A stretch of DNA of 64,000 bases from positions 868,001 through 932,000 of the forward strand of contig CDLV01000011.1 of the NCBI GenBank assembly GCA_001244265.2. The letters run 5' to 3'. The stretch is from Microbotryum violaceum. Its lineage: Eukaryota. The position numbers were made by a program, and so were the translations under genes. The notes beneath the pieces were generated by a model. It had not been told where the DNA came from and did not search any database. It saw nothing but the letters and a program-made list of their open reading frames with translations. Of this stretch, positions 1 through 64,000 are shown one piece after another (within the stretch, counting starts at the first letter, position 1; each line of letters starts with the position of its first letter).

Positions 1-2510
1 AAGGTATCGACTCGCGATCGCCGCTTTTTCTTCCGTAATGTATCCACTAACTTCCAAGACCTCCATCCGATCCAATAAAGGTGCGGGAATCGTATCGAGG
101 GTGTTGGCTGTGCAGACGAACAAGACCCGGGAAAGGTCGACGGGTACATCGAGGTAATGATCGAGGAACTGAGCGTTCTGTTCAGGGTCCAACATCTCGA
201 GCAAGGCCGAAGCGGGATCGCCGTTATGCCCTCGTCCGATCTTGTCGACTTCATCTATGAGGATCAACGGGTTCTCGGTTTGGACCTTCTTCAACGCCTG
301 GATCATCTTACCCGGCATCGCGCCGACGTATCTGTGAGATTGGCACGATTAGCTCAGCCTGGGCAACTTGAATCACCTATACGGGGCTCAGGTCCGATCA
401 CGACTCACGTTCTTCGATGACCTTTGATCTCAGCGACATCACCCAACCCACCGACAGAAAAGCGATAAAATTGTCGATCCAGCGCCCTCGCAATCGATTT
501 GCCAATCGACGTCTTTCCCACACCCGGAGGACCCACAAGACACAAGATCTTGCCCTCGACCGTTCCCCTCAATTTGCCTACGGCCAAGAACTCCAAGATG
601 CGATCCTTGACGTCCTTGAGCCCGTAGTGGTCCTCGTCGAGGACTTGGACCGCATGGACGAGGTCAAAGTTCTCTTGCGAGTGCCTACCCCAAGGGATCT
701 GGGTCAACCAATCGAGGTAATTGCGTGTGACGTTGAATTCGCTCGCGGCCGGTTCGAGATGAGACAACTTGTTGATTTCCTCGTCAAAGACTTTGCGCAC
801 CGCTTCGGGCATGTTCAGCGTATCCGCCTTGGACTGAAACTTGTCCACGAGCTTGTCCTTGCCGTCGGACTCGATCCCCAACTCCTTCTTGATCCCCTTG
901 AGCTGTTCCATGAGGTAGTACTCGCGTTGACGTTTCTGAATCTTGTTCTCGACGTCTTTGGAGATCTTGCTCTGCAACTGCGCGTTCATCAACTCCTTCT
1001 TGAGCACTAATAACGCCTTTTGCATCCTCTCCTCGAGCAAGGTCGATTCGAGTACGTCTTGCAACTCGTTGATCTCGCCCGTCGAGACCGCAGCAGCGAA
1101 ATCGGCCAACTTGTCCGGTTCCTCAAAAACGTTACCCGCGGATTGACTCATGGAGAAGTTGGCGATCTGATCCCTGAACAAGGGGTTCAAAGACGCGATG
1201 TCTTTGAAGACGGCGATGATCTCACTCGCAATCGCTCGTGCGGTCTGCGACTTCTTGTCCCAAGGTTGCATCTCAACGTTCTCGACGTTGACGATCGAGA
1301 CGGCGTAATCGTGCAGGAAAGCGGTCTGGAATGATCCACTCGATGGGTCCGTGGAAGAGGCGGTCGAGTCCTCGCCCGACTTTAAAGGTGCAGCATCATC
1401 CTTCTTGCCGTGCTGGTACGAGGCTTCGATGATTTTTTCCAGGTCGGCGGTTTGATCCGTTCGAGCCGACTTGTCGACCGGAGCAGCGGCGTCAGCCTCC
1501 TTCGGGACTGCCTGCTCGCCGTCCTCTGTCACTTTCGATTGTTCAGGTGCCGAAGGTGGGGTGTTTTGTGGTACGGGAAGCAAGTCGGTGATGCGGATTC
1601 TTCGATGAGGGTACAGCACGGCCGTCAAACCCGGTTCCTCATTCTTATCCTTGTCGTTCGCCGCAGCGACGAACGTTGAAGTGATCTGCGCGAACACACC
1701 GACGGGGTGAACCGCATTCGAGTCGGTGATGATGTCACTATCGGCGTTCTCGTCCTTGAGGAGGAAAGCACCGATGTAAGGTTGGCCACGCGCGACGGCG
1801 TCCTTGATCGCGGCGATGACGGCGGCGTTGCGGATGACGACGGCCTTGTAGAAGCCGGGGAAGAGTGGGCGGCGGGTGATGGGCAAAGCGAGGAGTTGTG
1901 GGTAGACCTCGGGTACGGTGCGTTTGGAGAGCGAGGTCGAAGATGGGGGAGTCGAATCACTGCCTTTACCGTTGTCGCCATCGTCAGAGGAGGAGGAGGA
2001 GGACGACGGTGGGGTTGAAGCTTCCGCCGAGTCGCTGCCTTCGGATGAGGATGATGACGAAGAGGCACTGGTAAAAGACGATGAAGCCTTGGAAGTCTTG
2101 TTGTTGTTATCGTTCGTTGGAGATGGTGTCGATTCGGGATTATCGTCGACTTCTGTCTCCTCGTTCTCAGGTTCGGCCGACAGCTTATCGGCACCGTTCT
2201 TGCCACCGTTGCGACCGCCTCCCTGTCGGCCAGGGTACAGCCGAGGTGTGGTCGAGGACAAGAGTGCGAGTCGATCGACCGAGGTTGAGAACGGCCGTCG
2301 AGGGAGGTGCAGGGACGACGACGACGACGACGAACGCGAGATCGGCGCCAGGGATGAGCAAGAGGTGCCCACTGCGCGAGAGAGGTGGCGCGGGGCAGAA
2401 AGGGTCGATGTCCTAGTCATACGGGGCGTGGATGTGGACCATCTCGAGCTGGACAGTGCGAGTGATCTTGTCGATGGCCCGGCGGCGGCCCAGGATCGGG
2501 AGGGAAGCAT
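1..2510 (-). CDS. PIM1: Mitochondrial Lon ATP-dependent protease; 3' part runs off the window
   Basis: Arg/Ser-rich presequence from the ATG at 2510, then Lon N-domain ([13 protein letters not shown]), [19 protein letters not shown] and Walker A GPPGVGKT. Intron 332-408 (GTGAGT...CACAG) joins GHRRT to YVGAMPG...LIDEVDK. Confidence 0.96.
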
Positions 2511-3481
2511 GACTAAATCCCGACGACGAGGACGAGGAGGGGGAGGTGCTCGCGTAAGCTGGGTGGAAGAAGGTGGTGGACGAAAGGCAAAAGTCGAATT
2601 AGATATCTGGGGTGGATTTGCACCCAACAGGGTCAGCTCTGGATAAGCGGGGGGCGATGCGGAACGGTGGTCGCGTGCCTCCGCGATCGTAGACTGCCCA
2701 AGTCGTCGAGGTGGAGCGCGGATAGCAGCGCAGCAGCCAGCGATCCCGACGACGATGACGCGTCGCCCCGTCAATCCGCAGTCGATCCGACACAGTCATC
2801 CCGCCTTGTAGCACTGACTCACCTATACGGAAGTATACAGAGAGGGCTCACGCCACACACCAAGTCGGACAACGAGTGGATCGATAGGCAGCAGCAGGGA
2901 AGCGAGCAAGAGCTAAAGCTAAGGCTAAGCAGATTAGCTCAGCTTCAAGTCTCGAGCGCACACCGGTCGAGCTCGGGCCTCGGGAAACAAAGGTAGAGGC
3001 TCGGGTCGCTCGCACGGACCTATCACTCGGCGCGAGACGTGTACGGCGTTCCAGGGGGACAAGGGAGTGCATCATGCCGGGCGTGGGCCTTCTTTCAGAC
3101 TTGAATACATTTTCTTTGGTCTTCTCTGGGGTTCGTGCAATTCTTTCTTGCACGTGGTGCAAAGGGGGACAGGATGTGTCGTGGGAACCAGCGACGACAA
3201 CTTGAAAGTGTTGATCTCCTCCCCGGCCCGCGCATCGCTTTCGAACAAGCCGAGTCGATTAACGACCCAATATCACGTTAATGACCTCCACGCCACTGGA
3301 CGACATCTCAAACCATCTTGGATCTTGGCGTTGCTCGTAAGGGGTCGACTTGTAATGGGCAGATGGGGGTTAGGGGAAGGGGATGAAAAGGTCTCCTTGA
3401 GGTTACTGAATTTATCCAAGTTGTAATACCCCGGGAAAGATACTATAGACCCAAAGCCATCCTATCCGCACCTGGACTGCA

Positions 3482-6374
3482 TCAAGTACTCACCAACTCC
3501 GCCGGAATACCCAACTCCGAACCCGCCCTCCCGTCTCTTCCCCCTCCCCCAGCACTACCCGTACTCTGCATCATGAAGATACTCTGCCTCGCCATCGCGA
3601 CGTGGGATTTCTTATTCCCACTGGGTTTTCGACGAGGACCGGGCCGGAGGGGTCCGCTGGTTCCGGAGGGGTCGCTGGGACTTTCTTCGGTTGAGCGCAA
3701 GAGTCCATCGAGTAGGAAAGTGAAGTCGAGGCCTACGTCTCGGAGCTGCGGCGGCGATGCCAAGATGAAGGAATCAGTTCCCTTAACTCCATGAACACAG
3801 ATTACGAAAACAGAACGTACCATCGCCCCATGCGCCTGCGTCACCTCCAAACTCTCCTGGATCACCTTGCCATCCTGATCAACCCCATAAACCTGTCTCC
3901 TGAACGTCTCGGCAAAAATTTCGACCTGTTCACTGGCCCACCTCACAAAACCCGACGCCATACGGTTATCCTTGAACGCAGCCATGTACCATTCACACGT
4001 GTTCTTGATCATGGTGAAGGTAACCATGGCCAATTCGGAAATGTACATCGAGATGTCTCCCTCGAATTTGATTTGTCGAGCTCGTTTGCGCACGGAGACT
4101 CCACGAGCGGTGAGGAACGTCTCGCGTGCTCGTTCACCTTGGCTCAAACGAAGGAGCCAGGACGTCGTTCGAACGACACCTAATTTCCGTATCGACGAAT
4201 CGGAAAGATCATTCAAGAGCGCGGTGACGAGTTCCGTCGTCCGGGCATCCAGTTTCGCTCGAAACACCGCTGAAGCATGCGGATCCCCTGTAAGATGAGG
4301 GATGACCCCCTTTCCTTTCTCGACGAAAGAGGTCGCTTCTTCGAACATTCGGGCGGCGATGGCGACGGATACCTCATCGGAGAAATCACCAATCCAGGCG
4401 AGGTCCTTACCCGTCGAATCGCCGGATCCGAGGCCGAGGGCTTGGGCGGGACTGAAGCCGTTAGAGGTGAGACCGCTGTCGTAGCCCGATCGAGCACCGC
4501 CTCGAAGAGTCGATGAAAACTTTGATAGTGCTTTACGGTCAGCTCTCTGATTCTAGTATCTCGAAGACCTTGAGCAAACAACTCACATCGCCTTTCCTCG
4601 CCTCGGCCTCACTGAGCATCTCCTTCCTCTTCTTGTTCATCAACTCCTCCGCGACTTTTTTGAACGCCATCAACAGGACCTTCTTATCCTCGGTCTTGTC
4701 TGTTCGGAAGATGACGGTCTCTTTACCGCGTTTGATTTTTACCGCGTTCGTTAGGTCTGATAGCAACTTCCAGGAGATCAGCGGATCCGTTCATGGCCAT
4801 CCCCCGTTCCCGTTCGAGACAGAACCAACTCACCACCTCCATCCTTCAGATCTACCACCACAATCTCACTCAAGCTGAAGCACCTCTCCGCAACCAACCT
4901 CGTCGGACCCCCTACACCCGTGCCCCTCCTCTTTTTCACACTAACCAACATCGCATCGTTCAACAAGAACAAATGCACCGATTGTTTAGGTTTGTACGTC
5001 GCTGAATTGAGTTCGACGAACGAGGTCGTTTCGGTGATGATGTGTCGGCCTGGGGTGTAAGGGAGAAGTTTCTGGGACCCTTCTACACCTTCCCACAAGG
5101 CGGCGAGTTGGGATTTGTACAAGGTTGCCAAGTCGGCGAGCGAGTTGCGTTGGTTGCGACGGCTGGCCGAACCGGAGCCTGTGAGCAAGCAACGACGCTC
5201 CAGATCAGCTTCTTTTTTGCACCAATTCACGAGTGCAGGAACATGTCGCCTTCCTCACCCATAAGCAAATCATCTTCCCCCCACCCTCCCTCCAGCGACT
5301 CGGGCACGGCCCTCCATTCCTCCAACACCGACTTGAGTTCGAGCATCTCATTCTCCAACGTCGCAATCTCCTTGGAGATGACGACGAAATCGGCATAGTT
5401 CCTGTTGGCCGGTGGTGGCTAGGTCAATACCTTGCGTATTATTCAATATCAGAGATGGCGCGGCCAGGACTGACTTGAATACACTTTTTTGCAATTCGGT
5501 TTCGGTGATCTTCATCGCTCCTTCGAGTTGGGCCTTGAGCGCTCTCAACTCGTCCGTCTCGTCCGAGCCATCCAAGTTCATCTTGAGAACTATAGGATCA
5601 AACCCAACTCAAGATCAGACGACCCACTCCCACTACAACCGAACAAACACTCGTAGATCGCACGAAAAAGGACGACTCACATTCCTCGGGCTTGAACCTC
5701 TCGGAAGCGAACGAGTCAATGTCCAAGCCCGTCATGGCCAACCTCTGCTCCGTCTCGAAATCCACGACCAATCCCGACCCAGCCTCATTGACGGTGCCTC
5801 TCCTCTGAGCCTGGGTGTTCAAGTTCGAAGGGGAGGGTGTTCTCGATGAAGGATCGGGGAAAGTCCCATCGTGTGATGGTGCTGCCCCACCTATCAAACC
5901 TCCTCCCGGGATCAACGAACTCGGCATCATCTGATTCGGACCCGATCTCCCCCCACTTGCAACCACCGGCGACCCCACTCCAGTAGGCAACATCATCCCT
6001 TGCGGTAAACTCGGCAACGCAGGAATGACCTCCCCGGGTCCGATTCCCCTTCCACCGACCGCATAAATCTGGCCATGATGATGATTTGGATAACTGACCG
6101 ACTGGCGCTTCTTCAAGAGTTTGGCACCGACGTTCGATTGCGCGCGCAGACCACCTGTGTTGGATTGGTCGCGCGGTCCGGGACCGAGACCTGACGAGGA
6201 GGAAGAGGGTGGTGGACGATTGGAGCCGTGTTGACGTCCGGACGGTCGACCGGGGAACGGGTTCAGGCCTGGTCCTGCGCCTTGGCGTTGGTGCGGATTG
6301 GCGAATTCCGAGACGGCCGAGAGACGACGGGTTCGCAGGGACGGGTTGTCTTGAGGTGGGGCGAGATGGGACAT
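3482..6374 (-). CDS. EXO84: Exocyst subunit Exo84 (multi-exon)
   Basis: N-terminal SLRTRR and LLKKRQSVSY motifs, Vps51-like coiled segment (ELQKSVFK...NYADFVVISKEI), PH-like region (VHLFLLNDAMLVS) and C-terminal RQIKFEGDISMYISELA. GT-AG introns lie between the ORF pieces. Confidence 0.88.
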
Positions 6375-7160
6375 GGTCGGTCAACAGCGATGGGCACTGG
6401 AGCAACGGCGGCTGGGGTCGGGGAATGGGGCTGGGGATGTCCGTCGTTACGCTCAAGGAGTGACAAGGTGGGGGGGAGGCGCGTGGCGACGGTCGTGGAT
6501 CGTGTCACCACCCAGCGATAGTAGGCACGGGCTCGTTGCAGAAGCGGATGAACAGGTTAACCCAATCCAGCGATCCCGCGATTCAGCGATCCACGCTCGA
6601 CTGCCAGTAGCCGTATTCGTCGATGATGTCTTGCCTGTGCGACGTGGGCCCTGTCCTGGACCGGGCGGACGACGAGGAGCATCCGATCCCGACTTGGCAG
6701 CGCGCGTCGGTCGGGTTCTCTCATCAAGTTTCGGCAGACTGAGATGGACTCGGACTTGGTATTTACCGTTATCGCCACACTCATCACGACTCGTGAGATC
6801 ATGATGATACCGCTTCGTGTCTTTTGCTGCTCAATCTCATTATTCGATCCCTCAGCCGTAGGAGTGGCCTGTAAGCATGTGGATCACCTCTCGCTCTCAT
6901 CTTTCAAGCTCAGCTCACATCGAATATTCCTCTCGCGGCAAAAAATAATAATCAAAGGCCAAGAAAGCAATCACACACACGCCACGCGTAGGGAAACTGA
7001 TATCAATCTCTACCAAACAAGAATAAGGAAGGGAAACGGCAGCAGACAAGAAAGACCTTGGATCTCGGTTCATGACTTTTGTTTCACTCCGTAACCCCCC
7101 TTTCCCTTCCTTATCTCTTCGTTCTTCTTCTACTTCCTATTCACCCCAATGACGGTCCCC

Positions 7161-8960
7161 TTACAGGCCGAGGGTATCGGCATCTAAAGGACAAAATTTG
7201 ACCCAAAAGTCAGCTCCTCATTCCCATCGTGGGTGCGCACCAGTCAGACACTTCAAAACTTACAAGGCAATTGACGCGAGTCCCCCACGGCCACCGTTGT
7301 GGGTTTACTCTTGAGCATCTTCGCCGCGGCCTTACCAACCGACTCGGCCGAGACCTTGTCCAAACCCGCAAACAACTCGTCCAAACTCTGCACCTTCCCA
7401 CTCGCGTTCAATTGTGCACCCAGAACTTCGAGCGACCCAACACGGGATTCAAATGCCGCGGCGGCGTTGAATTTGGCTTTCGCGATCGCTTGCTTGACCG
7501 CTCCGCCGTCGACGCCCTTGGCGATGTTGTGCAATTCCGCAACGGCTTTTTGCGCGACGGTCGAAACCTCGTCCGAGGCGCCGTGGATGATGATGCCGAA
7601 CAAACCGGCGTCCGAGTAGGCGAGGTTCACCGCCTTGGCCGAGGTCGTACCCGATGCGACTTTGGCCAAGGGGGACAAGCCCTGGCTCCATTTAACCGAG
7701 GCCTCACCACCGAGCAAAGCTTGGAGCACGAAAAAGTTCAAGTCGCTGCTGGCACCACCCTCGAACGCGAGCAAGAAGGTGTCGAGCGCGGCGCCGTGGC
7801 CGATCAAGGGGACACGCACCTCGCCACCAAAGTACTTTGTCGCCGGTGCCGAAAGCGAGCCGGCGCCCGAAGCGGACGAAGCGAAGTGCTGCGAAACGAG
7901 CTTGGACAAGGCACCAGTGTCGATGCCGGAAGCGAGAACGGCGACATTGGAGGGGGCGAAAGCGGCCTTGGCGTAGCTGACGGCGGAGGTGTAGTCGACG
8001 GCGGTGTGGGGCGAAGCAAAGAGCGAGTTGCCGAGACCGGTGCGGAAGGCGAGACCATGGGCGAGGTCAAGGGCGTAGGTGGTCGGGTCACGAATCGCCT
8101 GCTCGTACTCTGACGCGACCTGGGTCAAGACCTCCTCGTTGTATTCGTGGGGCGATAGCTTGGCCTGGCTGATCGCGTCTCCGAGCACCTCGGCAAAGTA
8201 AGCCCTGTGTGACGGATGGTCGCATTAAGATGGATCATGATGAGGTTCCAGTGTTGAAAGTAGTGGTGGTGGGTGTGATGACGAGTGGTAGGGCAGGCCG
8301 GCAGGAGGTACGAGTGCGAGGGCGAGGTGAGGCGGCAGAGCAGGTTGCGAAAGGAGACGGGGCAGGGAATAGAGCGTCGAACGTCAGCAACCAAGCACGA
8401 CTCCAAGACCATGAACGACGTGCACGCACTCGTTGCCCTTGATGAACTCGGCAGTCAGGACAAGGTGTTCCCGGGACAGCGACGACGAGAGCACGCCGCC
8501 CAACATCTCGGTCTCGCGCACCAGTCGGATCGCACTCCGCTTGTTGGTCGCCTGAGGGAGTCGTATATTGGGTTCAAGTCAGTTGTACTGCTTTGATACT
8601 TGTGAACACTACGAGCGTAGCGCACAAGCTCGCCAGCTCGTCCGCCGGCGATGCGGTGTCTCCTCTCTCCTTTCGGTGCTTCCGCAGCGCAACTCGCACC
8701 CCCCCACTCACCTTGAACAACGAGTTCCTCAACACATGAGCCAACCCAGGCGCCGTCTCGTATCGCGAACCGGCCTTGACGACAACACTGATCGCGGCCG
8801 TAGGGCTCCCGACGTCCGAAGCCGCGATCTTGATCCCCCCGGCGGCTTCCGAGCTTTGCACACTCGTCGCGTAACCACTACGACGGACGATCGAAGAGGT
8901 GGAAGAGAGAGACGGTCGTACGACCGTGGTACGGGAGGCTGTTCGGAGGGCGAGACTCAT
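7161..8960 (-). CDS. QCR2: Cytochrome bc1 complex core protein 2 (M16 peptidase-like)
   Basis: Mitochondrial presequence, VKAGSRYETAPGLAHVL, YSDAGLFGI and C-terminal PTTVAVGD...DTLGL*. Three introns; stop at 7161-7163. Confidence 0.93.
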
Positions 8961-9130
8961 CCTTGGGGTAATTAGGTTTGGGAAAGGGGGAACGGAAGGG
9001 GAGAAGGAGGGGTGGTGCGGTTGCGGGTGAGCGGAGCGGATCCTGGGCTTGGGGCTCGCAGTAAGCTCAACTAAGTCCTCTCTCTGGAGGGGCTTAGTAG
9101 GACTTATCCGCGCGCCTGGCCCAGTTGCCC

Positions 9131-9579
9131 TCCAAAATCTCGGGGCCATTTTGGGGTGGTTCTCTGTAGCGTGGCAAGTATTTACGATTATCCAGAACGC
9201 AGAAAGGTCATTGATATTCTACTAAAAAAAAGGCCTGTGCCGAACGGCAAGAGGATACCCCATCTGTAGACGAAGCTATATTGATCTGAAGTGTGTAAAT
9301 TTGGTCAATTTGGTCCCAAGTGGTCCGAGCGGCAGCACGCTCCTGCAGCCGCGGGCTTGCGCACTTCGGCGTGTGCGCATCGGTTTCTCTCCCGTCCCAT
9401 TCCACATCACTCGTCTTCTCGGTACTATGCTCTTCGCTTGTTCTCGGTGCAACACCGCGCTTATCTCAGAATGACGCGGAACCGCAGACGCTATGACTCG
9501 ACGACTCGCCAGGATCGCCGCCGTCAGGCAGATCTATTCGCGATCGCTCGGTTTCGGCTTCATAAGCTCTCACTATGTC
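9131..9579 (+). repeat. Left arm of a 449-bp inverted repeat
   Basis: Reverse complement of 10798-11246; both endpoint pairs sum to 20377. Identical mirrored ORFs appear in the track (9208-9405 - and 10972-11169 +). Confidence 0.97.
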
Positions 9580-9689
9580 AATACTTCTCGTGGTATTTCA
9601 GCCCATCAACACAACACGATGGTGTTCACAATCATAGGACAAATCTCTTCAACAGTTATTGGACCCAGCTCAGGCATGTACTTGATCTC

Positions 9690-10450
9690 ATCATACAACT
9701 CGCCCGCGAAGATGGCCCAGAAGGCACGAGGCCGAATCAATAATTGGATTGCCAACCAGGTGGGTAACACTCCAACATGTCAGATCAGTATACAAGAACG
9801 CGGCAAGGCCTCTTATAACTCGTTCTTGGAACGAGTCCTTCGATATCAGCTCAGCCCAGCGCTTGTCTCCATTGTGCATCTCTGGAGACTGTCGGAGATT
9901 TTCAGTAGCAAGACATCAGTACGGAGGTTGTGAGCATGCAAAAGCCTGCGGCGGATTGAATGTACTCGTACGATGAAGATGGATGAGACAGTATGGGAGG
10001 GATCGCTCAACTGCTGTTACAGCTCTCTGTCACCCTATGTTTTCTTGCATATGACAACCGCTTTCTTTCGCTCTTGATTGAGATTGTCGGCCTGTAAAGG
10101 TATCAAGACCGTGGGACTCAGCACCGGCGTCGCCTCAACGGCCAACCGAATAAAACCTACCTGATGTTGGCTCAGCGCAGTCAGAGGACTGACAACTATG
10201 GTGACAGCCCGGCGTCCGTAAACCACATACATGGCTTGAAATTTCAAGCTCTTCCCTGAACCCTTTGGAGCAATGACGAACACAGCGTCATACTGATTTC
10301 GAGTCTTGAACCGCTCGAGCTGAAAAAGTCCGGCGAGAGCTTCGATTTGCACCGGCCGGGGGACGAAGTCCTCGCCAAATTTGTCGACCAAGAGGAGTCT
10401 GAGCTGCTTGCATAACTCAATCGGGTCAACTCGATCTTCTTGAGGTAATT
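9690..10450 (-). pseudogene. Decayed, truncated RecQ-family SF2 helicase
   Basis: Q motif PRPVQIEAL, motif I IAPKGSGKSL, motif Ia VVSPLTALSQHQ, a probable intron ~10092-10160, then SPEM...F.ERVI. Stops follow motif Ia and no DEAH motif is recognisable. Confidence 0.78.
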
Positions 10451-10689
10451 GTGATCTCCAGTGAGCAGCCCGAGAGCGACGGGTAGACACTTCGGGCGTT
10501 GTGTTGGTTGAGTTCCCTTGATGTCGTTGGCTTTGCCCTCGAAGCTGATCGTAAGGGCGACTCTCTGAACTCAATCGATGGAGACCGACGCGGTGTGCCC
10601 TTGAAAGGCGTTGGCGTTTGTACGGGCATGGTAGATCATGAGGGCGGTAGCGACGTCGTGGGCTGGCGTTGTGGACCGAAGGTGAGACC

Positions 10690-10793
10690 GGTGAGGCCAG
10701 GCTGGCTGATTCACGTCGGCGCGAAGAACCGTCTCTCTGGGTCCGTGCGCGAGCCAGCTCCAAGTCGAAAATACCGACTTCTCACCGCTGTAG
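10690..10793 (+). repeat. ~105-bp imperfect direct repeat, copy 1 (copy 2 at 13712-13820)
   Basis: Both copies read GGTGAGGC...GCTGATTCACGTCGGCGCGAAGAAC...CGACTTCTCACCGCTGTAG, with scattered substitutions and one small indel. Confidence 0.9.
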
Positions 10794-10797
10794 GTCA

Positions 10798-11246
10798 GAC
10801 ATAGTGAGAGCTTATGAAGCCGAAACCGAGCGATCGCGAATAGATCTGCCTGACGGCGGCGATCCTGGCGAGTCGTCGAGTCATAGCGTCTGCGGTTCCG
10901 CGTCATTCTGAGATAAGCGCGGTGTTGCACCGAGAACAAGCGAAGAGCATAGTACCGAGAAGACGAGTGATGTGGAATGGGACGGGAGAGAAACCGATGC
11001 GCACACGCCGAAGTGCGCAAGCCCGCGGCTGCAGGAGCGTGCTGCCGCTCGGACCACTTGGGACCAAATTGACCAAATTTACACACTTCAGATCAATATA
11101 GCTTCGTCTACAGATGGGGTATCCTCTTGCCGTTCGGCACAGGCCTTTTTTTTAGTAGAATATCAATGACCTTTCTGCGTTCTGGATAATCGTAAATACT
11201 TGCCACGCTACAGAGAACCACCCCAAAATGGCCCCGAGATTTTGGA
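10798..11246 (-). repeat. Right arm of the 449-bp inverted repeat
   Basis: Reverse complement of 9131-9579. Confidence 0.97.
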
Positions 11247-11275
11247 TTTTGGGGGCGCTAGCCGTGTCCAGGGAG

Positions 11276-11411
11276 TGCTAACTTCGCCAACTTCAGGCGC
11301 GCGCGCGCGCTTGAGGCCCGATTAGGCATGAAGTTGGCGAAGTTAGCAGGGGCGTGGGCGAAGTTGGCAGAAAGGCGGGGGAAGTTGGCATTGGCCCACG
11401 GGAAGTTAGCA
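11276..11411. repeat. Subterminal-type motif array GAAGTT(A/G)GC with a 20-bp perfect inverted repeat
   Basis: TGCTAACTTCGCCAACTTCA (11276-11295) pairs with TGAAGTTGGCGAAGTTAGCA (11329-11348). Further GAAGTTRGCA copies occur at 11360, 11381 and 11402. Confidence 0.85.
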
Positions 11412-13711
11412 GAAGTCACGTGTCCCCCGCGGCGCGACAATCGCATCGAGCTCTTTCTCAGCCCCCTGCCTGTCCTGATCTATGTATGCCCAACGTCCGC
11501 ACTTCTTCGGCCTTCGAGCCAACACAACGTATTTTGCCACGTCACCGCAAGACTCGCCATCAATTGTTGATCCCATCCGATGCCGTTCAGCAAAGCCGAT
11601 CGAAACGATTTGGCGTGAACAGCACGCCTGGGCGAGACACTGAACTAGCGCACTTTACACTTTACGTTGACAAAGACACGGAGTTGGGCTGTAATCCAAT
11701 GCTCATCAACCTACATGAGCCATCGATCGAGCAAGACCGCCATTAATCTAGCATCACGAGCGCACCGACGTCAGGCTCCCGAGGTCCGCCGTCCACCGCG
11801 TTCCATCGTCGTCAACCGCCTACAACGTCCCAAAGCATTCTTGAAGACAACCAGACCGATAAAGAAGCAAGTAGCAAAACTTGGAATACCCGCTGAGCAA
11901 TACCTTCAGATAAGCCAAGTTCAGGAGTCGCTGATAAGGATCAGGTCGGAGCCAACGTTGGTCGACCACGATCATTGGACTACGCAAGAAGTGCAGGTCA
12001 ATGTTAACAGCTCGAATACTAAGGATCATCTCGGTGATATCCGTTGCTAAGCTGACATCTATCGTCACAACATCTGCCATGAAATAGAGCCGTTAGAGAA
12101 AAGGTACCGTGAGTCCTCGCCCGACCATTAGCCGATTCCCCCTGCCACTCCATCTCGTGTACTGAAGTCGGCGTTTCTGTGTTCCCCGTTCCCAGAGGAA
12201 TGACTAGAAAGAAATCCGCTCATGTTACGATACCCAGTCCGACTCGTTCAACGCATCTATAGTCACTTTGAGCTACCCTTCGCTTCGACTTTAGTTCTAC
12301 CGAGCCCACCCGGTCCGTATGGTCAAAGATCCGAACGGACGCCGTCTCTCAAGTGAGCAGAGCAACGGACAAAGTCAGTTACTACTAAGAAAAATCAAAC
12401 ACACTTTACAAGCATCAGACGGCAAGAGTGTCGGGTCTTGTGCTCCCTCGGCGATTGAGGATTTGGAACTGCGGCGGGACGAAATCGTGACGCTATGCAA
12501 CCACTAAGATCGGAACATAAGGAGGATACAGATTGGCTCCACGACCTGCCATCCAGCGTGCCATCACTTCGCGCTACCAACAGCCTTTGTATGAAGCTCG
12601 CAAGAAGAAGGACTGGCGTGAGTTCATGCTCGGCGGACCATATGACAAGATCTTCTGACCTCGGCTTGATCCTTATCGGCATCGGTATCGATCGGCATCC
12701 TTCCCTGCGCTTCTCTCATGGGCATCCTCGGTATCTTGATATTTCATGGCCTTCAATTTACGAATTATCCCGCCATTCAGGATGTGCTCCAACGGATACC
12801 AGCGCAACAAAACGGTCCTCAAGAACGGTGATTCGAGACTCGCTGGTAGCTTGGATTGGCCTCGCCGAACCCGCGATCTCAATCGACCGGTGCCTTACTC
12901 TAAGCATTGGAACTCCAACACGGTGAGATGTTCGCACAGTTTTTGTGGAAGCCATTTCTGGTAAAGCAAAGGATATGTCTTGTAATTCACGTGTTCGTAG
13001 CTTGTTTGTTTCATTGCTCTTTACACTGCTGTCTGAGCTTTGAAAAGGCTTTGAAGTGAGGCGGCTGCGAGCGGGACTGTAAGCGTGTTTCTCAAGCTTA
13101 GGCATACCATCTTTGCCTGGTGTTGGTGTAAAGATACCGAATTCGGGCAAGTTAACAAGAGAGTACTATGCCCATGTACATCATGTGTTCGACTTTCCTT
13201 CTTCCCGCTTCTTCGATTCTTTTCTTTATTTCTTTCCTTTTTCTTTCTCTTTTCTTCTCCTTTTTCCTTCCCTTCGTTCTCTTTTTTATTCCTTTTTCTT
13301 TTTCCGCTTCGCCGGCAACTCCCTTGAAATGGGTGGCGGCCCAAATCTCGCGCGACCGCTTCGGACACGTGACATTGACGACATCCGAAAGATGCGAGAA
13401 AAATATCAAGGAAGGAACGCATCTACTACCCACTTTCCTAATCTAGCAGCTGTGAGAGTGTTGTGTGTACACAGAATCGACTCGAAGCAGAGAGTTGGGT
13501 GTAACCTGGGCCAAGTCGGCGCCCTAGGGTAGCAAGGCTGCACCTCGCTGTGGCAGTGACTTGTAAGGCGCGTGAGGGGGCGCTGCGCGCGCGCCTGTTG
13601 AGGCGGATTTTTTATGTCTGCCCGAGGTGGCGCGCGGATAAGTCCTAAGCCCCTTCACAGAGTGGAAGGCTTAGTTGACTCCACAAAGAGTGGAGGGCTT
13701 AGTTGAGCTTA

Positions 13712-13820
13712 GGTGAGGCGCGGCTTGCTGATTCACGTCGGCGCGAAGAACGGTCCCTCTGGGTCCGTGTGCGAGCCAGCTCCGAGTCGAAAATAACGAC
13801 GCGACTTCTCACCGCTGTAG
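13712..13820 (+). repeat. ~105-bp imperfect direct repeat, copy 2
   Basis: Matches 10690-10793 and begins immediately after the terminal ...GAGCTTA. Confidence 0.9.
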
Positions 13821-14430
13821 CTCAATGAATAGGATTCCCAAGAGTCTTCCCTTGGGGTGTGTGCTCGAAAGAATAGCATAAAAGTAACCCTTTTGCAACG
13901 ATTGTATAGGTTGTTTTTCTTTACCATGCTACAGCAAGGTGGTACTTTTCTGGGCCAAATTTCGATAGGCAACTCAGCCAAACGCGCGGATAAAGTACAA
14001 GCCCCTCCACTCTGTGGAGGGTGCACCCGTGGCCTGGCCGGCTGCAGCGGCCCCGGCGCCCCGGCGCTGGCGATGGGCCGCGGGCGATGTCAACCAGAGC
14101 GAACGCGTGCTATGTATAAACCAATTCAAGACATTACTACCAGCCAGCCAATCAAGAACCCACCATTACCACTTTGGTGCTGGAATCAGACGCGGGCAAA
14201 ACCAGGCTTGCTACTACAAAAGATGACTTGCAAATTTTCAAACTTGGAGATCAAGCTACACGAAGAGCATCAGGCAAGAGGCCGGAAAACAGAGCCAGCG
14301 AAACATTCATGAGCAAGGAAGTGTCTGTCGATAACAACTGTCAAAGAAAGGTTCAGAGCATAATTTACAAATAATTGAGAGCGAAACGGGGTGAGCTGCG
14401 ATGATTAGGACGATAGGGGTTCGCTTCCGC

Positions 14431-17400
14431 TCAGAGAAGACCGAGCGCCTCGCTGATGGTCTGGTTGACCAAAGCTTTACGAGCACCCAGGTCGCAACCG
14501 TAGAGCTTTTCCAATTCTTGTCGGACCCCCTTCTTGGTCAACGTCGAGAGATCGGCCGAGGCGAGGACTGCGCAGAGGCGAGAGACAACAGGGGTCAGTG
14601 TCAAAGCAAAGCTGCCGAGCGCCACTCTCAGGCGCTCTTCCAACTCACTAACTTGCGTATCAGCAACAATCTTCTCATTAGACGGCAACCCAACCCCCCT
14701 ACTCGACCCCGCGAACCCGCCGGGACCTTCCGACATCGCGTCCAAAACGAACCCACTCATGTGCCTCGCTCCCATCCCCGTCGTCGTCGCTCCGACATAA
14801 GGCGACGCCCCCGTCATAGCGTCCAACAATGATCCACGACTTGAGAAGGCGGGAGGGGCTTGCGATCCACCAAACTGGGATCCGGAGCCGAGGAAGGGGT
14901 TCGATTCGTAGTATTCTCCTCCTCCACCACCTCCAATGTGGCCGTAAACTTGGCTTTGACCTTGGTTTTCGCCATCGTAGGCGGCTCCTTCGCGCTTGGC
15001 GATCATCTCGCCGATCGATTCGTTGGAGCCCTGGAGAATGAGGTAGGTGCTTGGTCAGCCGAATGGATTTTAAAAAATGGTGCTCGAAAGCTATGCTCAC
15101 CTGCTCCCACAATTCGTTCTCAAAGTCCTGCCACGTTTTGAGCGGGATCGAAGCGGGATCAAACACGCCCTCATCCTAAAACCCCCACGCAGTCACAGAT
15201 CAGCTGCCAATCCTAAAAGGGGTGTCCAGAAACCGCATAGCAAAGGCTCACATGAATAATGAGTCGCTTGCCCTTCTCACCGACGATCTCGCGCGTCGAA
15301 CCCCAAGAAAAATCGTCCATCTGCCAGAAACTGACGATCGGCAACAGGAATGAAAAGAATGGGATCGCGATGATGTAGATGATCATCCAGACTGTGGAAG
15401 CAATTCCATACTCGATCAACTGCATTGACTATGCGCTTGCTAGAGTAGACCACTGACTCACCAATATGCTCGAATTTGCGATGAAGGATATAGATCACGG
15501 CTTGACAACCGTAAATGGCCGCGAGCATGATCAAGGCGAACGTCGGTATGACCTTGTGTTCACCCGCGACGGAGTAGATGAGGTAGACGATATAAGCGAC
15601 GGTGACGGGTGCGATGATGGTCGACAGTAGATCAATAAAGACGATGAACCTCATCGAGAAGCAACAGAAACCGCACAGCTTGTCAATGAACATCAGTTCG
15701 CTCAAGTTGTGCACAGTCGAGTTGATCCAACGACGACGCTGCGACATGAGCACCTTCCAATCATCCGGTGCGATCGTTTGGGCGTGTGCTTCGCGGCAAA
15801 ACTTCATCTTGAAGGCCGGGAAGCTCTTGAGCATGACCGTCGTCAGGTAACGATCTTCTCCTAGCGAGAGCAAATTTTTGACGTGCAACGTCTCGACCTT
15901 GTTTTCGCCGTACTCGGTCACAACGTTGTCGGCAATAATCAAGGGCTTGTGTTCGACGGAGCGGATGCGGTAGACCGAGAAACTGGAAGGACAACTCGGG
16001 CATCAGGACGATTCGTAGATGCGTGGACAGCTTCAACTCACCATCCGGGTAGGCAGGTGACGGTGCCGAACAAGCTCTCAAACGCCTTGGCCATGTGATG
16101 AGAGATGAAATACTCGTAAACTGCAAGAGATCGCTATCGTCAGCAGCTTCACTCCTAGCGCACGGGCGGTGAGATTGAGTTCCGCCGACCTTGCATCATT
16201 GTTGTCCACGAAGCTTTGGCATTACTCAGCGAGGTCTCGCCACACAGCCCAATAACCTTCTTGTCCTCGACGAATGCACCCACGAGATAGTTGAGCGAGT
16301 AAGGCTCAACCACCGTATCGGCGTCAACCATGAGAAGATACTGCCGTTCGAAATGCAAGACTGCTCAGTATGAGGCGAGGTTTGGGGAAAAGTCTGGGTA
16401 ACGTACCTCGTAAAAGGATGGGTTCACACCGATGACGTTCTTGATCTGATGGTAGAGTTCAAGCTCTGCAGGCGCCATCGGCGCATCGAAATGAACGCGA
16501 TTCAGGAATCGCATAAGCATCATCTGCGAATCACGCTTGCCTCGATTACCGGGACGAGATTGTTCGGTTGGTTTGCCGACCTTGACAAGGACGACGTAAG
16601 GAACGATATGTCCGGAGGCTTCATACAAGCCCGAATAGACCTTGGCCATGTTGTGTTGTTTCGCTCCCTCTCCGATCGACTTAAAGCTCAGGGGTTCCGG
16701 ATCGATCAAAGGGTCAGCGCCGAGGATGTCAAGCACGATCTGTGGCGTGGAGCGATCGTTGCCCGAGCCGACGATCATGCCATCGCAGATGATGCACAGC
16801 AGCTTGCGCTTGTCGTCGTACTTGAGCTTGGTCAACGAGTCGATGCACGCTCGTAGCGAGTCCTCGCCCTCGGTGTAGCATGGTACTTGACAGATGACAA
16901 ACTTGTCATAGTTCTCGGGCTTGCGCGCGCGACCAAACTGCAAGGCCGCGAGGAACTTGAACCCGATAATGGCGACCATGAAGCATGACAGGGCGATGAG
17001 GATGTACTCTGAAAATTTGCACTGCACCGATTGACGGTTGTCAACTTTGCCAACGAGGAAGAGGTTGCGCAAGCAGATCTTTTGGCGAGCCAGTACCGTG
17101 GCGTCGAGGTTGAGTCGGTTGATGAGCGTGGTGATGTCGGTGCCAGCGTTGGTCGTAAACAACTCGACAACCTGCCCAGACATGAACGCGCGATCGGTAT
17201 TGTTCGGTGCGACTTGACCCGTTGGAACCGAGACGCCTCCGCCACCATTGGTGACATAGGTCGTCAAGTCGTAGACCAGGCCGTCGATGACCGCAATATT
17301 GTTGCCCGAGCTGGCCTGGGACTTGAGCATCTTGGGCGTGTACCCCTTAAAGCCCTTGCGGAAATTATATCGCAGGTAAATCATAGCTGTGGAGAACGGG

Positions 17401-20400
17401 TCCATATGAAATTTAGCCCCCGATCGCTGAAGATCCTAGCACTGACCCACAGATCACTCACTCTCAGTATACCAATCCGGCCTGGAGTCGGTCGTCGAGG
17501 CACGGAAGTCGTGATATTGGGCCACCGTATTGCTCGTCTGATTCGTCGAGCTGAGCGTGACCCAGGGACTAACCGTGCCCGTGACGCCGTTGCACAATGC
17601 GCTGACCTGCACGGGAAAGATGCTCGTCGCATCCGTCCCACCGTACTTTTGGATCGACCGGATCGGAATGACGCTGGTTCCAGGTTGATGCTTAGGCGCG
17701 AAGCTCGTCAAGTCAAAGACCTCACCTCGGATTGCGACGAGCATGTTGTCCGGATCGTTCGAATAGGATCGCGACGACAGCTCTCCCGTCGAAAACACGT
17801 ACTCCCTCGGACAAATCAGGTTGCCGAGCACGACGATGACAAAAATGGCGCAGCCGCAAATGAACCAGATGATCATGTTGATCAACAGCTTCTCGCGCCA
17901 TGCCATGCGCACATCGCGGCGTTTCATCCCACCGACTCGCGAAAGGCAGAACGACGGGATCCACCAGGTGAACATCCAAGTCAAGGCGATCCAGCGCTTG
18001 CGGCTCGTGCTCGTGCGAACCTCTTCGACCGTCTCGTGGTGCTCCCCATCTCGTATCTCGGTATCGAGAGCGTTCTTGCCTTCGAACAAGGCGTTCCCGT
18101 TCGTGAAAGCCGAAGAGGGGTCCATCGAGCGATCGTCGTCCCACGCGCTTGCACGCCCATCGCCTTCGTCAAAATAACCCTTGGGATCGTAGTCGAGATC
18201 CGATTCGGCGTAGTAACCCAATCCACCCGGATGCACGAGCGGCAATGCAGCGTCCGAATCGTATGGGCCAAAATTACCAATACTGGCGTGAGGGGCAGCA
18301 TCGGCCATGAGGTACGGTGAAAAGGTGTCGACGGGCACTTGCGAGGGGTCCCGATCAAGCTTCTCGCGATTGCGGGCCTGTTCCTCCGGATCGGTCGCCC
18401 GAGTAAAGTCCTCAAGGTACCGGAATGCCCCATCGTTGAGAAACACCTTGGTCTCGCCAATGGCCATGTCGCTGTCAGAAAAGCCCAAAATCTCGCGCGC
18501 CTTGGCTGCCTTGTCACGGTACATCAATGGAGCGAGCACCTGTGTCGCTTGCATGAGTGCCGGCGTCCCAGAGTAGCGATCCCACCATTCCTTGATCTCC
18601 AAGTTGACGAGCCATTCCCCTCGTAACCTTTGCGCAAGTTCCGCGAGTCCCAACGCTCGAACCTGGTGTTTGAGCAGACGGGCATCAACCTGGTTCGGCA
18701 GTTGGGCATCGTTGGGCCGCAGGCAATAAACATGCCATGACTTGGTTGAGGCGATGGTGGTCAGCAAGAGCGACAGCGAATCTTTAACGTCGCGAACGAT
18801 TGAGCGGCTTGCGCTCGGCTTCAACTCGGTCCTTGTTGTGGCGGCAGCGGCATCGACCTCATCGACCTCGACGCTGGGATCGGCGAAAGGATTGACACGT
18901 CCTCTTGGTCGTCGGGTCGAGGGTGCACGCCGTGGAGTGACTTTCTGGGTGACCTCAACGATCGTGTTCTCATTCCGAGGGTGGGCGACCGTTTCGAGAG
19001 CACCACTTGTGAAGAGTTGTCGAACAAAGGAGAATGTCGAGCCACCTGTCCAGAGCTGGTCACGAGAGCTCGGTGTGGTTCGCCTGTGAACACCAATCTT
19101 GGGTTGCGATCCAGCGAGTAGCGTGACAAAGTTTGGAGAAAGGCCAGCCGAGTTGTCGCCGAGCAGATTCTCGGCCGAGTATGTGACTGGCCCATCCCAG
19201 TGGGCGACGGTGAATGACCCAGCTCGACCCGCCGCAGCATTGCTCTCCTTGACCTCGAAGCCATCGTGCTTTCCCCAGCGCTTCGACATGGCGCTCAACA
19301 TCGTCGCTTCTGTCTTACCCCGCCTTCGGCTCTGGTCATCAATGATGTGGACCAGTCCACCCGGGTGCGTCGTCAACAGTCGCGTCGTCTCCGAGTTTGA
19401 GCGATAAGCTGTCCTGAGGCCTGGCAAGCTTTTTTCGAGCCCTTCTGCGACATATTCCGCCTTTTGACCTTCGAATAGCTGCTCCATCGTGAAGCAGTAC
19501 ATGCGCTCCGCAGCCAAGTTGAACGTGAACGCATCGAGACCAGCACCTTCGCGGTGAGCCGCCGATGACGACTGCACAGGTCCGGGGAGGTCGACGAGCG
19601 AGATGAAGGTGGAAAAGTCGTCTCGACACAGCTTCTCGTTGAGGAATTCACTTATCCAGCTGAACAAGAGCGAGTACAGCGATTGTGCAAGATCATCTCG
19701 ATTCGAGGCTGCTCCGTCGGCGTCGAGAAAGATGGCACATCGCTCGCCACTGACCATCGTCGCCTTGTTCGTTAGAGCAAACTCGAGCTCAGACGCTTCG
19801 ACACCCAAGAACTCGGCCGCCGTCTCGAGCACGCGCACGTTCTTGACAACCGCAGAGTCCGCATTCCGGTTCTTGTCGAAGTAGAATTCAATGTTGCCGA
19901 GGTGAAGGATGGCAGCGAGGATCTGCAGGACCGAAGCGACGGCCTTTCTGGGGAAACCGACGGCCTTGAAGGCATCCTTGAGCTGGTTGAAGCGAGTGGC
20001 ATCCGCCGATGAACCCGACGTCGAAATACGATTATGTGATAGGTACTTGAAAGAGGTCGCCTCGTCGAGCTTGAGGTGGGCTCGCTCCTCTGGCCGGGCA
20101 CCGGAAAGGAGATAGTAGAAGGCGTGAAAATTCCGCTCGCCAACGACGGGAGAGGTTACACGAGACTTTTCGAGGTAGTACTCTAGACCTTTAAGACCAA
20201 CGACTCGACCTTTTTCCGAGAACTGCAACTCTGTATATCGTCCGAATCGAGATGCGTTGGTGTTGTAGATTGCCGAGGCATGACCGAACGAGTCGAGAAT
20301 GAAAAAAGCCGAGGGGATCGATGTAGCGAGTTTCGACCCTTTCTTTCCAACCGGCGGCAGCGAAAGGTCGATGAACGACTTGATCACGAGTCGGGCCATC

Positions 20401-20919
20401 TCCGTCTTGCCCGATCCGGTCTCTCCACTGTTTCGAGAGGAACGCAAGCGTCGGACAGCATCAGCAAAGGTTCCAGACGGACAGGGCCGAGCACATACCC
20501 CTCCCCGAGAGGGTCCATGCGAGCGAGGGTATCTGGTCGCGGTGACAAGACGAGAAGCGGCTGTACGACACTGACCTGAGTATTACGACCTGATCCTGAC
20601 CTGTCCGTCGCATGTGGTAGTACGCCCTGCCACTCAGAGCCCAAATGTGTGGTCCGAGTCGCCCCCTGACCCCTTCAGATCCACAGTCGGCATACTCGGC
20701 AGCCCAGTCGAGCAAAGTCGCATCCAAGTTGGCATGAATAGGCTGGTGTGGGTTGACGGCTACCAACACGCGGGGTGAGATGGCGGTGTACGGTATCCCT
20801 TCGAGAAAGCGAGCCCGGAGGATCGGGACCAGCTCGTTGGGTCCAAGTGGGGTAGTGCCCGAATAGTTGGTGATGTCGCCAAGCTCGAGCGGGTCAATAA
20901 CGACCTCAGCTTCCGGCAT
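14431..20919 (-). CDS. mcs1: Class V chitin synthase with N-terminal myosin motor, cytochrome-b5-like and DEK_C domains
   Basis: Myosin P-loop GETGSGKT and switch I NASRFG; AWREKL; b5-like [46 protein letters not shown] and DDFSWG; C-terminal DEK_C ([16 protein letters not shown]). Several GT-AG introns. Confidence 0.95.
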
Positions 20920-22186
20920 GACGGTGTGCCACGTTCTATCCGCGAGCAACAAAACAGAACAAATAGCTGTTAGCAACTGCCTTGCTGCATCGCGATCGTG
21001 TACAGCCCTGCTCACCGAAGAGAGCTTTCGCAGCCGACAAAGGCAAGCTGCGACCGAGACTGAATTGACGAAGCCGAGAAGTGGGTGCGGATCGGTGAAG
21101 ACGTGAAGCTCAGTTGCCAATGCGTGGGGTGGCTATTCGTAAAGCCGCAAAATTTGTTTCAGGTAAACAGAGTTATGCGTCTATATGGCGGGTGCGTGCG
21201 TGCGTGCGTGCTGTCGTCAAGTCAGTCGTTCGGTCGTTCGTTCGCGTCGTCGCGGCGCTCGATCGATTGTGGTCGCCCGCCGCCTCTGGCTCCGCGCGAT
21301 GTCGGAAAGCGGTGCACTCCGTGAGAATGGCACAGCAGTCCACAAGTAAGAGTTGGAGACCAAGGGGAGGCGTTGGGTCGTACAAGATCGTCGAAAGGAG
21401 AGTCAGAGAACAGTTCGTGAAACGAGAATGTCGCTGAGTGATCCCAACGCCCAACCCAAGCACTGGGGACTTAGTGTCCGAGCGGTGGGGGAACCAAGCG
21501 TACTGAACGTCGCGTTCGTGGTGCGCCCGCGATCAACTTGATTCGATCGCTCATGGCACGGGAATTCATTGCATCGGACACTTGGCAGCGCCATTCGATT
21601 TTACGCATTCATGTGTTCATGACATAATTGATTTGATTAGGTGACACGTCATCGCTGAATGCCGTATATCGAAGCTATTTCCCAGCTTGTCGCGCTCGGA
21701 CCTCTTGACCTCGAACCACTCCTCGATCCAGGGATCCAGGGAGCTCCCCTTTGTCCGATCGATTGTTGGAGTGCGCCCCCGGCCTGGTTTTATGTTTCTC
21801 GGAGTGATAATCTACTTTCGATACAAGGCTGGATGTAAACTTGTAGGCTTAAATTGTGTAATGTCACGTGACCGAGGTAGCTAGTTGCTGAACAGAGCTG
21901 GGCACCCGCCTAGTAGTTCCAGTAGCTAGAGCTTCAGACATCCCCGTCTCCAAGAATAACTGCCTTGAAGTGCACCTATCGACATCTCTCACAACTGTCT
22001 CTCTCAAAAAGCACCGATGCGAGTTGGGGAACAACCAAGAAGAAGAAGCTCTCCTGTCGGAAAGGGACATCTCGTTGCCCCCTATCCTGGGCCCACGCGC
22101 GGGAGAGCCGGCTGCCGCCTAGTCACGCGTCTCCCTCGCTTTCAGTTCCCGCCGCTCCCACCCCTCGCTCGCTTAGAAAAGACGCG

Positions 22187-23529
22187 ATGGGTTGCATCTG
22201 CTCAAGGTCACAGGCTGAATCTGGCCACGACGAAACGGCCTCGCTCCTCCCTTCTGACACGTCTTCATTGCGACCCGAGTCCACCTCCCAGTCCTCTGGC
22301 CGCGTTGAGGAGTCGACCAGCACTGGCACCGGTGCCACGACCCAGGCCGCCGTCGACGGCAGCCGCTCGGAACCTAACGCTACGGCGGGGAGCCCACCCT
22401 CTTCCTCGAAAGCGCGTCAACGCCCGCTCTCCTTGATCGATCTCCCCGACGAACTTATCGAGTACATCTGCTACTTCCTAGACCGCGACATGTGGAATCG
22501 TCACCTCTCGCTTCGTCACCTGTCGCTCGTCCGCAGTCGCTGTCGTGGACCGGCGCAAGCGAGGTGGAGGCCATTCCGAAGAATTCGACTCTGCTTGACT
22601 TCCTCGGCCTGTTTAACAACTACTTCTCAGACACTGTGGGGGGCCGTTCGCAACCATCCGAGTCCCTCGCCCGTGCAGCGCCTCGAGATCAAGGAAGGCT
22701 ATCTGCACGCTCCGTTCTCCCCACAGCTGCTGGCCTCGATCGCCGACCGGTGCGGCTACACGCTGAAAGAATTGGTACTAAGCCGCCTCAGTGAAGTCAA
22801 TCTGCAACAACTGAGTCAGCTTCCAGGTACGTTATTTAGAATAAAGGTAAAGGAACATCATCTCACTTGACGTGCTGATACTAACATGGAGGGGTCGTCG
22901 CAGGCCTCACTTACTTGGCCCTTCGGAGTTGCAAGTTTCATTACGGAGTGGTGACCCTTTCGACCATACGTCGCCTCGAGATCAATGCGCAAACCGTGTT
23001 GGACCTACCCGAATGCCACTTGCCTTTACTCGAGGATCTCGTCTTCTTCGATCACCGTGAATTCAAGGAGGGACTCGCGGAGAACAGCAAGTTTGAATAC
23101 TTGCTCACAAACATCGCCGACACGCTGCGTCGATTGTATCTGCACCCGATAGAGCGTGAAGCCTTCGAAGAAGTGGTATTAAGGTGGCTCCCAACCTGCC
23201 GCAACATCTCGCTCATCAAGCTCTTCGTCGAATATGGGACGGATCCGCGGGATGAAAGCGATCTCATCAATGCATTACCAGCCCATATCGCTCCAGCGGG
23301 GGTGCATAATTTGAGCCCCTCGGAGGACGACACGGATGGTCTCACCTTCAAATTTATCGAGTTTGACACCCTACTCGTGATCGCCAATCAACTGGCACCG
23401 GCGACCCCTTTCTACGGTGAGAATCACTCAGGACCAAAGCGCAGCTGCTTCCGTTTCGCATCGGATCTGTGCATCCATTCCGATAAAATTGATCGATCGT
23501 CGGGGCCTCGCATGAGACAGCGTTTGTGA
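22187..23529 (+). CDS. F-box protein with LRR-like C-terminus, paralog 1; N-terminal MGCIC lipidation motif
   Basis: F-box-like LIDLPDELIEYICYFL...LRHLSLVRSRCRGPAQ. Phase-1 intron 22827-22903 joins QLPG to LTYLALRSC. Confidence 0.75.
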
Positions 23530-24045
23530 CTAGGACCTTTGTTTGAAACATAGAGTTTAACTGCCGATGACACTTCGGTTCGGACGAGTCGCCTTGACGT
23601 TTCAGCAATATGTTGAAGCTCTTCACATGCCATCTTAAAAGCTTCCCGAACTCCCACACATTCACACATTCACACGTCCCCGCTTCCCGCCCATCATCCC
23701 CATCCTCATCTGAGCTGTTCTCATGCTGCGAGCTGAAGCTGCTGGCAGCGGACGACGATGTTTGGATCACGATCAGGGACGGGAGAGGAGGCCCTGCTAC
23801 CAGGGAGTCACACTTGATGTACGTGAGACATTCGTTCCGTAAGAGAGCTGTTTATCATCAAGTATACCCGTCATGACGTCTTACACTGCCGATTGGCGGA
23901 CATAGAGCCCCCCCTCAGCGTAACGCCAAATCCCCGAGGTGGCGGCGAAGGTGGAGGAGGTGGATGACGTCAGCAAGACGAGAGTGGTCGGGTAAACTTC
24001 CGGACGACGCATCGAGCTAAAGCCACCCCCTTCAAGTTTCTTCAT

Positions 24046-24167
24046 GAGAAGCAACAGTAGGGCAATACGATCTTTCACGGGACATACTTCACACATGTGT
24101 TCAAGAACCCCAACCCACCCTATTCCTTCACGAGAAGCAGAAGTAGGGCAATACGATCTTTCACGGG
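24046..24167 (+). repeat. Short direct repeat (~36 bp, 86-bp period)
   Basis: GAGAAGCA..AGTAGGGCAATACGATCTTTCACGGG at 24046-24081 and 24132-24167. Confidence 0.9.
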
Positions 24168-24169
24168 CT

Positions 24170-25485
24170 CAGGCTATACAAGTTCACAGATACTTTCAAG
24201 TTGAACCCCTCGGCATCCGTCGTGAAGTGGAGCGAAAACACTCTTCGTGAACTGTGACTTACACTGAGAAGTCCGAGTCCGGCGTCTTCACCATCTCGAG
24301 CAACTTCAACAAGGTAGGTAGGAGAAGTGCCGGGTTTCAGGTGAAGACGGGCGTGCACGCTGAGTACGGACTTGCATGGCATAGGCTGCATCATTGCTGC
24401 AGGATACTGACTTACCATGTCATAATAATAACAGTCATCCATAGTATTTTTATTTACAGTAGTTAAACCACCATAATAACTTTTTCTAATAACGCTTTCT
24501 ACATCACCTCATACATGATGAATAGATACTTTTCTATCATCATAATAATTATATCTAAACATATTTAAAGCTAGAGAAGCTACGGTCTTATAATCAACAA
24601 GATTATGTCTATAGTTGATTCAAAGTTGAATACTAAATTTCTCAAGAACTTTATATAGAACTAAACAATCTTGCTGGTTATATTTTAAAGTTTCTTCCTT
24701 AAGATTTCATACTTTATTATTACTATAGTCACTAGGTTCATTATAATATTCAGGACCAGGTTATTTACCGAATGCATAGCGCAACTCACCCGGAGATAGG
24801 CCTCAATTTCCTCAGTCTCCGAGCCTGCACTTTTCGATGAGGACGACGGCGTTCCTTCCCCGACATTAGTGCGCAATCCCTCGCAGGAGTGCCTACACTC
24901 CACCTACCTTTGATTGAAGACCTAGTCTTCCTCGACCACAGGGATGAACGGTGCAAGCGCTTCCTGAGCAATTCGGGTTCCTCTTGTATTATTTGACAAC
25001 GATCATCGAAGCCCGCAAGCCGCCGATTCGGTGAGGGTGGTTCTTGCATCAATTGAGCGTGAGATCGCGGAGAAACTCCTTTTGCCCTGGCTCCAGTCTC
25101 ACCTCTGTCATGCCGCTCATCGAGCTTTTCGGGAGCGTTGATCCTCAATCGGATGGCGCAGACGAGGTCGTCAAAGCTTTACCTTCACACATTGATCGAC
25201 ATGAGTTGGATGTGTCGCCAATCTCGGAGGATGACACGGATGGTCTGCGTGTGCGGAAGAGCCGTTCAAGCTGCTCGTTCGAGTGAAGGCCAATTCTTTC
25301 GCGCCTCACAGGGGGTCTGGCCCTGCGATGGAAGACGGTCTCCCACGTCTCTTCGCAGGTAACCAGGTGATTTTCGCCTTCGTGGATGCTCCTTCAACCG
25401 AAAGTGCTTCCCATCAGAGATCGTATGTGATGCGAGGAACTCTGCACTGTCGGCAGCATTGCTGCATCGATCTCTCTTTGCATAG
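24170..25485 (+). pseudogene. F-box family paralog 2, disrupted by frameshifts/stops, with an expanded intron
   Basis: Homologous pieces: GLNFLSLRAC, LHLPLIEDLVFLDHRDE, VVKALPSHI and EDDTDGL. The same phase-1 intron is present (donor 24314, acceptor 24799). The 5' boundary is approximate. Confidence 0.8.
24374..24772 (-). pseudogene. dpoB: Nuclear-inserted fragment of a protein-primed family-B DNA polymerase (mitochondrial linear plasmid dpoB type)
   Basis: About 25-30% GC island. With TGA=Trp (codons starting at 24709, 24622, 24511) it reads GK*PGPEYYN...WNLKEETLKYNQQDCLVLYKVL...KTVASLALNMFR...IRKSYYGG...YYYDMVSQYPAAMMQPMPC. This contains Exo III YxxxD, SYxGG and Pol motif A DxxSxYP. Confidence 0.93.
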
Positions 25486-25678
25486 CTCGAGGGTTTTTTG
25501 TCCTCCACAGCTCCACCCGCCTCTTAAAACTATCGCGACCCCTTTCTAACATGAAACCGGCAATGACGTGACCTCCCGAGTTTTAGACGATTAGCCGGAA
25601 ATGCACGCATGCATGATTCAGACAGGCAGCGCGTGTCCACTACTTCATCTTCGGCTCCCACACTTCTTCACATCAGCC

Positions 25679-27120
25679 ATGCAGTCGGTACAAAATCAAC
25701 AGTATGTTTCGTCCGTTATGCCACGGCCTCATACTGCTGGCTCACGGCATCGCGATGATTTCTCACGCTGCAGGCTCGACGGCAACGTCGGCGAGGGGCC
25801 CTGGGCATCGGAGTTTTTGCACATTTTACCTAAAACGGGCAATGCCGCCTCGGACTCGAGCGAAGCGATTGCTGAGGGCAAATCGGTCGAAGTCGAACAG
25901 CTCGTCTATCTCGTTACTGAAAAGTTGATCCTCAGCTCGGTCCAGCGTTTCCCAACTTCCTTGCTCGATCTACCCAATGAAACGCTCGAACACATCTGCG
26001 GCTACCTTGACGACGAACCCTCAACCGAGATTCGGGCGGCTGCTCTGCGCAACATGTCACTCGTTTGCCGTCGCTGCCGTCGACCAGCACAGGCAAGGTG
26101 GAAGCCGTTCCGCAGAATTCGTCTCACTTTGGGGCAACCAAATTATTCCCGTTTCCTTGCGTTGATGCCTCAATCCCAGACACTATGGAACGTCTTACGC
26201 CAGTCTTTTGCTTCACATCCCGTACGCATCGAGATTACGCTCCACCCTCGCAAACCACGTCGGATCCCCTCAGTTTTTGAGACGACTTCCTTCGCGGCGC
26301 TGCTCTCCGAGATCGCCGAGTTCCATTCGTTTGCACTTCAAGAACTCGCTTTCAGTACTCTCCTTGGAGTCCCACTGTCACCACTCGGGAAAATAAAGAG
26401 TAAGTTGGTAAGATTTTCATGATTTTCAGCTCGCCGAGGAGGATATTTGATCTTCACGAGCTGAGAACTACGCACGGGCGCCGGGCAGACTTCGTCTTCC
26501 TCGCGCTTCGAGGCTGCAGTTTCACTGCGGATCCAGCAACGATAACACTGCCTAGCCTCCTCCGTCTCCAACTGAACGCCGCTTCTCTCTTGAAGCTGCC
26601 TCGTATGGAGCTACCCGCCCTCGAAGACCTCGTAGTCTACGACCTCAACCAGACTGCTACACGAATCCTCTCAGTGGACGACCTTGGGTGGCTCCTTGAG
26701 AGCACCGCCGCCACCTTGCGTCGATTGTATTTGCACCCAATTCAGAGTGATGCCTTGGAAAGCCTCCTACTACCTTGGCTGCCAAGCTGTCGTAACATCT
26801 CGCTCATCAAGCTCTTGGTCGATCAAGGTTCGATTGCCGATGCTTCGACGAGCATCATCCACGCTTTGCCTCCCCACATCGCTCGCGAAGAGGCTAGATT
26901 GATCGATGCCCGTCAAGACGATACCGATGGGTTGGCTTTCAAGATACGTGCAGAGTTCAATCTGATGATCGTGGTGCAAAGCGAGTCCGCGAGCTCGAGA
27001 CATTTCTTCGGCCAGGAACGAACACGCTCCCACCCCAATTTTCGGTTTCCCTCGGACTGTGTCAATCACGCGCAAAAAATCGATCGCTCTCTTGGGTACG
27101 CCATGAGAACTTGCTTGTAA
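25679..27120 (+). CDS. F-box protein with LRR-like C-terminus, paralog 3
   Basis: LLDLPNETLEHICGYL...LRNMSLVCRRCRRPAQARWKPFRRIRL. Intron 26400-26488 sits at the same position as in paralog 1. Shares TLRRLYLHPI, CRNISLIKL and DDTDGL with paralog 1. Start codon uncertain. Confidence 0.75.
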
Positions 27121-27616
27121 ACGTATTCATGAGTCTCAAAGATCATTATCTGGCCATTTGAAGTATATCCCATTCTGTTTCTTTCACCTTCTTGACATGC
27201 GACTCTAGACAGTTCACCTTCTCCGAGCTCTGGCCTTCATCGGCGCTCTCTTCTACCGCGAACAGAACTCCTTCTTGTTTGCAATTCGTTTTCTTTTCCA
27301 TATGCGCCTGACAACATCCGATCATTCCTACCGGATCCTTTCCCCTGATCTTCCCATTCATCCGTTCCTTCACCCGAATGTACAAACTCGTAACTTACCT
27401 ACCGAGCTTCAAGACCCACTTATTGTCCAGCTCCTTTCCTTGCTTGGCTCTTTTTGGGCCTGATCTGGTTTCCCTTTTGCTTGTCTCGTAAAAACTCATG
27501 CACACGTAAGGTTTACATGACCAACATATTGAACACACAACACTTCAGTCGATTAATCAAGACACGCGTAATAAGAAATAAACAGGCACAACAACTTCAC
27601 AAGAAAAACCATGCCC

Positions 27617-30600
27617 CTAAGTCACAAGTGGGACGGTGAGGGTAGAAGTGGTGGCCGTGGTAGTGGTAGTGGGCGGATCATCCAGGCAAGGAGAGGTAGG
27701 TTGTGAACCTTCAGGACTTCTCGTCAATTCGAACGAGACCAATCGAGACGTATCGAAGGAACTCCTCGGCTCGTTCGACGATAGCGCAGCGTTCGAACTT
27801 GGATTTGGAGCGACCAAGTTCGCCTCGATCGACGCGAAGACCTCCGCTCTAGGAATTGAGACGATGCTCGTCGAATCTAAACAAGGTGCCAAAGGAGCTC
27901 CAGCGAGATTCGAAGTCGGTAATTCCCTCCATGTGCGAGATCGGGTTGATTTCCTTCGAGGTGGGGGAGGAGCGACGATGCTCGGCGTTAGAGTGGAGGC
28001 CAATGCAGCCGCGGGGACGGAGGACGTCTCCTCCGATTCCGAAGAGAGGACGAATGAAGCGTTCGACCCAATAGAAGAAACGGACATCGTCGAACGAGGC
28101 CGTGGTCTGGCCAGAGGCAACATATCCGTTTCGGACGTCTTGTTCTGCAAGATTGCGGCGAGACGGATCGAACTGGATGAGTTGGATTGGGAGACGACTT
28201 GGTCGACGAGATGGGCGGGTCGCTCGGCGAGGATCTCGGCAGTGGAGGCTGAGAAACGTCGGAGACGACGCAGGTGGGTGCTCGCATCATTCGCGACAGG
28301 ATAGAGCGGAGCGGCTAGTTGCGAGGTCGGGTAAAGCGCCCCAGCGGAGAGACCTCCACCCCAACTCCACCAAGATTGGGAATGCGCATCGTAGCTCAGC
28401 GGTGGCGCTTGACCGCTTGCATTCTCACTAGTGAAAGGCGAGGCCGCTCGTTGTGAAGAGGGTGCGTTCGAAGTTGTTGTCGAGCTCGGCAGGGCACCCC
28501 ACAAAGACCAACGGTCGGCATATGTAGACCGGTCGGGTACGACAGGTGACCCCTCGCTTTCGCTACGTCGCATGTCGGTCGAACTGAGACCAAACGACAT
28601 GTCGCCACCCCCACCAGCCGGTGGTCGAGTCATCATCGCCAGGGCTGAATATGACCGCGAGAGAGACGGTACTCGTATCCGATCGCGTGACATCCCTTCC
28701 AAGGGTAGCGCAAGTCGGGATCGACTATCAGGCGTCCCTCCCTCAGACGACAGGCTCGCCAGCGAGAGCGCTCGTAAATGTCTCGTCGCAGCCGAGGCGT
28801 CCCCATCCTCGCTCGTCTCGCTCTGAGGCGTGACGCTATCGCCGGAGTCGACGTGATGGCGATTCCTCGACGATGGAGGAAGCTTCCAACTTGGAGGAGG
28901 CATCTCCTCGGCTGAAGTGAGCCTGTCGGATCGAGGAGGGAGCATCGGATCCGCATCGAGGGTGACGCTGACCTTCTTCGGCGCCTTGGAAGCCTGTTGC
29001 CAACTGAGACGTCGTTCACGTGCATAGTTTGGAAAGGGTAACGATGCCGTGGGTGAGGTCGACTGCTCGCGGTTCACACTCGTCGTTCCTGGCGAGTACC
29101 ACCCTGCTCCAGTGCCGCGAACTGATTTGGGCGAACTAGGTGGTGAGATGCCGGCATGGGTCGGTCGATACTGCTGCAGTGACAGACGTCGGGTCCGAGC
29201 CACCGTAGAGGCGTCGGCAGACTTGATCCCAAAGAACGGCGTCGGTGTCGACATCGCTGGCGGTTCAGGCAGGCAGTGCAACGGGTCGCTGAGAAGGAAC
29301 GCCAGTGCCGCTTGGAAATTGACGAACGACCAGCTGCGACAAAGAAAAAGGTCCAACGTAGAGTCAGCTTCGAAGCCAAAGTCCCAACTCAAGTCAAAGG
29401 ACCAACACTCACTCAAGATGCGAAGGCAAACTCTCCGACAACCTAAACGTCTTGACGAAGAACAACAAACTCTCCAGATTCTCCACGCCAGCTTTGACAA
29501 TGACCCAAGAGAAAAGGGGGATCAGATCATCCGGTGCTAGGCGTGAGCCACCTTGGACCGTCTCGATCGCGTGCACCATGGTTTGTAGGGACTCGGCGAT
29601 GATGGTCACGCAGCCCAAGGGGGTTCGAACGCCTCGGAGAGGACGGGTAGCTGCGCCTGCGTCTGTGATCGAGAAGGGCTTCTGGATCGTCGGGCCTGCT
29701 GTGGAAGCGGGAGAAGGAGAAGGCGATTTCGATCGATCGTCCCGACCGCTCGTACTTGCTGGCCCAGGGCGTCGAGTAGTCAACGTGGCAGCTGAAAGCA
29801 CCCACAACTGTGCGACCTTGTCCGGAACCTTCGTCGCTACCTCCGAAGTCTCTTTGAGATCTTGCAAGATCGTAATGGCCGTCTTGAGCGCCCCATTCGC
29901 AAGTGGTTCTGCTGACTCAAAGTGAACGCCCAAGTCGGTCGGCAGAACTTGACGTTCTTGGTAGGTCGAGATGATGCTATTGAGCGTGGCGTCCTCTGGT
30001 GAGAAATGAGGGAGGATTGAAGAAGTGTAAAGCTTGCGGTATAGGAGACCGATGATGACACTGTTCACGAAAGCCTCATAATCAGCATTGGGAACCGGGA
30101 CCGAGGATAAGGTCTCACTTCTCTATCAAAAGCCGTAGGTTGGTCGCATGTTCTTCCGATACGAGCCAAGTTCTCAGTTCTTCATCCGCGTCAAGATCCC
30201 GCACGATCTGTTGCCAGATGCGATCGAAGATCCCTTTGCGTATGCGCTGTGCAAAGACCAGCGGTTCGGGTCAATTCCTACATTTCCGGCTGAGTAAGTC
30301 GGTGGTTCACTCACTTGAATGAGATAAGGCTCAAGACCCCGAATGTAAGCGACGCCCCCTTCAAATTCTCGAACCAGAGCTCTGATGTACTCCAACGTAG
30401 ATGCAAAGACTGGTGCCAAACCTGCAAGTTGAGGGGGTGGACTGGCCAAGAAAGCGAGGTCGCTGCACGTTCAAGTGCAGATTAGTTAGTCTCCAGCGCC
30501 CCGACTCCACAGCAAATGGTCAAACTGCGGACACTTACGCAAGAAACTCTCCCCTCATCATCCCATTCGCCCCTACCGCGACAATCCCGAACGCGCTCCT

Positions 30601-33126
30601 CCAACTCCTAGCACTCCTAGTACTCGACATTGACCCCGCGCGTCGTCTCGTACTGGGTGCTCCATGACCCTGTGAGGAGGTCGTCTCCCCGACCAACTCG
30701 AATGTCGGATGTCTTGATAGGGCCAAACTCGATTGACTGCGGTTGTTCGAATCGTGGGGACTGTCCGTCCCGAAGAGGCGGAGGGAAATGGATGATGCGG
30801 ACGTCCGGATGATGGGTTCGGGGTCGGACGGAACGGACGTGCCGTGCAACGTCCTTCGCTGCGACGTCGTGCTCGCGGAAATCGAACCTCGTCGCATGAC
30901 GATCCCGCCCCCGAGGGCGAGAACTCGCACCCGTTCCAACATGGGTCCAGATTTGCTGGTTTCTCGAACGGACGCGAGAGTCGGTGTCACGAAAGAGGGT
31001 GGATTCAAATCGGCATCGGTTCTTTCGGGCCATGTTTTCAGCGTCGGGATGGCGGATGAGATGCTCCTTTTGAACCACTTGGGCGTTCTGAACCCTGACT
31101 TGTGGAGAGAAGATGAGCCGGAAGACTTGCCGAGGGTCGAGTTGGTCGAAGCCGACAGTGTTGATGGCGCAGGGGGAGGGTTCGTGGCTGAGATGATCTG
31201 GCGAGGGCGTCGATAAATAGTTGTCTCGGCAATGATCCGAAGTGATTTGACGGGCGTGATCAGGGAGAAGGAACTTCGAGCGGGCGAAACGACAGCAGCA
31301 GTCGGTGATCGAGGCGAGCGTGCTTGAGTCGATTCATTTTTGGAGCCATTGTCAGAGCCGGACGAGGCAAAGGACGAAGTTGACTGTGCCGAATTAATGA
31401 CTTGGGTCGGACCCGGCATCTTGACCCAATCAATTAAAGCCGTCCCTTGACCCGGTATCAACCTCGCACGACAATGACCTTCCTCCGAAGCGATCACGCT
31501 CCTCCAACTCGTGGTCCCAGGTGCCGCATCCTCGTCATTTTCCAAAGGTTTGAATGCATGCAACGCAACGTAGGCGATCGACATCTGACGTTCCTTCTCC
31601 ACGTCCCGACCCGCTTGTTCGCCCGCGACGCCTTTGCCACCTCGCACGAATTCGAAAGCAGGGGCCGCGCTTTGTCGCCGTGGTGTCAGTGCCTCGAGGG
31701 AGGGCAAGGTCCGTTTTGGAGGGACGAGAATAAGAGTCGCCGCATCCCAGGCCGAACGCAGGACGGGGATCGCCGAAGATGACAATAGAACGTACAGTGG
31801 GTGCGAGTCGGGGTCCTCGTCCTCTTCGTCCTCGGTCAAGTCCTCTGCGTCTTCCTCGTCATCGAGCGCCTCTTCATTATCATCCATCGAGTGATCGGCC
31901 ATGGGAGGTGGATGCCCATCATCTGAGGAAGCTTCAACTTCGCCTTCGTGGGGATCAGTCGACTCGGCCCGGATAGAGGGAAGTGGAATCGTCCGAGACG
32001 CTGCCGAGCCGGGAAAGGGGATGCTGTTCGTCAACGAGCCCGTGACGGACGAAGGTGTAGGTGGAGCCGAGTTGGAACCTTGGTCGGACAGCTGATGTGC
32101 CGTATGTAGCGGTGAAAGTTCCACCGCAGTGCTGATGGTACTCGCAGCAGAGGGTGTCGACCCCGTCGTGACAACGAGCGATTTCCTCGAAGGCGATTCG
32201 AAGTCGATCAGATCGATGCTCCTCCCATCGCACGATTGACTGCTGATCAATCTCTGTAAATCGGTCGCATGAAGTGACGATGTCCGTGGTGTACGAGGGA
32301 CCATATCAGGAAATATAGGTAAGGACGACATGGTCTCGACACGGGGGAACTGATACGTCGTATGGTTCTGCACCGGTGTCAAGGCCTCGGCAAGTTGGAA
32401 CGATCCTCTCTGCATAGGTGTGAGATAGTCAACCCCGCCGTCGATGTGATGTTCCATTGGTGCAGTACCAGCTCCAGCGTTTGTTTTTTGTGCAGAACTA
32501 TCTTGCAGCCGGAACGTCTCGGAGACAAAATCGGCGAAATCGAGCATCTCTCTTGGCGAGGTCGGAGGCGGTGTCGATCTCTGTTCGCTCGAGTTGGTCC
32601 GTAACCGGTGTCGACCCAATCGATCACGTTCTAGAGCTATTGCATCGAGATGGGCGATGAGAGGTTCGCCGTCAGACAGGCCACTCGTATCTGCCAAAGG
32701 GGAGGAGGCGGCGGTCTGATCAAGCGGGGGGAGATGCTCGAGCGTGGTGGAAATCTTGGCCAGAGGGAAGCGGTAGCTCGAGCCTGATGGTGCCGAGTCA
32801 TCGTTGAGGCAAGCTTTGGATGGACTCGACCGTATCGGGGGTGGCGGTTGGTTCTCGGCCGAGGATCTTGCATGAAACGATGTACGAGGTCTGGACCGAG
32901 AGAGCCGTCTTGTCAAGTAGGTCGTGTTGGTGTTGTTGGTCGTCGACGTTGGCATCGCGTCCACGATGTCGTCCGAGCCCGGCAGCTGCTCAAGATCGCT
33001 CCTCACTGGGTGGTGCTGGTGCAGGTTGGACGGTCCAGCGACGGCATTCGCATTGGTCGGGTTCTGGGGGGAATATTGAGCTGGTGTGGGTATAGTTTGG
33101 CTCGAACTGAGGATGGCCGAGGTCAT
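27617..33126 (-). CDS. VPS9-domain Rab5-family GEF-like protein with long disordered regions
   Basis: VPS9 core LAPDDLIPLFSWVIVKA...LFFVKTF...WSFVNFQAALAFL, preceded by a helical bundle. GT-AG introns link the long ORFs. Confidence 0.82.
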
Positions 33127-34259
33127 CCCTCAAGATGGGAGCGGGTCTCGAAGTCGACGGTGGCCCTCGGCGCCGACGTCGTCTCGCTTCCGGGGAGGAA
33201 GCTTCACGCCTGACTGACTCAGAAGTGGGGGTGAGCGCTGTGAGTTGTAAGGCGGGCGATCGGCCAGGCTGGCGAGACGGCACGGCTGGAGCTCGGCCAG
33301 ACGGTGTTGCTGTAGACTTGTTCACTGTGCCGGTAGCCTAGTTGGTATTGAAAGTGGTGTCCACACTGGCTGTTGTTGCTGTTGGTGCGCTGCGAGTGGC
33401 GGAATGGATGGGCGATCGTCGACGCCGATAGTCGAAGATGCAGTGCGAACGACACGCGAGTCGACGCGTACCTCTACGGAACGAGGGCGAGGGCCTCGGT
33501 CAGTACGACAACACAAGTATGAGTCGCGGTCCAGGCACAGCACGTACAAGACGGTGCGGCGAAACGAAAAAAACTTGGTCCAAGAAGTCGCAAGCGGTGT
33601 GGACTCGAAGGGCGTTCGTGCTGCTGACCAGTCTGGGTCCGGCTCCGTGTCGGTGGCGGGCGGCGTGTTTGGTGTCCCGACTCCCGAGAGCGAACGCGAG
33701 AATCGCAGGCGGCGGAGCACACGAGTGAGTCAATCGATAGCCGACCCACGAAGGGCACTCGAACGAGAGGAGCCGGAGTAGATACCCAGCAAACAAGGGC
33801 CTCGGCTGGCCTCGAACGCTGTGTATGTCAAAGCAAAGGAACAAAGCCTCAGACTCGCGCTCGGTCGCTCCGGAAAGGAGATCACGCGCTAAATAACCGC
33901 CCGCGCGCTAACGGCGCGCCCCGTGAACTCGCCGCCGTTCGGCTAAGTGGCCTAAAAGATTGTACTCAAATCCCTACAGTAGTTTTGTCCATCTTTTCTG
34001 TATGAATGAAAGAAAACCCTGCTCTATTGGCTAAGCAATATTCTTGTTAGGATATCTCGGTCCCCCTACCCATGAGGGATGGGCGCCGAGGCTTCGGCTA
34101 CTGTCTCCCTTTCCCCCACTTGGTCACGCTCGAACACCGACGCTACACCTGCACGTACGCTCCAGAGTTCAGCAACAAATTCACTTGTCTCTCTGTGTTG
34201 CACTCCCCTTCCACACGCCCCACGCTCCACCCCATCAGCCGAGGACGACCTTGGAAGCG

Positions 34260-35625
34260 ATGAGCGACCTCCAAGCGTACCTCGCAGCCAAGTACATGAC
34301 CGGAGCGAAAGCCGATGCCATCCTAGAACGCTCAGGTTCATCATCGGAGAAGCGAAAGAAGAAGAAGCGCAAGGTCGAAGCTGAATCGACAGCATCGTCC
34401 AGAGGGCAAACATCGACGTCGTACGGTCAGACTCAAGGAAGAGGGGGAGGATTGATTGTGGATGATGATGATGGGATGGAGTGGGCGAGAAAGAAGAATG
34501 ACGACGATCAAGAAGATGGGAGGCCAGGTCAGTGTGCTGTGTTCAACTTGACGATCACGTGTCCTGTCGTGCCCCGGGGTCATGACTTGAAGAGCACCGA
34601 GGCGCTGACCCCCGTCCGTCCTCCACTGCATCGCACGCTCCCAGTCGTCGAACAACAAAAAGCTCAATTCAAAGCCAAAGCCAGCACCGCCTCCTCCTGG
34701 TCCACGATCCGAGAAGCGGCCTTTGACGAGCCCGCGTACGTTCGTACACCTTCCCCGGAACCCGTGGACGAAGAACCGGTCGTTGTCGGCTCGGTCGTAC
34801 AAGACGCTGCACCGCCACCACCACCACCCTCAAAAGGCGGTCTACAGTCAGCAGCCTCTTTACGAGCTGAACAAGCTAGGAGGGATGTCGAACTCGCGGC
34901 GCAGAAGAAGCAGGCTGATGCCGAACTCGAAGCTCGCAAGAGGGAATTGAGGGAACGAGGCGAGACGCTCGACGAGGACGTACAAGGCGACGATGATCAT
35001 ACCGCCACTGTGTATCGAGATTCGTCGGGTCGCAAGATTGATCTCAAGTTGGCCAAGGCGGAAAAGGCCAAGCAAAAGAGGGAAGAGTTGGAAAAGGAGA
35101 TTAAAAAGATGGAATGGGGGAAAGGGCTCGTTCAGAGGGGGGAGAAGGAACAGCGCCAGAAGGAGAGGGAGAAGATGGCCAACCTTCCTATGGCGAGGTA
35201 TGCTGATGACGAGGACATGAATGAGGAGATGAAGGATCGCGAAAGGTGGAACGACCCTGCCGCGAACTTTCTCACGGTGCGTCGAATCGTTCGAATTCAT
35301 CGGCTGGCGAATGTTAGCTCATATCTCCCAACCAACCAACGCCGCACAGAAAAAGAAGAAGGACAGATCAACAGGTCCCAAATACCCCAAGTACACTGGA
35401 CCGATACCAGCACCGAATCGATTCGGTATCCCCCCCGGCTATCGGTGGGATGGAGTGGACAGAGTGAGTAGCTTGCGTCGATGTCGTTAACGCGTAAAAT
35501 CGAGTCGCTAACCAGCGGCGCGTGACCATCAGAGCAACGGATTCGAAGCGTCTTACATGCAAAAAATCAATTCACGCAAGATAAGGTCAGCCGAAGCTCA
35601 TGCGTATTCGACCGAGGACATGTAA
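34260..35625 (+). CDS. BUD13: Pre-mRNA splicing factor Bud13/Cwc26 (RES complex)
   Basis: [63 protein letters not shown] and the C-terminal STEDM*. Confidence 0.95.
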
Positions 35626-35708
35626 TGCCAACCTCCCGACTTTGTTTCCCAAGCTTGCTCTAAGTTTACGTTCATTGCGGAGGGGTTGCTCAATTGATTA
35701 TATACACC

Positions 35709-36590
35709 CTACCGTGGTACATACTCGAACTGGACATGCACCTTCTTACCCCCACCTCTGGACTCTGCGACATCCACTTCATGATCCTCGTCCGGGACCC
35801 TCCTCATCCCGCATTTCTCTTGTGTCCTGCGCGATCCCCAATTATCTTCGAATGCACAGGATCGGATGTGTCTTGCCTTGAGGACGGGTATCAAATAAGA
35901 TTCGATAATGCATTGCAATGCTGCGGCCATGATGCCTTGTCGGTGGTATTGCGGAGCGAGGAAGACTGTTCGCAATAAAAACAGAACCCAGAGTTGGAGT
36001 GAAAAGCCTTTCTCAACCTCGAGACGCCGCTCTGAAAGAAACGCACATCCATAACTCCACACTGTATCCTGCTCCACATCCCCCTCCTCCTTCTTGACGT
36101 CTGCATCACCACCAACCTTTCCCTTTCTAACGACCCCTAGATCCCCGATCCACGGACCCCCCGCCCCCTCCCCTAATCTCAAATTACCGACCGGACAACC
36201 TTCCTCATCCCAACCTATCCGGCCCGCATCAATCCACCTCGCCACTATTCTCTCATACCTCTCCGTGTTAGTCTTGATCCAATCCCGAGCTTGGTCTTCT
36301 GTGTAAGGGTACGGAGGTCCTTCGAGTTGCAGTGCGACGAGAGGATCGTTCAGGGTTCGGTGGAGGGGCGCGAAGTCGAGGGGGTTGGGAAGGGTGAGGG
36401 ATAGGGTGAGGGAGGGGTGGGGAATGGGGAGGTAGAGGGTACGAGTGAGGGAACATATACGGAAGGAAGTGGATTGGATGAGGGATCGCAGGATGGGCAG
36501 AGTCTGCGAGGAAGGCGGACGGTAAGGTGGGGGAGGACTCGGAGCTGGGGTGTTTGAGCTTGTTGAAGGACGGACTTCGCCGCTGGCCAT
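35709..36590 (-). CDS. GNAT (RimJ/RimL-like) N-acetyltransferase
   Basis: LEGPPYPYT, motif A LAPQYHRQGIMAAAL and motif B FEDNWGSRRTQEKCG. One probable in-frame intron ~35967-36045. Confidence 0.85.
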   Translation of the reverse strand: MASGEVRPSTSSNTPAPSPPPPYRPPSSQTLPILRSLIQSTSFRICSLTRTLYLPIPHPSLTLSLTLPNPLDFAPLHRTLNDPLVALQLEGPPYPYTEDQARDWIKTNTERYERIVARWIDAGRIGWDEEGCPVGNLRLGEGAGGPWIGDLGVVRKGKVGGDADVKKEEGDVEQDTVWSYGCAFLSERRLEVEKGFSLQLWVLFLLRTVFLAPQYHRQGIMAAALQCIIESYLIPVLKARHIRSCAFEDNWGSRRTQEKCGMRRVPDEDHEVDVAESRGGGKKVHVQFEYVPR

Positions 36591-37078
36591 GGTTCCACCC
36601 TCTCGTATAATGGTATATGAGAAGCAGGAAGAGGATAGTCATATAACCAACGGAGCCGTCCTCGATGGATCCGACGCCGGCAGCGTTCGAGTCAACAAGA
36701 GGAAGTCGACCCGCGTGGTTTCGCTTCATACTCCGAGTCAAGAAGAGACCTCATCGCGTGATTTTCTCGGCAGCAGGAATTGTTCAAAGCCAAAGTACAC
36801 ATCTCCCAATCAAAATCCAAGACGACTCCACCCATACTAAATCCCCATCTTATGAACAATGCGTCAAGAAACCAGAAGAAAAATCAAAAAACGCTAAAAA
36901 AGAACAAAGTAAACAACGGGGACAAAGAAAGAACGTGACAAAAAATGGGAGAGAGAAGAAAGTCGAAAGTCGTGACAGGGTCCATAAGGGAGGGCAAGCA
37001 CGGTCATCCATCACAGGCGTAGAGAAGAAGATACAGCGAAACGGACGAAGTTTCACGAGGGAGTTATAGATGGAATAA

Positions 37079-40000
37079 TCATTTGTATCGATCGTAGACC
37101 CGGCCTCGAGCGCGTCCGATCAGACCCTTCATCAATTTCTGTACGCCGATCCGCGAAAGATGTCAGCTCGATTGCTCTCCATCGGGTCATCTATACTTTG
37201 AGATTATAACTCACGTCCGAAACCTTGGGCATGTCCGTCTCGTCGAGCTGCTTGCCCGTCACTAGTTTGGTTACGCTCTGCACGAGCCAATGCAGATCTT
37301 CCTCCCTAATCGGCGGAGCCGCTTCGAGCAGTTTTGCAAAACCAGAACAAGATCAGTCTCCGACTCTCAGACTGTCCAAACTACAGGGCCAACTCACGTT
37401 TTCTCAGGAATGGATGCCCCAGTAACTCCGGGATCGTTGCCCTCGTTTTGGGATCAAACTTGAGACACAACTCCAACGTCTCCAATACCTCCTCGATCAA
37501 CTCCGTCTGCAAGTCAGCGATCTCGACCCCTCGTTCATCGACGGGCGTTGTGGTGGGCGCGAATTCAAATTTATAGTTGGGGTTCTGGATCGCCATGATC
37601 TTCTGACCGATGTCGCGGATGTGCGCGAAGGGCGTGCGGCCGTAGACCATTTGGTGAAGGATGCAACCTAGGGACCAGACGTCGGCGGCTCGGCCAAGCT
37701 GTGAGGAGAAAATCGAATATGGGTCAGTACCACAGCTTTCGTGAATGATGATGAAAACGGATACCCCGCACGCACCTTCATCAACCTCTTGCCATCCCTG
37801 CCCATTCCCGAATCAATCAAGGCCTCAGGAGGCATATAGTTCGCCGTCCCAATCTGTTGATCCCTCCCTATGTTGGTCGTATCATTCGCAATCGTCTTGG
37901 ATATACCGAAATCGATGAGCTTGAGTCGGCCTTTGACGAGGACAAAGTTGGCCGGTTTGAGATCGGTATGAACGACGTTCTCGTTGTGGATCACATGAAC
38001 GGCTTCGAGCATCTGTGGGGGGAAGAGCAGACCTCGTCAGCAACCCTAACTCGATTCTTTATCATCCTCACAGCAAGAGAACTCACCCCTTCCCAGATAT
38101 ACCGAATAAAGTTCATACTAATCTTCTTCCCCGAATGTTCATTCAACAGATTGTTCAAATCCGTTTCCCCCTGTTCCATCACCATCAACAAATGCCTCTT
38201 GTTCTCCCCAATCTCGGAATCGATCAACTGAATGATCTGCGGCTTGCCCCTCAACTTCTCCAACAACGAAATCTCATTCGCGAAACTCTGTCTTGATTCG
38301 GCGTCGTTTTTCGAAATGTCGACTTTTTTGATCGCGAAGAGTTGGTTCTTCTCGTCCAAGACACGGTAGACGCGGGAAGAGCCACCTCGACCTAAAAGAC
38401 CGGCGCGGGCGTAGGGTTTGTTATTGACGATGATGCATTGGGGGCTCTTCTTGGCCGGTTTGAGCGGTTGCGTCATGTGGTGTTGTTGTTGCGCTTGTTG
38501 GTACTGCCGTGCCAGAAGCTGGCGCTCCATTTGAGGGTCGTATGCTTGTTGTTGTTGTTGTTGCTGGGCGTAGTGCTGCTGCTGTTGCTGTTGATGGTAC
38601 AACGCAACAGGCGTCACCTCCGCCATCCCCGGTGATCGATCTCTCAAAGGAACTTGATACTCGACCGGAGCAGGGACCGCCGTCGGCTTGGTCGGAAAAG
38701 GTTGGGAAGAAGGCGGGTATTGTCTCCCATTTGCCGTCGTCAAAGGAGGACCGATGTTCGCAGCCCTATACGTCTCCCCTAAGACAGTCCTGCCGTTTGT
38801 TGTCGTAGGCGCGACGACCGGTGCAGCGGTGGTAGCGGTGGTAGCTGTGCGTGATGACGAATAGGCGTTCTCGTCATGGTACAGCTCCATCGCCGACCCA
38901 GGTCGAGCAGGGAAGTTCTGAGCCTGGTACTCCGCCGCTCGATCATCGACATACGGCAAAGCCCCACCTGTCGATCGACTCGGTAAAGAACTGCTCGCAT
39001 AGTTCGCATGATGGATCGGTTGGGCTGGCGTCTCATCGCGATACATGGCGATACTTGAGGCCGCACGAGGTGGGAGGGCCATGATCGTTTCCTCTCTCGA
39101 CATTGACGCGTTACCGCCATCAATCGAGGCACCTCGTCGAGCGGCGTAGGTCATCATCGAGGGTGATTCGGGTCGTCCTTCAGCTCCCCGTTCAGGTGGA
39201 CTCATCGAGGGAAGGCGATACTTGTTCTCGAGGGCGGGGTTTGAAGGTGGGGGTGGTGGACTCGGGGAGGGACCTGAAGAGGTTTCGGAAGGGGTCGAAC
39301 TTCGACTGACCAAGAAGCGTTGGCGGAGCATCGTGCTACTTTCTGGCATTTCGGTAGGAACGGATGGGACTTTGGGTGCGGTGACGGCGTTGGTCGAAGA
39401 GGTCATGTTCATTGTCGTCGTCGTTTGCGCAGTCGAGCGTGATCGCGTACTGCTGCCGAGTGTCGGCGGAGAGGTATCTGTGCTGGAAGAGGTATTGTAC
39501 TGCGACAAAGATGAACCAGGTCGTGCGTATGAGGTCGAAGACGACGAGACGATAGTCACGGTAGCTGCTGCTCTGTCCTTGGACACGAGGCGAGGCGACG
39601 AAGGCGTCACCTCAGATCGGGATCGATTGTGCGGCGAAAGGGGCGGTCGTAATGGCGGCGAAGCATTCGATTCGGATGCTGTACAACTCGAAGAGATTAT
39701 GAAAGAGATCAGCATCAAACATGTTGCGCCACAGGCAATCCCGGGTCACGAGAACCGAGAAAGTTGACTGACCACTCTCCCCGTGATCGCCCGCATCACT
39801 AATTGCCCCCTCCAACCCCTCCCTCTCCTTCTTCGCCATCAGCTCCTGCAAATTGACCCTCTGGGCCCTCCTCTTCTTCACCTCCGTGCCTCCCGTTCCA
39901 GTTTGACTCTGCATCAAGGACTTGCGTTCGAGCCATCCTCGACCGCCTGTTCGTTCTCCCGTCGCTTTCGTCGAGGCTGTCAGACCTGGTCTGGGGAGGG

Positions 40001-41129
40001 CTGGAGTGGTGGTGGCGAAAGTGGAGAGGGCGGGTTGGGATGCAGAGAGTATGCGGTCGTTCGACGTTCGGCGTTCGAGAGTTGCTCGGCTGTGCGACAT
40101 GGAGGAGGCGAGGGTCGGAGAAGATCTCGAATCCTGAAGGAGGTCAGAGACCGGAGAGTTATTTCCAAGAAATCACCTTGTAAATCGCGTCAACACTGAA
40201 TCGCTCACCATTTCGTTTGTTGTACGCGCATCCTCTGCATGAGCAGCTCCATCCTCCCCCTCGGCACCATTGACCAAATCCGCTCTCGTTCGTGCCAACA
40301 AAGTCCCCGAGCCGGTCAACTTCTCCTTACTCTTCGTCCAACTCCTCGCCAACGTCCTCAAATTACTACTCGAACTCGAACCGCTGGCGCTTGCCGCAGC
40401 CCGACTGATAAAGGTCGATTTCCTCATCCCGTCACCTGAGCTATCGACGCCGACGGAACCTATCCCTGAGGAGGAACCACTACCCCCTCCGCTATTGGCG
40501 CTGGTGTTGGATCGTAAGAGCGGGTTGGAGAAGGGTAATGGTGGAGAGTGACGGGACATGCTTGACGAGGACCGAGGTGGGTTGTTTAAAGGTCCGTCGA
40601 GTTGATCGAACGAGGGTCGACCTCCTGACGACGAAAACGAAGGACGAGGTTGACTGATCGCCCCCGCTCCCGCGTTGACGGCTGTTCGCGACGTGGACGA
40701 CGATGAGGATGGGAACGTCGGAGAGGACGCCTTGACGGAGGAGCCATTGTTATTCCATGATGCATTGGAGAGGTAAGCGTCGGATTCGAATTCGGGTAAG
40801 GGCACGTCGTTGTCATCCTCGAAATCTAGAGCTCCGAGAGCGCCTGCCGCGAGCGAGGATGAATTAGAAGCGAGCGACGAGGTCGACGCCATGGCTGAGG
40901 ATCCACCGCAATGGAATGAAGAGCGAGACGAGTTGCGTCGGAGGACAGAAGGGGTGGAGAGTGAAAACGGAGACGAGGATGACGCGCCGATCGAGCCTTG
41001 GGCGTGGTTGCCGTTCGCCGATGTGGACGACGACGCTGCGCCTCCCGAGGACGAAGTCGGAGTACGGATCTTGTTGAAGAGCTTCTCCATCAAGTTCGAC
41101 CGACCCGAAGGTGTGGAAGGTCTCGACAT
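37079..41129 (-). CDS. MPS1: Spindle checkpoint kinase Mps1/TTK
   Basis: LGRGGSSRVY, NEISLLEKLRG, HTDLKPANFVLVKGRLKLIDFGI, QIGTANYMPPE and MVYGRTPF. Long Ser/Gln-rich N-terminus; multi-exon. Confidence 0.93.
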
Positions 41130-41998
41130 GTTGTTGCTGTGTACGTCGTCGAGGGTTGGCGCGGTAGGCGGTAGGCGGTGGTCGGTGGTCGGAGGTGGGC
41201 GGCGCGAGGACGCTGAGTGGTGGTGGTGGTGGTGGTAGTGGGTTGAGTGATCGCTCGCGGGGGTGGGCTAGGATTAGTCGATCACGTGCACACCACGACG
41301 ATCAACCGACAACTCCAAAGTGATCGGCCGGTTGACGCAGTCCAGCAAAGGTGGGAGGGCGAGCAAAGCAACGCGACGCCAATTTGTTTACCGCTACGCA
41401 GGGTGGGCTGAGGGAGAAGAGGGGGGAAACTGCCCCGAATCGTTTTACACGCGAAGAGGAGGTCAAAAAGGGGCCTTGTTTATCGCGCCGCCAGCGGTGT
41501 CGAGCCGCGCGTACGCACGCGCTCTCCTGCGCTCTCTCGCGCTCTCGATTCTCGATCCGATCATCGATGCTTGCGCTCGAGTCTCGACGAGTTTCCCGGC
41601 GAGTTTTGGCATCAAACTTCTGCAATTCCCGCAGGGAGAGAACAATTAAGCTGTGCACGATAAGAATTGTCAACATTCTCGATCTGACGGTTGTAGATCA
41701 GTAATCAAGAGTTCTGCCGTCGTCTACTAGTATAAGGAAGGAAAATTACCCCATCGGCGGTTCGGCGATGCTTCTCGCCGATGCTGTGACCGCCAAGAAC
41801 TGAGCCCCTGAGATCCACGATGTCTCGCAAAGCCACGAGGCGTGCACGGTCACACATCAATTCTTAAAATCATATACTGCGTCCCGTTCTGAATCCCTTG
41901 ACATGCCTTTTCCCGACTTCCGATACGCTCGCTTCGGTCATAACGGAGCTCGGGCCGAGGTTGTGAGACTCGATTTCAAGCAGAGGTAATCCTGCGCG

Positions 41999-42742
41999 TT
42001 ACTTCCTCGTAAACTCCAGATAGACCCACGTCCCCCTGTAAATCGGATCCCTACTCAACTTGCCGACCTCTGCGAACCGTTCCTCGACATTCCTAATGAC
42101 CGTATCTTGTGCCTCCTTTGGGACGTGGGGCGCACCCGCCTTGTTCTTGATGATGACCGTAACCCTATGCCCCTTCTCCAAGAACTGTCGGCCCTTTTTC
42201 AACTTGTGCTCCAAATCATGCGCCGAGACACCCCAGGTCATTTGAATTTCCTTGGGTGGACTCCCCGTCGCAACGGAGGCTCCACCACCGCCCGAAGACG
42301 AGTGTGAAGCGTTATTCCGAGCTTGTTCGTTCTTGTCCTTGATCGCTTGAGCCTTGTCCTTCTTCTTGTCGTATTCCTTCTTCTTGTCCAAGAGCTTGCA
42401 AATCCCTTTATCTGTATCGACGAGGAGGATGCTGTATCTTGTGCGATCGAGTTGGGAGAGGATCGTACGCAGTGGGGCGGGGGGGAGGAGCGTATTGGTT
42501 TCGGGGTCAACGAGGATGATTTCGCGGAGAGGTATGTCCTCGTCTTTGATTTGGGTCGATTTTTGGAGTGGTCGCTTGGGGGCGTTCGAGGTAGCGTAGG
42601 TGGAGACGGACCCGTGTGGGCGCAGGAGCATGGACGAGGAGGAAGAGGTGCTGCCTCGAAGCAAGGCGACGGAGCAAGACGAGCAGCGCGATCGTAGTGC
42701 TGTGAGTTGACGAGCGAACACGGACAAAGGGTTGAACACCAT
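41999..42742 (-). CDS. Mitochondrial translation initiation factor IF-3
   Basis: Presequence, IF3-N-like IKDEDIPLREIILVD and IF3-C PKEIQMTWGVSAHDLEHKLKKGRQFLEKGHRVTV. Confidence 0.85.
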   Translation of the reverse strand: MVFNPLSVFARQLTALRSRCSSCSVALLRGSTSSSSSMLLRPHGSVSTYATSNAPKRPLQKSTQIKDEDIPLREIILVDPETNTLLPPAPLRTILSQLDRTRYSILLVDTDKGICKLLDKKKEYDKKKDKAQAIKDKNEQARNNASHSSSGGGGASVATGSPPKEIQMTWGVSAHDLEHKLKKGRQFLEKGHRVTVIIKNKAGAPHVPKEAQDTVIRNVEERFAEVGKLSRDPIYRGTWVYLEFTRK

Positions 42743-42969
42743 GGCCGTGGTTGAGGAGCCTGGTAACCTGGTATGCGTTGAGGACGAGAAGGAAGCCGAA
42801 GCGAAGCGCATTCGGTCATTTGCCTGCCATCGCCTGTCATCGCGCTCGTCACCTCTCGTCACTACGCGAGCCTACGCGAGTATTCGAGCCGAGCGCGCTC
42901 GACACTCACTGCCTTCCTTCTCCTCCGTATCTGCTCTGCGACCACACCGCAGCCACCACAACGAGCACC

Positions 42970-44691
42970 ATGTTCGCACCCCAGTCAAACTCGTCGCCTT
43001 TCCGCAACAACTCGTTCGGCGCCGCGTTCGGCAACACCACCTCGGGCGCCAACAACACCTCGTCACCCGGTGGGACGTCGTTCAACCCGGCCTCGACCTC
43101 GACCAACCAGAACCAGAACCAGAACCAGAACCCAGCGTGGGGCGCATCTTCATCCTTTTACGGTGCACAACCCAATCAGCAACAAGCGCAGGGACAACAA
43201 CATGGTCAACAGCAGCAGCACGGACAGCAGGCACAACAAGGCCAAGGACCGGTCTTTGGTAACTCGCAGGCGTACTCGAGCTGGAACCAGCCCGCTCAAT
43301 CGAGCTACAACCACCACACCAATGTTGCATCACCCGCCACGGGCGGTCTATCGAACCAGGGTACCCCCTTGGGTTCCCAGCCTCCTCGCAAGAACTACCT
43401 CCCTGGATACCTCTCGGGTGGTGCCGCTCTGGGACAAGTCAGTCTCTTCACTCTTCGCTCTTTCACCGCTCAGCTGCTGATCCTTACTCGATCATTTATC
43501 CAGTCCGAGTCGAGCCCTGACTCCCCCTCATTCAACCACCAAGAAAACTCGCGAGTAGGCACGAGTGCATGGGATTCGCCCATGCCGAGCGCCTCCGAGT
43601 CGAGCATCAATCGGAGGTCGTCCTTGTCCGGCTCGCCTGGATCCTGGTTCGGGGCGAGTCAATCCTTGTTCGGAACTTCTTCCCAGAGGGACGCGTGAGT
43701 TCTTCGCGTGGACCGGGTTATATAAGATTCAGCGCTCATAACTCGTTGACGAGACGTCCCCTCTCACAGCTCAAACCCCGCCCGTTCACCATCGAGTTTC
43801 ACCACCCGTCAACTCCCCTACGGTCGCAACAGCCATCTGTCGTCTCAAAGCGCCATGGACGACGACGCACCTCCCATTTCGTCGCTGAACGAATTCACCT
43901 CGGACAATAACACCCTCCCTTCTTCCCTCACTTCGGCGACGAACGCTTCCTTGTCCCCCTTTTCTCCGACCCACACCCCTCTCGCTCCCGCATCTTCTTC
44001 GCACACTACCAACTCGCCCGGATACCCCGTCCACATCTTTGGATTCCCTTCCACCTCAACCGAGACCGTGGTGTCCTACTTTTCCCAATTCGGCAGCGTC
44101 GAATCGTGCAAGGCCTCGGAAGAAGGAGGGAATTGGCTCACCTTGGTTTACAGCGAACCTTCTTCGGCGTTGAGGGCGAGTCGGAAGAATGGGGTCGTTT
44201 TGGGGAGGGTGTTAATGGTCGGGGTCAAGGTGGTAGATGAGGAAGAATTGAGGAAAGCAATTGCTTCGGTCTCGGGGACAAATTCGTTTGGGAATGGGGC
44301 CGGAGAAGGCGAGAGGGAAGGTGCCTTGACAACCACGTCAACGAATACCATAACGGGTGCAGGATCGAACATCCAAGCCATGGGGAAAGCCAACGGTCTC
44401 AACGCCGTCGGCGCCGGTTCGTCTAGTGGTCGGCCCGTCAACGTCCTCGGCCCCCAACAAGCTTTCAAAGCCACGCCCAAGAAATCCTTTCTTTCCTCCG
44501 CCGCGCAAGCAGCAGCTTCGTCGGGGACACCTGCTTCCAAGCGAGAGGGACGCGATGGATATACGAATCTGTTTGAGGATAAACAGAGCATCGCACAGAG
44601 AAATGCGACGGGGATCGTGGGTGCTGGGCCGGGGAACGCGGGCGGGAAGGGGGTGTTGGGCAAGGTTAGTGATGCGATTTTTGGGTGGTGA
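42970..44691 (+). CDS. NUP53: Nucleoporin Nup53/Nup35
   Basis: YLPGYL motif, Nup35-type RRM (IFGFP...FSQFG...GNWLTLVY...ALRASRKNG) and C-terminal amphipathic KVSDAIFGW. Two introns. Confidence 0.9.
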
Positions 44692-45717
44692 GGGTAAGAG
44701 GGGACGCGTGGTGTGTATCCTGTTTAAGCGAGGAATGGAGCATGGTATTCTTATGACTGTCGGATATCCCTGATGCTTACAAAGCCTCGATCTCGAGCGT
44801 CGACAACTTGAAGTTCGGCCGTGAAGGTCGGCCCTCCCTATCCCTTCCTCGACCTGACTCACGTGGCTCCCCACATGAGATGAGGTCGGGCTGAAATCAC
44901 GTCTTGTTGATCCTCGACTCGTCATAATCTGGGAGGCCCAAATACAAGAGCAGCTCCTAGATGACAAGTGACTTCGGGACATCTCCTCGGATCATCCCGA
45001 CTAAGCCGATAACCCGAAAACTCGGCGTCATCCTCTCCTCTCCTTTCGCGCCGAATTCCCGAAGGACACCCTAGTCACAGGACTTCATCTAAAGTTGGAA
45101 TTCACATGTCAAGTGAATCGATCGCCGACTGGAGCAGGTCATCTCGACCATTCTGGCGTGTCCGGATCCTTGGAAGGAATCGTTCCCGTCCCCGAACGAG
45201 AAGGCGCAGGGGCGTTTTTGGCCACTGCACCACCGCGCGCAGCTAGATGGGCGTTTGACGTGCGCCCGTGCGAGCCCGTGCACGAGGAAGCGTGCGCCTT
45301 GGAACGGCCACACATGGCTTGTTGCAGCCCTTTGCTTCTTCGCCCCACGCCTCGCACACATACTCTTGTCCTATCGCCGCGCACCGACCACTCAGACTCA
45401 ACCCCTCCCCTCCCCTCCCAACAGACACTACTTGTATCCACGTTCCTGTGTGTGTTCCTGTGTGTGTGTGTGTGTCCATCACGCGCACCTCTGTCGAAAA
45501 CGTCAGAGCGTTTCTCGCTGTCGTCGGTGGTCGTCGGTGGTCGTCGTCGTCGTCTCTCCCCACATTACTCACGCCCGCCTCGACGCATTCCCCACCAAGC
45601 CAACCCGGCCTCGCCCCCTCATCGTCGCGCCATCGTAACCTTCCCATCTCCGCGATCCGCCGCCTTCATTCAACGTAGCTCGTGAATCGGCCTTTTCCGA
45701 CCACGGCTACACCAAAT

Positions 45718-48296
45718 ATGTCGACACCGACCGTCACATCCGCCGATGATGCGGGGTGGAGATTTGCACAGTGCTTCGGTGACAAGGTCAGTTGGGTCGT
45801 GGTGGTGGCCCCTTCCAATCCTAGGGCCAGGGGCTCTTCTTCCAAGCCATACAACTGACTTGGTCTGGATCTCTCTCGCAATAGGGTGAAGTTGAGGATA
45901 TCACCGAGGCTGATATCATTTGTAAGTCCGGCAACGGGCAGGGGTCGCAGTTACCCAGCGCAGGCAGACGGCCGTATCGCCCAGCGTCATCGGTCCGAAT
46001 CCACAGCCTCTGCGTCCGGTCACCCCCATCTCCAGGGGTAGCTCACACACAAGCCATTGCGGAGAACTGACTTCGAATTTGCTTCTCGCCCGAACCATTC
46101 CCACAAACCATCACAGCCACGGTCGAGTTCGATCACACGGGTGACTATCTCGCAACGGGGGACAAGGGCGGCCGCGTTGTGCTCTTTGAACGCAACGAGA
46201 CCAAGAAGGGGTGCGAGTACAAGTTCTACACCGAGTTCCAGTCGCACGAACCCGAGTTCGACTACCTCAAGTCGCTCGAGATCGAGGAGAAGATCAACAA
46301 GATCCGATGGTGCAAGAGGCAGAATGCCGCCCACTTCCTGCTCTCGACCAATGGCAAGTTGCACGCCACCACTACCACTTTCCTTCCGCATGATTTGGGA
46401 CTCGTTTTCGTCTTTGATGGGATGCTGTGACGTCGGAGTACTGCGACGCATGCATCTTGCTCGCATCATTTTCTCGGACTGGTACACCGCGCCCCGTTTG
46501 CCCACCCGCGCCCTTCCCGCGCCTGTGCGCCAGCCAACCCAGCCAGTTTGGGCCAGCCGGTGGCTCAGCGAGCGAGGCCGCCGCTTGTGCAATTGGCAGA
46601 CGCGGCGCGCGGGCGGGCGTCGCACCCCGCCTCCCGGTGGCACCACCACACGCACCGCGACCGCCGAGATCACGTCCACCATCCTTCGAAGCTCTGAGCT
46701 GACGACGTGTGCTGCTTCCCGACGATCTTTACAGACAAGACAATCAAACTGTGGAAGGTGTTTGAGAAATCGCTCAAAGTGGTCACAGAGAACAATGGCT
46801 CGATCGCCTCCAACTCAAACGCGCTCGGCGGGGGGAGCTCCACCTCGTCGCCGCCACCACCGCCTCCACCGATCGCGATCCCGGGGCTGACGCCGTCCTC
46901 GCCAACGCGGGCAACGACCACTCCGAACGGGAAACCGTACTTCCGACTGCCGCGTATGACCTACCACGAGACAATTGTCGCGGCCGTGCCGAGGAAGGTC
47001 TATGCGAACGCGCATGCGTACCATATCAACTCGATCTCGATCAACTCGGATGGAGAAACCTACATGAGTGCCGATGATTTGAGAGTTAACCTGTGGAACC
47101 TCAACATTAGTGATCAAAGCTTTAGTGAGTGCAAGGTCGCCTTGGGAAGCTCTGAACCGGAGCGAGTCGACTGCGAGTCGAACATCGGTGGCTCGGGGAG
47201 CTGATCTATGGTGTTCTCTTTTGCACTGGCAGACATCCTCGATATCAAACCCGTCAACATGGAGGAGTTGACTGAGGTCATCACCGCGGCCGAGTTCCAC
47301 CCTATCTCGTGCAACCTGTTTTGCTATTCGAGTTCGAAAGGGACGGTCAAACTCGCCGACATGCGAGAACAGGCTCTGTGTGATAAGCATGCGAAGCGTG
47401 AGTCGAAAATGTAATACGTGGGAAGGGTATGGATGAATTGAAGGCGGGGCTGACTCTGGTCATCGATCACGGTGTCGCCAGTGTACGAAGAGGAGGAGGA
47501 TCCGTCAAACAAGTCCTTCTTCAGCGAGATCATCTCGTCCGTCTCGGACGTCAAGTTCTCCAAAGACGGGCGTTACATTCTCTCGCGTGACTATCTGACG
47601 CTCCGGATCTGGGACATCAACATGGAGTCGCGACCTGTGCAAACGATCAACGTGCATGACCATCTGAGGTCCAAGCTGTGCGATTTGTACGAGAACGATT
47701 GCATCTTTGACAAGTTTGAATGCACATTCTCTGGGGATGGGCAGTGAGTTGGGCATGGGCTTGTGGTCGATTAGCGTGGATCTGCGTACTGACCACTCGG
47801 TTTTGCTCTACGACCCTCGCGCCTTGCCCCTACTCGCATCAACAGACACGTCCTGTCCGGCTCTTACAACAATCATTTTCACATCTACGACAAGGAAGCG
47901 ACGACCGACATCGTCTTGCAGGCCGACAAGTCGGCGTTCAAGGCCAAGAAGATTGGGGGCAACAAGGCCAAGCAAGGTGCGGGCGCCAAAGGCGCGCAGG
48001 GGGCCAACAAGAAGCCCATCATCGACGTCGATTCGATCGACTTCAATAAGAAGATTCTGCATGGTCAGTACTTTAGCTGTGGGACGAATGATGGATGCTG
48101 ATGCTGATTTTTGGGTTTGATACAGCTTCTTGGCACCCACGGGAGAGCACAATCGCGATCGCCGCAACCAACAACTTGTTCCTGTTAGTACCGATACCCA
48201 CCACCAACGCCGTCTTTGTACCTACTGACGTTTGGTCTTGATTTCGACAGTTACTCACAAACGTCATCGTCAAATGGAGCGGGAGGACCACCTTAG
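45718..48296 (+). CDS. CDC55: PP2A regulatory subunit B55
   Basis: [67 protein letters not shown] and [16 protein letters not shown]. Multi-exon, including a GC-AG intron 46354-46734. Confidence 0.97.
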
Positions 48297-48824
48297 AACT
48301 CGACGCTTTTCCTCATTTTTGACCGTATCCACCTTTGCCGCCATCGACGATTACAGGATCTCGCGCCATCTCGAGATATTCCTCTTTTTGTTCTACGCCC
48401 TCCTCCCCCGCGCGCGCTCGTCCTTAGTCAATGTGAAACATCTGCTCCTTCCACCTCCATCCCTCCACCTCACCCCATCCTATCGACGCACGTGCCCCTT
48501 CCTCCCCTAGTTATGTGTACGAAAGTTTCACCCCCAGTTTGGCGTTCTTCATCTTTTTTTGACTACCTACCTAGCTCGACTCAGATGAAAGCTCGAAGCA
48601 CTTGAAATTCCTATAAAGAAGATCCCAAAATATGTGGCTTCGGTGGCGTTTTTTCAGAGAGCTCGGCGGAACACTGGAGCCAGAATTTATCTTCGGTTTG
48701 GTGGAGGAATCCCGGTTGATTGGGTTGCAAAATAAAAGGTGAGAGGCGGAGCCAATGCCCCCTTTGGGCCACAGAATCTTCAGGTTCGAGATGGGGTTGT
48801 CGATTTGGATACCAAAAAAGTCCC

Positions 48825-48908
48825 GGGAGTCAGCCGGGATTCGAACCCGGGGCCTCTCGCATTTTCTAACCCAAAGCGAGAATCGTAAACCGCTAGACCA
48901 CTAACCCC
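48825..48908 (-). tRNA. tRNA-Pro(UGG) with an 8-nt intron
   Basis: Acceptor stem GGGGTTA/TGACTCC; D arm with TGGTCTAGCGG; anticodon stem CTCGC/GCGAG with loop TT-TGG-G[TTAGAAAA]T; T arm CCGGG-TTCGAAT-CCCGG. T6 terminator downstream and an AT-rich TTATTAAT about 30 bp upstream. Confidence 0.95.
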
Positions 48909-48971
48909 AGCGTACGAGCTTACGCTGCTTTTTGGCATTAATAAGTTTAGAAGCATTATTCCCCCCATTTC

Positions 48972-51368
48972 GACTGGAGGCATGCAACGAATGGCCGGCT
49001 CAACACGGACAAGACGGTCGTCCTACCGATCGGACGCCGCTGGGACCCGGGGCAACGCCCGCTCGTCGTCAAGGCCGCAGGCGAGTCGCTCGAGTGGATC
49101 GGCCTCCCCTTCGACCCGAGCGGCGACACCGAACTCGCCTACGCGAATCTCATCGAACGCCTCGAGGCGACGCTGGAAGGGGTTCAGCATCGCTGGCTCA
49201 CACACCACACCCGTGCCTTTTACGTCAATTGGTACGCCATCCCCAAGATCCTGCACTTCCTTGCAGCCGACATCCCGCCGCCCGAAGTCGTCAAGAAGCT
49301 CGATGACATGCTCGTCGATTTCGTCCGTGGGGGCAAGGGCAGGACCAGCTACGGCAGAGATATCGTGTTCACAGCCAAGCTCAAGGGGGACTCGGGGTGA
49401 TCAGGATGCAGGACGTCGTGGACGCGGTTGCGGCACGGATCTGGGACGTTCTTCTCGGCGGTTCGGGCGCGATCTGGCAAGGACTTGCGCGCGTGGCACT
49501 CCAGCGAGCTCAGTCCGACCTCGACCTGGCCACCGATCTCTGGCCACATCCATCCACTCCCATCCCCAGCGACCTCCATCCCCGATGGCGAGCAGCATTG
49601 GGGGTTCCGAAACAGCAAGACGCGCAGGTCAACCCGAGGACCTTGACCACCGCGAACCTGCTCGCGCTTCCCACCTTGCTCGGCAGCCTCCACACCCCAT
49701 CAGAGGGAGACAGACCATCGACGCGGTTCATATACCTGACTACCTTCGTCTCCAGGGCTACCCGAAGGTGGCGGATCTCTACCGGCGCGAGTTGTATGCG
49801 GGTGGGGGGTTTCACCTTTGGACGCCGCCGGCGGATGTGCTCGGCGACAACAGCGAGTACGATCGACGCGGGCTCCCGCAGCGACTGGCAATCGCGGCCT
49901 GGTACCGGTTTACTGTCGATCGACACAAGAACACGCCCTTGGCGGTGGCGGTGGCGGCAGGACGGCTCAACGTGCCTCCCCGGATCGGCACCAGCGCACC
50001 GCTCGAGGCGATTCTCCCCAAGCCCGTGGCCCGCTTCGCAATGGAGCAGCGCCTTCCGGACCCGGTGCTTCCACAGCAGGCGAGCCAGTACAAGCTGCTG
50101 AACATGGCTCGACCGTACACCATCCGTCGCATCCGCCGGGTCCTGAACGCGAAGGCCTTTACCAACACGCTCGGGCTCAAGGGGCCACCGCAGCCGGACG
50201 ACCTCAGGAGCTTTTGGAAGGCGGTCAACTCGAAGGCACTGACGGCGAGGGAGAGGGAAGTTTGGTTCAAGCTGATTCTCCGCTTCACCCCGACGCGCAA
50301 GCTGCAACACCAACAGAATCACGACACTTCTCCGCGTGCCTCGTCTGCGAGGCGCCGGTGGACGACACCGACCACTACTTTTTCGACTGCGTTGACTCTG
50401 GGAACGTTTGGATCGCGGCAAGGAGCGTGCTCTGCGACGCACTGGGGCTCGACACGATCGACAACACGCATTACACGGCTGTTCAACGCATGTTCGGACT
50501 TCCGAAGCTCAAGGCCAGTCTACGCGATCAAGAAGGAGCGGGGAGGACGATCGAAATATTCACCGGGCTGGTCTTGGAGATGATCAGCAGCGGGAGGTGG
50601 GGGATGCAAAAGTGGGGGACGGGGATGGAGGGTGTTGGGAGGAGGAGGATCATCTTGGAGGAGAGGTTGAAGCTGAGGGCGGGAGGAGCTTGGGGGAGGA
50701 GAGGGCAGTAGAGGCTGGGTTCGACTTTCCCCCCACCACCACTACACACACACACACACCAAATTCTCGTGACATTATTTTCTCCTACTGTACACTAAAT
50801 AGATCGCTTTCATCTTTCATTTGTTACAGGTTCATCGTTGCGGATCATGGACCATCTCGCGATTTGGCGTCGACTCGGTGTGGCTCGCGCTCTTCGGCTT
50901 CGGGGTTCTGAGTCAAGGGAGGGATCAGCGGACACAGGCAGAAAGTCGGCTTTGAGGGGCCAGGGACTGCCGATGGGGGAGGTTTTGAGGGACCTTCACC
51001 GCGTCTTGTTGTGACTGAGCAGAGACTTGGAGCGTCGAGGGTCGTGGTGGTTGCGCAGTCGTGCTCTTGTCTTCGTCTCGACCGAGTGGGAAGTGGCTGT
51101 GGGGTGGGCCTTCTGTCGTTAGTACATTTCTTTTCTTTCTTTTTCTCTTCATCTCTCTTTCTCTCTCTCATTAGTCTCCGGGGGGGAGCAACCGCTTGGC
51201 TAGGGCATTTGAATCCGAATCTCGGATTGGTGGACTTGGCTCGTTTCTCGCACTTTTGCGGGCGGTTTGTGTTATCATCGTAGTCTTCCATCTAGTTTTT
51301 CCGTAGGCCAAAACAGGGGGAACAGGAACTGGGGGCAATATGATGAACGTTTTCTACAAAAAAAAAAA
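48972..51368 (+). mobile_element. 5'-truncated L1/Tx1-like non-LTR retrotransposon, family A copy 1
   Basis: Begins inside the end of the RT (ATNGRLNTDKTVVLPIG), followed by GGLGVI, WFKLILRFTPT and C-terminal zinc finger CLVC...HYFFDC. ORF2 stops at 50711; ~650-bp 3' UTR; A11 tail at 51358-51368. Confidence 0.92.
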
Positions 51369-52170
51369 CGGGCTGGTCTTGGAGATGATCAGCAGCAGGA
51401 GGTGGGGGATGCAGAAGTGGGGGACGAAGATGGAGGGTGTTGTGAGGAGGAGGATCATCTTGGAGGAGAGGTTGAAGCTGAGGGCGGGAGGAGCTTGGGG
51501 GAGGAGAGGGCAGTAGAGGCTGGGTTCGACTTTCCCCCCACCACCACACACACACACCAAATTCTCGTGACATCATTTTCTCCTACTGTACACTAAATAG
51601 ATCGCTTTCATCTTTCATTTGTTACAGGTTCACCGTTGCGGATCATGGACCATCTCGCGATTTGGCGTCGACTCGGTGTGGCTCGCGCTCTTCGGCTTCG
51701 GGGTTCTGAGTCAAGGGAGGGATCAGCGGACACAGGCAGAAAGTCGGCTTTGAGGGGCCAGGGACTGCCGATGGGGGAGGTTTTGAGGGACCTTCACCGC
51801 GTCTTGTTGTGACTGAGCAGAGACTTGGAGCGTCGAGGGTCGTGGTGGTTGCGCAGTCGTGCTCTTGTCTTCGTCTCGACCGAGTGGGAAGTGGCTGTGG
51901 GGTGGGCCTTCTGTCGTTAGTACATTTCTTTTCTTTCTTTTATTCTCTTCATCTCTCTTTCTCTCTCTCATTAGTCTCCTGGGGGGGAGCAACCGCTTGG
52001 CTAGGGCATTTGAATCCGAATCTCGGATTGGTGGACTTGGCTCGTTTCTCGCACTTTTGCGGGCGGTTTGTGTTATCATCGTAGTCTTCCATCTAGTTTT
52101 TCCGTAGGCCAAAACAGGGGGAACAGGAACTGGGGGCAATATGATGAACGTTTTCTACAAAAAAAAAAAA
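51369..52170 (+). mobile_element. Heavily 5'-truncated family A copy 2 (~800 bp)
   Basis: Near-identical to 50564-51368, starts directly after the poly(A) of copy 1, and ends in A12. Confidence 0.92.
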
Positions 52171-52183
52171 TGTTAACCCGATC

Positions 52184-53370
52184 GTGACGAAGGCAACGAA
52201 GAGGTTCCCGATTGCTCGTCATATGTACGAGCTCGTGTTCGAATCCGACCAGGCCTGTCTCGAAGCCGCTGCAGCGGGTCCATTCCCCTATCACGGAAAA
52301 GAGATGGTCACCGAGCTCCCGAGTGTTTCCCCCCTAAACCACATCGTCCAGGTGCGATTCACCTTACCCTCCTCTTCCAGCGCGATTCCCGCTTCCGTGC
52401 TCCGAAAATCTCTCGACGCTGCTCTCACTTCCTCCTTCGGCCACGCTGGTTGCACGCAAGGGTATACCCTCATGCAATTACAGCGGGGCCTCGCGGTCGA
52501 TCCGAACGGTGACCCGATGGCCATGACCGAAGACGGGTTCCACTGCGCGTACCTTCGCTTACATGCTGATCTTTTCCAAGGCTCCACCGAGACGCAGAAG
52601 GCTGCGCTCAACGCCGCCTTGCCACAAGAGATCGAGATCCTGGGCGCCAAGTACGGCTTGCGACACGAATTTGAGACGCACTACTGCGCCGTGTGCGATC
52701 GCGCCGGACACCAGTGGGGGCTTGCAGGAAGCCGGTTTCGACTCCGGCCACCGCCGCCCCTGTTCCGGGGGCCTCGACTTCGACTTCGACTTCGACCACC
52801 GGCTTCCGAGTTGCCGGAAAGAATGGGAAGCACGGTGGGCCTGCCGCATTGAACTCTCGTGCCTCTGGCACGAACATGATCCAGCTGGGACCTCGTGCTA
52901 ACCCCGCAGGTGCAGCGACCGGCAACAAGGACGATGCGAACGACGGCGACGGTGACGACGACGACGACGACGGCGAATCGGTCGCTTCGACCGAACCGGA
53001 GGGCGGCGACACTGGGAAAGAGACGTTGACCCGTGCGACCACGGGCCCAACAAAGGAGACGCAGACGACGACAGCGGCGCCCGTTTCGACCCCGACCTCT
53101 CCTTCGCCTTCTACTTCTGCTCCGGCATCGCCTTTGTCCGGTGGCACGTCGGAATCATCGGCAACCGCGACGACCTCGATAGCCTCGACGAGTCCTCGAC
53201 GCCTTCGTTCGAGCTCGGCACCCGGCAACCGACGTGTCACCCGGGCGGGATCCGCCATGATCCACGGTGCATCAGGGGGTGACGACTCAGGGGGCAACAG
53301 TTCAGGGGGTCACAGGTCCGAGATGACCGAATTCGAGGGGGCGGCGCTGATCCAATTTATTCATGATTGA
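52184..53370 (+). CDS. Retrotransposon ORF1 (gag-like, probably 5'-truncated, one frameshift)
   Basis: CAVCDRAGH...C knuckle split by a frameshift in a G-run near 52718. The Ser/Thr/Asp-rich tail ends FIHD*. Confidence 0.75.
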
Positions 53371-56300
53371 GTCCCTCACCGTGTTGACGTTCAACGTCCG
53401 ATCGATCAAGAACGCAGTCAACCAAGTCAAAATCATCCGCTATCTCAAAACCCTTCGGCCGGCCCCTGCGGCCATTCTCCTGCAAGAGCACCACCTCAGC
53501 TACAACGCGTTGCGCGAAGGCTTCGAGAGTGCTTGGCCAGGAGCTTGTATTCGTTTCGCACCTCATGTCCTTACCCTTATACCCGATGGCTCACCTCTGG
53601 CGGGCCGCCTCCTCTCCTCTACCCCGGTCGTGTTTGCAGAAGCCCCTCAATTCGACGGTCGGATCCTGCGCTCGGTGTTTCGTCTTGAGGAGCTCGATAT
53701 CGAGATCATCAACATGTATGCGCCGGTCAAGGGGGAAGAACGTCGCGACTTCTACGGGCTCCTGCACTTCACCGCTCCGGGGCCCAAGACTCTTCGGATC
53801 TTGGCCGGCGATCTCAATGATTGTCCGGATGTATCGGTCGACCGAGTGGCCATCACCGATCGCGCTTGGACTCCTGTATCGCACTGGCAGACCTTGCTGT
53901 CAAAGATCGCATTCAACCCACTCGACACGATCCGACAACTCCATCCATCACCCCGGCATTCACTCGCCCTCACTACCTTGGTAGGGGGGACAAACGAGAA
54001 ATCTGCTCGTGGTCGCGGATCGATTATATCCTTGTCCAGCGCAGTTGGGCAAACCGGTTGTTGAGCGCTTCCACACTTTTCGATGCGCCCTGCTCGGACC
54101 ACAGACCTGTAGTTGCGACTTTCGCATTGCCTACATCGAACGCTGATGCCGAACCCCCCTTTCTCTTCCCTCTACGAGCGATTTCATTTCGAGGCTCAAC
54201 CCAACGGTCTTTGACGATCAAGACTTTGTCGCATCGATTCCCGGGGTCGTCGACGAGGTCTATCGAAGGCTCGAGGGGACCGCTCCGCTCGGCGACGTCT
54301 ATGACGCCGCTCTGCGGGCGGTTGCAGTCGCTGGCCATGCACGATACCGCTCGACTCGTGCCGACATGCGCCGACTGCGGGCCGAGAACCAATCCGTCAT
54401 GGAGGCGCTGGAGGCACGCGGTGAGCATATGAATGAGGCCGAGCGCGATGCGTATGCTCTCGCCAAGTCGCAGTTGGATCAGTTGGCAGTAAAGGAGGCT
54501 CAGTGGCTGCGCATTCGTGCGCATGTGCCGTCAGTCGACTCGAGGGAAGGTCAATCGGCAAGCATTCGCACGCGTCTCAACCGCCGGAGTCGCCAGACGA
54601 GCATCGTCTCGCTGGAGGATGTGGATGGCACCGAGACCGTTGACATGCAGGAGGCGCTGGGTATTGCTTCACGGCACGCACAGTCGCTCTTCACGCCGGA
54701 CCCAGCTCGTGGCGACCCGACGAACCCACGTCGGTCCCTGCTCGACCCTATTCGCGCGGCGAAATGCTACGATGACGACCGCTCGGACCCTACGTTCGGT
54801 CGTCGGCTGCCCCTTCAAGCCAGAGTGGCGCTTGACGAGCCCTTCAACCTTTCCGAGGTCGAAGCGGCGTTGAAGAAGACGGATTCAGGGCGATCACCGG
54901 GGCTTTCGGGCATTCCGTATGAGCTTTTCAAGGCGCTGCCGACCTACTTCGCTCCCAAGCTGTTGGACTTGTTCAACTCGATTTGGGAGGGCGGCAAAAT
55001 GACGGCGTCCTTGGCAGAGGGGCTGGTGCGGCTTTTGCCCAAGAACAAACCGGGGGCCAATCTGAAATCACTGGGGGCATATCGACCGATCACACTGCGC
55101 GAGACAACCTACAAGGTCCTCAGCAAGGTCTTGGTGGCGCGACTCAATGGGGTGCTCGGCGAGCTTTTGCCGCCGGCGCAACACGGGTTCATGCCATCAA
55201 GACGTTCAGCAGACGCGGGAAGTCATCTCACTCTCCTTCTCGAAAAACTCAAGTCGCTAGGCACTGAAGTTTTCCCGAGGGCGCCCTCTTGTCCTTGGAT
55301 CAGCAGAGCGCGTACGATCGGGTCGATCACGCATGGATCTTCGACGTCTTCGAGGCCTTTGGCTTTGGTGAGCGTTTCATTTCCCTGCTGCGCGCTCTGT
55401 ACGATCCCGAGACTCTGGGGGTGCGCTACCTCATCAATGGGTTCCCCACGGAGTTGGTGCGGTTGCTGTGTGGTCTCGGTCAGGGGGATCCCCTCTCGTG
55501 CCCGGTTTGGAACATCACGTTCCAGCCCTTCCTCGACGCCCTCGTTCGGCGCGGGATCGCGCTCGACCTGCAGAAGGTGTGGCCAGGGGGGCCGCGTGCG
55601 CAGCTTACGCATCTGGCGTTTGCCGACGATGCTGTGGTGGTAGTGGAGTCACCGGCGGCATTGTCGAAGCTGGAAACGCTGTCGCAGACGTGGTACGAGG
55701 CAACCAACGGGAAGACCAACACGGACAAGACGCTGGTGCTACCACTCGGACCGAACTGGCTTCGGGACGAGACTGCGCAGGCGCTGCCAACGGTGCAGAG
55801 GAGGGGGAGAGCTTCAAGTGGTGCGGCTATGCCTTCTTTCGCCATGGTGACTCGAAACTGTTTTGGACCCATGTTCTTGACAGGATCAAGGCCAAGACCC
55901 GCGCCGCTGGAGACCGGACACTTTCGCCGAGTGGGAAGGTCTTCTATGCCAACGCTCACATCATCTCGACGGTCCTCCACGTGCTGTCCTTCGACATACC
56001 GCCTCAATGGTTCATTAAGGCGGCGGAGACAGCACTTACGGATTTTGTTTGGGGAGGAGCAGGGCGAAATACCGTCGCTCGCGATTTCGTGTTCCAGGCT
56101 CGGGAGGACGGTGGCTTGGGCTTGATTTCAATCGGCGACATCGTTCATTCGGTGGCGCTTCGATTTTGGGATGCTGTGGCGGGCTCGAACGAGGCGATCT
56201 GGGCGCCCCTAGCTCGCGAGAGCTGGAGGTCCCTCGTCGCTGCGACCCGCGATTTCAGTCCGTGGGGGTTCTTCAGCAGCACGGCTCGGGTCGAGAAGCT

Positions 56301-57362
56301 GTATCGCGACTCGACGCGCTGGGGGGCAGTCGTTGCAGCTGCCAGGGTCACAGTTCCAACCATCAAGTCCGAACTCCTTACGCTCCCCGAATTGCTCTCG
56401 CTTCCGCCTCGCCTCCCTTCACTCTATGCTGAAGGTGCCAAGCACGCATATGACGATGCGGACGCAGTGGCGAAGTTTGCGCAGATCGCGGACCTGTACT
56501 GGAGGGACGAAGGGAAGGGCTGGGCTCTGGTTGGTCATCGACGCGGGTTCTGGCAGCACTCTAAGGAACCCGCCCTACAGCACGAGCACGTGTGGTCGCG
56601 CGTGGGTCAGTTGCTCAAGGCGAAAGCCTTGCTGGCCAAGACCGCGTTGCGACCTGCTCGGATACCTCTCAAGGAGGCTCCCCGTCCTCGGTGCTTCAAC
56701 TTCTTTGGGCTCACCCGACCGTTCACTATTCGCAAGCTTCGTCGGCTTGTGAACGTGGTTCGGTTCCCAGGGAGGGAGGATCGTGTCAAGCGTTTCCGTG
56801 ATGGGACTTCTCAGAGCGATAGGAAGCGCTTCTGGAGATGGCTTCATGACCGGTTCGCGTCTGCTGTGGAGCAGGACACCCACTGGCGGCTCATGTACGA
56901 CGTGACGCCGACGCGCAAGAGGCAGCATACTCAGGGTCATGCCTCTTCGCCGACGTGTCTGTTCTGCGGCAACGATGCAGCGGTCATCGAGACGGTGTCG
57001 CACTACTTCTTCGAGTGCGCGTACTCGACCAGCTTCTGGGGTGGGGTGCTTCGCATTCTGTTCGACAAGCTGGGCATCGAGGATACCGACGTCGATCCGT
57101 CGACGTTCACTCCGGAGCAGCTGACTATGGGGCTCCCCCTTTTGCGGGGTCGTGGAGAACGACCTCGAAATGGATGTGGGTTCGGCTGGCTTGCGCGATC
57201 GGCTTCCAGCGGCTGCACCTGCTCCGCTGGCGCGTTCATCAGCGGTTCGAGCTGGACAACGTCGTGGCCCCTCCCTCGCTCCCCAGTGCACTCAGAGCGT
57301 TCGAGCGAGATTTTCTCTCTCGAGCGGGTTTTGTGCCTGGGGCTCGAGATTGGGAGGTGTGA
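53363..57362 (+). CDS. Retrotransposon ORF2: AP endonuclease, reverse transcriptase and zf-RVT (about five frameshifts)
   Basis: APE motifs TFNVRS, LLQE, NMYAP, AGDLN, SRIDYI and SDHRPV. RT motifs SPGLSGIPYE, YRPITL, QHGF, LDQQSAYDRVDH, GLGQGDPLS and FADD. Zinc finger CLFC...HYFFEC. Confidence 0.93.
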
Positions 57363-58345
57363 TGACCGAGTTAAGTCCTTCCTTCCCATTTTCTTCCCCT
57401 CCTTTCCTCCCTTCTTTTTCGGAGGTCGACTTCTCTTTCAGAAGCTGACTGTCTCGAAACTTGTTGCGCAGTGGAAGGCTGCGCACCTCTCTCTCTCTCT
57501 CTCTCTCTCTACTTTGCGCAGTAGCGGTTTTCGTTCTTGGATGGATCGGCAAGCCAGTACGATCGTCTTTGCGTTGGAGGCTTTGTGAAGGTTTTCCCTC
57601 TCCTTTCCCCCCTTTTTCCCTTCCCTTCCTCTTCTCGTTCCTGTTGCTCGGTTGTTGACTACGCTTCAGCCACTTCTCCTTTTACTCCTAAGCCGTGTGT
57701 TGAATTCCGTCGAATGGTTCGTTCGTTCGCGTTGGTCAAGATCTACGGCATGGCTCGGGAAGAAAGGTCGCTCGTCTTTTGGTCAATATCCTCGCATCAA
57801 GGCGAGGCTCGTTTCGTTATACTGGATCGCTTTTCTCTCGGCCCCGACGGCTCAACAGCCAGCACTCGAGATTCAGCCAAGGGAGGACATCAGGCGTTGT
57901 CGGGGTGACGAGTAGCTGGGGCTTGGCTGCGGCCTGTTAGTCCCTGGGGACCTCTACCTCCGGCTTCGACCCCCTCCCTTGGCCCCTCGGGTGTGTTCCC
58001 CTCCTCTCTGTCTTAGTATTCCTGGTTCTCCGTATCCCCAGTCGTGACTTTCTGTATACTCTCCCCCTTCTTTCTCTAGGCGCTCTTGCCTGGTTTTCGA
58101 GTGTCTTCGCTCCCGCTCTTAGGACGTGAAGCGGCAGCAGTACTCACCGCCCGTTGGAGTCCGCGTTAGGTGCTCGGCGGGCTTTGATCTGCGCAGCGCT
58201 CTTTGCGCGCAGGGGATTGACTTTCACCCAACTGCTTGCCGTCGTTGCTTTATAACCTCCTTTAGCTCTTTTTGTAGCGGTCCCAGCCAACCCGAAGGAT
58301 TGCAATTTGTGAGCCCCAGTCAAAAAATAAAAAAATAAAAAAATA

Positions 58346-58478
58346 GGAGTCCGAGTTAGGTGCTCGGGGGTTTCAAGTTGCGCGCAAGGGCTTAACTCTC
58401 CCTATCTGTTTGTCGTCCTTGCTTATGATATTCTTTCAGCTATTCTTGAAACGGTCCCAACCAAACCGAAGGTATGCG
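58346..58478 (+). mobile_element. Diverged 3'-end remnant of family B
   Basis: GGAGTCCGAGTTAGGTGCTCGG...CGGTCCCAACCAAACCGAAGG aligns with 58156-58305 with many substitutions; no poly(A) remains. Confidence 0.8.
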
Positions 58479-60105
58479 ACCCAACCCTAGAATGTTTCCT
58501 GAGCGTGAATGTCGGATTATAGGGCTGGATTAGGAGGTTTATGAAAGGCACGCTGTCTCAGACAGCGGAGCCTCACTAGTGACCGAAGTTATATGGATTA
58601 CAACTAGCTCCTGGTGTCAGCTCGATGAAGATACCATAGTGCTGAGACAGGGAACATCAGTGCTCACCTAGCTTCTGGTGTCAGCTCGATGAAGAGAGAG
58701 CTGAAGAAGCTAGGCACGCGCAATCTCTATTTCTAATGCCTGTGGCCCGTCGTCAGGCCTTGCCGTACAGTTGGCGGCATCAACGATCGAGCAAGTTCTA
58801 TTATACATTCCCCATATAGTGGAGGTGCTTACATGTGATCTTGCTCAGGATAACATCAGATCGCAAGGCTGAGGATTATTTCCACAAAGGTCGTTCTGCG
58901 CCATCCACCCTTTCTTCATTGGGGAAAAGCCGACGTTCGAGAACCGTTGGAGGCTCCTGCCTCCTGTGCGGCTGGCCTGACGCGATACCCCGGGTCCCAG
59001 CCTTGCGCGGACACACCTCGGTGTTTAAACTGGTGCCTATGCATCTGACCAAGCGCAAATTGTCCGAACTTATCTCTGAGAATCAATACCTTCGCGGAGT
59101 GGCCAACAGGAGCCTGGAAACTCAGCGGAGGCCCGCAATGGCTTCGATGACGTCGTGCGCGTCGGCGTCGGGGTCCGAGTCCGAGCTCCGAGACAGCCGC
59201 TATTTGCATGGCATGGAATCTGGGACTTCGTTTGATCTTGAATATGAAATGTGCTTGGCTTGCGGATATACCCATGTTCCATAGAAAATGTTGCGAGTTG
59301 CGGGCTGCATGTTTGACAGCTCCGCAGTCTCGGGATATGATCGTTTTTTTGATGCTGCACTGTTGTGAACACCTGTGGTTGACGATGGTGTGAAATCCAA
59401 CTATTTCATTTTCAGATGATGGGCACGACTGGAACGTTCGGGGCCGTCTAGATCTGTTCACGTGACCCAAGGGGCGTGTGACGACTGTCTCGGCTGAGTG
59501 TATGCGATCCACTGAGCGGTGAGAACCATGATTATGAGGGCAAATTCGGTGGAGTCCAAATTTGAAAAGGAGCACAATCTTAAAGCTTCAAAGGGAGGAG
59601 GAGGAGTAGATATTCCACCATCGTTGTTTTAAAGACTCACGAATAAAGAACTTGAAATAGCCCTGCTCTGAACCCTCCGATATCCGATCCTTTGGTTCCA
59701 TCCGGCCAGAGCGGAACAGCGTGAGATCCCGGCCAATCCCGACCGGTACACACGGGCGTCGGCCATGGGCGACCGCGTACTGGGCGGGCAGTGGCGGGGC
59801 TGGGCGGCGGAGTTCAAAAGAGCCCACTCGGAGAACACTGGCCGACTTTGTCCTCCCTCACGTCTCGACCTGCTGTATATGGAATCGCCGTCACAATTTC
59901 AGCCCAACCAACGACTTTGACTCTGCATTCTAGCTGTTCCATCTTGAAGTTAGACTTGAACTCGTTAAAGGTGCAACCCGACGACCCGGGGCTTGAACGT
60001 TCTTGAACATTCAAGGCGCGCTGGTCGTCGTACTAGTCGTACCCACCACCCCGTCGCGGGACGCTCGCCCTCTCCTCCGCGACGGGCGACGAGTCGACCG
60101 CGACG

Positions 60106-62849
60106 ATGATGAACGAACCGACGCCGACGTCGACCGCTCCTCTGTCTCGTACCTCGTCTTTCATCAAGCAGTACCCCGAACTGGACCCTCAGAACCACCT
60201 GCGCGTCTTGGACCAGCACCTGCGCGAAAGCGGCGGCTCGTGTAGCCTCACTCAGGCGCTGCACGACCACTTTAACTCGACCACCAATGGCCACAGCCAC
60301 GGGACCGGCAATAGTATCAATGGGCGCTCGAATAGGATCGTCACGCCCTTGTTGACCCCTCCTCTCTCACCTGCTGAATCATTTGGCGCTCTCTGTAAGT
60401 CCGAGCGGTCTGGGTTGGCTTGCTCGCGATTCTCCCACCCCGACCCCGAGCGACTGCCGACTGATTCCGAGCTGAATCTCTCTTTGCCTTGCTCATGCAG
60501 ACCCCGAACCTCCCCACCTCTCTCGACCGAGTTCACCTCATGGCTCTTCGTTCGTTTCTCTCCCCCCTGCGCTGTCCAAGACCAGCTCGATCGAGGATGA
60601 ACACGGTCATCATGCGTTGCCGACAACCCAGTTGATGGGCAAGCTGTCAATTGTCGTTGTCGAGGCCAAGAACCTGCGAGTCGAGTCGGGCAAGGAGAAG
60701 CCCTACGTGTTGTTGCAGGTGAGTATCCATCTACTTGGTCCTATACTCTAATTCGTGCTCATCATGCTCCACGGTTTGGCACGCGCTGCACCTGCCTCCT
60801 TTAGTACGACCGAACGGACTCGGTCGGCCGAGAATACGGAGCCCCACCACCGAACGTGAAGCCGCTGCTCGGCGTCCCGAAGCGTGGCGGGGGCATCAAC
60901 CGCCTCAACGGACATCCTCAGGGCCTTGATGGCAAGGGTCTTAACAGTGTACGACGCGTCGGGAGCAGCAGCAACGGCTCTGACCCGCACGACCCAACTT
61001 CCCCCCTCGGCGCGCGGCCTCCGAAATTGAATCGCCGCAGTACGACCGAGATGTCGACCTCGACCAGGATCGTTGATGACTCGCCCCCCGTTGGTGACCC
61101 CAAGGACATTGGTACGCCCACCGATCCAATCTGGAACCACAACGCCTCCTTCGATGTCATTGCTCCGGGCCGAACGATCCTTATCTGTGTCTACGACAAG
61201 CTCGCACCTCAGGGCGGGTTCCCGGCCCACGGCTTCTTAGGTGCCTCGGTCTTTGAAGCGCCATTGAGTGCCGAGACGGGTGAAGATGGTTTAGGTCTGG
61301 ATATTTGGGTTCCGTGAGTCAATATATCGGAGTGATGTGTTCTGTCCGCTGAGTGCTTATGAGCCTAGCACCTTTTCTCGACAGGCTCACGAGCGCGCTC
61401 GATCCCAATGTGGGTGGAGAAGTTCGCCTAAGGATCCTGTTCGAGAACCTTCATGTGGGTTTCCACGCTATCGCAGGCTTCGCCATCTGTGCTCTGAATA
61501 CTGACACTCTCGTTTGTGTTCTTGCCTCGCAGCTGAGGCCCAAGTTGACGGTCGACGACTTCCAAGTCTTGCGAAGGATCGGTCAAGGCAGCTTCGGTCA
61601 GGTGTTCCGAGTGCGCAAGAGGGACACCAAGCGTATCTGTAAGGCATCTTTCTAATATATGTTGTGGTAAGTACAGGTATACGATGCTAAACGTGCCGAA
61701 CTCACCACCAGATGCGATGAAGGTCATCTCAAAGAAAAACGTCGTTTCGCGCGAGGCGCTGGCCCAAGTCCTTGCCGAACGTCAAGTCCTGGCGCGAACC
61801 CTGGAATCGCCCTTCCTGGTCGGTCTCAAGTTCTCGTTCCAATCTACTACGGACCTCTTCTTCGTCATCGATTACAAGTCAGGCGGTGAGCTCTTTCAGC
61901 ACCTCCAAAAAGATGGTGGCAGGTTCGAGGAGAGTAAGACCAGGTTCTATGTAGCCGAGATCGTTCTGGGACTCGCGTGAGTGGAGCTGCGACGATCGTT
62001 CGCTAGGATGCCGTGCTTCTGACTTGGGAAACTTTCTGAACCGTGTCTTGCTGCAACAGGTATCTGCACAGCCAGAACATCGTCTATCGGGATCTGAAGC
62101 CCGAGAACTGCCTTCTCGACGGCTCCGGCCACGTCATCTTGTGCGACTTTGGATTATCCAAGCTGCTCGACTCACCCGAGGCCACGACTCGCACACTGTG
62201 CGGAACGGCGGCTTTTACTGCTCCAGAGGTCCTGCTCGACATCAAGTACAGCTTCCCGTGCGATTTCTGGTCCCTCGGATGCCTCGCGTACGAGATGTGC
62301 TATGGCTTCTCCCCCTTCTACGCCGAGAACCGAATCGAAGAGTACGAGCGCATCCTGTCGGGCGAGATCAAGATCCCCGCCAAGAAGGGCTACTCGCCCG
62401 AAGGTCGCGATCTGTTGCAGCGCCTGTTGACGCGTGAACCGAGTGAACGCATTTCCACCGACGGGATCCGATCCCATGCCTTCTTTGAATCGATCGACTG
62501 GACCAACCTCGCTCTGCGACAGGTCTCCCCACCGTTCAAGCCGCCGACTCATGCCGACGAGGACGCGTGCGATTATCACGATCTGGGGAGGTCGGGTCAT
62601 TGGATGTTTGACGAAATCAGGGGCTGCCACTCGGCGCGCGGCTCGTTGTCGGAAGCGAACGGGAATGGGAATAAAACCCCCGACGAGGATGTCGATGGTT
62701 TGTTCAGGAACTTCACCTTCACCGCCAAGGAGAAGGAGAAGGAGCTCGCGGCGAACAAGATGCTCGTAACCGAGCGCGCGAACGGGAACAAGGAGAAGAA
62801 GATCGTTGGTGCGCAAGCGAGGCGGTCAAGCTTTGACCTCATGCCCTGA
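60106..62849 (+). CDS. C2-domain AGC kinase, Sch9-like (divergent)
   Basis: C2 domain (GKLSIVVVEAKNL, PIWNHNASFDV); kinase motifs IGQGSFGQVFRVRKRDTKRI, YRDLKPEN and LCDFGLSK; PPFKP; hydrophobic motif FRNFTF. Confidence 0.88.
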
Positions 62850-63253
62850 TTGCGGGATCGTCGTCGTCACGTTATCGTCGAGTATCGAGAAGGAGGAAAC
62901 TGAGTGCTCGAGCCCTTCCCTACCATGTTGTACAAATTCCCCCATGTTCCAGCGACTTGTCCCCGTGTTGTCTCTACTGTGCTACTTATGCTACGAATCT
63001 TCTAATCACACCTGCGCTATGTTGTCGGATCTTATCCCATACTGTCCCATGTCTCGAATTATCTATCGTCTTTGCATTCGGTCTCTCGCAACATCATTAA
63101 GCCTTCCACTCCCGCCCCGTCGCCATGCATGCTTTGCGTCTTCCATTTCTTCACTTTACTTAAGCAGTATCGTTGAATTTACTAAAAGTGCTCCTGTGCG
63201 TTCCATTTGCATTCATTCATTACAACAAGCTTTGTGCTACTCGGGTATCGAGA

Positions 63254-64000
63254 TCACATCTGTGCGTTTTGAGAAGCGACGTCGTCGAACGCTGTCGATG
63301 TTGGGTGGTCGCAGGGACCAAGGGCCTTTTCAAAGTGAAGAGAGTGGGATGAGCATTCTTTCGAGAACGTGAAGCTGTCGATTGTGCGAGAGAAAAAGTA
63401 CTGACATCCATAGTGAACTCTCCTTTCGTCCGCCGTGTCGGTCCAGGCGCGGCCAAGAGTTTTGTCAATCTGAAATCCGTCGAAAAAAACAAGATCAGTC
63501 CTGTACAAACCGACATGTCAGATAGGGAAAGAATCCCTTCATCCACCTTTCTCCCTCCAAATCAAAGTACAACACGATCCTATAGAACTGCACCCCTTCA
63601 TTGACGGGGATCCAACTCTCCCCCAGTTGAGGGATCAACAAAGCCTCAGCATCCTTGTTCGACCCTCCGAATGTGGTCGGTTCACCATTCGGGTCGAAAA
63701 GCTTGAGTGCCAAGGCGGAGGTGAGTATTATGGTGAGTTTGTGCTGCAACGTTAGGCGGTGTATGAGGGAGTGCAACTGGGCGAGGATATAGGTTCGGGT
63801 TTGAGGGGTGAGGGAGGTCGGTCGCAGGTGCGAGGTCAGCGAGTCCAGTATTAGGAGTGTGACCTGCGGAGCGGGGGAGAGGGGGCGTTTGAGGCGATGC
63901 ACGGGGCGAAAGGGTGATTGAATGAGTCAGAAGATTTTATACCAGAAACATTGTGCTGATATAATTCCCCTGACCTTGGGGTGCTCTTCGAGCCATGCCG
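63254..64000 (-). CDS. Rad51/RecA-family paralog (Rad55/Rad51C-like), 3' part only
   Basis: Walker B-like LLILDSLTSHLR, IILTS, LIPQLGESW and RIVL. The last exon and the stop position are uncertain. Confidence 0.7.

Follow-up and report, generated by a model that had tools for sequence, protein, structure and literature searches.

A NUMT-type insert with a protein-primed DNA polymerase fragment in Microbotryum violaceum and its probable mitochondrial source

A short AT-rich island lies in the 64-kb stretch of nuclear-contig DNA from Microbotryum violaceum analysed here (the window), and its minus strand reads as part of a DNA polymerase when TGA is translated as tryptophan. This locus raises the question of whether organellar DNA truly sits in the nuclear genome at this place and, if so, what the donor was, whether either copy could still encode an enzyme, and in what order transfer and decay took place.

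The AT-rich island and its reading frame

The segment 24377-24771 is the sole sharp AT-rich island of the window, with a GC content of 0.286 as against 0.532 in the flanks (1 kb on each side) and a mean of 0.557 for the 64 kb; its limits are those of the stretch that the high-copy contigs described below match exactly in extent. When the whole window was scanned in sliding 100-base segments, GC fell below 0.36 at two places only, the island and 13201-13321, the latter being a CT-rich low-complexity run without organellar character. Translation of the minus strand with table 4 gave 129 sense codons (24760-24374, fragment P0001) in a frame begun at 24799, directly preceded by a TAA at 24763-24761, and the remaining five frames of the island contained 6 to 19 stops each. 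Open runs of at least 125 codons arose in 5 of 2000 mononucleotide shuffles of the island.

P0001 matched the Pfam family DNA_pol_B_2 (PF03175) with an E value of 8.4e-30 and a score of 104.5 bits, the cut-off being 25.8, over profile positions 129-251 of 468. A HMMER scan of 1.84 billion representative proteins returned 1283 relatives at E<=1e-3, 205 at 1e-10 and a single one at 1e-30. The closest relative, P0002, is a protein of 562 aa with 45% identity to P0001 that itself matches DNA_pol_B_2 at E 9.7e-84, and the cluster names retrieved for 8 of 150 relatives included one that was informative, "DNA polymerase type B, organellar and viral". When 150 homologues were searched against the window by tblastn under code 4, all 151 alignments fell within the island. 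An upstream extension of the polymerase homology to 24979, taken from the P0002 alignment, was rejected as a run-on with almost no identities. A PDB sequence search with P0001 gave nothing meaningful (one match at E 1), no protein with shared words was found for its 129 aa in a collection of 5.8 billion at near or longer lengths, and a search for similar loci produced 68 pattern matches in metagenome_contigs and 5 in viral_contigs, none of which was confirmed.

Three sequence blocks are recognizable in P0001 (Table 1), Exo III, YxGG and motif A, named as in the phi29-type polymerase literature. They follow one another in the canonical order and at the canonical spacing, and the columns that define them are kept in 141 to 151 of the 153 phmmer-matched stretches, drawn from 151 other proteins and aligned to P0001, on which all column counts are based. 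These features are shared with the phi29-type protein-primed polymerases of PF03175, from which the insert differs in covering only part of the profile, as a fragment rather than an enzyme. Exo I and Exo II, motifs B and C and the TPR regions of a complete enzyme are missing, and the open-reading frame is interrupted by the TAA. Judged from its predicted protein, the insert is a gene fragment of a protein-primed family B polymerase and not a member enzyme.

The positions of the TGA codons agree with their being read as tryptophan, the first falling in a column that holds W in most homologues and the second at an aromatic position; the column of the third is variable and is therefore uninformative for or against tryptophan. 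The TAA (GK*P) stands opposite E in P0002 (IGKEP), V in P0004 (IGPVP) and S in P0003 (IGPSP).

These results largely confirm the first-pass annotation of this stretch, which had described an AT-rich island of about 400 bp with some 130 open codons after a TAA, had taken three TGA codons as tryptophan, and had recognized a protein-primed family B polymerase fragment from the motifs YNQQD, IRKSYYGG and YYYDMVSQYP in that order. The table-4 translation and comparison with DNA_pol_B_2 that it proposed as a check gave the match reported above. Its limits, 24373..24777, were right as to place and a few bases too wide when set against the source match at 24377-24771.

Table 1. Coordinates of the insert and of the features on it (window positions; column counts are out of 153 aligned stretches)
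Feature	Position	Strand	Basis or observation
NUMT-type insert, 395 bp	24377..24771	-	GC drop, Pfam match, extent of high-depth contigs X9 rec29 and X16 rec20
TAA, in frame, within the transferred piece	24761..24763	-	Sense position in homologues
TGA codon 1, residue 18	24707..24709	-	W in 123/153; W in P0002
Exo III block, Y27-N-Q-Q-D31 (Yx3D; KYNQQD)	24668..24682	-	Y 149/153, D 146/153
TGA codon 2, residue 47	24620..24622	-	Aromatic column, F 75, Y 42, W 19, H 5 of 153; W in P0002 and P0003
TGA codon 3, residue 84	24509..24511	-	Variable column; commonest K 42, T 23, N 18, S 17 of 153
IRKSYYGG block (YxGG)	24467..24490	-	Y95 143/153, G97 151/153, G98 151/153
A5 run (T5 on the plus strand)	24447..24451	-	Sole difference; A4 in the high-copy source
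YYYDMVSQYP block (motif A, Dx2SxYP)	24401..24430	-	D114 148/153, S117 141/153, Y119 146/153, P120 144/153

Nuclear position, junctions and neighbourhood

The region 23900-25300 is present in whole or in part in 20 of the 24 sequencing runs listed; these 20 come from 7 studies and carry four organism labels, and at least half of its sampled words are present in 17 of the 24. Contigs were compared over 23400-25800 in 4 of the 24 runs (Logan contigs), namely X9, X11, X15 and X16, which belong to organisms A, B, C and D, respectively. In X11, a contig of 25,129 bp at a depth of 26.3 (rec4) spans 23903-25800 including the whole island. In X15, rec11 (24627-24815) bridges the junction at 24771, and a second contig (24363-24568) extends just 14 letters past 24377. 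The flank contigs of X9, at a depth of about 13, both stop 30 letters inside the island, a single letter too few for the bridging rule; contigs that end inside shared sequence are the behaviour of a de Bruijn graph at a branch. Neither junction is bridged by a contig in X16, and the nuclear insert is claimed here for organisms A, B and C.

In data that are independent of the assembly, nuclear DNA adjoins the insert without a break on either side. This bears out the nuclear location claimed in the first-pass annotation and, as far as contigs can show, answers the test that it had set for a chimera, namely whether both junctions are spanned. A mis-join of mitochondrial reads into a nuclear scaffold, of which an identical high-copy sequence such as that found in some samples is the usual cause, is extremely improbable in view of the X11 contig, which comes from another study under another organism label and crosses both junctions at nuclear depth. 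The wide occurrence of the region among the runs also argues against a mis-join, as does the indel relative to the high-copy copy, which is carried by every nuclear-depth contig covering it.

Between the window and X11, 1 difference was counted in the 395 island bases (at 24506) and 6 in the 2006 flank bases compared; in X11 rec4 alone, there is 1 SNP in the island and 4 in the flanks covered. The insert has thus diverged along with its flanks, indicating that it is older than the split between the strain of the window and the strain of organism B.

The spacer that holds the island is bounded by two tandem pairs of paralogous ORFs, 21926-23529 and 25595-27120, both on the plus strand. The first ORFs of the two pairs (21926-22870 and 25595-26422) share 40% identity over 166 residues, and that at 25595-26422 has a weak F-box-like match (E 5e-5) that is below the cut-off. 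The insert might have gained a role in the nucleus, for example by contributing to a transcript or by serving the downstream F-box-like gene as an AT-rich promoter or other regulatory element. Such a role would fit its retention in organisms A, B and C and its position, the second F-box-like ORF (25595 onward) lying about 820 bp downstream of it. We consider this very unlikely, as nothing indicates function and the divergence between strains equals that of the flanks. An open stretch at 24161-24508 that runs into the flank has no family match past the polymerase part, and the nuclear code places four stops in the insert. Since the TAA and the three TGA codons are all stops in the nucleus, the insert would do nothing there and is, as read from these codons, predicted to be non-functional.

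No flanking direct or inverted repeats hinting at a target-site duplication or a transposon were found at the island. Two repeats were noted on its low-coordinate side. About 210 bases below the island is a direct repeat of 45 bases (24037-24081 and 24123-24167) with 91% identity and 86-base spacing. The segment 23846-23978 is a short dispersed repeat, with other contigs matching 23846-23902 (52 bases, 6 mismatches) and 23920-23978; it was seen in 4 of the 4 runs compared and inflates summed depth there. The neighbouring ORF at 17454-20582 on the minus strand is part of a myosin-motor chitin synthase gene with Myosin_head and Cyt-b5 domains. A chitin synthase of Microbotryum saponariae (1961 aa) matches it at 97% identity, and the next matches, proteins of Rhodotorula and Sporobolomyces, reach about 60 to 63%, which places the window in the nuclear genome of a Microbotryum.

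The high-copy source

Two contigs of much higher depth cover exactly 24377-24771. The first, X9 rec29, has 394 bp and a depth of 994 as against about 13 for nuclear contigs (76-fold), and the second, X16 rec20, has 1803 bp and a depth of 59 as against about 5 for the flanks (13-fold). Over 394 aligned bases, both differ from the insert by no substitution and by 1 indel, a letter missing at 24447 that is missing in no nuclear-depth contig and that reduces the A5 run to A4. A near-identical counterpart at organelle-like copy number and with the organellar code is thus present in these runs, and the fairly recent transfer proposed in the first-pass annotation is borne out by the lack of substitutions between the two copies.

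The TAA falls inside the stretch matched by the high-depth contigs with no other letters, indicating that the donor carries it too. Reading of the A4 version ends after residue 115, a point that lies between YxGG and motif A. With an in-frame TAA and a frameshift, the high-copy source would, by its reading frame, itself be a pseudogene. X9 rec29 and X16 rec20 both have AT-rich loose ends on either side that are unlike the sequence of the window. Translated by hand, the upstream loose end gives FVNKDNLNNIGK*PGP in the polymerase frame (compare FINKDNLEYIGPVP in P0004), and the downstream one gives PMP and then VGKPW with one further TGA (compare MPIGKP in P0002). As the loose ends are in the polymerase frame on both sides, the donor is a longer dpo sequence from whose middle the nuclear piece was taken. 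From the depth, AT-richness and TGA codons of the source, we infer that it is mitochondrial.

A stretch of 30 bases of the island (24382-24411) occurs with no mismatches in a separate X11 contig of nuclear-like depth (rec6, 384 bp, depth 30.6), and likewise in X9. One loose end of rec6 is AT-rich and the other GC-rich, and this contig may represent another very small insertion that the same donor left at a different place in the nuclear genome.

Mitochondrial genomes of this genus are already known to contain related sequences. Homologues of dpo and/or rpo were reported in 57.14% of the basidiomycete species analysed in PMC8672057, and Supplementary Table 5 of that work assigns to DNA_pol_B_2 both orf712 of NC_020353 (M. 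lychnidis-dioicae, 107,808 bp), whose match is C-truncated, and orf695 of NC_020354 (M. cf. violaceum, 92,107 bp). It also has four RNA_pol fragments for NC_020353. Accessions and sizes of both Microbotryum mitogenomes are given in PMC4019555, and the first of them is cited as unpublished work in PMC3942027. The high-copy source behaves like such an integrated basidiomycete remnant, and it differs from the annotated dpo ORFs in carrying a TAA and a frameshift in the region from Exo III to motif A and in having no protein with shared words. The lack of shared words indicates that the source is probably not an annotated mitogenome ORF, provided that the collection holds those, and it is probably a further, unannotated remnant.

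The donor could instead be a free linear mitochondrial plasmid that has dpo, rpo and terminal inverted repeats and is still segregating in some strains. The relatives of P0001 do form the plasmid polymerase family, and X9 and X16 show the high-depth copy where X11 and X15 have no high-depth contig on the island, as would be expected of an element that some strains lack. The lack of shared words, and hence of an annotated mitogenome ORF in that collection, points the same way. We regard a free plasmid as unlikely, however, because an autonomous plasmid needs a working polymerase and the high-copy copy has a TAA and a frameshift in conserved blocks. For this genus, integrated pieces of dpo and rpo have been recorded (PMC8672057), the literature as excerpted for this work yielded no report of a Microbotryum linear plasmid, and missing contigs in X11 and X15 are no proof of absence. 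Some mitochondria may lack the element or carry a diverged form of it.

An autonomous protein-primed plasmid could not be sustained by a polymerase gene that a stop and a frameshift have broken, which favours a decayed remnant. The most likely source is thus a plasmid remnant that forms part of the mitochondrial genome, ahead of a free linear plasmid. This does not agree with the suggestion in the first-pass annotation that the insert records a linear plasmid that may be unsequenced or already lost. A near-identical copy is present at high depth in two of the runs, both published Microbotryum mitogenomes have DNA_pol_B_2 ORFs (PMC8672057), and the broken state of the source is a better fit to a decayed remnant than to a live linear plasmid.

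Order of events and significance

A NUMT-type insertion of a decayed, plasmid-derived dpo piece, whose source is probably integrated in mtDNA, is the explanation that we hold to be quite likely. A 395-bp piece of an already decayed dpo would have escaped from the mitochondria of Microbotryum and would have entered the spacer that separates the tandem F-box-like paralogues by ligation at a double-strand break in nuclear DNA, presumably through end joining, a mode taken from NUMT formation in general since no empty site was seen. The organellar copy would later have lost one A from the A5 run. As the nuclear copy has the canonical motif spacing, the simplest order is the TAA, then the transfer and then the organellar loss of one A, and in this order the nuclear copy would keep the older, in-frame A5 state.

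NUMTs are described as universal in a review (PMC2820518, in the part available). The insert resembles them in being a short, non-functional fragment of organellar composition and code that lies between genes of the nucleus and has a nearly identical counterpart at high copy number. It differs from them in that it comes from a selfish plasmid-derived gene, already a pseudogene in the donor, and not from a core mitochondrial gene. Sequences of mitochondrial linear plasmids in the nuclear genomes of fungi and plants are reported in PMC10583447 (Mob DNA 2023); compared with the available part of that study, the present analysis resolves donor copy, junctions and relative age for a single locus. 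Nothing specific on fungal numts of plasmid origin was found in the excerpts of the literature searched.

The transfer is an ordinary one from organelle to nucleus that reveals no unknown plasmid, new enzyme or new mechanism, and it has little importance beyond annotation. It does provide a clean, well-bounded case of selfish plasmid DNA moved from organelle to nucleus in a pucciniomycete with the donor copy at hand. Since the nuclear and organellar copies are nearly identical, caution is needed in Microbotryum read mapping and mitogenome assembly, and the presence or absence of the insert might serve as a dating marker within the species complex.

The element was present in the runs of organisms A and D and was not seen among the contigs of organisms B and C. 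More tentatively, with a modest chance of being correct, the donor may be an element of plasmid origin for which Microbotryum mitochondria are still polymorphic, the nuclear copy then being a dated snapshot of it with the frame that has since been lost. If this is true, such nuclear fossils could order the invasion, decay and loss of plasmids across the anther-smut species complex.

Follow-up and report, generated by a model that had tools for sequence, protein, structure and literature searches.

A four-unit stack of truncated LINE copies upstream of a tRNA-Pro gene in Microbotryum violaceum and its possible origin

A tRNA-Pro gene of Microbotryum violaceum is preceded by four copies of non-LTR retrotransposons that all point in one direction, and this arrangement raises the question of whether such LINEs aim at the tRNA gene or land on one another. 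The window analysed here, a stretch of 64 kb in its full length, confirms the observation of a four-unit stack upstream of tRNA-Pro, with small corrections, and the features are collected in Table 1. In our preferred but tentative reading, the stack may have grown by insertion behind the poly(A) tails of resident copies. The aiming of Microbotryum LINEs at the tRNA gene is unproven, since such stacks are common in Microbotryum genomes.

Table 1. Positions in the window of the tRNA-Pro gene, its 5' flank and the LINE stack
Feature	Positions	Strand	Basis
tRNA-Pro(UGG) gene, 8-nt intron after position 37	48826-48907	-	ARAGORN, Rfam RF00005, sequence
Spacer, 62 bp, from tRNA 5' end to first element	48908-48969	.	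sequence, composition, contig boundaries
A1, family A LINE, EGVGRRR subfamily	48970-51368	+	tblastn, zf-RVT match, alignment to P0034, sequence, subfamily motif
A2, family A, final 802 nt only, EGVVRRR subfamily	51369-52170	+	alignment, sequence, subfamily motif
TGTT, four filler bases between A2 tail and B1 homology	52171-52174	.	sequence; other B copies depart from the window upstream of 52175
B1, family B LINE, 5'-truncated	52175-58347	+	Pfam, tblastn frames, translation, sequence
B remnant, diverged copy of the last ~150 nt of family B	58348-58478	+	gapped alignment to B1 58156-58304

The identity of the tRNA gene depends on how its anticodon loop is read. ARAGORN calls a gene at 48825-48907 on the minus strand and labels it Gln(ttg), and Rfam RF00005 matches 48826-48907 with 42.9 bits. 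In the RF00005 alignment, the anticodon stem CUCGC/GCGAG encloses UU-UGG-G and 8 extra nucleotides, which leads to the reading given in Table 1, and the Gln label was set aside in its favour. The intron-mode calls of ARAGORN, with introns that included 104 and 1013 nt, were rejected as implausible. A T6 terminator is found in the sequence at 48814-48819. The sequence-only reading had named a tRNA-Pro on the minus strand with its start at 48908; gene and strand are borne out by the RF00005 alignment, while the start moves to 48907.

The spacer between the tRNA gene and the first element is poor in GC (42% vs 56% in the window) and contains TTAATAA at 48938-48944, which is 31-37 bp upstream of the tRNA. 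Its last letters before A1 are ...CCCCCCATT, with CCCATT at the very end. LINE homology sets in at 48970, with tblastn matches starting at 48972-48975, and contigs from three other runs that hold longer A copies match the window only from 48970 on. This onset gives the spacer its length, which agrees with the proposal of a junction about 50-65 bp upstream of the tRNA, beyond an AT-rich, TATA-like stretch.

All four units are 5'-truncated and follow each other head-to-tail with at most 4 nt between them, so that, as had been proposed, the element 5' end faces the tRNA gene on the opposite strand. The description of four head-to-tail units in one orientation holds, but their supposed lack of any spacer does not, given the TGTT in front of B1. 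A1 is cut within its reverse transcriptase (RT) domain, directly past the ADD motif, near residue 759 of the 1258-residue ORF2; the remaining ORF2 runs to a stop codon at 50709-50711 and is followed by the 3' UTR and an A11 tail (51358-51368). A2 shows 97.9% identity to positions 50564-51368 of A1 and ends in an A12 tail (52159-52170).

B1 is recognised as 5'-truncated because other B copies extend upstream of 52175. It carries an ORF1-like fragment with a CX2CX4H knuckle, ending at 52852, and an ORF2 with its N-terminal region (52870-53322), endonuclease (approximately 53351-54171), RT (approximately 54147-55800) and zinc-binding C-terminal part, which reaches a stop codon at 57360-57362. The 3' UTR and an A-rich tail (A6T A7T A7T A, 58321-58347) complete the unit. 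The reading frame of B1 shifts in about seven places. At seven of the shift positions the difference from other copies is a single G or C, and at an eighth (55797) it is 2 nt. These shifts were rejected as an age marker, as they may reflect mutations private to this copy or assembly errors in homopolymers. The B remnant is single-copy at the 31-mer level, with no 31-mer common to other copies, and no clear tail is seen in its sequence. One contig of run X1 covers 58287-58692 at a single-copy depth of 223.9. In the 64-kb window outside the stack, tblastn and self-comparison found no further A or B copies.

Domain matches support the assignment of families A and B to non-LTR retrotransposons that encode an APE endonuclease and are laid out like L1; the placement extends as far as L1-like. 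Both families combine endonuclease, RT and zinc-binding domains in the arrangement of human L1 ORF2, and their proteins are 31% identical across the whole ORF2, in line with the earlier view of two related APE-type families. The Pfam match to Exo_endo_phos in the window (53351-54064, E = 6.5e-4) falls short of the curated cut-off, and those on the family A gene model P0034 (4.6e-9) and on P0046 (9.3e-8) lie above it. Additionally, RVT_1 matches P0016 (1.4e-22) and P0034 (5.8e-20), and zf-RVT matches window positions 55372-57588 (1.8e-6). The relative P0027 aligns to residues 4-801 of human L1 ORF2p with E = 4.1e-30, vs 1.3e-16 for R2. The A11, A12 and A6T-A7T-A7T tails and the variable 5' truncation of all four units are further L1-type traits. 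The ORF1 fragment of B1 has no significant match to a family A gene model (E = 0.39), and a Pfam search of this fragment found no family. Matches in the protein atlas were generic endonuclease-RT clusters only, without taxa, and a scan of viral contigs found no relatives of the elements.

Joints like those inside the stack recur at other loci. In 13 of 88 public Microbotryum gene models, a count biased by start codons in the A tail, a LINE tail is directly joined to a LINE cut at a different point; eight of these joints are A-to-B, and the others include A-to-A, A-to-third-family and B-to-A. In contigs of four runs, 15 of 28 joints and 24 of 340 loose ends were inspected; A-tail-to-B and A-tail-to-A joints occur in three runs, with 1-9 nt of filler in those joints whose intervening letters were read. 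These contigs included no empty allele, and their flanks at other copies were too short to reach a tRNA. Among joints, the right-hand partners are truncated at varying points. Summed contig depth over the elements amounts to approximately 39 to 480 times the flank depth, which is not a strict copy number. Many copies lie on small repeat-rich contigs, and one 39-kb contig carries four LINE gene models. At the locus under study, three of the four junctions are tail-to-truncated-copy joints, and only A1 abuts the tRNA flank. The earlier claim that one Pol III-defined site was used repeatedly is therefore not upheld, as a single junction lies at the tRNA flank and the other three are tail joints of a kind found widely.

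Tail or poly-A-tract targeting could explain such a stack, and we give this reading slightly less than an even chance. Poly(A)-tailed L1-like LINEs would insert by target-primed reverse transcription (TPRT) in several separate events and would favour A/T-tracts as integration sites, with a presumed preference of the endonuclease and the priming step for A-tracts. In this GC-rich genome, where such tracts are rare, the tails of resident LINE copies would become the main landing sites. Every new copy would take the same orientation and join a tail to its own truncated 5' end, without a visible target duplication. The stack would thus grow by LINEs landing on one another, in a presumed order of insertion, and the AT-rich 5' flank of the tRNA gene would have taken the first insertion, nothing more.

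Several observations count in favour of tail targeting. Runs of at least 10 A occur in the window only as the A1 and A2 tails, and a 20-mer with at least 16 A occurs only as the B1 tail, so LINE tails are the only long A-tracts present. A2, B1 and the B remnant each begin 0-4 nt behind an intact tail. The array is not bracketed by a target-site duplication; when spacer and right flank are compared, the best local match scores 6, a value reached by 72.7% of 2000 shuffles. The recurrence of the joints at other loci and the high element depth, set against only 134 tRNA genes, point the same way. Moreover, there is a precedent in Zorro3, an L1-clade element of Candida albicans: all 30 new insertions described in PMC1965478 lie in poly-A tracts, are not accompanied by large duplications or large deletions and show no association with tRNA genes.

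Other observations count against tail targeting. A1 has no A-tract before it, as the CCCATT end of the spacer demonstrates. The probability that a random array end comes to lie in the 62 bp ahead of a tRNA gene, head to head with it, is approximately 3e-4 per array end, calculated from 134 tRNA genes in 26.1 Mb of a compact, gene-dense genome (PMC4469406), and chance placement of the array is thus unlikely. By our own estimate, the AT-rich flank raises this chance, but probably to no more than a few percent. The B remnant, at the right end of the stack, looks like the oldest unit, yet tail addition predicts that the youngest unit is rightmost. Finally, a 25,129-nt contig of run X9 matches the left flank up to 48966 with 2 differences, continues for 35 nt unlike the window, and ends; this divergence right after the spacer hints that the element beside it may differ in a close relative, with turnover at the tRNA side.

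These last points would be expected if the elements were targeted in the manner of Dictyostelium TRE5, with element proteins that would recognise the transcription complex on the tRNA gene (TFIIIB or TFIIIC), an explanation that we consider possible but doubtful for this locus. The DNA would be nicked about 60 bp upstream, just past the TATA-like stretch, always for insertion in the opposite orientation, and each new copy would enter at the spacer, in front of the copy inserted before it, so that growth would proceed from the tRNA side and leave the oldest unit farthest away. The junction, opposite in orientation and 62 bp away from where the mature tRNA begins, is consistent with this, and the resemblance to TRE5 proposed earlier stands in so far as distance and orientation fit those known of TRE5 (40-54 bp) and NLTR-B (39-64 bp) taken together (PMC5911963). 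The low probability of chance placement fits as well, as do the position of the most diverged unit, unique in 31-mers, at the far end, the changed sequence past a nearly identical flank in run X9, the presence of two families at one site with A1 and A2 from different subfamilies, and a compact, gene-dense genome of the kind in which tRNA targeting is described to have evolved (PMC5006619). On the other hand, the support comes from a single junction, and apart from the 4 nt of filler no spacer-derived duplication or remnant lies between units. TRE5-A produces target duplications of 12-16 bp, and none derived from the tRNA 5' flank was found between the units or around the array. The same stacking is widespread and needs no Pol III gene, since such joints would also form without one if LINEs integrated at A-tracts already present or if the RT switched templates; many copies also sit on the small repeat-rich contigs. 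A metagenome scan with the ORF2 alignment yielded 2 distant loci only (48-49% identical), and no tRNA or other Rfam gene was found in the 3.0 and 10 kb upstream of them, a weak argument given n = 2 and their distance. A search of 89 proteins, over their first 100 residues, for peptides that a reverse-complemented tRNA B box would encode gave 2 matches, both within LINE coding sequence, and is a weak test because gene models rarely reach a tRNA. The wider proposal, that the Pol III transcription complex directs two or more Microbotryum LINE families to a fixed point about 60 bp upstream of tRNA genes, where stacks would grow from the tRNA side, as an independent fungal safe-haven strategy of the TRE5 type, among non-LTR elements so far known from dictyostelid amoebae only, is conceivable, with the balance against it.

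Template switching would require only one or very few retrotransposition events, with the tRNA flank struck once, as the RT jumps from one LINE RNA to the poly(A) end of another and leaves several truncated copies per insertion. It would account for the direct fusion of units that share an orientation, are separated by 0-4 nt of filler and lack internal duplications, and the subfamily difference between A1 and A2 fits two template RNAs. Double jumps of a fungal LINE are described from Magnaporthe, where 33 of the chimeras are bipartite and 1 is tripartite (PMC2104539). We regard this explanation as unlikely, because one target duplication and an end tail would be expected, and there is neither a duplication nor a clear tail on the B remnant, which in addition looks much older than B1; joints in 13 of 88 models would also be many for a rare side reaction, even though that count is biased. 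Less probable still is a sequence-specific target unrelated to Pol III, that is, an endonuclease motif at the spacer end or the element ends that survives each insertion, so that the same bond is cut again. Tx1-type relatives of L1 include sequence-specific families, and the same boundary was apparently reused precisely and without duplication, but no common motif was derived among the 24 of 340 loose ends, and the varying truncation points place no motif in the right-hand partners. The adjacency of A2 to the 97.9% identical part of A1 could suggest local DNA duplication or unequal crossing-over without any new insertion, and of all explanations this one is hardly credible. The repeat unit stops exactly at a poly(A) tail, the two tails are unequal (A11 and A12), and the alignment of the B remnant to B1 needs gaps and contains many mismatches. 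Above all, EGVGRRR, as in A1, occurs in 10 gene models elsewhere and EGVVRRR, as in A2, in 8, and these variants, typical of two different subfamilies, already contradict duplication for this pair and show that the units are separate retrocopies.

The closest known systems share some of these features. TRE5-A of Dictyostelium and NLTR-B of Polysphondylium also combine APE, RT and zinc finger in ORF2, are A-tailed and 5'-truncated, and lie in opposite orientation to a tRNA gene, tens of bp ahead of it. Unlike in those elements, the tRNA link here is seen at one junction of one locus, there is no target duplication, and the host is a basidiomycete; the table of a review lists tRNA gene-targeted non-LTR elements from dictyostelids only (PMC5911963). 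Two further marks of TRE5-like elements, an ORF1 protein that binds TFIIIB and dependence on the B box, would be putative here, where B1 retains a 5'-cut ORF1 fragment. Zorro3 likewise has an APE-RT-zinc-finger ORF2, a zinc-knuckle ORF1 and a poly(A) tail (PMC1965478; PMC3956500), and its insertions, bordered by A-tracts and described without target duplications, resemble the three of four units here that begin behind an A-tract. However, the genome in which Zorro3 inserts is AT-rich, and the poly-A tracts that it uses there lie near Pol II promoters, whereas the A-tracts on offer here, at a genomic GC content of 56%, are tails that belong to other LINEs, which would yield stacks; A1 moreover has no A-tract on its 5' side. 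Tail-to-internal tandems of non-LTR elements in Drosophila are interpreted as repeated insertion at a preferred site (McGurk and Barbash 2018; PMC5932611); those reported are mostly single-family dimers, in contrast to the frequent joints of two or three mixed families in Microbotryum. Magnaporthe MGL and mammalian U6-L1 chimeras similarly fuse copies of different RNAs directly in one orientation (PMC2104539), but they are reported with one flanking target duplication and one end tail, neither of which was found here.

The joints have a direct consequence for annotation, as many of the public gene models for Microbotryum are artefacts, with a start in the tail of one LINE and a continuation into the next. 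If tail targeting is right, the locus illustrates how LINEs that require A-tracts pile up into mixed-family arrays in a GC-rich genome. If the link to the tRNA gene is true instead, this would be the first fungal non-LTR retrotransposon to use Pol III genes as a safe landing place, and would parallel Dictyostelium TRE5 by convergence in a second compact genome.

The array upstream of the tRNA gene consists of four 5'-truncated non-LTR units from two families, A and B, placed head-to-tail on the plus strand. The tRNA call, the homology bounds and the tails confirm this arrangement, which the sequence-only reading had described. Homology of A1 starts at 48970 (tblastn matches begin at 48972-48975), and longer A copies in contigs of three other runs match the window from this position on only, carrying family-internal sequence upstream of it. 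In the alignment, the 5' cut of A1 falls in the reverse transcriptase (RT) domain, just past the ADD motif, at approximately residue 759 of 1258 of the gene model P0034. The truncation of B1 is evident because other B copies, in contigs of other runs, reach beyond 52175 on their 5' side, in one case by 435 nt. B1 carries endonuclease, RT and zinc-binding domains and, in addition, an ORF1-like fragment that bears a CX2CX4H knuckle; a stop lies at 57360-57362. The sequence of the B remnant has no clear tail, and neither tblastn nor sequence comparison found further family A or B copies elsewhere in the 64-kb window.

Coordinates of the spacer and the stacked units
Feature	Position	Strand	Description
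Spacer	48908-48969		62 bp, upstream of the tRNA gene (sequence)
A1	48970-51368	plus	ends in GTTTTCTAC and A11
A2	51369-52170	plus	last 802 nt repeated at 97.9% identity; A12 end
Filler TGTT			four bases between A2 and B1 (sequence)
B1	52175-58347	plus	5'-truncated; A-rich tail
B remnant	58348-58478	plus	gapped alignment to the last ~150 nt of B1

A small repeat lies to the right of the stack, at 58540-58700 of the window. Its tandem unit measures 64 bp, 58601-58631 recurring at 58665-58695, and a short palindrome is located around 58545-58565. One of its units is collapsed in contigs of three runs, and some contigs reach about 6x flank depth here, so this repeat is dispersed in the genome.

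The only tRNA gene in the window is located on the minus strand, at 48825-48907 according to ARAGORN and at 48826-48907 (42.9 bits) according to Rfam. In the Rfam alignment, the anticodon stem CUCGC/GCGAG surrounds UU-UGG-G and a further eight bases. The most fitting reading is thus a tRNA-Pro(UGG) gene whose 8-nt intron follows position 37, which bears out its earlier assignment. The Gln(ttg) label given by ARAGORN, a program which does not model the 8-nt intron, was rejected, and its intron-mode calls at 44648-44844 and 55006-56111 were set aside as implausible. A T6 run follows the gene at 48814-48819. The spacer has a GC content of 42%, compared with 56% for the window, and includes a TTAATAA stretch 31-37 bp from the tRNA.

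Judged from their protein sequences, A and B are two related L1-like families, with 31% identity across 1235 aligned columns. Microbotryum species are the source of 26 of the 27 relatives of B1 and of every one of the 61 relatives of A1, with 98% identity in the best matches, and this identifies the host as an anther-smut fungus. In family A gene models, Exo_endo_phos, RVT_1 and zf-RVT all score above the Pfam cut-offs, while RVT_1 and zf-RVT are the Pfam domains of family B models. Moreover, the Logan-derived protein P0027 is collinear with human L1 ORF2p over residues 4-801 (E = 4.1e-30), whereas its match to R2 proteins is weaker, at only ~1e-16. With these domains and the L1 ORF2p match, the class proposed previously is correct as far as L1-like, APE-type elements.

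Outside Microbotryum, the searches made revealed traces of the family only in P0027 and in two contigs of one metagenome (L001, 3056-4172; L002, 10001-10439). These two relatives are 48-49% identical, both 5'-truncated, and presumably come from another fungus; no tRNA or other Rfam family occurs in the 3.0 and 10 kb upstream of them, and a viral-contig scan gave no relative. A third related LINE family is present in Microbotryum (P0075-P0077, P0079, P0080 and P0085), with the C-terminus ...KERLELRLAR and an RT thumb region about 50% identical to that of A1. In P0067 and P0068, a copia-type integrase (PF00665, PF13976, PF22936) is fused to the family A C-terminus, which places LINE copies directly beside LTR elements.

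Sequence comparison of the units indicates that they are separate events, at least in the case of A1 and A2. The A1/A2 repeat unit stops exactly at a tail, the tail lengths are unequal, and an origin of the stack by DNA-level duplication is highly improbable. Near the ORF2 C-terminus, A1 reads EGVGRRR and A2 reads EGVVRRR; as 10 other gene models share the first variant and 8 the second, the two copies come from different subfamilies. At the frame-shift places 49384, 49694, 50331, 53336, 54153, 55273 and 57153, other copies in the four runs have one more G or C, and they lack two bases at 55797. Dating A1 and B1 by these frame shifts was rejected, since each may be either a private mutation or a homopolymer error made by long-read assembly in repeats.

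Stacking is not peculiar to this locus. In 13 of 88 public gene models (27 relatives of B1 and 61 of A1), an intact LINE tail leads directly into a LINE with another truncation point, a count biased upward by the ATG that a family A end supplies. The joint runs from A to A in P0049, from A to the third family in P0077, from B to A in P0030, and from other tails to family A in P0037 and P0062, while eight family B models (P0003, P0005, P0006, P0008, P0012, P0017, P0020 and P0022) open with a translated A end and poly(A). These eight, together with P0029-P0031, P0049, P0054, P0058 and P0077, begin at an ATGATG within the 3' end of a LINE, render its poly(A) as a stretch of lysines and extend into the truncated LINE that comes next; some cover two families and have at least 1900 residues. 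In other words, many annotated Microbotryum 'proteins' are artefacts.

Contigs present similar joints. Among those listed, the A tail leads to B at 58283 and near 58220-58250, and to A at 50202, 51284 and 51180, with 1-9 nt of filler in those listed joints for which the intervening letters are given. Summed contig depth relative to the flank, which is not a strict copy number, is about 39x for the 5' part of B, 250x for the 3' part of A and 480x for the 3' end of B, so the families are abundant and strongly 5'-truncated. The published description of the M. lychnidis-dioicae genome lists 392 LINE copies and 134 tRNA genes in 26.1 Mb (PMC4469406).

An intact tail joined to a truncated copy is the same picture whether it arises by insertion at a fixed site, by integration into A-tracts or by template switching. 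Our tentative preference is that A-tract or tail targeting built the stack, in which case new copies would integrate into existing A-tracts, namely the tails of earlier LINEs. This is favoured because the 64 kb contain no A run of at least 10 besides the A1 and A2 tails, the B1 tail being the only strongly A-rich 20-mer, and because the duplication search at this locus found no target-site duplication, either from unit to unit or flanking the array. It is also favoured by two precedents. For Zorro3, an L1-clade LINE of Candida albicans, 30 of 30 new insertions lay in poly-A tracts, with neither large duplications nor an association with tRNA genes (PMC1965478). In Drosophila, non-LTR elements commonly form tail-to-internal tandems, which PMC5932611 reads as repeated insertion at preferred sites. 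A-tract preference does not explain well the start of the array at -62 of the tRNA gene, the position of A1 without an A-tract on its 5' side, or the far unit looking oldest. Template switching within one event has a fungal precedent in Magnaporthe (PMC2104539) but is unlikely, since the flanking duplication and the terminal tail are both missing here; another sequence-specific target is more unlikely still.

Pol III-linked targeting, in which copies would insert time and again at one fixed site next to the tRNA gene, is a sensible reading, but unproven and less likely than not. The geometry at this locus fits, with opposite orientation and a distance of 62 bp, compared with 40-54 bp (TRE5) and 39-64 bp (NLTR-B) in PMC5911963, and the computed probability of chance placement is low (~3e-4 per array end). 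The B remnant, the farthest unit, looks oldest; it has no 31-mer in common with any other copy, since one contig spans 58287-58692 at single-copy depth. A contig of 25,129 nt from X9, one of the four sequencing runs compared, matches the left flank up to 48966 with two differences, continues with 35 nt unlike the window and then breaks off as contigs do at a repeat, a hint that a close relative may have another element at this boundary. Against this, just one of the four junctions borders the tRNA flank, and a claim of four insertions at a Pol III-defined site is therefore not warranted. No paper describing tRNA-linked non-LTR elements in basidiomycetes was found in the literature searched, and the word tRNA is absent from the main text of the main Microbotryum transposable-element paper (PMC10502011).

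These readings are not mutually exclusive, as insertions at tails could have come after a tRNA-aimed founder. A-tract preference, experimentally established in a fungal relative, would explain the widespread stacking of LINEs in Microbotryum.
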